From positions 1 through 42,144 of IMG/VR virus record IMGVR_UViG_3300028138_000002: DNA of 42,144 bases, one strand, 5' to 3'. The position numbers were made by a program, and so were the translations under genes. Position 1 is the stretch's first letter, and each line of letters starts with the position of its first letter. The notes beneath the pieces are model-generated. The model searched no databases and was not told the DNA's origin. It saw only the letters and a list, made by a program, of their open reading frames with translations. Positions 1 to 42,144 of this stretch are shown here, one piece after another. Source of the DNA: a virus (Duplodnaviria > Caudoviricetes).

Positions 1-127
1 GGTGACCGAGGTCGCGCGTTCACCGCGACAATGGGACGCGCCCGGCACGCCCGTCAGCGGCGATCCGATCCTCGCCGTCGCGCTCACGCCGATCGTCGCG
101 GCGGTGGTCAACGCGGTCAAAACACTG
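1..127. repeat. 127-bp terminal overlap, identical to 42018-42144 (circular assembly join)
   Basis: ggtgaccgag...aaaacactg occurs at both ends and lies inside a CDS that reads through the join. 127 is a common assembler k-mer. Confidence 0.95.
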
Positions 128-169
128 CACGCGCGCCTTGACGTGATCGAAACGAAGGGAGCCGCCTGA
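2..169 (+). CDS. C-terminal end of the tail fibre/S74 chaperone gene that starts at 40510 (wraps the circle)
   Basis: In frame with the 40510 ORF: VTEVARSPRQWDAPG...LTPIVAAVVNAVKTLHARLDVIETKGAA*, a typical S74 C-terminal helix; TGA at 167-169. Confidence 0.85.
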   Translation: MTEVARSPRQWDAPGTPVSGDPILAVALTPIVAAVVNAVKTLHARLDVIETKGAA

Positions 170-348
170 TGCCGGACACGATGACCGTCGAGGCCCCCGT
201 CCCGCCCCGGCTGATCCAACCCACCGATCGACTCAGCGTGACGCTGGAGGCGCGGCAATGGGAGGCGGTCATGTCGCTGCTCGCCGAAGCGCCATATCGT
301 GTCTCGGCGGCGCTGATCGACGCCATACGCGGCCAGTGCGTGAACTGA
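169..348 (+). CDS. small conserved-type phage protein downstream of tail fibre (59 aa)
   Basis: TGATG overlap with the upstream stop; MPDTMTVEAP...LLAEAPYRVSAALIDAIRGQCVN; below the ORF-track length cutoff. Confidence 0.7.
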   Translation: MPDTMTVEAPVPPRLIQPTDRLSVTLEARQWEAVMSLLAEAPYRVSAALIDAIRGQCVN

Positions 349-360
349 AGGAGGGAGGCC

Positions 361-675
361 ATGCCGACCAACGCCGGCGAGATGACGCAGACGCCGCCCG
401 GCGACCCGCAATGGGTCGCGTCCGACGGCAAATATCATCACGGTTACGTCAACCAGCCCAATCCGGCCCGGCCGCATACCGGCGTCTCGACCGGCACCCG
501 TCGCGATTTTCGCCGCCGCAATGGTTGGCTCGGCTCGAGGGGGATCGGCGGCTGGATGGTCCGCGTGCCGCGCGACCCGGCCGGGACGTGGTTCATCTCG
601 CTGGCCGACGACAGCAGCGAGACGACCCTGGTGAACCCGCCGACGGCGATGAAGCCGCCGGCCGGGGTGCGCTGA
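361..675 (+). CDS. hypothetical protein (tail region)
   Basis: Strong GGAGG RBS; TGATG coupling to the next gene. Confidence 0.7.
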   Translation: MPTNAGEMTQTPPGDPQWVASDGKYHHGYVNQPNPARPHTGVSTGTRRDFRRRNGWLGSRGIGGWMVRVPRDPAGTWFISLADDSSETTLVNPPTAMKPPAGVR

Positions 676-1748
676 TGCCCGATACCTACACGCCGGGCCT
701 GGCGCTGATCAAACCGGAGGTCGGCGCCTCGCGCGACAGTTGGGGTTCCAAAACGAACACCAACTGGGACACGCTCGACCAGTTCGTTTCGCAGGCCATG
801 CCGATCGGCGCGGTGCTGGACTTCGCCGGCCCCAACGCGCCGTCCGGCTGGCTGATCTGTGACGGTCGCGCGGTCAGCCGCACGACCTACAGCGACCTGT
901 TCGCCGTCATCGGCACGTACTGGGGCGCCGGCGACGGCTCGACGACGTTCACCCTGCCCAACCCGACCGGCCGCGCCTCGATCGGACCCGGGACGGTGAC
1001 CGACCAGGCCGGCCAGACCGCGACATTCGGCTTCGCCACCACGGCCGGCTACGTCTGGAACACGATCGCGCAGGCGCATCTGCCGAATTACGCGCTTTAC
1101 ATCGACGCGCAGGGCCAGCACAGCCACGGCGGCGCCAGCGTGGCGGCCGGCGGGCACAGTCACACCACCGACGCGCAGGGCAATCACAGCCACGGCGGCG
1201 GGACGACGAACAACAACCTCGACCACACGCACAGCGGCTCGACCGATACGCAAGGCGATCATAATCACAGCTACACGCAAACCGTGACGAATAACGGCGA
1301 CTTCATCGGCTCCGGTCATCCCGGCGTTTCGCAGACCGGCGCGTTCACCAGCGTCGCCGGGGCGCACGCGCACAACGTCTCGACCGGCGGCGCCAGCACG
1401 GCGCACTCGCACGGCATTTACGCTGACGGCAGCCACGCGCATAACATCAGCTGGGTCGGCGATCACCAGCACGCGATTTACGCTGATGGCAACCACACTC
1501 ACAATGTTTACCTGAACGGCTCGGGGCAGGCCTTCGAAGTGCTGTCGCCGGTCATGGTGGTGACCAAGATCATCTACGCTGGCAATCAGGCCTCGACCCG
1601 CGCCGCGCTGACCGCCGCCCCGGCGGCGGCATCGGCCGACGCGGCCGAGGAGATGGCGACGATCCGCGAGGAGCTGGCGGCATTGCGGGCCATGCTCATG
1701 CCGGCCACGCGGCGGGTCGTGAGCACCCCCGGCCGGGGTCCGCACTGA
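675..1748 (+). CDS. tail fibre protein with tail-collar domain and HxH repeats
   Basis: True start ATG 675; MPIGAVLDFAGPNAPSGWLICDGRAVSRTTYSDLFAVIGTYWGAGDGSTTFTLP is a phage tail collar; 10 HxH motifs follow. Confidence 0.85.
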   Translation: MPDTYTPGLALIKPEVGASRDSWGSKTNTNWDTLDQFVSQAMPIGAVLDFAGPNAPSGWLICDGRAVSRTTYSDLFAVIGTYWGAGDGSTTFTLPNPTGRASIGPGTVTDQAGQTATFGFATTAGYVWNTIAQAHLPNYALYIDAQGQHSHGGASVAAGGHSHTTDAQGNHSHGGGTTNNNLDHTHSGSTDTQGDHNHSYTQTVTNNGDFIGSGHPGVSQTGAFTSVAGAHAHNVSTGGASTAHSHGIYADGSHAHNISWVGDHQHAIYADGNHTHNVYLNGSGQAFEVLSPVMVVTKIIYAGNQASTRAALTAAPAAASADAAEEMATIREELAALRAMLMPATRRVVSTPGRGPH

Positions 1749-3298
1749 TGCCCCGGGTCACGCAGGCGCCGCCGCCGGGCGTGGTCCGCAACGCCACGCC
1801 AGAGGCGACCCCCGGGCGGTGGTGGGATACCAACCTGATCCGCTTCCGGGGCGGGCAGCTGCAGCCGATCGGCGGCAACGTCGCGGTGCCAGGTGCTGCG
1901 GTCAGCGACATGCCGCGCGATCTGCTGACGTGGCACGACAACGATCATGTGCGCTGGGCCGCGTTCGGCACGGATACGAAACTTTACGTCTATCGCTTCG
2001 ACCTCGCTGAGCTGATCGACATCACCCCGGCCGGTGTCGGCGCGCTCGACCCGCCCGGGGCGCGGATCGGCTACGGCCTCGCGGACTATGGCGACGCGGC
2101 CTACGGCACCGCGCGCGACCCGGCCGATATCGGGCCGCAGGATATCGCGGCGACGATGGGCGATATGTGGTCGCTCGATACGTTCGGCGAGGACCTGTTG
2201 GTGGTGCCGACCCAGGACGGGCATCTGTTCCGCTGGTCGCCGACGACGCCCACCGCCGTGGCCGCGCTGGTGCCCAACGCGCCGGACCAGAACCGTGGCG
2301 TCATCGTCACCGATCAACGCCATGTGGTTTTGTTGGGCGCCGGCGGCGATCCGCGCATGATCGCCTGGAGCGATCAGGAAAACCCCGACGTGTGGACCGC
2401 CGACGTGACCAACCTCGCCGGCGACAAATTGTTACAGACGCAATCCTACGCGATGACGGCGAAGAAAGTTTCGGATGGCGTCCTGATATTCACCGCCAAC
2501 GATGTGCATAAGATGCAATATGTGGGCGCGCCCTACGCCTACGGCATCGTGCAGATCGCGGCCGGGTGCGGGCCGCTCTCGCCGCGCGCGGTCGCCGGCG
2601 TCGGTTCGTTCCTGGCGTGGCCCGGCCTGCAGACGTTCTGGAGCTACACCGGCGGCAGCGTCACGCCATTGAAATGTGACGTGCAGGACTGGTTTTTCTC
2701 GCTGGTGAACCGGACCATGGCGGGGCGTGTGTTCAGCGGTCCCAATCCTTCCTTTTCGGAACTCTGGTGGGACTGGCCGGATGAAGGCGCGCTGGAGTGT
2801 GATCGCTACATCGTATTGAATTATTCCGATCCGGCGCACCCGTGGGCGATCGGCGCGCGGACGCGGACGGCGGCTGATCCGTCCGGCACCATGGACTACC
2901 CGATCATGGGCGGCCCGCTGGGCGCCGGCGGGTCTTTGTTCCTGCACGAGTATGGCTGGCTCGATAACGGCGTGCCGCGTGCCCCGGCGGGCGAGATCTA
3001 CGCCGAAAGCGGCAACATCACGCTGGGCGAGGGCGACAGGCGCCTGCACGTGCGTCAGCTCGTGTTCGACGCCGCCGGCGGCGTGGCGGACATGATCGGA
3101 TACCGCTTCTTCGTCCGCGAGCAGCCCTACGACGCGGCCGGCGAGTATGATACAGGGCTTTATACCGAGATCCACGAGGGTCTGATGGATATGCGTTTCA
3201 GCGGCAGATCGATCCGCATGCGAATGGAAGCCCTGGCCGATGACACCTTCGCGGTGGGCCGTCCGCGCCTCGACGTCAAGCCCGGCGGGTCGCGCTGA
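1748..3298 (+). CDS. tail tubular/nozzle-type (head-closure/stabilisation) virion protein
   Basis: PPGVVRNAT...GRWWDTNLIRF...QPIGG N-terminus, IAWSDQEN motif, beta-rich composition, position before the ejection genes. Confidence 0.7.
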   Translation: MPRVTQAPPPGVVRNATPEATPGRWWDTNLIRFRGGQLQPIGGNVAVPGAAVSDMPRDLLTWHDNDHVRWAAFGTDTKLYVYRFDLAELIDITPAGVGALDPPGARIGYGLADYGDAAYGTARDPADIGPQDIAATMGDMWSLDTFGEDLLVVPTQDGHLFRWSPTTPTAVAALVPNAPDQNRGVIVTDQRHVVLLGAGGDPRMIAWSDQENPDVWTADVTNLAGDKLLQTQSYAMTAKKVSDGVLIFTANDVHKMQYVGAPYAYGIVQIAAGCGPLSPRAVAGVGSFLAWPGLQTFWSYTGGSVTPLKCDVQDWFFSLVNRTMAGRVFSGPNPSFSELWWDWPDEGALECDRYIVLNYSDPAHPWAIGARTRTAADPSGTMDYPIMGGPLGAGGSLFLHEYGWLDNGVPRAPAGEIYAESGNITLGEGDRRLHVRQLVFDAAGGVADMIGYRFFVREQPYDAAGEYDTGLYTEIHEGLMDMRFSGRSIRMRMEALADDTFAVGRPRLDVKPGGSR

Positions 3299-3525
3299 TG
3301 GCGGTGCGTCCGGTCAGCTACGCGCCGGCCCCGTTCGCGGTCCCCGCCGGCGGCACGATCGAGGACCGTTTCAACGCCATCGCGATCGAGCTGAACCGCA
3401 AGGCGAACGCCGGCACGGCGGGGCCGGCGTTCAGGTTCATCGGCATGATCTCGCCCAACGGCACGACCTGGCGGCTGTCGGTCGATGACGCCGGCGTCGT
3501 CCACACCGAGGTGGTCCCCAGATGA
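3298..3525 (+). CDS. small virion-associated protein
   Basis: TGATG coupling; SPNGTTWRLSVDDAG motif common in podovirus small tail proteins. Confidence 0.7.
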   Translation: MAVRPVSYAPAPFAVPAGGTIEDRFNAIAIELNRKANAGTAGPAFRFIGMISPNGTTWRLSVDDAGVVHTEVVPR

Positions 3526-3722
3526 GCGTTTCCACGCGTCCGCCGCCACCGCCCCGCCCGGCCGCGATCGTCCCCGTCCCGGCCGGCACGCCGCTGACGC
3601 CGGCGAAGGAGATCCCCGAGCTGCCCCTGGTCAGCGCGATCCTGTTCCGCGCCACCGATGGCTCCACGTGGAGGATGCGGATCTCACCGACCGGGACGCT
3701 GCTGATCGATCCGGCGCCGTGA
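3522..3722 (+). CDS. small protein, paralog of 3298-3525
   Basis: ATGA coupling; ATDGSTWRMRISPTG motif. Confidence 0.6.
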   Translation: MSVSTRPPPPPRPAAIVPVPAGTPLTPAKEIPELPLVSAILFRATDGSTWRMRISPTGTLLIDPAP

Positions 3723-4102
3723 CCGAAGACGAGCGTCGCCGCCGGATCGAGCGGGCGCTGGCCTACGGCGGCACGCACGACCTCGGCGACCTCGCCGACC
3801 TGATCCAGAAGGGCGAGGCGCAATGGTGGCAGGATGACAGCGGCGAGGGCATGATCGTCACCGAGATCCACGCGTATCCGAAACTGAAGGCGCTGAGCTA
3901 CTGGCTGATCGCCGGTGAGCTGCGGGCCTGCCTCGCGCTGGAGGACCGCATCAACGCCTGGGGCGTCGGGCAGGGCTGCACCATCGCGATATCGACCGGA
4001 CGCAAGGGCTGGGTGCGCGCGGCGGCGGCGACCGGCTGGCGGCCGAGGCCGCATATGTTCCCGGTGTGGAAACCCCTGGTCGGCGAGGAGCCGGGCGCGT
4101 GA
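3719..4102 (+). CDS. GNAT-fold-like phage protein preceding internal virion genes
   Basis: GTG start overlapping the previous stop; IERALAYGGTH...IVTEI..YP..K.L..WL.AG...GC......GRKGW motif. Confidence 0.65.
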   Translation: MTEDERRRRIERALAYGGTHDLGDLADLIQKGEAQWWQDDSGEGMIVTEIHAYPKLKALSYWLIAGELRACLALEDRINAWGVGQGCTIAISTGRKGWVRAAAATGWRPRPHMFPVWKPLVGEEPGA

Positions 4103-5265
4103 GCAAAAGCAAGCCGCAGACCGAAACCACGGCGACCAACACCTCCACCCAGATCCCCGACTGGCTGACCAGTGCCGCGCAGGGGGCGGTCGGGCGGGCG
4201 CAGGATCTCAGCAACAGGCAATACGATCCCTATACCGGGCAGGTCGTCGCCACGCCCGGGGCGGATATTCAGCAGTCCTACCAACAGGTCCGCGATCTGC
4301 AGGGGCAGCAACAGCCGGCCTATGACGCCAGCAAGGCGGCGTTCACCGGCATGCTCGGGCAGGTGGCGCCGATCACCGCCGGCGGGGTCAACGACACCGC
4401 CGGCCAGCTCTACGGCGGCTATCAGCAGAACGTGATGAACCCGGCGCAGGGGCTGCTCGGCGGCTACCTCCAGGGCGGCCCGGCGACGGCGGCCCAGGTG
4501 GGCGCCAACGCGCAGGCGCTGATGAATCCTTACACCCAGCAGGTGATCGATCCGACGATCGCCGCCGGCCAGCAGCAGCTCGCGCTGGCGAACCAGGGTA
4601 TCGCCGGGCAGGCCAACAATGTCGGGGCGTTCGGCGGCTCGCGTCAGGGCGTCCAACAGGGCGTGGCGACGGCGCAGACGGCGCTCGGCACGCAGCAACA
4701 GATCGGCAACCTGCTCAGCAGCGGCTGGGGTCAGGCGCTGACGCCGTCCGCGCAGCTGGCGCTGCAGTCGGGCCAGCAGGCCTATGGCGCGGCGGGGCTG
4801 CTCGCCAACCTCGGCGCGCAGGGCTACGGCGCGGCCCAGCAACAGGCCGGCAACATCGCCAACACGAACCTGCAGGCGGGCCTGACGTCGGCGCAGCAGC
4901 TGCCCGGGGTCGCGACCGCCGAGCAGGCGGCGGCGCAGAAAGACGCGTCCCTGCTGCAGACGATCGGCGCGGCGCAGCAGAACCAGCAGCAGCAGCAGCT
5001 GAACGCCCAGATGGGCCAGTTCTATGAGCAGCAGAACTGGCCCGTGCAGAACCTCGACCTCCTGCTCGGCGCCGTCGGTGGCGTGCCCTATTCGACGACC
5101 GGCACGGGCGTGAACACCGCGACCCAGAACCTGAACAAGAACGTGGCCGGCGGGGCCGTGGGCGGGGCGCTGTCGGGGGCGGCCACCGGTGCCGCCGTCA
5201 GCGGGGGCAACCCCTATGTCGCGGCCGGTGGCGCCGTCATCGGCCTGCTGGGATCACTCGGATGA
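4099..5265 (+). CDS. internal virion / DNA ejection protein (Gln/Ala/Gly-rich)
   Basis: GTGA overlap; TQIPDW..YDPYTGQ, GAFGGSRQG motifs; C-terminal glycine-rich hydrophobic segment. Confidence 0.75.
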   Translation: MSKSKPQTETTATNTSTQIPDWLTSAAQGAVGRAQDLSNRQYDPYTGQVVATPGADIQQSYQQVRDLQGQQQPAYDASKAAFTGMLGQVAPITAGGVNDTAGQLYGGYQQNVMNPAQGLLGGYLQGGPATAAQVGANAQALMNPYTQQVIDPTIAAGQQQLALANQGIAGQANNVGAFGGSRQGVQQGVATAQTALGTQQQIGNLLSSGWGQALTPSAQLALQSGQQAYGAAGLLANLGAQGYGAAQQQAGNIANTNLQAGLTSAQQLPGVATAEQAAAQKDASLLQTIGAAQQNQQQQQLNAQMGQFYEQQNWPVQNLDLLLGAVGGVPYSTTGTGVNTATQNLNKNVAGGAVGGALSGAATGAAVSGGNPYVAAGGAVIGLLGSLG

Positions 5266-5690
5266 GCGGCATCACCCTCGACCCCGCCCTCCTCGCCAAC
5301 CTCAACGCCGGGGTCACGGCGGCCGGCGGCGATATCCCCGACCTGGGCGTCACCGGCGATCTGAAGGGCAGTAACCCTTTCGCCGCGTATTTCCCGACCT
5401 ACGCCGGCGGCACCGACACATCGGGCGCCAGCTCGGGCGACCTGGCCAAGACGCTGGCCGGCCTCGGCAAGATCTCTGGCGGCGGCGCATCCAGCGGTGG
5501 CGCGCCACCGGCCGCCGCCGCCCCGGGCATGGGTCAGGCCGGCTCGCCGCGCCGGCCGGTCAACCTTGAGCAGCTGATCCAGTTGCTGCGGCAGCGGCAG
5601 GAGGGGCTGCTCAACAGCGCGACAGGCGTCGGTCAGCAGGCCGGGCAGCCCCTGCCGGCGCCACGCACGACCGGGCTGCTGGGGTTTTAG
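5262..5690 (+). CDS. putative internal virion protein
   Basis: ATGA coupling, within the ejection-gene cluster, ends TTGLLGF. Confidence 0.6.
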   Translation: MSGITLDPALLANLNAGVTAAGGDIPDLGVTGDLKGSNPFAAYFPTYAGGTDTSGASSGDLAKTLAGLGKISGGGASSGGAPPAAAAPGMGQAGSPRRPVNLEQLIQLLRQRQEGLLNSATGVGQQAGQPLPAPRTTGLLGF

Positions 5691-5693
5691 GCC

Positions 5694-6002
5694 ATGGCGG
5701 ACAACACGACACCACCTGACGATCCGGACAAGCAGACGTGGACGCCGCCCGGCAACTGGCGAGATCCGACCAGCCAGAGCAATGATTTCTGGACCAATCT
5801 GGCGCAGGCGCAGGGCATCGCGCAGCACCCGCAAGGGGCCGCGCAACAACAATCCCTGGCGGCGGCCGGCTGGACGGCGCAGCCATCGCCGCAGCAGCAG
5901 GTCAGCCCGCAGACGCTGCAACAGATCGTGCAGATGTTGCAGCAGCGCCAGCCCGGGGTGGCGCGACCCGCGACCCCCGGCCTGCTCGGCGCGGCGGTGT
6001 AA
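5694..6002 (+). CDS. putative internal virion protein
   Basis: Within the ejection cluster; Q-rich; ends TPGLLGAAV. Confidence 0.6.
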   Translation: MADNTTPPDDPDKQTWTPPGNWRDPTSQSNDFWTNLAQAQGIAQHPQGAAQQQSLAAAGWTAQPSPQQQVSPQTLQQIVQMLQQRQPGVARPATPGLLGAAV

Positions 6003-6014
6003 CAAGGGGCGACC

Positions 6015-8405
6015 ATGGCCGACGACACACCCGACACCGCCGCACCGCCCTCCGCCGCCGGCATCGACCCGGCGACGCTGGCGCAACTGATCCGGCAGAC
6101 GCTGCGTCCGCCGCCGCCCGTCCCCGACGCGGCGGCGGGGCCGTCGTCACGCGACGGACGCGGCTTCCTGTCGCTGCTCGGCGAAGCGCTCGGCGGCGGC
6201 CAGCAGTATGGCTCGACGGCGGAACGTGAGCAGGGCGGGCTGGCGGCGGCGCAGGCGGCCGGCGCACGGATGATGATCGCGTCGGACTGGAGCGCCACGC
6301 CGCACACGCTGGGATCGATCATCGGGCAGGGCTACGGCGCGGCGCGCGAGAGCCTCGGCCAGACGCAGTCGGTTTCGGCGGCCCGCGCGGCGGCGGCGCA
6401 GGCGCTGGCACATCAGCAGCAGGAGGACCAGCTCGCCAGGATCAAGGAGGCGATCCCGCTGCTGACGCTGCAGCAGCAGCAGGCGCTGCTGGCGCAGACC
6501 GCCGGCATGCCGTCCTCGCTCGGTGGCGGCGGCAACATCGGCACGGCCGGTGACGGGACCTATGAGGGAGCGGTCGGCGGCCACGAGGGCACCGGGCAGA
6601 ACCCGCGCTCGTCGGCGTTCGGCACCGGCCAGTTCCTGGCCTCGACATGGCGCGACTTCGCCGCCGCGAACCCGGATCTGTTCAAGGGGATGACGCCGGA
6701 ACAGGTCCTGGCGGCGCGGGCCGACCCGGCGATCGGACGCCAGGCGATCACCTGGCTGGCGCAGCAGAACGCCGACGCGCTGACGAAGCAGGGTGTGACG
6801 CCGGACGGTCCCCTCCTCGGCATCGCGCACTATCTCGGCGTCGGGCCGGCGGCGGCCATCGCCAAGGCGCCCCCGACCGCGCCGGTGTCGAACTATGTCA
6901 GCGCCGCCGCGCTGGCGGCCAATCCTGAACTCGCGCGCATGACCGTGGGCCAGATGCGTGCCCGCTACGCCAACACGCCGGCGCCGTCGTTCCTGCGCCC
7001 CGGCCCGACGCCAGGGGCGCCACCCGGGGCGCCGGGCACGCAGCAGGCCGGCATCCCGGCGCCGCCGCGCCCGGTGGGCCAGCAGCCCGGCGCGCCGGTG
7101 CAGATCCCGCCGCCCACGGTGCCGACCGTGCAGACCGCCGGCCCGGGCGCCGGCACGCCGCCGGAAACCCCACCCGCCCCCACGCCGACCCCCGGCGCGG
7201 CTCCAGGCGCCCCGCCGGGCGGGGTGGACCCGGAGACAGGCCTGCCGGTCGCCGCCGGGCTGACGCCCCCGCCAGGGGCCGCGACGTCGTCGCCGACGAT
7301 GGAACCCCCGCCGGTGTTCACCTACGTGCCGCGTCCGCTGCCGGCCTCGCTGTTGCCGACGGGTGGGCTGTCGCCGGGCGAGCAGCAGACGTTCGACGCG
7401 GCGCGACGGGCCTATGAAAGCGCGATCCATGTCCCCGGCGTCACGCCGCAGCAGCGGCAGGCGGCCGAGATGCAGCTGCAGAAAACCCTCGACAGTCAGC
7501 TGACGGTGCAGGCCGGGCACGCCAAGGAGCTGTCCGACGCGGTCGTGAAGCTCGGCGAGGCGGACTACAAGCAGCAGCAAGGCGCGTTCGATAAGCAGCT
7601 GGAAGATTATTACAAGCGCGGCCAGTTCGCCCGCGAGCAGGCGGCGAGGGAGCAGGACGCGCGCACGGCGGCGGCGAACAAGCTCGCCGAGATCGAGGCC
7701 ACCGGCCGCCAGCAGCGCGAAAGCACCGCCGCCGGGGCGGTGGTGGAGAGCAACAAGCGGGTGCGGGATTCGATCGGCGACGACGCCACGGCGGCGGCGA
7801 AATCCATTCCGCAGCTGGAAGCATTGCGCGCGTTGTCGGACAACGTCGACGAAAGCACCGCGCCGTGGGCCAAGATGAACACGCGGCTGGCGACGATCCC
7901 GTTTGGCGGCACGACGCTGCTGAACCGGCTGACCCAGCTCGGGCTGGTCGACCCGACCACGGCCGGGCCGGTGCAGCAGCTGCAGGGCGGCATCTCGGGC
8001 GTGGTGGCACAGCTGCGCCAGGGCATGTCGATGGGCGCGCTGTCGGATCGGGATCTGAGCTTCATCGAGAGCCTCGGCCCCAGCCTCTACGAGGACAAGG
8101 CGACGCGCTCGGCGGTCATCTCCTACCTGCAACAGTCGCAGCGGGCGAAGATCCGTTTCAACAGCGTGTTCAACGAGGAGATGGCGAAGCCCGGCGCCAG
8201 CGCCGCCAGCGCGCTCGCCGCCGCGCGGGACTACATGGACAGCAAGCACCCGATCGTGCCGCAGATGACGCCGGACCTTGAAGCCCACTGGACCGATCCG
8301 GCACCGGACTGGCGGCAGAAGCGGATCGAATGGGCCAGGGATAACGGGGTGCGGCCCAACATGCTGGTGCGGCGGCCCAATGGCGCGCTGAAGCTGCTGG
8401 ACTAA
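6015..8405 (+). CDS. internal virion protein with lysozyme-like/lytic transglycosylase domain
   Basis: GHEGTGQNPRSSAFGTGQFLASTW...AHYLG matches the SLT/lysozyme-like motif pattern; Pro-rich linker; coiled-coil C-terminal half. Confidence 0.8.
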   Translation: MADDTPDTAAPPSAAGIDPATLAQLIRQTLRPPPPVPDAAAGPSSRDGRGFLSLLGEALGGGQQYGSTAEREQGGLAAAQAAGARMMIASDWSATPHTLGSIIGQGYGAARESLGQTQSVSAARAAAAQALAHQQQEDQLARIKEAIPLLTLQQQQALLAQTAGMPSSLGGGGNIGTAGDGTYEGAVGGHEGTGQNPRSSAFGTGQFLASTWRDFAAANPDLFKGMTPEQVLAARADPAIGRQAITWLAQQNADALTKQGVTPDGPLLGIAHYLGVGPAAAIAKAPPTAPVSNYVSAAALAANPELARMTVGQMRARYANTPAPSFLRPGPTPGAPPGAPGTQQAGIPAPPRPVGQQPGAPVQIPPPTVPTVQTAGPGAGTPPETPPAPTPTPGAAPGAPPGGVDPETGLPVAAGLTPPPGAATSSPTMEPPPVFTYVPRPLPASLLPTGGLSPGEQQTFDAARRAYESAIHVPGVTPQQRQAAEMQLQKTLDSQLTVQAGHAKELSDAVVKLGEADYKQQQGAFDKQLEDYYKRGQFAREQAAREQDARTAAANKLAEIEATGRQQRESTAAGAVVESNKRVRDSIGDDATAAAKSIPQLEALRALSDNVDESTAPWAKMNTRLATIPFGGTTLLNRLTQLGLVDPTTAGPVQQLQGGISGVVAQLRQGMSMGALSDRDLSFIESLGPSLYEDKATRSAVISYLQQSQRAKIRFNSVFNEEMAKPGASAASALAAARDYMDSKHPIVPQMTPDLEAHWTDPAPDWRQKRIEWARDNGVRPNMLVRRPNGALKLLD

Positions 8406-8417
8406 GGGAACGATCCG

Positions 8418-10823
8418 ATGGCGGAAGATTATGATCCCGGTGCGAGTTCGCGTCCGTTCGGGCCGCAGGGCGACGCGACGACGACGACCACGCCGCCGGC
8501 GGCGACCGATTACGATCCCGGCATCAGGCGATCACCGCTCGACATCGCCCACCGGTCGCTGCCCAGCACCGCCAACGGCGGCGTCGGCGTGCCGTGGGAC
8601 AGCTACGAGTATCCCGGCGGGCAGCCGGGGGACATCATCGGCGGCCTCAAGGGGCTGATATCCGGCGACAGCTCGGTGAAGCGACCGGAGATCGGCGCGC
8701 TGAACATACCCGGGCTGGGGCTTAGTGTGTTCGACCCGCGCGCCTGGGCGATCACCGCCCACACCGCCGTCTCGCGCGACCCCGCCGCGCTGGAGCAGGC
8801 CATTAAATCCCGCGTCCCCGAGGCGACGTTCTCCTGGGACGACGTCGGGGCCGACGGCAAACCGGCGCCGGGCGCCAATCGCATCGTGCAGGTTCCCGGC
8901 CAGCCGCCGATGTATCTCGACCGGCCCGGGTTCACCCCGCAGAAGGGGCTGTTCTACGGCGGGCAGGGGGCGGCGGCGCTGCTCACCGCCGGGCGGTCGC
9001 TGCCAATGCAGGCCGGCGCGGCCGGGGCGCAGCACGCCGCTTCGCACGCCACCAGTACCGTGCTGGGTGGCGCCGACAGCTGGGTGGACCCGATCGGCAC
9101 CGCCATCTCGACGCTGATGCCGGTGGCCATCGGCGGCGCCGGGGCGGGGCTGATCAAGGGCTATGACTGGCTCAACAGCGAGGTCGTGCCGCCGGCGGCC
9201 GACGCCGTCCGCCGGCTTGGCGTCGAGGGCAAGGACGCGGTCACGCAGGCCACGGCGGCGGTCGTGGACCGGGCGAAGAAGCTCTACCAGTTCGGCTTCG
9301 CCGGCAAACCCGGCGACCTGACGCGCGACCCGACGACGCTGGCGCAGGAGGATCTGGCCGCCAACGCCGGCTGGGCGGGCACGCGGGCCAAGATGGACGA
9401 GTTCCACGGCCGCAACGCGCAGCAGACGCTGCTGCAAAAGCGCCAGCTGGTCGGCGAGGCGGCCGGCGACGTGCCGCCGGGCGCCACGGTCCCCGACACA
9501 TATCAGCCAAACGAGGCGCTGTTCGGCAACCGGGTCAACGACGCGATCCGCGCGCGGGACGCCTCCCTCGATCAGACGAAACGCGCGGCCTGGGACAAGC
9601 TCGGTCCCGTGTCGCCGTCCACCCCGGCCGGGCAGAGCATCGAGTTCAATCCCGAGGTGTCCGGCCAGATCCTGCCGCAGGCGAAACAGCTGCTGCGCGA
9701 GCGTTACGGCGATCCGCAGGGACCCAACGGCACCTATACCTCGGCCCAGCTCGGCGAGAGCGGCGGTGGCCTGGTCAACGCGGTCGACCAGATGGAGCGC
9801 ATCATGCAGCCCGGCGGCGGCCCCCGGCTCAACCCGGCGCCGTATCAGCCGTTCAACCTGGGCCATCTGCAGGATCTGCGGCAGGTATTGAAGAACATCA
9901 TGGACGAGCAGCCGCGCGGCACGCCGGGCTTTGGCGCCGCCGCGCGGCTCAAGGGCCAGCTCGACGGCGCCGTGAACAACGCCGTGACCACCGGGCAGAT
10001 CCGGGGATCGCCCCAGGCGCTGACCGATTTCCGCGCCGCCAACGACGCCACGGCGGCGCATTTCGCGTTTCGCAATCCCGAGGGCAACGACCCGGCCGCC
10101 AGTCTGATCGACAGCGTGTTGAACCCGGCCGCCCCGTCGACCGGCCAGGAGACGGTCAGCAAGGTCCTGGGCGGCGGCGGCACGGTGACCCCGGGTGGCG
10201 GCACCAACGCCATCCTGACCCACCTCCAGGCCCATCTCGGCGACGACGCGACGAAGCCCCTGGCCGGCGTGACCACGATGCGCTCGCTCTACGGCACCAA
10301 GGGCACGACGAGCGAGGGCACGGCGGCGCCGGCGCGTTACGATTACGGATCGACCGCCGATCGCATCAACGCCCAGATCGAGGGCACCGGTGATGAGATG
10401 GCGACCCGGCTGCTGTCACCCGAGGCCCGCGCGCGGCTCGGCGATTTCCGCGACGCGTTGAACGTCCTGCGCGCGTCGACCAACAAAGCCGGCCCACGCC
10501 TGAACGCACCCGGATCTGGCTATATCGGGATGATGTCGTCCCGGCTGCCGCTCGGCGTCGGGCCGATCGTCGACCAGCTCCGACTGATGCGCGCGGCGAA
10601 CAACGCCACGCAGGGCGGCGCCGAGATCGTCAACCGGGCGGTGGGCGGTGCCACCACGCCGGCCGGGCTGGGCATCCGCCTGCCCCGGCAAAGCACGCTA
10701 CAGGGGCCGGACCCACGGAACCCGTTCTACAGCTGGCAGCCCGGCGCGTGGCGGGCCGGCACCCCGGTCTATCGCGGCGGCGGGCTGTTGGGGTCAGAGG
10801 CGCTCGACCCCGCCAACCGTTAG
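8418..10823 (+). CDS. large internal virion / DNA ejection protein
   Basis: 801 aa, Ala/Gly-rich, last gene of the ejection cluster, YLDRPGF motif, AAGGG RBS. Confidence 0.7.
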   Translation: MAEDYDPGASSRPFGPQGDATTTTTPPAATDYDPGIRRSPLDIAHRSLPSTANGGVGVPWDSYEYPGGQPGDIIGGLKGLISGDSSVKRPEIGALNIPGLGLSVFDPRAWAITAHTAVSRDPAALEQAIKSRVPEATFSWDDVGADGKPAPGANRIVQVPGQPPMYLDRPGFTPQKGLFYGGQGAAALLTAGRSLPMQAGAAGAQHAASHATSTVLGGADSWVDPIGTAISTLMPVAIGGAGAGLIKGYDWLNSEVVPPAADAVRRLGVEGKDAVTQATAAVVDRAKKLYQFGFAGKPGDLTRDPTTLAQEDLAANAGWAGTRAKMDEFHGRNAQQTLLQKRQLVGEAAGDVPPGATVPDTYQPNEALFGNRVNDAIRARDASLDQTKRAAWDKLGPVSPSTPAGQSIEFNPEVSGQILPQAKQLLRERYGDPQGPNGTYTSAQLGESGGGLVNAVDQMERIMQPGGGPRLNPAPYQPFNLGHLQDLRQVLKNIMDEQPRGTPGFGAAARLKGQLDGAVNNAVTTGQIRGSPQALTDFRAANDATAAHFAFRNPEGNDPAASLIDSVLNPAAPSTGQETVSKVLGGGGTVTPGGGTNAILTHLQAHLGDDATKPLAGVTTMRSLYGTKGTTSEGTAAPARYDYGSTADRINAQIEGTGDEMATRLLSPEARARLGDFRDALNVLRASTNKAGPRLNAPGSGYIGMMSSRLPLGVGPIVDQLRLMRAANNATQGGAEIVNRAVGGATTPAGLGIRLPRQSTLQGPDPRNPFYSWQPGAWRAGTPVYRGGGLLGSEALDPANR

Positions 10824-10830
10824 AGCCGGC

Positions 10831-10914
10831 TCACCAGCGGCACAAATCGCCAAGGGCACCGCAGATCAGCATCACCGCCCATATGCCGGCGATCAGCAGC
10901 AGGATGGCGCACAT
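10831..10914 (-). CDS. possible 27-aa membrane peptide
   Basis: MCAILLLIAGIWAVMLICGALGDLCRW; starts 2 nt after the stop of 10917-11138. Confidence 0.35.
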   Translation of the reverse strand: MCAILLLIAGIWAVMLICGALGDLCRW

Positions 10915-10916
10915 GC

Positions 10917-11138
10917 TCAGCGCCCCCATGCCCGCATGGGCGGGATCGGCGGCTGTGGCGGGGGCGGCGGCGGGTCGGGGATGGTGATGCCCGCGCTGCC
11001 CGGCGGCAGGGTCGTGGGCACCCACGACGGCAGCGTGCCCCGGTAGTAAGGCGCGGCCGGGGCGGGGGCTTGCGCCGATGCCGGCGCGGCGGAGAGGATC
11101 GCGGTGGCCATCAAGGCCAGGAGGGATAACGGCTTCAT
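10917..11138 (-). CDS. small secreted Pro-rich protein (signal peptide)
   Basis: MKPLSLLALMATAILSAAPASAQ is a Sec-type signal with an A-x-A site; AGGA RBS in an AC-rich leader. Confidence 0.65.
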   Translation of the reverse strand: MKPLSLLALMATAILSAAPASAQAPAPAAPYYRGTLPSWVPTTLPPGSAGITIPDPPPPPPQPPIPPMRAWGR

Positions 11139-11198
11139 CGGGTGTCCTGTGTCTGGTTGTGTGTAGTGCGCCACAGTATGTGGGGATCGGAGGGATAA

Positions 11199-11420
11199 AT
11201 GCGAGAGCCAACAGCCAAAGAGCTGGACTTATTTCTGCGGGTGTTCCGGTCGATGAACGACGATCAGCCGCCCGATCCGCGCGGCCCGATCGGCGGCGTG
11301 TGGGACTGGATCACAGACCTAGCCGCGAACGGTCATATTCATTCCGCGCGCCAGTATCCGCTTCGGCTTCCCATCTTGCCGCCTGCTGATCCATTCGCGC
11401 GGCGGCTTCCCCACGGCTGA
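11199..11420 (+). CDS. possible hypothetical protein, partly antisense to 11311-11580
   Basis: GGAGG RBS just upstream of the ATG, but overlaps a - strand ORF by 110 bp. Confidence 0.35.
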   Translation: MREPTAKELDLFLRVFRSMNDDQPPDPRGPIGGVWDWITDLAANGHIHSARQYPLRLPILPPADPFARRLPHG

Positions 11421-11580
11421 TCTGGTTGACCACGCCGCCGCTATCGGCGGTCAGCTGGATGGCGGGCTTCCCGGCCGCCGCCTCGACGCGCAGGTCGGCG
11501 GCGAGCTTCCGGCAGGCACGCGCCATCCCGGCGGGGTCCAGGGCGCGCTGCTGCGCGCCACGCGATTTGTGGTAGGGCAT
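11311..11580 (-). CDS. hypothetical protein
   Basis: Abuts the upstream stop (TAG-ATG) in the - strand operon. Confidence 0.55.
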   Translation of the reverse strand: MPYHKSRGAQQRALDPAGMARACRKLAADLRVEAAAGKPAIQLTADSGGVVNQISRGEAAARMDQQAARWEAEADTGARNEYDRSRLGL

Positions 11581-11682
11581 CTACGTCACGGCCTCCATGA
11601 ACGCCTGCGTCAGCCAGAACACCCAGGCCCAGGTGATGAACAGCAGCGCGCCATAAAGCACGATATACAGCAGGCCGTTCAT
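11581..11682 (-). CDS. 33-aa single-pass membrane protein
   Basis: MNGLLYIVLYGALLFITWAWVFWLTQAFMEAVT; GGAG RBS; ATGA overlap. Confidence 0.55.
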   Translation of the reverse strand: MNGLLYIVLYGALLFITWAWVFWLTQAFMEAVT

Positions 11683-11867
11683 GGCTCCGGTCGCCGCCGC
11701 CCGCGTGGCCGGGGTGACAGGACGGTCAATGCTTCTTCGAACCGGTCCAGCGCCTCGCACCATTCGTCCCATGTCGGCGCGACGCCGGGCGCGTTTCGCC
11801 CGATGAAGGACCGGGCCAATATTTTCGGCCACCGACGCAGCGCCGCCACCTGCTGCTCACGCGTCAT
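11679..11867 (-). CDS. hypothetical protein (62 aa)
   Basis: ATGA overlap with the polymerase stop; MTREQQVAALRRWPK... Confidence 0.55.
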   Translation of the reverse strand: MTREQQVAALRRWPKILARSFIGRNAPGVAPTWDEWCEALDRFEEALTVLSPRPRGRRRPEP

Positions 11868-13951
11868 GCCTTGATGTAGCGCGGCGCGCGCGCCCCTTTC
11901 GCGCTCAATGGGAAACCAGCCGCCCATGGCGGCGGCTCGGACATCAGCCGCTCCATCTCCTCGACCGAGCCGTGCCCGATCGGCGGCTCGGCGATGACCT
12001 CGTCATGCACCAGCGTGACCGGCCGGTAGCCGGCCTGTTCCAGGCGATGGGTGGCGACGACGAGCAGATCACGGCACAGCCCCTGTACCGCGTTCTCCGT
12101 CAGCCGGCCGCCGTAGGTCCCCTGGCGTTCCCATTTCCGCGTCTTGTTGTTGACCGCCATGTATGTCACGCAGTCGGAACCATATTTGTTCTGTTCTATC
12201 AACGGTTGCGAATACCAGAGATGCCGTCCCGAGGGCAGGCGCATGCGGAGCCATTTGCGGTCCTGGCGAAAGCGGATGCGACCGCCGGAAACGGCGGTCA
12301 CCATGCCCGGGTGTCGGACGGCGTTGATGGCGGCCTCGTTCATGTCGCGCCACAGCTGGGGGATCATGCTGAACGTCGCGCGGTAGGTGTCGATGGCGTG
12401 TTGCGCGTCCTCGGGCGTGAGCAGCACGCCGGCCTGCACCAGGCACGTCTCGCGGAACTTCCACCAGCCCATCTGATAGCCGGCGCCAAGCACCAGCGTC
12501 TTGCCGACGTGCCGCTCGACGCTGTCGTGGGTTATGGTTTTCGCGTCGCGTTCATACACGCGCGCGGCCATCTCCTCGTAAATCTTGCGCTGCATCCGGA
12601 ACGCGCGCAGCAGATCGTCCTGCCCCGCCAGCCACGCCACGCCAACCGCCTCGACGGAACTGAAATCACAGGTGGCGATCTCATGCCCGTCCATCGGAAC
12701 GATCGCGCCGCGCAGCATCTTGCTGATCACATCGAGCGGCGGCCCGGCGATGGCGTCGACCGTCTCGGCGCCGAGATCGAGCAGCGTCCGGTCGAGGTCC
12801 CAGTTTTTCGAGACGTCGCGCGGGAAGTTCTGCACCTGCAGACCGGTCGATATGTATCTCCCGGTCGAGGCGCCATGATAGCCGAGCAGGCCGCGCACGC
12901 GGCCGTCGTCGTCGGCCCGGGCGAGGATGGCGTCGAGCTTCTTGACCGAGATCTTGCCGGCCTCCAGGCGCGTCCGCAGGGCCGCCCGCTCGACATCCCC
13001 GACACGCGGATCAGCGATCAGACGCAGCACGTCGCGCCGACGCAGCTCGGGCGCTGGCCGCTCGTCCTCGATCTCCAGCTCGTCCTCGACCTCGGCGTCG
13101 ACGTCCGGGTCCGCTTTCAGCTCGCCGTCGAGTATCGCCGCCACGGGGCCGCGCACCAGCTCGGGCGGCGGCGAGAGGTCGACGCCGCGCCACAACAGCC
13201 ACGCTTTCAGCGTGACGACGTTCGATGCCCGCGCCACCGCGCCGGATGTCTGTAGGAAAATCGCCTCGTCGAGCAGCGCGCGGGTGTCGGCGGCCACGGC
13301 GCGGGCGGCGCGAACGAAATCCAGATCGAAACGAACCCCGCGATCGTTCATCGCCTCGGTGAGATCCCAGACGGCCTGCTCGTCGGCCGGCAATGGCGGG
13401 GTCGATCGGTAAACCGCTCGTTCCACCTTGACATCCATCGCGCAGTAGTCCGACAGCCGGCGCATGCGATCGTCGTCGTCCCACCACGTCACCGCGTCGG
13501 TGACCGGATGGATCGATCGCGGTTTGCACATCTGCAGCATGAGGCGATAGCCGACGGCGTCTTTCTTGACGTCCAGCCCGAGCGCCATGGCGGCCCCGTC
13601 CAGGCTGCCGGGCAGCGCCAGCACGCGTCCCCGTGCCATGGTACAGGTCCAGCGGTCGATCGGCAGCAGCGGCCAGCCGTGGCGTGGGTGCAGGATGTAT
13701 TCGATCATAAGCCGCTCAAACTGGGCGTTATGAGCGACCACCTCGATCATCTCGTCCCGCATCGCCGCCAGGAAGCGGTCGGGCAGAGCCTGCCCGGGCA
13801 GCCATTCGACCGGCTCCTCAAGGCCCATCGCGAGGCGCGCCACGGTGACCTCGGTCGACGGGTCCGAGGCGTAGACATACGCCCCGGTCGCCCGCAGATC
13901 GACGGTGGACCGCGTCTCGAGGTCGAGGAAGAGGACGCGGTCCAGCTCCAT
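11864..13951 (-). CDS. family A DNA polymerase with 3'-5' exonuclease (APSE/BPP-1-like)
   Basis: Exo motifs DLETRS, AHNAQFE, YCAMDV; polymerase motifs DFSSVE (A), RHVGKTLVLGAGY (B), VHDE (C); ENAVQG. Confidence 0.95.
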   Translation of the reverse strand: MELDRVLFLDLETRSTVDLRATGAYVYASDPSTEVTVARLAMGLEEPVEWLPGQALPDRFLAAMRDEMIEVVAHNAQFERLMIEYILHPRHGWPLLPIDRWTCTMARGRVLALPGSLDGAAMALGLDVKKDAVGYRLMLQMCKPRSIHPVTDAVTWWDDDDRMRRLSDYCAMDVKVERAVYRSTPPLPADEQAVWDLTEAMNDRGVRFDLDFVRAARAVAADTRALLDEAIFLQTSGAVARASNVVTLKAWLLWRGVDLSPPPELVRGPVAAILDGELKADPDVDAEVEDELEIEDERPAPELRRRDVLRLIADPRVGDVERAALRTRLEAGKISVKKLDAILARADDDGRVRGLLGYHGASTGRYISTGLQVQNFPRDVSKNWDLDRTLLDLGAETVDAIAGPPLDVISKMLRGAIVPMDGHEIATCDFSSVEAVGVAWLAGQDDLLRAFRMQRKIYEEMAARVYERDAKTITHDSVERHVGKTLVLGAGYQMGWWKFRETCLVQAGVLLTPEDAQHAIDTYRATFSMIPQLWRDMNEAAINAVRHPGMVTAVSGGRIRFRQDRKWLRMRLPSGRHLWYSQPLIEQNKYGSDCVTYMAVNNKTRKWERQGTYGGRLTENAVQGLCRDLLVVATHRLEQAGYRPVTLVHDEVIAEPPIGHGSVEEMERLMSEPPPWAAGFPLSAKGARAPRYIKA

Positions 13952-14508
13952 CAAAAGTCCTCCTCTTCTTCCATGTCCAACGCGATCGGATCGAAATCCT
14001 GCTTCACGCTGGTGCGGCCAAACACGGTGTCGTTTTTCAGCAGCTGGACGTTGTTCAGCCCGAGCGACACGCCGGTCGAGACGTTGTTATATACGAACGG
14101 CCGCATCGTCACGTTGGCCCAGCGTCCGGCGTAGACCTCGGACTTCTCGCGCAGCGGCGACAGATCGGCATGCACGATGGTGGGCTTCTCCTTCGATGAG
14201 CAGGAAACGAAATGCCAGCCCTCGTCGTAGCCGGCCAGACCGTCCTTCTCCGCGCAGTCACGCACCACGCTCTCGGGCTTCCGCGCCGTCGATGGCCATT
14301 TCCGCTGATCGCGGCCCCATGCCTGCTCGCAGACATCGGTCAGCGCCGCCAGCAAGGGCTTGATGTCATAAGACGGCGGCAGCAACAGGACGGTGGAAAA
14401 CTTCGGCTCGGAATTATTGAAGCCGTGTTCCTCCAGCAGGTGCGGAAAGCTCAGCCGGCCGGGGCCGACGCGCAGGGTCTTCGTGACGATCTTGGTTTGT
14501 AACGCCAT
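13951..14508 (-). CDS. single-stranded DNA-binding protein (DUF2815 / T7 gp2.5-like)
   Basis: RLSFPHL..KFS, VYAG, GVSLGLNNVQLLK, acidic tail ending in F; AGGA RBS before ATG 14508. Confidence 0.85.
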   Translation of the reverse strand: MALQTKIVTKTLRVGPGRLSFPHLLEEHGFNNSEPKFSTVLLLPPSYDIKPLLAALTDVCEQAWGRDQRKWPSTARKPESVVRDCAEKDGLAGYDEGWHFVSCSSKEKPTIVHADLSPLREKSEVYAGRWANVTMRPFVYNNVSTGVSLGLNNVQLLKNDTVFGRTSVKQDFDPIALDMEEEEDF

Positions 14509-14549
14509 GTGATTGTTCCTTAGTCTCAGTGGTATCGGTGTGAGCGGGT

Positions 14550-14573
14550 GCATGTTTCACGGCTCCTCGGGTT
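14550..14573. repeat. 24-bp direct repeat, copy 1 (copy 2 at 14793-14816)
   Basis: gcatgtttcacgg(c/t)tcctcgggtt, 23/24 identical. Confidence 0.85.
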
Positions 14574-14580
14574 TCACGGG

Positions 14581-14796
14581 TCAGGCGACACCCATCATCA
14601 ACAGCTCCTCGGCGCCATATACCTCGCGCGCGCCGCATGTTTCGCATTCGTAACGCCGCGCGTCCGGCTCGACACCCTCGGCGTCGGCGCCGCAGGCGAG
14701 GCAAAATCCCGGGTCGTCGAGGACGACGCGGTAGCGTTCCAGCGCGTCGAGGACGCGCTGTGGAGTGATCGATGGGTGCATGATTCGTTTCGGCAT
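14581..14796 (-). CDS. small zinc-ribbon protein
   Basis: GFCLACG...EPDARRYECETCG..VYGAEELL, two CxxC pairs. Confidence 0.75.
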   Translation of the reverse strand: MPKRIMHPSITPQRVLDALERYRVVLDDPGFCLACGADAEGVEPDARRYECETCGAREVYGAEELLMMGVA

Positions 14797-14816
14797 GTTT
14801 CACGGTTCCTCGGGTT
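14793..14816. repeat. 24-bp direct repeat, copy 2
   Basis: See 14550-14573. Confidence 0.85.
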
Positions 14817-15981
14817 CGACGGCTTCAAATCCCACGCGCGGGCCAACCGCCGCGCGCGGGTCGTGGTCCGGCGCCAACACGGTGCCGGGGTCACTCATCA
14901 CCACGAGGTCGCGCCATTCCGCCGGCGGCTTCACCTTGTGGGCCTTCAGTATCTTTTCCGCCTGCGTGGGGCTGTGCAACTTTGTTACGAAAGCGGCCTG
15001 GCCTAGCAGATCCTCCATGACCACGCCCGCCGCGACCTCGTCCGCCCAGATCCGCCGGCCGCGCTTGTTGACCAGTTTCCAGCCGGGGATCTCCACGCCC
15101 TTGTCGGCCAGCGCCTTGGCATAGGCCTCGACGCCGGCGACCCACGTTTCCAAAAAACGTGCCCCTGACAGCACGCGCGACAGCTGGTCGAGGGTCAGTT
15201 TGGAGGGCAGCGGCGGGGCCATGGCGTGTTCCGGGTTGGCGACGATGTCGAACTCCACCTGGGCCACGGCGAGCGCCTTGCTCCGCGCCGCCGGGCAGTC
15301 GACGGCGGCGCGGCAGAACGTGCAATGCCCGCCCGGGTTCAGCGGCGCGTCGGGCTTCACCACGGCCTCGGCGAGGTCGAGCAGATCGGCGGCGAGGTCG
15401 TGCAACTCGCCGACCGACAGCGTCACGCTCTGGGGCGGCCCGAGGCGAGGCTGCACCACGACCAGCTCGATCTCGGTGATCTCACTGCCGAGGTCGCGCG
15501 GCAGCGACTGCATGACACCGAGCGCGTAGCCGGCCAGCTGCATGTTCGGCCGCCCGTCGGGCCTGCGGATCGGCACCGGATGCCCGGCACCGGTCTTCAA
15601 ATCGCAGACCCACAGTTTCGGCGGCGCGACCAGCACCACGTCCGCCGTGCCCCAGTAAAGCTCGCTCAGCGCGGTCAGCTGGAACTCGCGCTCGATGTGC
15701 ATGGCACCAGGGGCATGCGCGACGGCGGCCGCGCGCACGACGTCGAGGTAGGCCTGCACGATCGCCGCCCCGTCGGCATCGTCGGGGATGTGGTCGATCG
15801 CGTCGATGGCCCGGCTCAGACAATGCGCGGCGACGGCGTGCAGCTCGGTGCCGCGCCGGGCGTAGACGGACGGCGTGTCGGGCCGGCCCTCCTCCATCCG
15901 CATCGACCCGGGACAGGCCACGCGCCGCTCCAGTACCGACATGCCGAGCGGGCTGTGGCCGCGTGCGGCGGTCATGCTCAT
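14800..15981 (-). CDS. DUF2800-like Cas4/PD-(D/E)XK exonuclease
   Basis: HSPLG.S...R.ACPGS, GT.LH, WGTAD, DLKTG, NMQL..YALG, QPR, HCTFC...CP; next to SSB and PolA. Confidence 0.85.
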   Translation of the reverse strand: MSMTAARGHSPLGMSVLERRVACPGSMRMEEGRPDTPSVYARRGTELHAVAAHCLSRAIDAIDHIPDDADGAAIVQAYLDVVRAAAVAHAPGAMHIEREFQLTALSELYWGTADVVLVAPPKLWVCDLKTGAGHPVPIRRPDGRPNMQLAGYALGVMQSLPRDLGSEITEIELVVVQPRLGPPQSVTLSVGELHDLAADLLDLAEAVVKPDAPLNPGGHCTFCRAAVDCPAARSKALAVAQVEFDIVANPEHAMAPPLPSKLTLDQLSRVLSGARFLETWVAGVEAYAKALADKGVEIPGWKLVNKRGRRIWADEVAAGVVMEDLLGQAAFVTKLHSPTQAEKILKAHKVKPPAEWRDLVVMSDPGTVLAPDHDPRAAVGPRVGFEAVEPEEP

Positions 15982-16271
15982 GCGCGGCCTCCCCGTTGCG
16001 TCAGGTCTTTGATGATCGACGACCACGTTTGCCGGCGCGCGGTTTCCATGTGGTCGAGAAGCTCGCACATGCCCGGCGGCAGCGCGGCCTTTTCAACCGC
16101 CGTCATCAGCCGCCACCGCTCGGCGCGGCGCACATGGAGCTGGCCGCAGTTCATGCACATCGACACGTCATCCTCTTCCGGCGTGTGTTGCCCCTCCCCG
16201 ACGACCGGCGAGGCCGCGTCCATGGCGTAGCCGCAGACCTGGCACGTCCATGTCGGCTCGCGGAACGTCAT
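15978..16271 (-). CDS. zinc-ribbon protein
   Basis: CQVC...CMNC; ATGA overlaps on both sides. Confidence 0.65.
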   Translation of the reverse strand: MTFREPTWTCQVCGYAMDAASPVVGEGQHTPEEDDVSMCMNCGQLHVRRAERWRLMTAVEKAALPPGMCELLDHMETARRQTWSSIIKDLTQRGGRA

Positions 16272-16843
16272 GCCGCGTCCCCCGTGGTGCCCCTGGTGGT
16301 TTTGGCGCCGTACTGATCGAGCGCGGCGCGGGCCGCGCTCTCGATCGCCGGCCAGGTCGTGGCCGGACACTCGGACAGCCGGCGATGGCCGCCGTGCGTC
16401 TGCAGCAGATCGATCACGCCCTTGACCTGTTTCGGATGCACGGTGCCGACCTTGGACAGCAGCGAGCGCAGGCCAAACTCGGACAGCGGCTCGGGCGCCT
16501 CGGTCTTCGCCTCGGTCTTCGCGGGGGAAGGCGCCGCCGCGCGGGCGGCGCGGGACGATTTCGCGGCCGTCACCGGCACCGGCGGCGGCGTGGTGGAAAC
16601 GGTGGCGGGGGCCGGTTCCGGCTCCGCCTCTGGCGTGACCTTGGTCACGACGGTTTCGGCCTGCCGGTGCTGGCCGACATCCACGCTGACCATGGCGCCG
16701 GCGATGGCGTCGGTCACGCGCGGGGTCGCGGCCTCGACCGCGACCGGATCGAGGATCGGCCGCCCCATGGTCCTGGCCAGCAGGGCGAACAGGTCCTCGG
16801 CCGAGAGGCGCAGGTGGATCGTCGCGGTGATTTCATTATCCAT
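16268..16843 (-). CDS. hypothetical protein (Ala/Pro/Thr-rich linker, helical C-terminus), typical neighbour of DUF2800
   Basis: Operon position; GGAG RBS. Confidence 0.7.
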   Translation of the reverse strand: MDNEITATIHLRLSAEDLFALLARTMGRPILDPVAVEAATPRVTDAIAGAMVSVDVGQHRQAETVVTKVTPEAEPEPAPATVSTTPPPVPVTAAKSSRAARAAAPSPAKTEAKTEAPEPLSEFGLRSLLSKVGTVHPKQVKGVIDLLQTHGGHRRLSECPATTWPAIESAARAALDQYGAKTTRGTTGDAA

Positions 16844-18200
16844 TTGTAACGGGTTCTCCGAGTATCTGGTTGATGACGACGCGTTTGCGCGCGACGATCG
16901 CGGCGACGCGTTGATCGACGCTGTCGGCGACCGACAGCAGCGACACGTGTACCGGGCGATACTGCCCGGCGCGCCAGACCCGCGCCACCGCCTGATCGAG
17001 CGCGGCCGGGGTCCAGTCGGACTCCAAAAAGATCACCCTTCGGGCGGCCTGTAGGTTCAGGCCGAAGCCGGCCACGCGCGTGGACGCGAGCAGCACCCTG
17101 CACGAGCCGTCCTGAAACGCCGCCAGGGCGTCGGCCCGGGCGTTGGGCGCGGTATCGCCGACCAGCAGCCGCGCCCCCGCCGACCCCTCCAGGGCGTCGC
17201 GCAGCATGTGCAGCGCGGCGAGGTGGATGCCAAACAGCACGATCCGATCGGTGCCGCCGGCCAGCTCGGCGCGGATCAGCTCCAAAGCGGCGGGGGATTT
17301 GGCCAGGGCGAGGACGCGTCGGGTGGACGCGAGCGGCAGCAGCATCGCCTGCAGCCTTTGCCAGCCGGCTTCGTCGCCGCCCTCGATCTGGGTCAGGACG
17401 ACGTGCAGCTCAGCCCGCTGGGCCGGTGTCATGGTTTCCTCGATGGCGCGGCGATCGGCGGCGCGGATCTCGACCGGGACGTGATCGATCAGCAGCGACG
17501 GCAGATTGGCGACGACGTCGGTCAGCCGCAGCCGCGAGGCGCAGCGTTTCAGGATATCGGACAGCTCGCCGGTGTTGCGCGCGCCGACGACGATGGTGCC
17601 GAATGTGCGCTGCACGGTGATGCAATAGCGCTCGATGAAATCCGTCCGGCGCAGCTGGTCGGGGATATGTTGGGGGAACAGGCGCGACAGATGCGGATGC
17701 AGTTCGTCGGGGCTGGACATCACCGGCGTGCCGGTGGCGATCCAGACCCGCTCGCAGCGACGGAACAGCGCGCCCGGGCTGGTGTGCATGGCGCCATAGA
17801 ATGCCCGCGTGCGAATGGCGCGGCCGTGCCCGAGCATGTGGCCCTCATCGCACACACAGCTGTCCCAGCGGAGGCGGAACAGCTGCTTCCAGACCGACTC
17901 GCGCCGCATCATGTCATAGGACACCGCCACCACGTCGGCCGTGTCATCGACGGTGTCGCGACCAGTGCGAAGGATCTGCACCCTGACACCGGGACGCCAG
18001 GCGGCGATCTCGGCGGCGGTCTGGCGCAGCAGGATCGCCGGGCTGAGCCATAGCTGCCGGCCGCCGACGATGCCGCCGGCGACGGCCAGAGCCGCCGTCT
18101 TGCCGGTCCCCATCTCCCACAGCAGCAGCCAGTGGCCGACCACGAGGTCGGTCAGTACCGCCTGCTGATGCGGCCATAACGGGCGAGGCGTGGATCTCAC
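16836..18200 (-). CDS. SNF2-family (SF2) DNA helicase
   Basis: EMGTGKT, DEGH, ATGTP, GFGLNL, QAVARVWRAGQ. Confidence 0.92.
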   Translation of the reverse strand: MRSTPRPLWPHQQAVLTDLVVGHWLLLWEMGTGKTAALAVAGGIVGGRQLWLSPAILLRQTAAEIAAWRPGVRVQILRTGRDTVDDTADVVAVSYDMMRRESVWKQLFRLRWDSCVCDEGHMLGHGRAIRTRAFYGAMHTSPGALFRRCERVWIATGTPVMSSPDELHPHLSRLFPQHIPDQLRRTDFIERYCITVQRTFGTIVVGARNTGELSDILKRCASRLRLTDVVANLPSLLIDHVPVEIRAADRRAIEETMTPAQRAELHVVLTQIEGGDEAGWQRLQAMLLPLASTRRVLALAKSPAALELIRAELAGGTDRIVLFGIHLAALHMLRDALEGSAGARLLVGDTAPNARADALAAFQDGSCRVLLASTRVAGFGLNLQAARRVIFLESDWTPAALDQAVARVWRAGQYRPVHVSLLSVADSVDQRVAAIVARKRVVINQILGEPVTNG

Positions 18201-18406
18201 CACGAGTCGGGGCCGGGCCGGCGGCGGCCTTCGTCCATCATCTCCTCGATCGTCTCTTTCAGGAACAGCACGCGGGTGCCGACGCGAAATGACGGAATTT
18301 TCTGGGTGCGGACCATGGCATAGATCGTGGCCACCGGCAGACCAAACATGGACGCCACTTCCTTCGCGTCCATGGTCACCCTGGCCGGGCTATCGAGGGT
18401 CGTCAT
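18197..18406 (-). CDS. excisionase-like helix-turn-helix DNA-binding protein
   Basis: MDAKEVASMFGLPVATIYAMVRTQKIPSFRVGTRVLF follows the HTH_17/Xis pattern. Confidence 0.85.
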   Translation of the reverse strand: MTTLDSPARVTMDAKEVASMFGLPVATIYAMVRTQKIPSFRVGTRVLFLKETIEEMMDEGRRRPGPDSW

Positions 18407-18435
18407 AGGTTGCTCCGTGTTATGTCGGGTCGAGG

Positions 18436-18464
18436 TATATGGCAGCCCACCGGGACCAATGCAA
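18436..18464 (-). promoter_or_regulatory. putative leftward sigma70 promoter
   Basis: TTGCAT-N17-CATATA on the - strand, ~30 nt upstream of the Xis-like gene. Confidence 0.5.
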
Positions 18465-18476
18465 CAGCTCTGTTGC
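18461..18476. promoter_or_regulatory. palindromic putative operator
   Basis: GCAACAG-ct-CTGTTGC overlapping the leftward -35. Confidence 0.45.
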
Positions 18477-18648
18477 GTCAGCCGCTACAGTGTGATCATA
18501 ATGATACCCCGTTACGGTAGCCCAATACCACACCCGACAAGGAAACCATTGATATGCCAGATGAAACCGACGTCGCGCTGCAACGCCGCATGCCCCCACG
18601 GGCCTCGCGTCCTGAACGGATTATTTTCGATAAGCCTCACGTTCCCTG

Positions 18649-18677
18649 TTGACATCCCGCCCTCATGTGGGCATATT
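18649..18677 (+). promoter_or_regulatory. putative early sigma70 promoter
   Basis: TTGACA-N17-CATATT upstream of a GGAG RBS and ATG 18703. Confidence 0.7.
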
Positions 18678-18702
18678 GCCCTCATAGAGACGGAGATAGC
18701 AG

Positions 18703-18918
18703 ATGACGAAAACCTTTCCCGCGATCCTGAACGGCCAGCGGACCACAGCGAAGAAAGTCAACGGCCGGTGGCTCGTCGGCGGCGATGTCGTTCAGGCCGG
18801 CGACGTTGTTTCGATCGCCTGCAAGGTGTGGCGCTCCAGCCGGATCGGCTGGCACACGCTGAAGGGCAGCCGCCTGGTGTTCTCCGACTTCGCCACCGCT
18901 GACGAGATGGAGGGCTGA
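18703..18918 (+). CDS. early hypothetical protein
   Basis: GGAG RBS; first gene after the promoter. Confidence 0.7.
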   Translation: MTKTFPAILNGQRTTAKKVNGRWLVGGDVVQAGDVVSIACKVWRSSRIGWHTLKGSRLVFSDFATADEMEG

Positions 18919-18921
18919 GCG

Positions 18922-19113
18922 ATGGTCGAGGTCTGGAAAGTCACCCGGTTCGAACAAGCGGACCGGACGAACAAGACGGTGAACCCCTACACCGGATCGG
19001 CCAATCGCGCGGACCAACGCAAGGTCACGACATGGGCCGCCCGCATCAACGGCAAGACGGTCGACGGTTTCGCCACACGCCGGTCGGCTCTCGCCGCCGC
19101 GAAGGGGGGCTGA
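18922..19113 (+). CDS. early hypothetical protein
   Basis: GGAGG RBS; W.ARINGK.VDGF.TRR.A motif. Confidence 0.65.
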   Translation: MVEVWKVTRFEQADRTNKTVNPYTGSANRADQRKVTTWAARINGKTVDGFATRRSALAAAKGG

Positions 19114-19186
19114 GCGAATGACGAAGCAGGATCACATCGCACGCCTGGCGCATGGGCTACATCAACGCGCAGCGGAAGGGTGCCGC

Positions 19187-19384
19187 ATGACCGCCCCTGA
19201 GTTCCGCGCCGCCCTCGACCAGCTTGGCTGGTCGCAGCGCGGCCTGGCGTTCAGCCTGGGCGTCTCCCACAACACCGTCCACCGTTGGGCGCTCGATCAG
19301 GCCCGCGTGCCAGCCTATGTCGCCGGGTGGCTTGAAGAGATGATCGCCCACATGGCCGACGCGCCACCGCCGCCGGCTTTCTGA
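19187..19384 (+). CDS. XRE/Cro-like helix-turn-helix protein
   Basis: MTAPEFRAALDQLGWSQRGLAFSLGVSHNTVHRWA; alternative in-frame start at 19118. Confidence 0.8.
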   Translation: MTAPEFRAALDQLGWSQRGLAFSLGVSHNTVHRWALDQARVPAYVAGWLEEMIAHMADAPPPPAF

Positions 19385-19405
19385 AAACATAACCGCGCAC
19401 AAGTT

Positions 19406-19434
19406 CTTGCATCCTGGCTCGATAGGGCCTATCT
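19406..19434 (+). promoter_or_regulatory. putative second early promoter
   Basis: CTTGCA-N17-CTATCT, close to the alphaproteobacterial CTTGAC-N17-CTATAT consensus. Confidence 0.5.
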
Positions 19435-19486
19435 GGACTGAACGAGACGAAACCAGACACACCGACAACCTACAGGAACACACGAC

Positions 19487-19669
19487 ATGACCGGTTACCA
19501 CGCGACCCGCGAGCAGTGCCTGGCCTTCATCGCCGCATGCAAGGGCGGTTCCGACTATCTGACCGCGAAACCCTACAAGGACCGTCACGGGATGTATCCC
19601 GACACCGACGACCATGGCGTGTGGCACGAAGAAGCCAGCTACTGGGTTTTCATGACGGAAAGAGAATAA
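19487..19669 (+). CDS. early hypothetical protein
   Basis: AGGA RBS in an AC-rich leader. Confidence 0.6.
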   Translation: MTGYHATREQCLAFIAACKGGSDYLTAKPYKDRHGMYPDTDDHGVWHEEASYWVFMTERE

Positions 19670-19706
19670 TCCCGACACGCCGACACACCGACAAGGAACA
19701 CACCCG

Positions 19707-20162
19707 ATGACCAAATTCACCCTGGAGATCTACCGGCCGGTCGGCCGGGACGGCGGCGTGGCCTGCCAGCACCGCGAGGTCTTCGACCTCGGGACGGAGC
19801 GGGACGCGGCCATGGTGCTGGTCGCCACCCGCGAGCGGCTGCCGCGTGGCTGGCTCGCCGGCATGACGTTCAGCCGGAACGGCACGCGGACCAACGTGCG
19901 GACGCGCGATGAGCGCGACCCTGAAACCGACGGGGCACAGCCGATGCGCGCGTCAGCCGTCAAACGGGGACGCGATCCCCGTTTCCCCTACATCCCGGTC
20001 GTCGTCCGCGAGAACGGCACCCACAACACCAACACGAGAAAGGCGTTCACCACGCGGGCCGAGGCGGTCGCGTTCGCGCAGGACTGGATCGACCACGCGC
20101 GGAGAGTCCTGGCCATCGCGGCGGCGCGTCGCGCGGCACGCCACGCGGGGACGGACGCATGA
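19707..20162 (+). CDS. early hypothetical protein
   Basis: AAGGA RBS; C-terminal KAFTTRAEAVAFAQ motif. Confidence 0.65.
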   Translation: MTKFTLEIYRPVGRDGGVACQHREVFDLGTERDAAMVLVATRERLPRGWLAGMTFSRNGTRTNVRTRDERDPETDGAQPMRASAVKRGRDPRFPYIPVVVRENGTHNTNTRKAFTTRAEAVAFAQDWIDHARRVLAIAAARRAARHAGTDA

Positions 20163-20377
20163 GCATCCCCGTCGACGCCGCCGCCGCGCGCCTGATCACC
20201 ACCGAGGACCGTTACGACGCCTCGCGCTGGGTTTTCGCGCTCGACGCCCACGCGGCCATTCTTGAATACAAAGCCGATCACCCCGACGCGGAGTATTCCC
20301 TGCGCCAGTACGCGGATGACCGTTTCTTTTACGTGATGGTTCTCGGCGCCGGATGGCTGCGCCGCGAGCAGGACTGA
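20159..20377 (+). CDS. early hypothetical protein
   Basis: ATGA coupling. Confidence 0.6.
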   Translation: MSIPVDAAAARLITTEDRYDASRWVFALDAHAAILEYKADHPDAEYSLRQYADDRFFYVMVLGAGWLRREQD

Positions 20378-20386
20378 GAACGAAAC

Positions 20387-20416
20387 CGCCGCCGGGGCGG
20401 CAAGACCCCGGCGGCG
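20387..20416 (+). other. intergenic 11-bp GC stem-loop
   Basis: cgccgccgggg-cggcaaga-ccccggcggcg; no U-tract. Confidence 0.6.
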
Positions 20417-20444
20417 TCAACACACAACACAAGGACCAAGAACC

Positions 20445-20786
20445 ATGAACGACCAGAACATGACTCCAATCGCCACCCTGCCAGCCGACGGCGGCCCCGT
20501 CCAGCTGGATCTGTTTCCCCGCTTCATCGTGATGACCTCGGCCGCGTCCACGCGTGGCAAATGGTCCGGCAAGTACGCCAACGTGGCGGTGGTCGAAACC
20601 GACATGATGGGGCGGCCAAGGTTCATCGGCGAGAAGGCGCGCCATCTCGTGTCGATCCGCTGGTATGGCGGCGGACTGTTCGTCGGGCGCACCGATCGAT
20701 GCGAATACCGGGCCGCGCTGGCGTATGCCAAGACGCTGGCGGCGGAGCTGAACGCGGCCGTCGCGCGCGAGGAGGACCGGACATGA
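20445..20786 (+). CDS. early hypothetical protein
   Basis: AAGGA RBS in an AC-rich leader. Confidence 0.65.
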   Translation: MNDQNMTPIATLPADGGPVQLDLFPRFIVMTSAASTRGKWSGKYANVAVVETDMMGRPRFIGEKARHLVSIRWYGGGLFVGRTDRCEYRAALAYAKTLAAELNAAVAREEDRT

Positions 20787-20965
20787 CCAAGGCCGAGCTG
20801 CTGGCCGCCATCGCGGCGGCTCCTGACGACGCGATCGTCTACGTCGTGCCCAACGGCGGGCCCGGTACGTCGAAGGTCAGGGTGAGGGCGGTCGACGAGG
20901 ACGGCTGGGGCATCTTCATCGAGGCCCGGGTCTTCCTCATCGATGAAGACGAGGACGAGCCATGA
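20783..20965 (+). CDS. early hypothetical protein (60 aa, acidic tail)
   Basis: GGAGG RBS; ATGA overlap; MTKAELLAAIAAAPDDAIVYV. Confidence 0.65.
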   Translation: MTKAELLAAIAAAPDDAIVYVVPNGGPGTSKVRVRAVDEDGWGIFIEARVFLIDEDEDEP

Positions 20966-21013
20966 TCGTCCGGTCCTGGGGACAACCCGGGGAATCATGG
21001 GGATAACAATCAG

Positions 21014-21044
21014 AAAAGCCCACCCGGCCACCGGGTGGGCTTTT
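21014..21044. terminator. bidirectional intrinsic terminator ending the early cassette
   Basis: aaaagcccacccgg-cca-ccgggtgggctttt, perfect inverted repeat with A/T tracts. Confidence 0.85.
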
Positions 21045-21106
21045 CGCGTCTCGGTCGGCAGTCTGACGGGAACGAACCCGACTGCCTCTCAACACGGGGA
21101 TCAGTG

Positions 21107-23599
21107 ATGACAGCAACAGAGAACACGCGCGGCGTCAATCTGGATTTATTGGACGCTTTCAAGGACATGCTCGACCAGCGGCGCTGGTGCGGATGGTACT
21201 GGCACACACCCCCCGGCGCGAAGCACTCCACCAAGGTGCCCGTGGTGCCCGGGACCCAGGCGTCCGCTTCGGTCGCCAGTCCGAGCGGGGTGGTCTGGGC
21301 GAAGGCACGCGACGCGGCGACGGCGGAACAGCAACCAACGGCCGGCGTGGGGTGGAAGGTCGTCGGCGACATCGGCCGGGTCTGGATCGACATCGACAAG
21401 GGGCGCGACCCGGTCACCGGCGACATCGCGCCGTGGGCGCGGATGCTGCTCGACTGGGCCGAGACGGCGGACGCGTATCGCGAGATCACGCCCTCGGGAA
21501 AGGGGTTTCGGATCATGGGCCGGCTGCGGGCGCCCGGCGGGGGTCAGGAGCCGCCCGTCGCCGTGCAGGCCTCGATGATGCTCGCACCGCTGCTGCGCTC
21601 CCTGAACGCCGACGATCTGGCCGCGTGGGGCGGTAACGCCGCGTGCCACCCGCGCGCCGGCATCGAGGTTTACCACGCCTGCGCCCGCTACGTGACGGTG
21701 AGCGGATGGGACGGCACGGGCGGTGGCGACGCCGATCTCAGCGACCTGGTCTGGTGGCTCATTGGTCTGGCCCGGGAGCGGGGCGGCGACGGCCGCGTCG
21801 GGGGTGGTGGCGTGCGCGAGGGAGCGCGGGCGCTCGGAGCGCCTGTCGCCGCCACGCTGCGCGGGCCGATCGAGGACGTGACGGCGGCGCTGGAGGTGAT
21901 ACCCAACGAGGATCTGCACTGGGACGCGTGGGTGAAAATCGGGCTGGCCACGGTCAACGCGACCGAGGGTAGCGATGAAGGATTCGAGGCGTTCGACCTG
22001 TGGTCGCAACGGTCAGAGCTGAAATACGACGCCGAGGCGACCGCCGAGCATTGGGAACACTGGAAGCGGTCGCCGGCCGATCGCCTTGGCATCGGCTGGC
22101 TGATGACGCTGGCGCGGGATGCCGTGCCCGGCTGGAAGCGGCCGTCGCGGCACGCGGCGGCCGAGTTCGCGCCGATCGCGGAGGACCCACTGGCCGATGT
22201 GCCGGGGGAGCTTTCGGGCGAGGCATTGGCGGCCCTGACGACCCCGGCTGGTGGTGAACGGGTCAGCGAGGCGGGGATCGCGGACGCGTTCGAAGCGAAT
22301 TATCGCGGCCGGTTGCGGTATGATCACACACGCGGGCTGTGGTTCATCTGGGACGGCGCGCACTGGCGGGCCGAGGAGACGCGGCTGGCCTATGACTGGG
22401 CGAGCCGCATGGCGCGCCGGGCGGCCGGCCAGGTCGACACGCGTGCCTCGGTCGCGACGCAGATGGGCAAGGCCTCGTTCGCGCGCGGCGTGGAGCGGCT
22501 CGCCGAGGCACGGCGGGCGTTCGCGGTCACCCATGAGGTCTGGGACAACGACCCGTGGCTGCTCGGCACGCCGGGCGGGACGGTCGATCTGCGGACGGGG
22601 ACGCTGCGGCCGGCGCGGCCGGGCGAGGGTGTCACCCGGATCACCGCCGTGGAACCCGCGCCTGATGGTGGCGGGGGTGAAGACGGCTGCCCGCTGTGGT
22701 TCCGTTTCCTGCGTGAGGCCACCGGGGGCGACGAAGCGCTGATCGGGTTTTTACAACGCTGGTTCGGTTACTGCCTGACCGGGGTCACCGACGAGCATGC
22801 GCTGATTTTCGTCTATGGCGACGGCGGCAACGGCAAGGGCGTGCTAATGAACACGATCGCCGGCATCATGGGCCGGCTCGCCACGGTCGCATCGATGGAT
22901 ACGTTCACGGCGAGCCGCAACGAGCGGCACCCGGCGGATCTCGCCATGCTGGCCGGGGCGCGGCTGGTGGTGGCGTCGGAGGTCGACGAAGGGCAGGTCT
23001 GGGCCGAGGCCAGGATCAAGCAGATCACCGGCGGCGACCCGATCACGGCGCGGTTCATGCGGATGGATTTCTTCACCTACACGCCGCGCTTCAAGCTGAC
23101 CATCAGCGGCAACCACAAGCCGAGGCTACGCAATGTCGACAACGCCGCCCGGCGACGGTTCAACATCGTGCCGTTCATCCGGCGTCCGGTGGTGCCGGAC
23201 GCCAGGCTGGGGTGGAAGCTGCGGGCGGAATGGCCGGCGATCCTGCGCTGGATGATCGACGGCTGCGTGGCGTGGCGACGCGACGGGCTGGAGCGGCCGG
23301 CCGCCGTGCTGGACGCGACGAAAAGCTATTTCGAGACGCAGGATTATTTCAGTCGGTGGCTGGAGGAGCGGTGCGTGATCGACGCTGGCCGGCGTGAGCC
23401 GGCGGTGGCGCTGAAACTCAGTTTCGAGGGCTGGTGCCGGGAGAACGGCGAGACGCCGGGCGATGTCTGGCGGCTGCGGGGATTACTGGAGAGGGTCGAG
23501 GGGGTTCGGTATGTGACGCTACAAGGGAAACAGTTTGTCAGAGGGATTGGCCTGAAGGACGCGTTTGACAAGGAAAGTGGCGGTTTCACGCCGGTCTGA
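21107..23599 (+). CDS. primase-helicase: PrimPol-like N-terminus, PriCT-2, D5_N and SF3 (P4-type) helicase
   Basis: WIDID, EITPSGKGF, IEVY...RYVTVSG; W.KIG.A...F..WS..S.KY; YGDGGNGKG Walker A; IKQITGGD.ITARF; NHKP; RRF. Confidence 0.92.
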   Translation: MTATENTRGVNLDLLDAFKDMLDQRRWCGWYWHTPPGAKHSTKVPVVPGTQASASVASPSGVVWAKARDAATAEQQPTAGVGWKVVGDIGRVWIDIDKGRDPVTGDIAPWARMLLDWAETADAYREITPSGKGFRIMGRLRAPGGGQEPPVAVQASMMLAPLLRSLNADDLAAWGGNAACHPRAGIEVYHACARYVTVSGWDGTGGGDADLSDLVWWLIGLARERGGDGRVGGGGVREGARALGAPVAATLRGPIEDVTAALEVIPNEDLHWDAWVKIGLATVNATEGSDEGFEAFDLWSQRSELKYDAEATAEHWEHWKRSPADRLGIGWLMTLARDAVPGWKRPSRHAAAEFAPIAEDPLADVPGELSGEALAALTTPAGGERVSEAGIADAFEANYRGRLRYDHTRGLWFIWDGAHWRAEETRLAYDWASRMARRAAGQVDTRASVATQMGKASFARGVERLAEARRAFAVTHEVWDNDPWLLGTPGGTVDLRTGTLRPARPGEGVTRITAVEPAPDGGGGEDGCPLWFRFLREATGGDEALIGFLQRWFGYCLTGVTDEHALIFVYGDGGNGKGVLMNTIAGIMGRLATVASMDTFTASRNERHPADLAMLAGARLVVASEVDEGQVWAEARIKQITGGDPITARFMRMDFFTYTPRFKLTISGNHKPRLRNVDNAARRRFNIVPFIRRPVVPDARLGWKLRAEWPAILRWMIDGCVAWRRDGLERPAAVLDATKSYFETQDYFSRWLEERCVIDAGRREPAVALKLSFEGWCRENGETPGDVWRLRGLLERVEGVRYVTLQGKQFVRGIGLKDAFDKESGGFTPV

Positions 23600-23790
23600 G
23601 CGGAAAAAACAGATAAAAACAGATGCAATATCGTAATAATGGGTGGAGAGCGGTGGAGGATCGCCTTGTTCCCTTTCATCATGCGCGTGCGCGCGTGTAT
23701 GCAGCATAACAGGGTGACCCTCCACTATCCTCCACCTATCGTTTAGATAGCGTAATTGAAATGAGGCTAAGTCATTGAAAAAGCACGAAA
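23600..23790. other. putative replication origin region
   Basis: AT-rich non-coding stretch directly after the primase; convergent GGTGGAG/CTCCACC repeats around an alternating purine-pyrimidine core. Confidence 0.5.
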
Positions 23791-23791
23791 C

Positions 23792-24277
23792 ATGACGCTG
23801 GTGCTGGGGATCGATCCCGGCGTGGCCGGGGCGGCGGCGCTGATCCGGTGCCGGAAAGCGGCGGAAAAGCCCGAGATGGTCGAGCTGCTGGCGCTCGCGC
23901 GGCTGCCGATGAGCCAGATCCTGGCGCTGGCGCGTCGGGCGGCGCTGACCGTGATCGAGGCGCAGCGCGCGGCGCCGAGGCAGGGGGCCGTGGGAGCTTT
24001 CAGTCTGGGGTATGGCTACGGGCGGCTCCAGGGGGGTCTGGAGGCGGTCGGGGAGGTCAGGGCGGTCTTCCCTGAGCCGACGGTGTGGCGGGGCGCTTAC
24101 GGGCTTCCTGGGGGCCGTGGCGGGGGTAAGGCATCGGGACTGGCGCTGGCGGACGCGCTGCTGGGTGGCTACAGCGGGCTGAAGCGGCACGACGAGGCGG
24201 ACGCGGTCCTGCTGGCGTGGTGGGGCTGGCGAAACATCATCGCGCGTGATAGCGGGGATGTCTCACAATCCGGCTGA
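23792..24277 (+). CDS. RuvC-like Holliday junction resolvase
   Basis: LGIDPG, VIE, F.LG..YG, P.VW, HDEADA.LLA. Confidence 0.85.
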   Translation: MTLVLGIDPGVAGAAALIRCRKAAEKPEMVELLALARLPMSQILALARRAALTVIEAQRAAPRQGAVGAFSLGYGYGRLQGGLEAVGEVRAVFPEPTVWRGAYGLPGGRGGGKASGLALADALLGGYSGLKRHDEADAVLLAWWGWRNIIARDSGDVSQSG

Positions 24278-24300
24278 AACACGTGAAAGAAGGGGCTGGA

Positions 24301-24702
24301 ATGGGCCTGACTTTACATAATATTGACCATGAACCGAAACGAAAACCGGGCAATCCGGCGTGGGTCAAGGGTCGGTCAGGCAATCCGAAAGGCGTTGCGC
24401 TGCAGGCGAATCACGAGAACATGCGGGACCTGTGTCGCGCGCAGACGAAGGAGGCGATCCACACGCTGATCAAGCTGATGAGGTTCAAAGGGCCGCACCA
24501 GTTCGCGGCGGCGACGGCGATCCTCGATCGGGCGTGGGGCAAGCCGACGCAGCACATCGAGACAAGCGGAAACTCGGTGCTGGAGCTGCATCTCATCGCG
24601 GCACGCGCGGTCAGCGAGGCGCTGACGACGATCGAGCATGAAGCTCAACCGGAGGACGTGAACGCCAAACAGCCTGTGACACTGGAAATACCCACCGAAT
24701 AA
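24301..24702 (+). CDS. putative terminase small subunit (DUF5681-like)
   Basis: W.KG.SGNP.G motif, AA.AILDRAWGKP.Q; upstream of TerL. Confidence 0.7.
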   Translation: MGLTLHNIDHEPKRKPGNPAWVKGRSGNPKGVALQANHENMRDLCRAQTKEAIHTLIKLMRFKGPHQFAAATAILDRAWGKPTQHIETSGNSVLELHLIAARAVSEALTTIEHEAQPEDVNAKQPVTLEIPTE

Positions 24703-24796
24703 CACTGAACAGGGCGCATGTTAGTGCTTCATACAAACCTCGGATGTGTCTTCAAACCGCCGTTTGATCAGGTGGCCGGGGTGATTGTGCCTGTGT

Positions 24797-24809
24797 TATC
24801 AATGGGTTG
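24797..24809 (+). promoter_or_regulatory. IHF consensus site in the TerS-TerL intergenic region
   Basis: TATCAATGGGTTG = WATCAANNNNTTR. Confidence 0.45.
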
Positions 24810-25047
24810 GGCTGGTATATCATGACATCTGCACAGTGCGCATGGGCCTGTGTGGTGTTGACGGAAGCCGCGACCCAGGGGTGTAGCGTTAGCGTAACGA
24901 AGTGTATACGCGGGCGGAACGACCGGCCGACCCTCCCCCTCGATCGCCGAGGGCCAATGGCACTGGCCCCCATTTTCCCCCCGCTCACCCAAAATTCAAC
25001 TTTATTTCGATTTAGCAACATACCTCTCCGCTCACCGTCGGCGTCAG

Positions 25048-25257
25048 GTGTCCGGTGAACGGGGCAACGCCGGCCTGCTCGCCGGCATCAGTGAAAAGCT
25101 GATCGGCACCCTGCCGCCGGCGATGTTGTTGCTGGTCTTGCTCAACATCGTGTTCATCGGCATCGCGCTTTACATGTTCAACCACAACACCGAGGCCCGC
25201 AACGAGATGCTGTCGCGCATCATCGAGTCCTGCCTCAACCGACAGCCGCTGAAATGA
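25048..25257 (+). CDS. single-pass membrane protein (holin-like candidate)
   Basis: LPPAMLLLVLLNIVFIGIALYMF hydrophobic helix; GTG start; ATGA overlap with TerL. Confidence 0.55.
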   Translation: MSGERGNAGLLAGISEKLIGTLPPAMLLLVLLNIVFIGIALYMFNHNTEARNEMLSRIIESCLNRQPLK

Positions 25258-26714
25258 GCCAGCCGGCGGCGATAAGCCCATCCTCCACCTGGGCCGAGGA
25301 CATCGCCTCCGCCCCCAATCCGTTCCACGCCGCGATCACCCGTTACGCCCGCGCGCCCATCGCCTTCGTGCGCGAGATCCTCGGCGTCGAGCCGGACCCG
25401 TGGCAGCTGGAAGCGCTGCGCGCGCTGGCGCGCGGCCAGACCCGCGTCGCCATTCGTTCCGGCCATGGCGTCGGCAAGACCGCTTTCGCCGCCTGGGTGA
25501 TCGTCTGGTTCGCGAACACGCGCGCGCCGTTCAAGATCGCCGTCACCGCGCCCACCGCGCCGCAGCTGTTCGACGCGCTGTGGCCCGAGCTGAACAAATG
25601 GTTTCGCACCCTCCCCCGGTCCTGGCGCGAGCTGTGGGATTACACGTCCGACCACATCACCCTCAAGGCGGACGACGAGTGTTTCATCACCGCGCGGACC
25701 TCCCGTCCCGATCGTCCCGAGGCGATGGCCGGGCTGCACTCGGCCAGCGTGCTGCTCGTCGCCGACGAGGCGTCCGGCATCGACGAGGCGGTCTACGAGG
25801 CCGCCGGCGGCTCCATGTCATCCGCTGGCGCCATCACCCTTCTGATCGGCAATCCGACGCGCGCGACCGGGTTTTTCTGGCGTGCCCACATGCTGGAGCG
25901 CGATCGATGGTTCACCATGAAGGTGTCCTCCATCGACTCGAGACGCGTGACACCTGATTTCGTTCACGAAATAGAACAGCGTTACGGCCTCGACTCGAAT
26001 GCCTACCGCGTGCGCGTCCTCGGCGAGTTCCCCGAGGCCGGCGACAACACGCTGATCCCGGCTGATCTGGTCGACAGCGCCATGCTGCGCGATATCCCGA
26101 TCGATCCCACCCAACCCGTGATATGGGGCGTCGACGTCGCCCGTTTCGGCGCCGACGCGTCGGTGCTGATCAAACGCCAGGGCAACGTCGTCCCCGAGAT
26201 GCCCCGCCGCTGGCGCCAGTTCGACACCATGCAGCTGGCCGGCGCCGTCAAGGCGGAATACGACCTCGCCATCTCCAACAAGCCGGCTCTCGTCGTCATC
26301 GACGTGATCGGCATCGGCGCCGGCGTGGTCGATCGCCTGCATGAACAAAATCTCCCCGTCCTCGGCGTCAACGTCGCCGAGGCCGCGTCCACCACCGGAC
26401 GCTACGGCCGGCTGCGCGACGAATTGTGGATCAGGGCGCGCGAGTGGCTGGAAACCCGCGCCACCCGCCTGCCCCGCGACGACCAGCTGCGCGAGGATCT
26501 CGTCGCCCCGCGCTACGCTTTCCTGTCCGACGGCCGCATGCAGGTCGAGAGCAAGCAGAGCATGCGCTCGAGGGGCCTTCCCAGCCCCGATGCCGCCGAC
26601 GCGCTGATACATACGTTCGCGCAACAAGGTCTTGGTATCGGGTCGGGAATGACGTCCGGCCTGCACGACAACCGGCCGATCGCCATGAACCTGTATCCGG
26701 GGGATTTCGTCTGA
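25254..26714 (+). CDS. terL: terminase large subunit
   Basis: PWQ Q-motif, RSGHGVGKT Walker A, VADEA Walker B, GNP, GVDVARFG.D nuclease motif, SPDAADA. Confidence 0.95.
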   Translation: MSQPAAISPSSTWAEDIASAPNPFHAAITRYARAPIAFVREILGVEPDPWQLEALRALARGQTRVAIRSGHGVGKTAFAAWVIVWFANTRAPFKIAVTAPTAPQLFDALWPELNKWFRTLPRSWRELWDYTSDHITLKADDECFITARTSRPDRPEAMAGLHSASVLLVADEASGIDEAVYEAAGGSMSSAGAITLLIGNPTRATGFFWRAHMLERDRWFTMKVSSIDSRRVTPDFVHEIEQRYGLDSNAYRVRVLGEFPEAGDNTLIPADLVDSAMLRDIPIDPTQPVIWGVDVARFGADASVLIKRQGNVVPEMPRRWRQFDTMQLAGAVKAEYDLAISNKPALVVIDVIGIGAGVVDRLHEQNLPVLGVNVAEAASTTGRYGRLRDELWIRAREWLETRATRLPRDDQLREDLVAPRYAFLSDGRMQVESKQSMRSRGLPSPDAADALIHTFAQQGLGIGSGMTSGLHDNRPIAMNLYPGDFV

Positions 26715-29527
26715 TGAGCGCGAGTTCAACTTACCCGCCACCCGGCCCCCCGATGCCCCAACAGCCCATGCCCCAACAGCCCGGCCCCCCGCCCCCGGCG
26801 GCGATCAGCGCGTCCACGTCACCCTCGCCGCTGCCCCATATCCCCGGCCTGATCCCCGAGGGCATGCGGCCCACCGGCCTTAATTTCCCGGCCGAGCAGA
26901 TGCTGGCTTTCCTGCTGCCGCCCACTCGCTCCGACACCCCGCCACCCGACTCCGATGAGTCCCTGCCGCCCACGCTGCGCCGTCACGCCGCCGGGCTGCG
27001 ACCCACCGTCAGGCCCACCGGCGCGGCATGGCAGCAGGAGATCGTTTTCGAGCGGATCGGCAAGACCGATACCGAGATCGCCACCACCGGGCGGTTTTAT
27101 TTCGATGCCGCGCGGTCTTATGATGAGTATCTGAGTCGCGAGCGCGTGACGGCGTCCCGCTATTACGCCGGCGCGCCCGATGAGCCGCTGCCGGACGGCC
27201 GTTCCAAGATCGTCATGACCGTGGTCCGCGACACCATCCGCCAGACCTTGCCGTCCCTGCTGCGACTTTTCACCGCCGTCGAAGATCCCGTGAGCTTCGA
27301 ACCGATCAGCTCCGACGCCAGCGCTTCCACGTCCATGGTCCCCGGCGCCGGGCCGGGATCAGACCAGACGGCCACCGCGCTGGCCCGCCAGGCCACCGAC
27401 TACGCCCGCTGGGCGCTGTTCGTCGCCAACCCGGGCTGGACGGTGCTGCACGATGCCCTGCTCGACGCTCTCACGCGCAAGGCCGGCTGGGTGCGCTGGT
27501 CCTGGGGTAAAAAGCAGCACATGCGCACTGAGGTGAGCGAGGGCCTGCTGCTGCCGCAGCTGCAGATGCTGCTGTCGGAACCCGGTATCAAAGCCTCCCG
27601 CATCGTGCGCCGGCCGATGCTGCCGCACGAGCAGCAGGCTCTCGCCAAAACCCCTGACGGGCAGATGTATCTCAGCCAGGGCGCGCCGGCCGAGTTCTGG
27701 TCCGCCACGGTGACCCGCTCGACCACCCAGGCATGGCCCCAGGTCGAACACGTGCCGGCCGAATGCGTCTGGATCGTCGCCGACGCGGCCAACGTCGCCA
27801 GTGCCCGGGCCTTGTTCCATGTGCGTGACGTGTCGGTGTCGGATCTGATCGAGGCGGGCCTGCCCGAGGACAAGATCCTGGCGCATCGGGCCGTCGATCC
27901 GATGAACACGCGTCAGCGCCAGCAATCGATCGCGCGCGACGCGGCCACCGGCTACAACCTGAAAGGCAGCCCGCCCAACGATAAATCCATGTCCCTGGTG
28001 CGCTACGCCGAGGGCTGGGTGCGGATGGACATCGACGGCGACAATCGCGCCGAATTAATTCACATGCACTTCCTGGGAAATGCCCAGACCCTGGTGCAGT
28101 GGGAGCGCGTCGATGAGATCCCGCTGAGCTGTTTCACCCCCTACAGGGAACCCGGCCGCGTCATCGGCTCCTCGCAGGCCGACATGGTCATGGACCTGCA
28201 GCGGGTCGAATCAAGGGTGATGCGCGGGGTCCTCGACAGCCTCGGGCAATCAATGTTTCCCCGCACCGTCATGGTGCAGGGCCAGGCCAACCTCGCCGAC
28301 GTGCGTCAGACCGCGATCGGCGCCATCATCCGGGTGGCGCAGGCCGGCGCGGTGACTGAGCTGGTCAAGCCGTTCCAGGGCAAGGAGGCGCTGCCCGTGC
28401 TTGAGGTGCTGGAGAGCATCCGCGAGAGCCGTACCGGCATCACCCGCGCCTCATCCGGCCTGACGATCGACGAATTGCAGTCGACCACGCCGATGGCGGT
28501 CACCCAGCAATCGAGCGCCGCGCAGGATCGTCTGGACATGGTCGCGCGCACCATGGCGGAAACCGGTCTGGCGCCGCTCTACGCCGGCCTGCTCAAGATG
28601 CTGGCCCGTCAGCAGGACCGCCCCAACGTGATCCGCATTCGCGGGCAGTGGCTGCCGATCGACCCGCGCGCCCTGGCCACGATGTGGGAAACCAGCGTCA
28701 ATGTCGGCGGTAAGGGGTTACCGCACGAGCGGCTGGCCATGCTCGGCCAGATCGCGGCGAAGCAGGAGCAGCTGATCCAGATGGGCGGTCTGACCAACCC
28801 GTTGGCGGGAGTACCCGAATACCGCAACACGCTCGCGAGGATGCTGGAAACCGTCAACATCGCCGACGTGTCGTCCTACTTCAAAGCCCTGCCGCCGGAC
28901 TGGCAACCGCCGCCGACACCGCCCCCGCCGCCGAATACCGACATGCTGCTGGCCCAGGTGCAGCAGGCGAAGACCGCCGCCGATGTCGAGAATGACCGGG
29001 CGGACCAGCAGACGAAGCGCGCCGCGCTGCTGCTCGACGACGATCGCGAGCGCGACAAGGCCGCGATCGACGCCTGGACGAAGACCTGGGTCGCGGGCGC
29101 CCAGTTCGGCACCCCGGTGCCGGCTCTGGCCGACTTCAAGGCGGCGATGAAGAGCCAGGCACCCGGGGTCGCGCTGCTGTCGGATCTGCCGGCCCCGACC
29201 AGCCCGGCCCCGCCGGCGTCCGGGTCGCCCCCCGCCCCCAATCCCAACCAGCGGCCCGCGCCGCCGGGCCTGGGAGGCCCCCCTGGCGGCCCCCTACGTC
29301 CGCCCGGCCCGCTACGTCCACCCGGTCCGCCTCCGCCCCCGCTGGCGCCGCCTTCTGGCCCCGATCCGGCCACGGCGGCCGCCGTGCGCGGCGCGCTGGC
29401 CGGCGGCCGCATGCCGAGCGCCTATGGCCAGCTGGCGCAACGCGCGGCGCTGTCACCCTTGCTCGGCCCGGGCGGGCCGCCGCTGCCCCCGCCCATGTCA
29501 CCCGGAGGGACCAATGCCCCAGCGTGA
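26714..29527 (+). CDS. portal protein (P22-like podovirus type) with long Pro-rich termini
   Basis: Follows TerL (TGATG); A.RYY.G...GRSK.V...VRDT....PSLLR.F, DAL..K.G, RE.RTGIT motifs. Confidence 0.88.
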   Translation: MSASSTYPPPGPPMPQQPMPQQPGPPPPAAISASTSPSPLPHIPGLIPEGMRPTGLNFPAEQMLAFLLPPTRSDTPPPDSDESLPPTLRRHAAGLRPTVRPTGAAWQQEIVFERIGKTDTEIATTGRFYFDAARSYDEYLSRERVTASRYYAGAPDEPLPDGRSKIVMTVVRDTIRQTLPSLLRLFTAVEDPVSFEPISSDASASTSMVPGAGPGSDQTATALARQATDYARWALFVANPGWTVLHDALLDALTRKAGWVRWSWGKKQHMRTEVSEGLLLPQLQMLLSEPGIKASRIVRRPMLPHEQQALAKTPDGQMYLSQGAPAEFWSATVTRSTTQAWPQVEHVPAECVWIVADAANVASARALFHVRDVSVSDLIEAGLPEDKILAHRAVDPMNTRQRQQSIARDAATGYNLKGSPPNDKSMSLVRYAEGWVRMDIDGDNRAELIHMHFLGNAQTLVQWERVDEIPLSCFTPYREPGRVIGSSQADMVMDLQRVESRVMRGVLDSLGQSMFPRTVMVQGQANLADVRQTAIGAIIRVAQAGAVTELVKPFQGKEALPVLEVLESIRESRTGITRASSGLTIDELQSTTPMAVTQQSSAAQDRLDMVARTMAETGLAPLYAGLLKMLARQQDRPNVIRIRGQWLPIDPRALATMWETSVNVGGKGLPHERLAMLGQIAAKQEQLIQMGGLTNPLAGVPEYRNTLARMLETVNIADVSSYFKALPPDWQPPPTPPPPPNTDMLLAQVQQAKTAADVENDRADQQTKRAALLLDDDRERDKAAIDAWTKTWVAGAQFGTPVPALADFKAAMKSQAPGVALLSDLPAPTSPAPPASGSPPAPNPNQRPAPPGLGGPPGGPLRPPGPLRPPGPPPPPLAPPSGPDPATAAAVRGALAGGRMPSAYGQLAQRAALSPLLGPGGPPLPPPMSPGGTNAPA

Positions 29528-29903
29528 ATCGACCGGTCAGCGTCCACGCGACGACCACCCCACCGCCGATGACTGGGAGGCCTCGTCGCTGGGCCGGATG
29601 GAGCTGTTGGAGGCTGGCCAGGAGGTGCGTTACCTCGTCCATTTCATGTGGTCGCGCTGCGATAAGGACGAGGTCAACGAGCTGCACCGACGCATCGTGG
29701 ACGTGCTGTCCGGCCGCGACACCGCCACCACTCTGGTGACGCTGGCGCACGTCGCGGGGGTCGCGTTGATGAGTGGCGTCGAGGATGAGGTGAAGCGCGA
29801 GACGGTGCTGGCCGCGTTCCGGCTGATGCTGCGCGGCACCCTGGATCTCGGCCGCGTCCAGGCCGCCAGAAGCCCCGCCCCGAAACCGGACACGCCGGCA
29901 TGA
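29514..29903 (+). CDS. hypothetical protein
   Basis: GGAGG RBS before ATG 29514; helical composition. Confidence 0.6.
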   Translation: MPQRESTGQRPRDDHPTADDWEASSLGRMELLEAGQEVRYLVHFMWSRCDKDEVNELHRRIVDVLSGRDTATTLVTLAHVAGVALMSGVEDEVKRETVLAAFRLMLRGTLDLGRVQAARSPAPKPDTPA

Positions 29904-30070
29904 CGCTGATCCTGATCATCCTGCTGATTCTGTTGCTGGCCGGTGGCGGGTATGGCTGGCGATCGGGCTATATCGGCTCGCTCGGCGACCCGCTGGCGAT
30001 CGTCTTCATCGTCCTGCTGGTGGTGTTGCTGGTGGGCGCGATCGGCGGCACGCGATGGGGATACTGGTGA
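29900..30070 (+). CDS. 56-aa two-TM membrane protein (DUF3309-like)
   Basis: MTLILIILLILLLAGGGYGWRSGYIGSLGDPLAIVFIVLLVVLLVGAIGGTRWGYW; coupled on both sides; absent from the ORF track. Confidence 0.7.
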   Translation: MTLILIILLILLLAGGGYGWRSGYIGSLGDPLAIVFIVLLVVLLVGAIGGTRWGYW

Positions 30071-30360
30071 TGCACACGAAAGACGTTCTGGCCGCCGCGT
30101 TGCGGGGCGCGGGCCTGCATGAGATGGCCGACAGGGCGGCGGAAGGCTACTACCACGACTATCTGTCGCCGCTGGATCTGCCCGCGCTGCAGCTGCTCGC
30201 TGATCTGGAGGTGGCCGCGACACCGGCCGCGCTGGCGCTGCGCGCCCGTCACCTGCGGGGCGAGTTCGACGCCAGCGAGGAAGAAGGCGCCGTCTGGGCG
30301 GCCTCGTCCGAGGCCCAGGCCGTCTTCAGTGAGCTGACGCGGCGTGAAGGGAAGCCCTGA
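30070..30360 (+). CDS. hypothetical protein
   Basis: TGATG coupling; A.RA.EGYYHDY.SP...P...L..DL...G.FDA motif. Confidence 0.65.
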   Translation: MHTKDVLAAALRGAGLHEMADRAAEGYYHDYLSPLDLPALQLLADLEVAATPAALALRARHLRGEFDASEEEGAVWAASSEAQAVFSELTRREGKP

Positions 30361-30363
30361 CCC

Positions 30364-30621
30364 GTGGCCCTGACGCCTGACCAACAGCGCCGCGCGATGG
30401 CGGCGGAGCGGCTGCTGGCCGATCCGGCCTTCACCGAGATCCTCGACCGCATCGTGGAGGACGCCGCCAGCCAGGCGCTCTATGTCGATGATCCCGCCCA
30501 ACGCGAGGCGAACCGGCAGATGGTGCTGGCGATCACCCGCATCCGGGGCGAGCTGAAGGCTGACGCCGAGCTGCCCGAATCCGTTCGTGACGCCGAGATC
30601 CTGGCGAAGAGCATGGAGTAG
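30364..30621 (+). CDS. small head-module protein (usually found between portal and scaffold)
   Basis: AERLLADPAF.E helical motif; position. Confidence 0.65.
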   Translation: MALTPDQQRRAMAAERLLADPAFTEILDRIVEDAASQALYVDDPAQREANRQMVLAITRIRGELKADAELPESVRDAEILAKSME

Positions 30622-30625
30622 CCGC

Positions 30626-32392
30626 ATGCCGTCGTTGCTCGACCCGCCCGACGCGACCTCCACTGACGCCAGCAACCCGATCAGCGCCGCTTTGGGCGAG
30701 ATCTACCGCCGCGTGACCGGCTATATGTCGGGATCGCCGGACATGGCGTTCCGCTACGCCGACAACCCGATCGGCACCGAGACGACGCGTCCCCATCAGA
30801 CCGTCGGGATGCCGCGTGATTTCGTCCCCGCCGCGACGGTCGGCGGCGGCCTGTGGGGTCCTGAACGGCCGATCGCGCGGGCTGACGTGGACGCGTTCCG
30901 CGCCGGATCGCAGAACCTCTATGACCAGGCGTCGCTGCTCGCCGGCAGCCGGGGCCTGTTTGAGCCGGGAGGCACCCCCGGCGGTCAGGTCGCGCTGCCG
31001 GCGCGACGTCGTCTGGCCAACCCGCCGCCCGCCCGTGGCCTGCTCGGCGGCGCCACCGAGCCGCTGCCGGACCTGCCCACCCCGCCGCCGGCGGCGGGGT
31101 CGAACAACCCGCCGTCGCTGCTGGGTGACGCGGTCGTGCCGGCGCCGGGCGCGGCCGATCGGATCTCGACGCGCATACCCTGGGCCAAGGGCCAGACGGG
31201 TGATCCGCACGCCTCCGCCGACCTGACGGTGGGGATCGACAGCTCCCGCGCGTCCGGTGACGCCTACGTGAAGAACGCCAGGTTCATCGACGGCTATTCC
31301 GACATCCCCACGGCGGGCCTGGCGGACGACCCCGAGGCGCTGCACCAGGCGCTGATCTCGCACGCCAGGGACAATCTGCTGTTCCTGCACGATTCCATTC
31401 CCGCCGAGATCCGCGAACAGTCGAAGCTCTGGTATGACGGCGCCAACAACATCGCTCAGCGGTGGGCCGACCAGTATGGCATCTCGCCGCGCCAGGCCGC
31501 CGGCACGCTCGCCGCCCTGTCGCCGCAGAAAGACTGGTTCCAGAACGTCAGCCTGGCGAAGCGGCTGCTCGATATCCGTCAGGGCCAGGGCGCCACGATC
31601 GCGACGCCTGAGATGCGGCCGTGGTTCGATCGTTTCGTCAACTCGCAGAAGGACCCCAACGACGCCACGGCCTATCGGGCGCATATCGACGGTTTCGAGG
31701 GCAAACCGCTGTCGGAAATCAGCGATCCCGAGGCGCAGGCGCTGTGGATGCGGGCGTTTGATGAGGCGCACAACCCGCGCGGGTATGATGTCGTCACGCC
31801 ACAGGGCGATTTCGCCGGTCCCGCGCTCAACAAGGACGGCTCGTCGCGCAAGGTGGGCTGGGGGTCGCTCGGCGAGATCTCCAAGGCGCTCGGCACGCTT
31901 CAGGAGGACAGCACGGCCAACATCAGCCAGCTGATGGGCGCCAATCACAAGGTGCGGAACTTCTACAATAACATTATTTCGCCAAACAGCTTAAATGGAG
32001 ACGTGACGATCGACACGCACGCCATCGCGGCGGCGCATCTGCGTCCGCTCGCCGGTGGCGATAACGAGGTGAAGATCGGGCTGGGACTAAGCCCTGGCTC
32101 GGGGAACGCCGCGACCGGTTCGAAGGGTCTTTATGGCGCCTACGCCGAGGCTTATCGGCAGGCGGCGGCGCGGCTCGGCATTCTGCCGCGCGAGCTGCAG
32201 TCGATCACCTGGGAGGGCGTCCGGGGCCTCTATTCGGACGTGCAGAAGCGTAACAAGCCGTTCACCGACACCATCAACGGATTTTGGAACCAACACGGCA
32301 ATGGAGAGATCAGTGCCAACGACGCGAGGGACGCCAGCGTCCGAGCAGCTGGAGGAATTGACCCGCCTGAGTGGTGGCGACCCGGTTCTTAA
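30626..32392 (+). CDS. protein with low-complexity N-terminus and HhH DNA-glycosylase-like (DUF7178-like) C-terminal domain
   Basis: LWYDGA, AALSPQKDW..NV, KVRNFYNNI..P, VTIDTHA, Y..YAEAY..AA..LG..P...Q.ITW. Confidence 0.65.
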   Translation: MPSLLDPPDATSTDASNPISAALGEIYRRVTGYMSGSPDMAFRYADNPIGTETTRPHQTVGMPRDFVPAATVGGGLWGPERPIARADVDAFRAGSQNLYDQASLLAGSRGLFEPGGTPGGQVALPARRRLANPPPARGLLGGATEPLPDLPTPPPAAGSNNPPSLLGDAVVPAPGAADRISTRIPWAKGQTGDPHASADLTVGIDSSRASGDAYVKNARFIDGYSDIPTAGLADDPEALHQALISHARDNLLFLHDSIPAEIREQSKLWYDGANNIAQRWADQYGISPRQAAGTLAALSPQKDWFQNVSLAKRLLDIRQGQGATIATPEMRPWFDRFVNSQKDPNDATAYRAHIDGFEGKPLSEISDPEAQALWMRAFDEAHNPRGYDVVTPQGDFAGPALNKDGSSRKVGWGSLGEISKALGTLQEDSTANISQLMGANHKVRNFYNNIISPNSLNGDVTIDTHAIAAAHLRPLAGGDNEVKIGLGLSPGSGNAATGSKGLYGAYAEAYRQAAARLGILPRELQSITWEGVRGLYSDVQKRNKPFTDTINGFWNQHGNGEISANDARDASVRAAGGIDPPEWWRPGS

Positions 32393-32537
32393 GGGGTTGC
32401 TGGCCCGTGGCGGGCCGGTCACGCGCGAGCGTTACATCAACAACGCCTATGGCGCCGACGTGCCCGACCCGTGGACGGCGGAGCATGAGCTGGAGATCCC
32501 CGGGCCGCTGCAGGATCATACCAAGGTCACCGGCTGA
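32301..32537 (+). CDS. small protein overlapping the 3' end of the 30626 gene (candidate partner/immunity)
   Basis: DPVLKGLLARGGPVTRERYINNAYGADVPDPWTAEHELEIP; TGATG coupling to scaffold; start uncertain (32301 or 32313). Confidence 0.6.
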   Translation: MERSVPTTRGTPASEQLEELTRLSGGDPVLKGLLARGGPVTRERYINNAYGADVPDPWTAEHELEIPGPLQDHTKVTG

Positions 32538-33664
32538 TGTCTGAAAGCACGGGCGCACCGGCCGGCGCACCGGCCCCCGCCGCCCCGGCGGAGTCCAGCC
32601 CGGCGCCGATCACCCAGACACCGATCTCCGTCTCCGACGCGGCGCGCATCATGGCGCAGCGCTCGCGCGAGGCGGCGGGCGCGGCGGCGGCACCCACGCC
32701 GGTTGACACCGCCCGGCGGCCGTCGGCCAATGAAATGCGGGCGGCGCCGGCAAACCCCTCCGCCGCTCCCGCGCCGCCAGCTCCGGTTCAGCAGGCCCCA
32801 CCCGCACCAGCCGGGCTGGCGGCGATGGAGGCGGCCCTCGGGCTGCCCGGCGGCGGCCCGCCGCCCGGGGCGTCACCAGAGTCCACACCATCGCCCCCGT
32901 CCGACCCGATGGGCGGCGTCGAGATCGACGGTCGCCGCTACACGACGGCGGAACTGCGCGAACAGGTGCTGAAAGCCGCCGACTACACCCGGAAGACCCA
33001 GGAGCTGGCGGCGCAGCGGCAGACGTTTGAGCAGCAGGCGGCCCAGGTGCGGGCGCAGCAGCAGGCGCTGGCCACGGTGCTGCCGCTGATCCAGCCCGAG
33101 CTGGCCAGACTGGCGGAAACCGTTCAGCAGCCGGTCGCGCGGCCGGATCTGGCGCTGCTGGAGACGAACCCGCAGCAATACCTGCGCGAGCAGGCGGCGT
33201 TCGAACACGCGGTCGCCGAGCAGCAGCGGCTGGCCTCGCTGAACGGCGTGCAGGCCGAGGCGCAGGCCCGCGCGCTCGAGCAACAGGTGGCCGCCGGCAA
33301 CGAGCAGCTGTCCCGCGAGCTGCCGTTCTGGGGCGATCCGCAGCAGCGGCTGGCGGTGCAGCAGCAGATCGTCGAATGGGCGACGACGAAGGGCGGCTAT
33401 TCCCGTGACGAGCTGCGCGGCCTCGCCTCCCCGCACCATCTCAAGGCGATGATGAAAGCGGCCTTGTTCGACCGTTGGGTGGACAGCGCCAAATCAGCGG
33501 CACCGCGTGAAACCGTCGCGGTGGCGCGTGGCATGGCCCCACCCCCGGCCCCGTCCGAGCGGGTGCAGGCAGCCACGGCGGCGTTTGAGGCGAAAGCCGA
33601 TTTCCGCACCGGCGCGGCCTTGTTGGCGGCGCGTCGCGCGGCGACGAACGGTCAGGCGCGTTAG
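32537..33664 (+). CDS. capsid scaffolding protein
   Basis: EIDG..Y...EL......DYTRKTQELA motif, coiled coil, Pro-rich N-terminus, upstream of MCP. Confidence 0.85.
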   Translation: MSESTGAPAGAPAPAAPAESSPAPITQTPISVSDAARIMAQRSREAAGAAAAPTPVDTARRPSANEMRAAPANPSAAPAPPAPVQQAPPAPAGLAAMEAALGLPGGGPPPGASPESTPSPPSDPMGGVEIDGRRYTTAELREQVLKAADYTRKTQELAAQRQTFEQQAAQVRAQQQALATVLPLIQPELARLAETVQQPVARPDLALLETNPQQYLREQAAFEHAVAEQQRLASLNGVQAEAQARALEQQVAAGNEQLSRELPFWGDPQQRLAVQQQIVEWATTKGGYSRDELRGLASPHHLKAMMKAALFDRWVDSAKSAAPRETVAVARGMAPPPAPSERVQAATAAFEAKADFRTGAALLAARRAATNGQAR

Positions 33665-33693
33665 CGTCGCCGGCGCGCTGAGCGCCGGCGACG
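33665..33693. terminator. 12-bp stem-loop between convergent genes
   Basis: cgtcgccggcgc-gctga-gcgccggcgacg; no U-tract. Confidence 0.5.
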
Positions 33694-33699
33694 GGACGG

Positions 33700-34233
33700 T
33701 TATCGCGGCTGCGGGACGGGCGGCAGCCCCTGGTCGGGGTATACCGGTGACGACGGCAGTCCCTGGTCGGGGTATGGCTGGTTACCTGGCAGCCCCTGGT
33801 CCGGGTGCGGCTGGCTGCCCGGCAGATCGTGGCCCGGGCTGAGCGACGGGTCGACCACGGTATAGCCGATCACCTGCAGCCCGCCGGCCGCGCTGATCGC
33901 GCAGATCGCGACGAGGAGCTTTTGCGACGGCAGGCCATGGTCGGGGCGGCCGTGCCCCGGCAGCCCCTGGTCGGGATGCCCGTGGACCGGCGGCAACCCC
34001 TGGTCGGGCCGCTCGGGCCGCACCGGCGGCCAGATGCTGCCCGGGGGCATTCCGAAATCCGGTGGCAGCGGCGTCGGCGGCCAGATGCCGACCGGCGGTG
34101 GCCAGATCCCCGGCGGCGGTGGTGGCATCACGATGGGGTGGCCGGGGGTCCCGGGCGGTGTCGGGAGCGTGTTGTCGGGTCCACCGGGGACGACGATGTA
34201 GCTGCCGGCGGGGACGGGGAAGGAGGAGGCCAT
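33700..34233 (-). CDS. Pro/Gly-rich PDQGLP-repeat protein (antisense insert in head module)
   Basis: AAGGA RBS before ATG 34233; five PDQGLP plus PDHGLP, PDNTLP and PGHDLP variants; three IWPP repeats. Confidence 0.75.
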   Translation of the reverse strand: MASSFPVPAGSYIVVPGGPDNTLPTPPGTPGHPIVMPPPPPGIWPPPVGIWPPTPLPPDFGMPPGSIWPPVRPERPDQGLPPVHGHPDQGLPGHGRPDHGLPSQKLLVAICAISAAGGLQVIGYTVVDPSLSPGHDLPGSQPHPDQGLPGNQPYPDQGLPSSPVYPDQGLPPVPQPR

Positions 34234-34300
34234 GGCGGTCCTTTCAGGTTGAAAGCGCACCCGGTCTGGCATGTTCGCGCCGCTTTGTCGCGATCCCCTC

Positions 34301-34330
34301 TGGACAAAAAGTGGTGGATGTCTCGATAGT
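34301..34330 (+). promoter_or_regulatory. putative promoter for the major capsid transcript
   Basis: TGGACA-N18-GATAGT just upstream of the structured leader. Confidence 0.4.
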
Positions 34331-34339
34331 GACACCGTC

Positions 34340-34490
34340 GCCCGATGGAGTCCCAACGGACCAACCGGAGAGCGGGCCGTGCCGTCGCCTGGATGATCAC
34401 GCGCCGCCGGGAGTCCTCGGGACCAACCCGGCATCAGCCGTGACCGACCCATCGCGAAACCCATGATCTGGTTTCACCGCGTGAAACGCC
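34340..34490 (+). ncRNA. candidate structured cis-regulatory leader of the major capsid gene
   Basis: Two hairpins share GG-A-GUCC-loop-GGAC-CAA-CC (34347-34366, 34410-34428) with different loops and outer stems; third hairpin gtttcac-cgc-gtgaaac. Confidence 0.5.
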
Positions 34491-34533
34491 CTCGACCGGC
34501 GTTCCTTCACGCATGCGATGGAGTAACGAGCAA

Positions 34534-35517
34534 ATGGCTCTTGGCTCACAGGGCGCCGCGCCAGCCAATACTTATATGGAAACCGCCGCCGTCGGGGTGC
34601 GTGAAGATCTCGCTGATGTGATCTATAGAATAGATCCAGAAGAATGCCCCCTTGTTAGTGCCTGTTCTCGGGTTTCCGCGAACCAGGTGCTTACCGAGTG
34701 GCTGGTTCAGGAGCTGAACGCAGCCTCCGATAACGCTCAGCCCGAGGGCTTCACCGCGTCCATGCAGGCGGTCGTCAAGCCCGTCAGGCTGAATAATGTT
34801 TGCCAGATCATGGCCCGCACGGTGGGCGTGTCGAACACGCTCCGCAGCGTCGACATGGTCGGCGGCGAGGACGAGTACAACCGCCAGCTCGTGTTGCGCG
34901 GCATGGAGATCAAGCGCGACCTTGAGCTTGCCATCACGTCGCCGCTGGTCCGCACGATCACCGATCCGCGTCATATGTCGGGGCTGCCCTGTTACATCAT
35001 CAACGGCTCGCGTGGCGCCGGCGCCGGCGCGATGCCGGTCGGTGACGGTTCCAACGCCGGCACGGCGGGGACACTGCGCGATCTGACGCTGGCGATGGTC
35101 GACGCGGCCACGCAGCAGTGCTGGCAGGCCGGCGGCAAGCCGACGCTCGGCATCATGTCCGGCAACGTGAAAGCGTATTTCTCGACACTTTCGCAAGGCG
35201 GCACGGGCAACGCGGTGGTGGCGCAGAACATCCAGAACGTCACCAGCGCCGAGTCCGTGACGATCATGGGCGCGGTGGACGTGTATCGGACCAATTTCGG
35301 AACGATCCAGCTGGCCCCCGATCGGTTCTGCCCGGCGCATCAGATCCTGCTGGTGTCGACGGATTACGTCGAACTGGCGCCGCTGCCGGGACGTGACATC
35401 GTGCAGCAGGACTACGCGGTCACCGGCGACAACAGCCAGGGCGGCGTGGTGTTCGAAGGCTGCATCAGGCCGACCGCGCCGAAATCGCACGCCTGGATCG
35501 CGGATCTGAACCAGTAG
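34534..35517 (+). CDS. major capsid protein (DUF5309/SU10-like HK97 fold)
   Basis: G.REDL.D.IY.I.PEE.P, EW....L, N..QI, E.KRD.E motifs; GGAG RBS; follows scaffold. Confidence 0.9.
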   Translation: MALGSQGAAPANTYMETAAVGVREDLADVIYRIDPEECPLVSACSRVSANQVLTEWLVQELNAASDNAQPEGFTASMQAVVKPVRLNNVCQIMARTVGVSNTLRSVDMVGGEDEYNRQLVLRGMEIKRDLELAITSPLVRTITDPRHMSGLPCYIINGSRGAGAGAMPVGDGSNAGTAGTLRDLTLAMVDAATQQCWQAGGKPTLGIMSGNVKAYFSTLSQGGTGNAVVAQNIQNVTSAESVTIMGAVDVYRTNFGTIQLAPDRFCPAHQILLVSTDYVELAPLPGRDIVQQDYAVTGDNSQGGVVFEGCIRPTAPKSHAWIADLNQ

Positions 35518-35518
35518 C

Positions 35519-35830
35519 ATGGGCGCGCTGCTTTATGAGCGGTTCGACCCGGTCACCGGTCGCTATACCGAGATCGAAACGGACGCCGAGGCCGGGCTGC
35601 TGATCACCCACAGCCAGGACACCCGTCCGATCGTGGAAAGCGCCAGGACGATCGCGGCGAACTTCGATCCGCTCGTGCGTCGCGACACGATCCATGTCGC
35701 GCGCATCCCGGTGGTGATCTGGCGACAGCTGCAGAAGCTCGGGATCGCGCAGGACGAAAAGCGGCTGAACGCGTGGCTGAACGAGCGAGATAATTCCGTA
35801 TTCAGAACGGACGACAGGAGTGTACTCTGA
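35519..35830 (+). CDS. conserved protein downstream of MCP
   Basis: QD..PI.E, HVARIP.V, WLN..DN..FRT motif. Confidence 0.75.
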   Translation: MGALLYERFDPVTGRYTEIETDAEAGLLITHSQDTRPIVESARTIAANFDPLVRRDTIHVARIPVVIWRQLQKLGIAQDEKRLNAWLNERDNSVFRTDDRSVL

Positions 35831-36324
35831 TGGCTCTCGCGACAACCTCGACCCCGACCTCGGCGCCGGGCATGGCGCCCACCCCGGGTGTCGCCATGCA
35901 GTCCCCGGCGCCGCTGCCCTCGACCAGTACGGCACCGCTGCCGCCGACGCTCCATGACGATATCGACCCGGTGCTGTTGCTGCGGCTCTACCCCGACAGC
36001 AGCGGCGAGGAAGCCCGCGCCGCCGCCATCGCGGCCGGCGAGGAGCGCGCCGCGCAAAGCGAGGACGTGATCGCCTCGCAGAACGAACCGGTGGTCATCG
36101 AGGGTGACGGCAGCACCCCCGAGGAGCGCGATGCCCGGGCGCGCGAGGCCAGGACCCGCCCCGCGGCTGGCGCCAGGGCGGCGAGGCCGGGGGTGAACAA
36201 CCCGCCCAACATGGTGACCCCCGGGGCGCCGCAGCCGCCATACCCGCCCTCGCAGCCGTTGCAGCAGACACAGTACTCGCAGCAGCAGTCGCAGCAGTCG
36301 CAGCAGTCGCCCCGGCAGCGGTAA
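35830..36324 (+). CDS. low-complexity Pro/Ala/Gln-rich hypothetical protein
   Basis: TGATG coupling; (cagcagtcg)x3 at 36283-36309 encodes QQS repeats. Confidence 0.6.
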   Translation: MALATTSTPTSAPGMAPTPGVAMQSPAPLPSTSTAPLPPTLHDDIDPVLLLRLYPDSSGEEARAAAIAAGEERAAQSEDVIASQNEPVVIEGDGSTPEERDARAREARTRPAAGARAARPGVNNPPNMVTPGAPQPPYPPSQPLQQTQYSQQQSQQSQQSPRQR

Positions 36325-36333
36325 TCCCATCGC

Positions 36334-36996
36334 TTGGCCTCCTACCAGCAGCTGCAGGACGATGTCGCGGGCTGGCTGAACCGCCGCGACATCGCGTCCC
36401 GTATCCCCGCCTGGGTCCTCATGGTCGAGACGGAGATCGCCGAGACGTTGCGCGCCCGTTGCATGGTCACGTCGGGCATCCAGCCGATCGACGCGCCCTA
36501 CATCACGCTGCCGGTTGACTTCGCGCAGATGGAAAGCATCCGCGACGCGACGTCGGGTGAGCTGCTGGAGCTGAAGGATGAGTGGTCGGGGCACTGGACC
36601 TCGCCCTACAGCGACGCGTGGCGCGACGGCGCGCTGGTGGTCACCACGCGGGCCTGCACGCAGTATCGTCTGGTGCATGATTGCATCGAGTTCCTGCCGC
36701 ATCCGGTGATTCCCGATCCGCCCGACCCGGCATGGAAACCGCAACAGGTGCTGATGGGCTGGTATGCGAAGCCGAAACCGCTGCTGCTGCCGTCCGATAC
36801 CAATTCGGTGCTGGAGAACCTCTACGCGGTCTATCTGTTCGGCGTGTGCAAATATGGCGCGATGTTTGAACTGGACGACGATCGCGCGCAGCAGATGGAC
36901 GCGGCGTGGCAGCAGACGGTGACAAGGGCGAACCTTTGGAAGCAACAATCAGACTACGGCGGCGCGCCGTTGCGGGCTGAGCTGGTGAGCTTCTGA
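36334..36996 (+). CDS. head-tail adaptor (tail tubular protein A-like)
   Basis: Y..LQ..VA.WLNR.D....IP.....E..I...LR, LP.DF, YL.G motifs; TTG start. Confidence 0.8.
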   Translation: MASYQQLQDDVAGWLNRRDIASRIPAWVLMVETEIAETLRARCMVTSGIQPIDAPYITLPVDFAQMESIRDATSGELLELKDEWSGHWTSPYSDAWRDGALVVTTRACTQYRLVHDCIEFLPHPVIPDPPDPAWKPQQVLMGWYAKPKPLLLPSDTNSVLENLYAVYLFGVCKYGAMFELDDDRAQQMDAAWQQTVTRANLWKQQSDYGGAPLRAELVSF

Positions 36997-39680
36997 TGCC
37001 CATCGTCCTCACCCGCGCCAGCAAGCAGGAAGCCCGCTACAAGGCGCTGGGCGGGGTCGAGCATTGTTCCCGTTGCCGGTTCTTCATGCCGCAGGGCACC
37101 TGCGGGCGCATCATCGGGCCGGTTTCGCCGGAAGGCTGGTGCAGGTTCTATTCGCGCGAGATGGTGCAGCGGTGGTCCAATCCCGGCTATGCCGGCGGCG
37201 GGGCCGCGCCGCCGACGCAGGATTTCGACTTCACGCAAGGCGTCATGCCGCCCGCTATCACGTTCACGCGCGGCTCGTCAGCCACGTATTTTGATAACGC
37301 CGGGGTAATGCGGACGGCCGGTAACGGCGTGCCCAGGTTCGATTACGACCCCGGAACACTGGTGCTGCGTGGTCTGCTGATGGAAGAGCCGCGCACCAAC
37401 TCAATTCGCAACTCAATGATGACCGGCGCGGTCCCAGGCTCGCCCGGCACGCTGCCGACGAACTGGGGCCTGCAGCAGACCGGCGGACTGACATGGAGCG
37501 TGATCGGCACGGGCGTCGAGTCCGGTATCACGTATATCGACGTGCGCCTGACCGGAACGACGACGAATAACACGCCGTCGTTCATTCATTTCGAGCCGAA
37601 TACGACGCCGTGGGCCGCGTCGGTCGGTCAGATCTGGGCTTCAAGCTTCTACGTTCGTCTGGTCGGCGGATCGCTGTCGGGCCTGACCCAGATGTCGCCG
37701 CTGCTGTTCGAAACGCCATCCAACGCGCAACATGCCTCGCCCCCGGTCTGGCCGACCAACGCGCCGCTGAACGTGCAGCGCGTGTCGCTGAACTACACGC
37801 TGGCGACGGCGGGCACGACGGGTGCGTCCCTGTCGTTCAAGGTCAACGTGACGGGCAGCGGGGTCGCGGTCGACGCGACGTTTCGCATCGGCGCCCCGCA
37901 GGCGGAGCTGGGCCAGTCACCGAGTAGCTTCATCGCGACGACGAACGGCGTGGTGACGCGACCGCAGGATGTCGCCGCCGTGCCGGCCGGCGCGTGGCTC
38001 AGCCCGACGACGCACACGCTGGAAGCGGACTATCAGGTGCCGTTCGCGTCGCTGACAGCGGGCGTGACGAACGCCGCCGCCGCGCTGGACGATGGAACAT
38101 TCAGCAATCAATATGTCTTGCGCTGCGCCCCGGGCGGCCAGATGGTCGCGGCGGCGTTTTCCGCGAACGCGCTGGTCAGCAACATGGTTGGCGCCGCTTA
38201 TTACGCCAACGTCACGCAGAAGCTCATCAGCACGTTCGACAGCGCGGGCCTCGCCGGAACCGGCGTCGTGAACGGAGCCACTCCCGCTCCGTTCACCTTC
38301 ACCGCCGCGCCGATCGGGCTTTCGCGGCTCGTCATCGGCTCTGGCCGCTCGAGCGTGCTGAACGGCTGGGTGCGCCGCGTGCGCTACTGGCCACGGTTGC
38401 TTTCGAACGCGGAACTGGTTCAGGCGACCCCGGGTGAAGCCTACACGGTGGATTTCACCATCAACGGCGAGATCCCCCCGGGGATCAACACGACGCGAAA
38501 CTCAATCGCGTCGTATTTCGACAGCACCGGAACGATGCAGACCGTGCCGGTCCATACACCGCGCCAGGACTTCGATCCGACAACGCTGGCGATGCGCGGT
38601 CTGCTCGTGGAGGAGACGCGGACCAACAGCATCCTCAACAGCACGATGGTCGGCGTCGTCGCGGGCACGCCGGGCACTGATCCCACCGGATGGACCGTGG
38701 GCGTTGGTGGCACCGGTCTGACGAGACAGATCGTCGGCACCGGTGTCGATCGCGGTATCGCCTACGTGGACTATCGTTTCACCGCCCCAACAACGGTGGC
38801 GGGGAACATGACGTTTGTCTTCACGGGCGCGCAGGCCGCCGGGGTCGCGGCGGCGGCGGGCCAGGTGTGGACGCAATCGCTCTATATCGCCCTGGCCGGC
38901 GGCACGATGCCGCCAAACACGGGAGCGCTGCACCGGCTGAACCAGTGGGATGCGACGCCCGCCAATCTCGGCGCGATCACCGGCCCGGGCGCGTCAATCC
39001 CGACGACGGCGCCGCTCGCCACGCAACGTCAGCGCGGCGTGTTCCCGGCGCTGGCGGCGAACTGCGCGTGGATACAGCCGTTCTGGTTGCTGGGCATCGC
39101 CGCTTCCGCGTCGCCCGTTGATTTCACGCTCCGCGTCGGCGCGCCGCAGCTGGAACTCGGTGCGTTCGCGACGTCGTTCATTCCGACGACGAACGCCACG
39201 GTCACCCGGATCAACGACATCGTCACTTACACAAACGCGCCGATCAACGCCGCCGCCGGGTCGCTCGTGGCGGAGGTGTTCCTGCCGCAGGTGCCGACAG
39301 CGAACAACAACATCGAGTTCGCGTTCATCGACCAGGGTTCTACGACCGATTGCATGGGCCTGCGTCAGGCCGGCTTCGCTGGTCAGGCGACGATCACCTT
39401 CTGGGTCGGTAACGTGAACCAGATGTCGCAGAGCATGGGCACCGCGCTCAACGCCAACGCGGTCAACAAGGTCGGTCTGACCTATGATCGGACCAGTCTG
39501 GCGGTCACCGGCTCATCGAATGGCTCGGCGCCGATCGCCGGCACGTCAGCCGCGTTGCCGTCACCCACGCGGATGACGTTCGGCTCGGGACGGAACACTC
39601 TCATCAACGGCCATGTCCGTAAGATCACGTACTGGCCACGCGCGTTGACCGACGCCGAGTTGCGACAGGCGACGACATGA
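36996..39680 (+). CDS. putative virion fibre/spike protein: N-terminal HiPIP-like Cys domain plus two tandem ~410-aa beta-sandwich (LamG-like) repeats
   Basis: N-terminal Y..C24xxC27..C36..PEGWC49; repeats DFT.G..P..I..TR.S.A.YFD..G...PR.D.DP.TL..RGLL.EE.RTNSI...YWPR.L..AEL. Confidence 0.75.
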   Translation: MPIVLTRASKQEARYKALGGVEHCSRCRFFMPQGTCGRIIGPVSPEGWCRFYSREMVQRWSNPGYAGGGAAPPTQDFDFTQGVMPPAITFTRGSSATYFDNAGVMRTAGNGVPRFDYDPGTLVLRGLLMEEPRTNSIRNSMMTGAVPGSPGTLPTNWGLQQTGGLTWSVIGTGVESGITYIDVRLTGTTTNNTPSFIHFEPNTTPWAASVGQIWASSFYVRLVGGSLSGLTQMSPLLFETPSNAQHASPPVWPTNAPLNVQRVSLNYTLATAGTTGASLSFKVNVTGSGVAVDATFRIGAPQAELGQSPSSFIATTNGVVTRPQDVAAVPAGAWLSPTTHTLEADYQVPFASLTAGVTNAAAALDDGTFSNQYVLRCAPGGQMVAAAFSANALVSNMVGAAYYANVTQKLISTFDSAGLAGTGVVNGATPAPFTFTAAPIGLSRLVIGSGRSSVLNGWVRRVRYWPRLLSNAELVQATPGEAYTVDFTINGEIPPGINTTRNSIASYFDSTGTMQTVPVHTPRQDFDPTTLAMRGLLVEETRTNSILNSTMVGVVAGTPGTDPTGWTVGVGGTGLTRQIVGTGVDRGIAYVDYRFTAPTTVAGNMTFVFTGAQAAGVAAAAGQVWTQSLYIALAGGTMPPNTGALHRLNQWDATPANLGAITGPGASIPTTAPLATQRQRGVFPALAANCAWIQPFWLLGIAASASPVDFTLRVGAPQLELGAFATSFIPTTNATVTRINDIVTYTNAPINAAAGSLVAEVFLPQVPTANNNIEFAFIDQGSTTDCMGLRQAGFAGQATITFWVGNVNQMSQSMGTALNANAVNKVGLTYDRTSLAVTGSSNGSAPIAGTSAALPSPTRMTFGSGRNTLINGHVRKITYWPRALTDAELRQATT

Positions 39681-39693
39681 GCGAGGACGTCTG

Positions 39694-40113
39694 ATGCCCG
39701 GCAGCGCCACCTCCTACCTGCGTCAGATGGTGCTTGGGCACACGCTCGGCTTCCTCGGCTACGCGATGCCGCAACCGGCCTTCGTCGGGCTTTGCACGAC
39801 CGCCCCGAGCGGCACGGCGACCGGCGTCGAGGTTGTCGGCGGCGGCTACACGCGCCAACAGGGTGCCTACGGCATGGTAGCCGGGCGCAACGATCTGGCG
39901 GCCAACACGGCGACGATCGAATGGGCGCCGGCGACGGCGACCTGGGGCGTGATCGGCTGGTTTGAGCTGTGGGACGCGCTGACCGGCGGTAACCGGCTCT
40001 ATTGGGGGCCTCTGGTCGATCCGGTCGACGGCGTGACGCCGATCACCCGGCAGATCCTGACGGGTGACATTATGCGGATGTCCGCCGGCGCGCTGATCGT
40101 CCAGGCGATCTGA
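39694..40113 (+). CDS. conserved phage structural protein (tail-associated)
   Basis: YL...L.H, VGL.T..P.....G.EV.GGGY.RQ, ATATWG.I, DA.TGGN.L motifs. Confidence 0.75.
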   Translation: MPGSATSYLRQMVLGHTLGFLGYAMPQPAFVGLCTTAPSGTATGVEVVGGGYTRQQGAYGMVAGRNDLAANTATIEWAPATATWGVIGWFELWDALTGGNRLYWGPLVDPVDGVTPITRQILTGDIMRMSAGALIVQAI

Positions 40114-40114
40114 C

Positions 40115-40513
40115 GTGGCGACGACGCCGCGTCCCTACGGCACCGGGCCTTACGGCATCGGTGTCTACGAACGCTATCTGGGCACGCTTTACGATGTCGG
40201 CGGCGCCAGTCAGATACAGCTGCAGGCGAAACTGGCGGCGCATCGGGTCTATCGGGCGCGTGCCGCCAGCCAGATCGTGTTCGGGGCGCATTCGGTGCTG
40301 CTGCGCCTGGTGCTGGCACGGGGCGCCACCGGGGTGACGTTCACATCCCAGGCGGCGGTGGCACGGGTCAGGATAGTGCATCCGGTGACACAAATCGAGT
40401 TCGTCGTGTCCACCGTCGCGCTGGAGAACTGGACCGCCCTGGCGGTTTGCGCCGCCGGCGGCTGGGGGCCGCCGCCTGACTGTGAAACAGGGACGTGGGG
40501 ACAGGCGGCATGA
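40115..40513 (+). CDS. putative structural protein with YGxGxYG motif
   Basis: GTG start; RPYGTGPYGIGVY; ATGA overlap with the tail fibre gene. Confidence 0.6.
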   Translation: MATTPRPYGTGPYGIGVYERYLGTLYDVGGASQIQLQAKLAAHRVYRARAASQIVFGAHSVLLRLVLARGATGVTFTSQAAVARVRIVHPVTQIEFVVSTVALENWTALAVCAAGGWGPPPDCETGTWGQAA

Positions 40514-42144
40514 GCGGCACTGATTACACCCTGACACCGAATTATGGCCTGTTCAAACCGGTCCCCGGCATGGACGCCGATGTCTGGGGCGGCCACTGGA
40601 ATCAGAACGCCGACAAGCTCGATACGACAATGAAAGGTTTCCTGCCGCTGGCCGGCGGCACGATGCTCGGCGACCTGATCCTGAACAGAGATCCGACCCT
40701 CGCGTTGGGCGCGGCGACGAAACAATACGTTGATAATACGTTTATCACCCCGGCGACGGGAGACGCCCGCTGGGTGAACGTGACCGGCGACACGATGACC
40801 GGCGACCTGATCCTGAACGCGAACCCGACCATCGCGTTGCAGGCGGCGACGAAGTCTTATGTCGACACCAACACGATCACGCCGGCGGCGGGTGATGCCC
40901 GTTGGGTAAACACGACCGGCGACACGATGACCGGCCCGCTGAGTATCGTCAACTCGCTGGCGATCAACGCGGCGGCCGGGAGCTGGTCGAGCCTCACCAT
41001 GACGCGCGTGTCCGGCCAGGGCGCGCAGATCGCCGGCTACACCGGATCAAATCCGCGCTGGGCCATGACTCTCTGCGACGCGACGGTGGAGGGCGGCGGC
41101 AACGCCGGGTCGAATTTCAACATTAGTCGTTTCGATGACGCGGGCAATTATCTTGGCTCGCCGCTCTCCATTACACGCTCGACCGGCGTCGTGAACATCG
41201 CGCAGGCGCTGGGCGTGGGCGGCGCGCTGACTGTCAACGGTCTTGTCGGCGTCAACAACAACATCCTGGCGCAGAATGGCGGCGGCAACGCTTTCATCGG
41301 TTCGCACCATGTCGGCAACAGCGCCGTCGGGATGTGGAACGCCAACAATGTCCTGTATTTCGGTAACGCTGACGCCGCCGGGGTCGCTCAGGCGCCACAG
41401 CGCGCGTATCTCGACGCGGGCGGGTCGCTGAACATCAGCGGCAACTTAGTCAGCCAGGGCTACATCATGAACGCCGGCGGCGTCATGTATGTCGCCGGGA
41501 ACTACAACTATTACATGGGCCGCGACAACACCAACGGCCTGTGGCGGATCGTCGACAACGGAAACGTCCTGTCGAGCATGGACGCCAACGGCGCCATGAC
41601 GTTCGCGGGAACAGTCATGGCCGGGGGCGGGATTTATCCCGACAACAGCGGTCAGTGGACTTTGTATAACGACGGGAACAGCAACCGCGTTTTCAGATGG
41701 CAGGGCGGCTATCTTCACAGCTGGAGCGCCACCAGCGGCGCGCTGTCCTACTTTGTTCCGCTGGGTAATCAATGGTATTTCCCCAACGACGGGTCGGGGA
41801 TCAACTGGATCGCGTGGGTCGGTGGCGTCGGCCCTTATCGCGACGTCTCCGATGAGCGAACCAAGACCGACATCGCCCCGGCCGGGCACGGCCTCGACGC
41901 GGTCCTCGCGCTTCAGCCGATCCTGTTCCGCAGATGGTTCCAGGGGAAGAAGGATTACGCCGATCGCGTGGAACTCGGCTTCGGCGCGCGACAGGTGCGT
42001 GATGTGCTGCCCGAGGCGGTGACCGAGGTCGCGCGTTCACCGCGACAATGGGACGCGCCCGGCACGCCCGTCAGCGGCGATCCGATCCTCGCCGTCGCGC
42101 TCACGCCGATCGTCGCGGCGGTGGTCAACGCGGTCAAAACACTG
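40510..42144 (+). CDS. tail fibre with C-terminal intramolecular chaperone (peptidase S74); continues across the join to 169 (~558 aa)
   Basis: Open frame from ATG 40510; GGTM.GDL.L..DP.....AATK.YVD repeats; SDERTKTDI...L.PILF...GF.A..V..VLPEAV. Missing from the ORF track because the stop lies past the join. Confidence 0.9.
   Translation, partial: MSGTDYTLTPNYGLFKPVPGMDADVWGGHWNQNADKLDTTMKGFLPLAGGTMLGDLILNRDPTLALGAATKQYVDNTFITPATGDARWVNVTGDTMTGDLILNANPTIALQAATKSYVDTNTITPAAGDARWVNTTGDTMTGPLSIVNSLAINAAAGSWSSLTMTRVSGQGAQIAGYTGSNPRWAMTLCDATVEGGGNAGSNFNISRFDDAGNYLGSPLSITRSTGVVNIAQALGVGGALTVNGLVGVNNNILAQNGGGNAFIGSHHVGNSAVGMWNANNVLYFGNADAAGVAQAPQRAYLDAGGSLNISGNLVSQGYIMNAGGVMYVAGNYNYYMGRDNTNGLWRIVDNGNVLSSMDANGAMTFAGTVMAGGGIYPDNSGQWTLYNDGNSNRVFRWQGGYLHSWSATSGALSYFVPLGNQWYFPNDGSGINWIAWVGGVGPYRDVSDERTKTDIAPAGHGLDAVLALQPILFRRWFQGKKDYADRVELGFGARQVRDVLPEAVTEVARSPRQWDAPGTPVSGDPILAVALTPIVAAVVNAVKTL
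42018..42144. repeat. terminal overlap, copy of 1-127
   Basis: Exact identity with the window start. Confidence 0.95.

Follow-up and report, generated by a model that had tools for sequence, protein, structure and literature searches.

An SU10-like podophage encodes, directly behind its head-tail adaptor gene, an 894-residue predicted spike protein that begins with a domain resembling the high-potential iron-sulfur proteins (HiPIPs), joined by a linker to two lectin-like repeats. The domain, the fusion and their place behind the adaptor gene can be read directly from the DNA, as can the conservation of the fused domain and its patchy occurrence among related phages. For the spike itself we infer an iron-sulfur cluster, a location on the virion, a docking partner there and sugar binding. 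HiPIPs are exported bacterial electron carriers; the canonical form is a free periplasmic protein, exported by the twin-arginine (Tat) route, with a [4Fe-4S] 3+/2+ couple at +50 to +500 mV. The reading that we prefer, and regard as evenly poised, is that the HiPIP-related domain, with an Fe-S cluster in a structural role, may dock an optional adhesin on the virion and not carry electrons.

If this holds, phages would build on the virion in a new manner, with a HiPIP-fold cluster forming the base of an adhesin, and the particle surface would carry several irons per spike copy. It would also call for caution in naming phage 'HiPIP' matches auxiliary metabolic genes. Some viral proteins carry an automatic 'HiPIP' label; judged by titles and the openings of abstracts, mostly of open-access papers, the literature yielded no phage-encoded HiPIP. 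The spike domain offers a small, expressible test case for a much larger family of signal-less phage HiPIP domains, estimated at about 600 stretches for one Cys spacing.

The phage and its spike gene

The window analysed here is the entire phage record IMGVR_UViG_3300028138_000002, which spans 42,144 bases with 68% GC and direct terminal repeats. It is a complete SU10-like podophage with an SU10-type portal, capsid and adaptor, a fibre of the GP4 gp80 type and an S74-chaperone fibre. A close cultured relative was not found: the capsid protein reaches at best 35-42% identity to cultured phages, and the HiPIP-like domain gives three weak matches (E 0.08-0.5) among 50,697 phage records. The features discussed below are the following.

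34513..35517, + strand: SU10-type major capsid protein (MCP), by Pfam and PHROGs; alternative docking partner
36334..36996, + strand: SU10 gp11-type head-tail adaptor (PF24175; 7z47, E 2.4e-13), its stop overlapping the spike ORF start; candidate docking partner
36996..39680, + strand: 894-aa ORF, a predicted accessory spike/fibre, with HiPIP-like domain, linker and two lectin repeats (matches to phrog_5939 and Rcc01080)
36996..37013, + strand: short hydrophobic leader, residues 1-6, with neither a twin-arginine signal nor a T4-type capsid-targeting tag; length varies among relatives
37011..37157, + strand: PioC/Iro-type HiPIP-like domain, residues 6-54, predicted [4Fe-4S] (Cys24, 27, 36, 49, Tyr15, Phe30, Trp48)
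37158..37226, + strand: short predicted helix and Gly/Pro linker, residues 55-77 (translation, AlphaFold models)
37227..38429, + strand: lectin repeat 1, residues 78-478, all-beta, predicted ConA/LamG and CBM-like sandwiches (pLDDT mostly >85 from residue 71)
38451..39674, + strand: lectin repeat 2, residues 486-893, 39% identical to repeat 1
39694..40113, + strand: GP4 gp80-type fibre protein (PF23140, E 1e-26), first gene 3' of the spike ORF

An earlier note on this DNA had quoted the N-terminus of the spike from RASKQ... on, at residue 7; the ORF itself opens with MPIVLT. Its placing of the start upstream of the Cys cluster is borne out: the ATG shares bases with the stop codon of the adaptor (TGATG), and in 38 of 39 fused loci a similar start lies 21-30 codons 5' of the first Cys, overlapping a TGA or TAA that is not necessarily the stop of the upstream gene. 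Starts downstream of the Cys cluster are available (ATG31, ATG56) and were rejected, as the upstream one is kept in relatives. Some loci have a small HNH-like gene separating the spike from the adaptor.

The spike protein lacks an export signal, as do all 19 fused proteins found by the DNA pattern search described below; this absence of a signal peptide, the Gly/Pro linker and the two lectin-like repeats (lectin by model) are as the earlier note had described them. A Pfam scan of the whole protein gave no family match, and a comparison with PHROGs placed it in the tail protein family phrog_5939 (E 2.5e-80). The repeats also match the head spike fibre Rcc01080 of the gene transfer agent RcGTA over about 300 residues (E 1.1e-4), from Rcc01080 residue 28 onward. 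The model of repeat 1 is confidently all-beta and resembles CBM40, galectin and LamG folds as well as phage ConA-like proteins. Polysaccharide binding is predicted for the protein.

A HiPIP-like domain at the N-terminus

The N-terminus carries Cys24, Cys27, Cys36 and Cys49 together with Tyr15, Phe30, Trp48 and Tyr52, the first Cys codon lying at 37065. The other 845 residues of the spike hold only three more Cys, and a HiPIP motif regex run over six frames of the window matches once. The four ligands, in HiPIP spacing and ending in G-W/Y-C, do not vary across the 31 aligned members of the family; the Tyr/Phe/Trp shield of redox HiPIPs is kept as well, with Tyr, Trp and Cys present in every one of the 31 fused domains. 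Iro of Acidithiobacillus ferrooxidans is described with ligands Cys24/27/36/49 and with Tyr14, Phe30 and Tyr48 (PMC10654088), so that the x2/x8/x12 spacing given in the earlier note was correct, as was its account of the cysteines and aromatics.

Searches with the domain point in the same direction. Phmmer with residues 1-68 against the PDB finds PioC of Rhodopseudomonas palustris TIE-1 (6xyv) at E 2.1e-8 across residues 6-53; the only two other matches are also HiPIPs (E 0.4-0.5). An AlphaFold model of residues 1-65, built on an alignment of 98 sequences that includes cellular HiPIPs, has a pLDDT of 79. Foldseek with this model returns HiPIPs in 18 of 18 rows, the best at E 6.4e-3 and none at 0.001. 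VIA, searched over 48,161 chains, gives PioC at Z 6.9 and rmsd 2.0 over 53 residues, where a Z below 8 is weak on its own; seven of its ten rows are HiPIPs and the other three small subunits of glycyl-radical enzymes. ESM Atlas' own model superposes on a HiPIP cluster with a TM of 0.77 over residues 2-56, and its feature matches of 0.82-0.83 serve as leads only. A profile-to-PDB match was discounted as evidence, since its alignment holds cellular HiPIPs and the match is circular.

The profile and structure check proposed in the earlier note comes out in favour of the domain in PioC match and modelled fold and falls short in Pfam, where HIPIP (PF01355) scores 17.1-17.3 bits (E 0.007 at 17.1) and misses the curated cut-off of 22 that some homologues reach. 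Residues 6-54 are modelled in a HiPIP fold and likely bind a [4Fe-4S] cluster. The domain is HiPIP-like and not a canonical HiPIP; it has neither a Tat signal nor a Pfam score above cut-off. With PioC and Iro it shares Cys spacing, Tyr, Phe, GWC and predicted fold; unlike them it is fused to lectin repeats, encoded by a phage and more basic.

The fusion among related phages

Homologous fusions, for which the earlier note had suggested a search, do exist. A direct search for HiPIP-lectin fusions gave 21 proteins. Sampling by adaptor similarity gave 80 viral loci, a set that contains redundant contigs and this phage twice. In 39 of them a single ORF next to the adaptor gene, on its downstream side, joins HiPIP domain and lectin, 40 have neither in the available DNA, one has a lectin alone and none the HiPIP domain alone. 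The fused proteins measure 385-898 aa, with one or two lectin repeats. Selection on the fused domain (dN/dS 0.32, 109 pairs) compares with 0.38 for the lectin start, 0.12 for the adaptor and 0.04 for the MCP.

The spike gene is optional among relatives. In 40 records without the fusion the HiPIP domain is nowhere found (40/40), and a lectin appears in two (G034 served as a positive control); all six near-complete relatives (at least 90%) without the fusion at this site lack both domain and lectin. On a quick adaptor tree its presence changes 13 times, at least seven of them forced. Two close relatives (L202/G034 and L323/G019) carry free lectin genes without a HiPIP domain, both with twin-arginine leaders. 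Bacterial copies of the fusion were sought in 28 GTDB loci; of the 19 translated, none is fused to a lectin and 17 are short ORFs, mostly twin-arginine-led.

The lectin module itself is widespread, in an estimated total of about 2,300 stretches, and its leaders vary. Of 474 confirmed viral loci, the best 80 comprise 14 with a HiPIP domain, 8 with a twin-arginine-like leader, 10 with a GLGL-type leader as in RcGTA (assigned by regex, one being doubtful) and 48 with something else; in locus L012 the module forms the end of a gp80 fibre. Since the same module bears these other leaders elsewhere, the HiPIP domain appears to fill an 'address' slot.

Signal-less HiPIP domains across phages

The domain reaches well beyond this family. 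With an E limit of 0.001, a profile of four phage-only domains matches 723 cluster representatives; among the best 150 of these, 53 have the lectin module, and the remainder are in part short proteins without a signal and in part HiPIPs with a twin-arginine leader, the latter at E 5e-11 to 1e-6. A DNA pattern for one Cys spacing led to 120 viral stretches, of about 600 estimated in the viral collection, and 96 of these score as HiPIP-like and 14 have an internal stop. The 96 divide into 19 lectin fusions, 48 short stand-alone ORFs and 29 other fusions, classes that are partly uncertain as 40 loci have short flanks. T4 internal head proteins are described with an N-terminal capsid-targeting sequence, MKTYQEFIAE (PMC8442874; see also PMC3012670), and leaders resembling it precede 22 of the 48 stand-alone hits versus none of the 19 lectin-fused ones. 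Taking 37 hand-picked loci and protein matches together, the domain also forms part of portals and head-maturation proteases, is found in fusions with MuF and NUDIX, or lies close to terminase genes. Signal-less HiPIP domains are common in phage head proteins, and PHROGs holds no family for the domain.

In a quick tree of 126 domains over 48 columns, the 31 lectin-fused domains form a branch (SH-aLRT 95) with six other viral domains, one of which is a cut fusion, and the branch has no Tat-led member. Because fused domains group with viral and not with Tat-led ones, the fusion probably arose from a phage gene. Recent capture of a host HiPIP gene is not favoured, on the same tree and on a GC3 of 0.87 against 0.81-0.85 in neighbouring genes.

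A possible docking module for an optional adhesin

Synthesis of the spike would take place during late infection in the cytoplasm, where host Fe-S machinery would load the cluster and the 50-residue domain would fold as a compact basic knob. This knob may bind an acidic surface of neck or capsid, with the dock domain of the adaptor as first candidate and the capsid as second. From there a flexible linker would give the lectin repeats, one or two in number, the reach to hold on to capsule or surface sugars of the host ahead of tail-fibre contact, much as the RcGTA head fibre does. The role of the cluster would be structural.

Support comes from known fibres, since the domain occupies the N-terminal end, by which both the RcGTA and the SU10 fibres are bound to the virion. 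The RcGTA head fibre is described as a capsule-binding monomer whose anchor consists of residues 2-10 (PMC7296036, PMC10218006). The spike and Rcc01080 (6tb9) have a homologous beta-rich body, an N-terminal anchor slot and proposed polysaccharide binding in common, and the spike adds a LamG sandwich and a tandem duplication. They differ in the anchor itself, which is here a HiPIP-like domain and in Rcc01080 a Leu-Gly peptide seated on a base protein that forms a pentamer. The Leu-Gly repeat peptide is absent from the spike and present at other lectin loci; Pfam and PHROGs name none of the scanned window proteins as a pentameric jelly-roll base protein, and the 103-aa gene after the MCP has no PDB match. 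In SU10, the adaptor gp11 holds the N-termini of the long tail fibre gp12 (PMC9509320). The arrangement here is similar in its homologous adaptor directly upstream (E 2.4e-13), next to which the SU10 fibre gene is numbered, and in the proposed N-terminal docking; it is dissimilar in that gp12 is trimeric and has a coiled coil, and the spike shows no sequence match to gp12. Flexible accessory proteins on the adaptor have been described in A1002 and VP1 (PMC13730344).

The exchange of leaders on the lectin module, including the L012 gp80 fibre, likewise supports docking, as does the existence of HiPIP folds with other roles than electron transfer and of Fe-S clusters in virions. The RcGTA hub, which we take to be of the lambda gpL type, resembles the spike as predicted here in having a four-Cys iron-sulfur cluster in a virion protein and differs from it in its fold and as a core baseplate protein of long-tailed particles. 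The hub cluster has been resolved in the particle (PMC7296036). The beta and gamma subunits of benzylsuccinate synthase use the HiPIP fold in accessory, non-electron-transfer subunits (PMC12590467). They are like the spike domain in their HiPIP-like fold (Z 3.1 to its model), which there holds a [4Fe-4S] cluster and binds protein, and unlike it in being cytoplasmic enzyme subunits, with 14-16% identity.

Patterns across relatives give hints of docking, not proof. Over 30 hand-dereplicated loci, pairwise identity of the domain tracks the MCP (Spearman 0.57, 323 pairs) and the adaptor (0.50, 430 pairs) and hardly its own lectin start (0.11, first 65 lectin residues), where the pairs are non-independent, gene adjacency may be the cause and the lectin start tracks nothing (0.05-0.2). 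Charge would suit an acidic partner: the 31 fused domains average +6.4, against +2.7 for stand-alone, +4.0 for tagged, +1.3 for other fused and +2.6 for 25 hand-picked Tat-led domains, and the adaptors carry -6 to -14. Arg14, Gly19, Glu22, Arg28 and Ser53 are specific to the fused group, at 97-100% of its 31 domains. A variable adaptor loop is long, at least 22 aa, in 27 of 28 carriers versus 15 of 30 non-carriers, by a threshold picked after seeing the data, with 3 of 61 rows dropped and kin sharing both traits; the carrier L210 has a loop of 13 aa.

Other observations weaken the docking reading. The dN/dS of 0.32 resembles that of the lectin start and is looser than adaptor and MCP. The domain also occurs where an anchor is needless (T4-type tags, portal, protease, MuF), which suggests a function of its own, and the twin-arginine leaders of HiPIP-less free lectins imply that the module need not be part of a virion. 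In an AlphaFold model of residues 1-480 on a phage-only alignment, moreover, residues 1-69 are unfolded (pLDDT about 40).

Alternative readings

The alternative that survives best, though we think it rather doubtful, leaves docking to the short leader or the post-domain helix and makes the HiPIP domain redox-active or iron-bearing cargo. Its main argument is the occurrence of the domain inside heads, with just 19 of the 96 HiPIP-like viral hits being lectin fusions. The quick tree, which groups fused domains with signal-less stand-alone phage domains, the retained aromatic cage of redox HiPIPs and the RcGTA anchor, described as taking only nine residues, agree with it. The leader before the domain, however, is not conserved and in some members measures just 4-6 residues, and the fused group has invariant basic residues of its own. 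Oxidative protection, an iron store or a role served inside other phage heads were considered as jobs for such cargo.

Docking itself could also be conditional. The cluster might be a switch, so that the spike needs a loaded [4Fe-4S] knob in the right state to attach or to remain in place, a variant we consider unlikely. Were it true, host iron status at assembly, or oxygen and redox outside, would set how strongly progeny adsorb, and a periplasmic carrier would have been turned into a general virion module, found in heads elsewhere and serving here as a redox-gated adhesin latch.

Similarly unlikely is a soluble lectin that is no part of the virion, which would be set free by lysis or act on the envelope of the host; its HiPIP domain would then help in folding, routing or sensing and be exchangeable with a Tat signal. 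The gene is indeed optional, and twin-arginine-like leaders occur in the two close relatives and in 8 of the best 80 of 474 lectin loci. Against this speak the fixed site between adaptor and fibre genes with its overlapping start, the homology to the proven virion fibre Rcc01080 and to phage tail families, and the lack of an export signal in the fused form.

It is quite improbable that the HiPIP-derived fold holds Zn, a redox-inert cluster or none. The sub-cut-off Pfam score and the modest Foldseek and VIA values would allow for it, as would synthesis in the cytoplasm followed by contact with air once outside, but the exact Iro spacing, the Tyr, Trp and Cys common to all 31 fused domains and the prevalence of HiPIPs in the Foldseek and VIA rows argue otherwise.

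Least probable is receptor mimicry, in which the displayed domain would bind a host Fe-oxidation or photosynthetic electron-transfer protein or an importer of Fe-S proteins; PioC is its closest solved relative, and the Ferrojan-horse idea concerns iron in tail fibres. Ferredoxin import across the outer membrane is described in Pectobacterium (PMC6042079), but the N-terminal slot is virion-proximal, the sequence tracks capsid genes, the domain derives in the quick tree from stand-alone phage domains and not from the 25 Tat-bearing cellular ones, the partners described for PioC are periplasmic and reached from there (PMC10654088), and the lectin repeats already provide a binding function, so that among the three roles first proposed for the domain, receptor mimicry, redox sensing and assembly, the last fits best and mimicry worst.

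HiPIP-like domains in other phage proteins

The HiPIP-like domain is carried by more than one kind of phage protein. Fusions with portal, head-maturation protease, MuF and NUDIX proteins contain it, both among the protein homologues (P0108, P0111, P0130 and P0142) and at the following viral loci:

L016, 823-3099
L080, 859-3144
L021, 1123-3417
L028, 2887-5148
L040, 2878-3711

In L045, L051 and L067 the domain lies inside low-GC polyproteins of 760-1980 aa that start with a cytidyltransferase domain. The L044 protein, which ends in the HiPIP domain, matches phrog_3842, a family related to the DUF7178 protein of the window. Stand-alone HiPIP-like ORFs of 66-67 aa occur on low-GC viral contigs (L017, L022, L093 and 19 more), and their N-terminal leader resembles the T4 capsid-targeting sequence. 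Two homologues, P0065 and P0139, have serine in place of the fourth cysteine.

Lectin modules with a twin-arginine-like leader

At other loci the lectin module follows a twin-arginine-like signal:

L322 (genome record G034, contig C1), about 5990-7280
L323 (genome record G019, contig C1), from about 1160

The same arrangement is found in L217, L230, L232, L235, L237, L266, L277 and L282. The signal ends in Ala-x-Ala/Gln, often with a Cys pair after it, and these phage lectins have the appearance of Tat-exported proteins.

Genes around the capsid and adaptor

Three further genes of the window belong to this region:

30587-32392, DUF7178 protein, between the portal and scaffold genes
33700-34464 (-), 254-aa Pro-rich ORF with HPDQGLP-like repeats, between the scaffold and capsid genes and opposite in strand to its neighbours
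35519-35830, a conserved gene that follows the capsid gene and encodes 103 aa, with a match to phrog_3982 (family of unknown function)

The Pro-rich ORF has no match in Pfam or PHROG, and no solved structure of a relative of the 103-aa product was found. Several relatives have a small HNH-like ORF, named by eye, inserted directly after the adaptor gene (L006, 994-1317; L008, 5470-5949; L015, 5498-5962; also L170 and L206). In three relatives the major capsid gene match is broken for about 300 bases near residue 300-305 (L010, 3087-3383; L011, 2457-2753; L015, 2550-2858), possibly by an intron or insertion.
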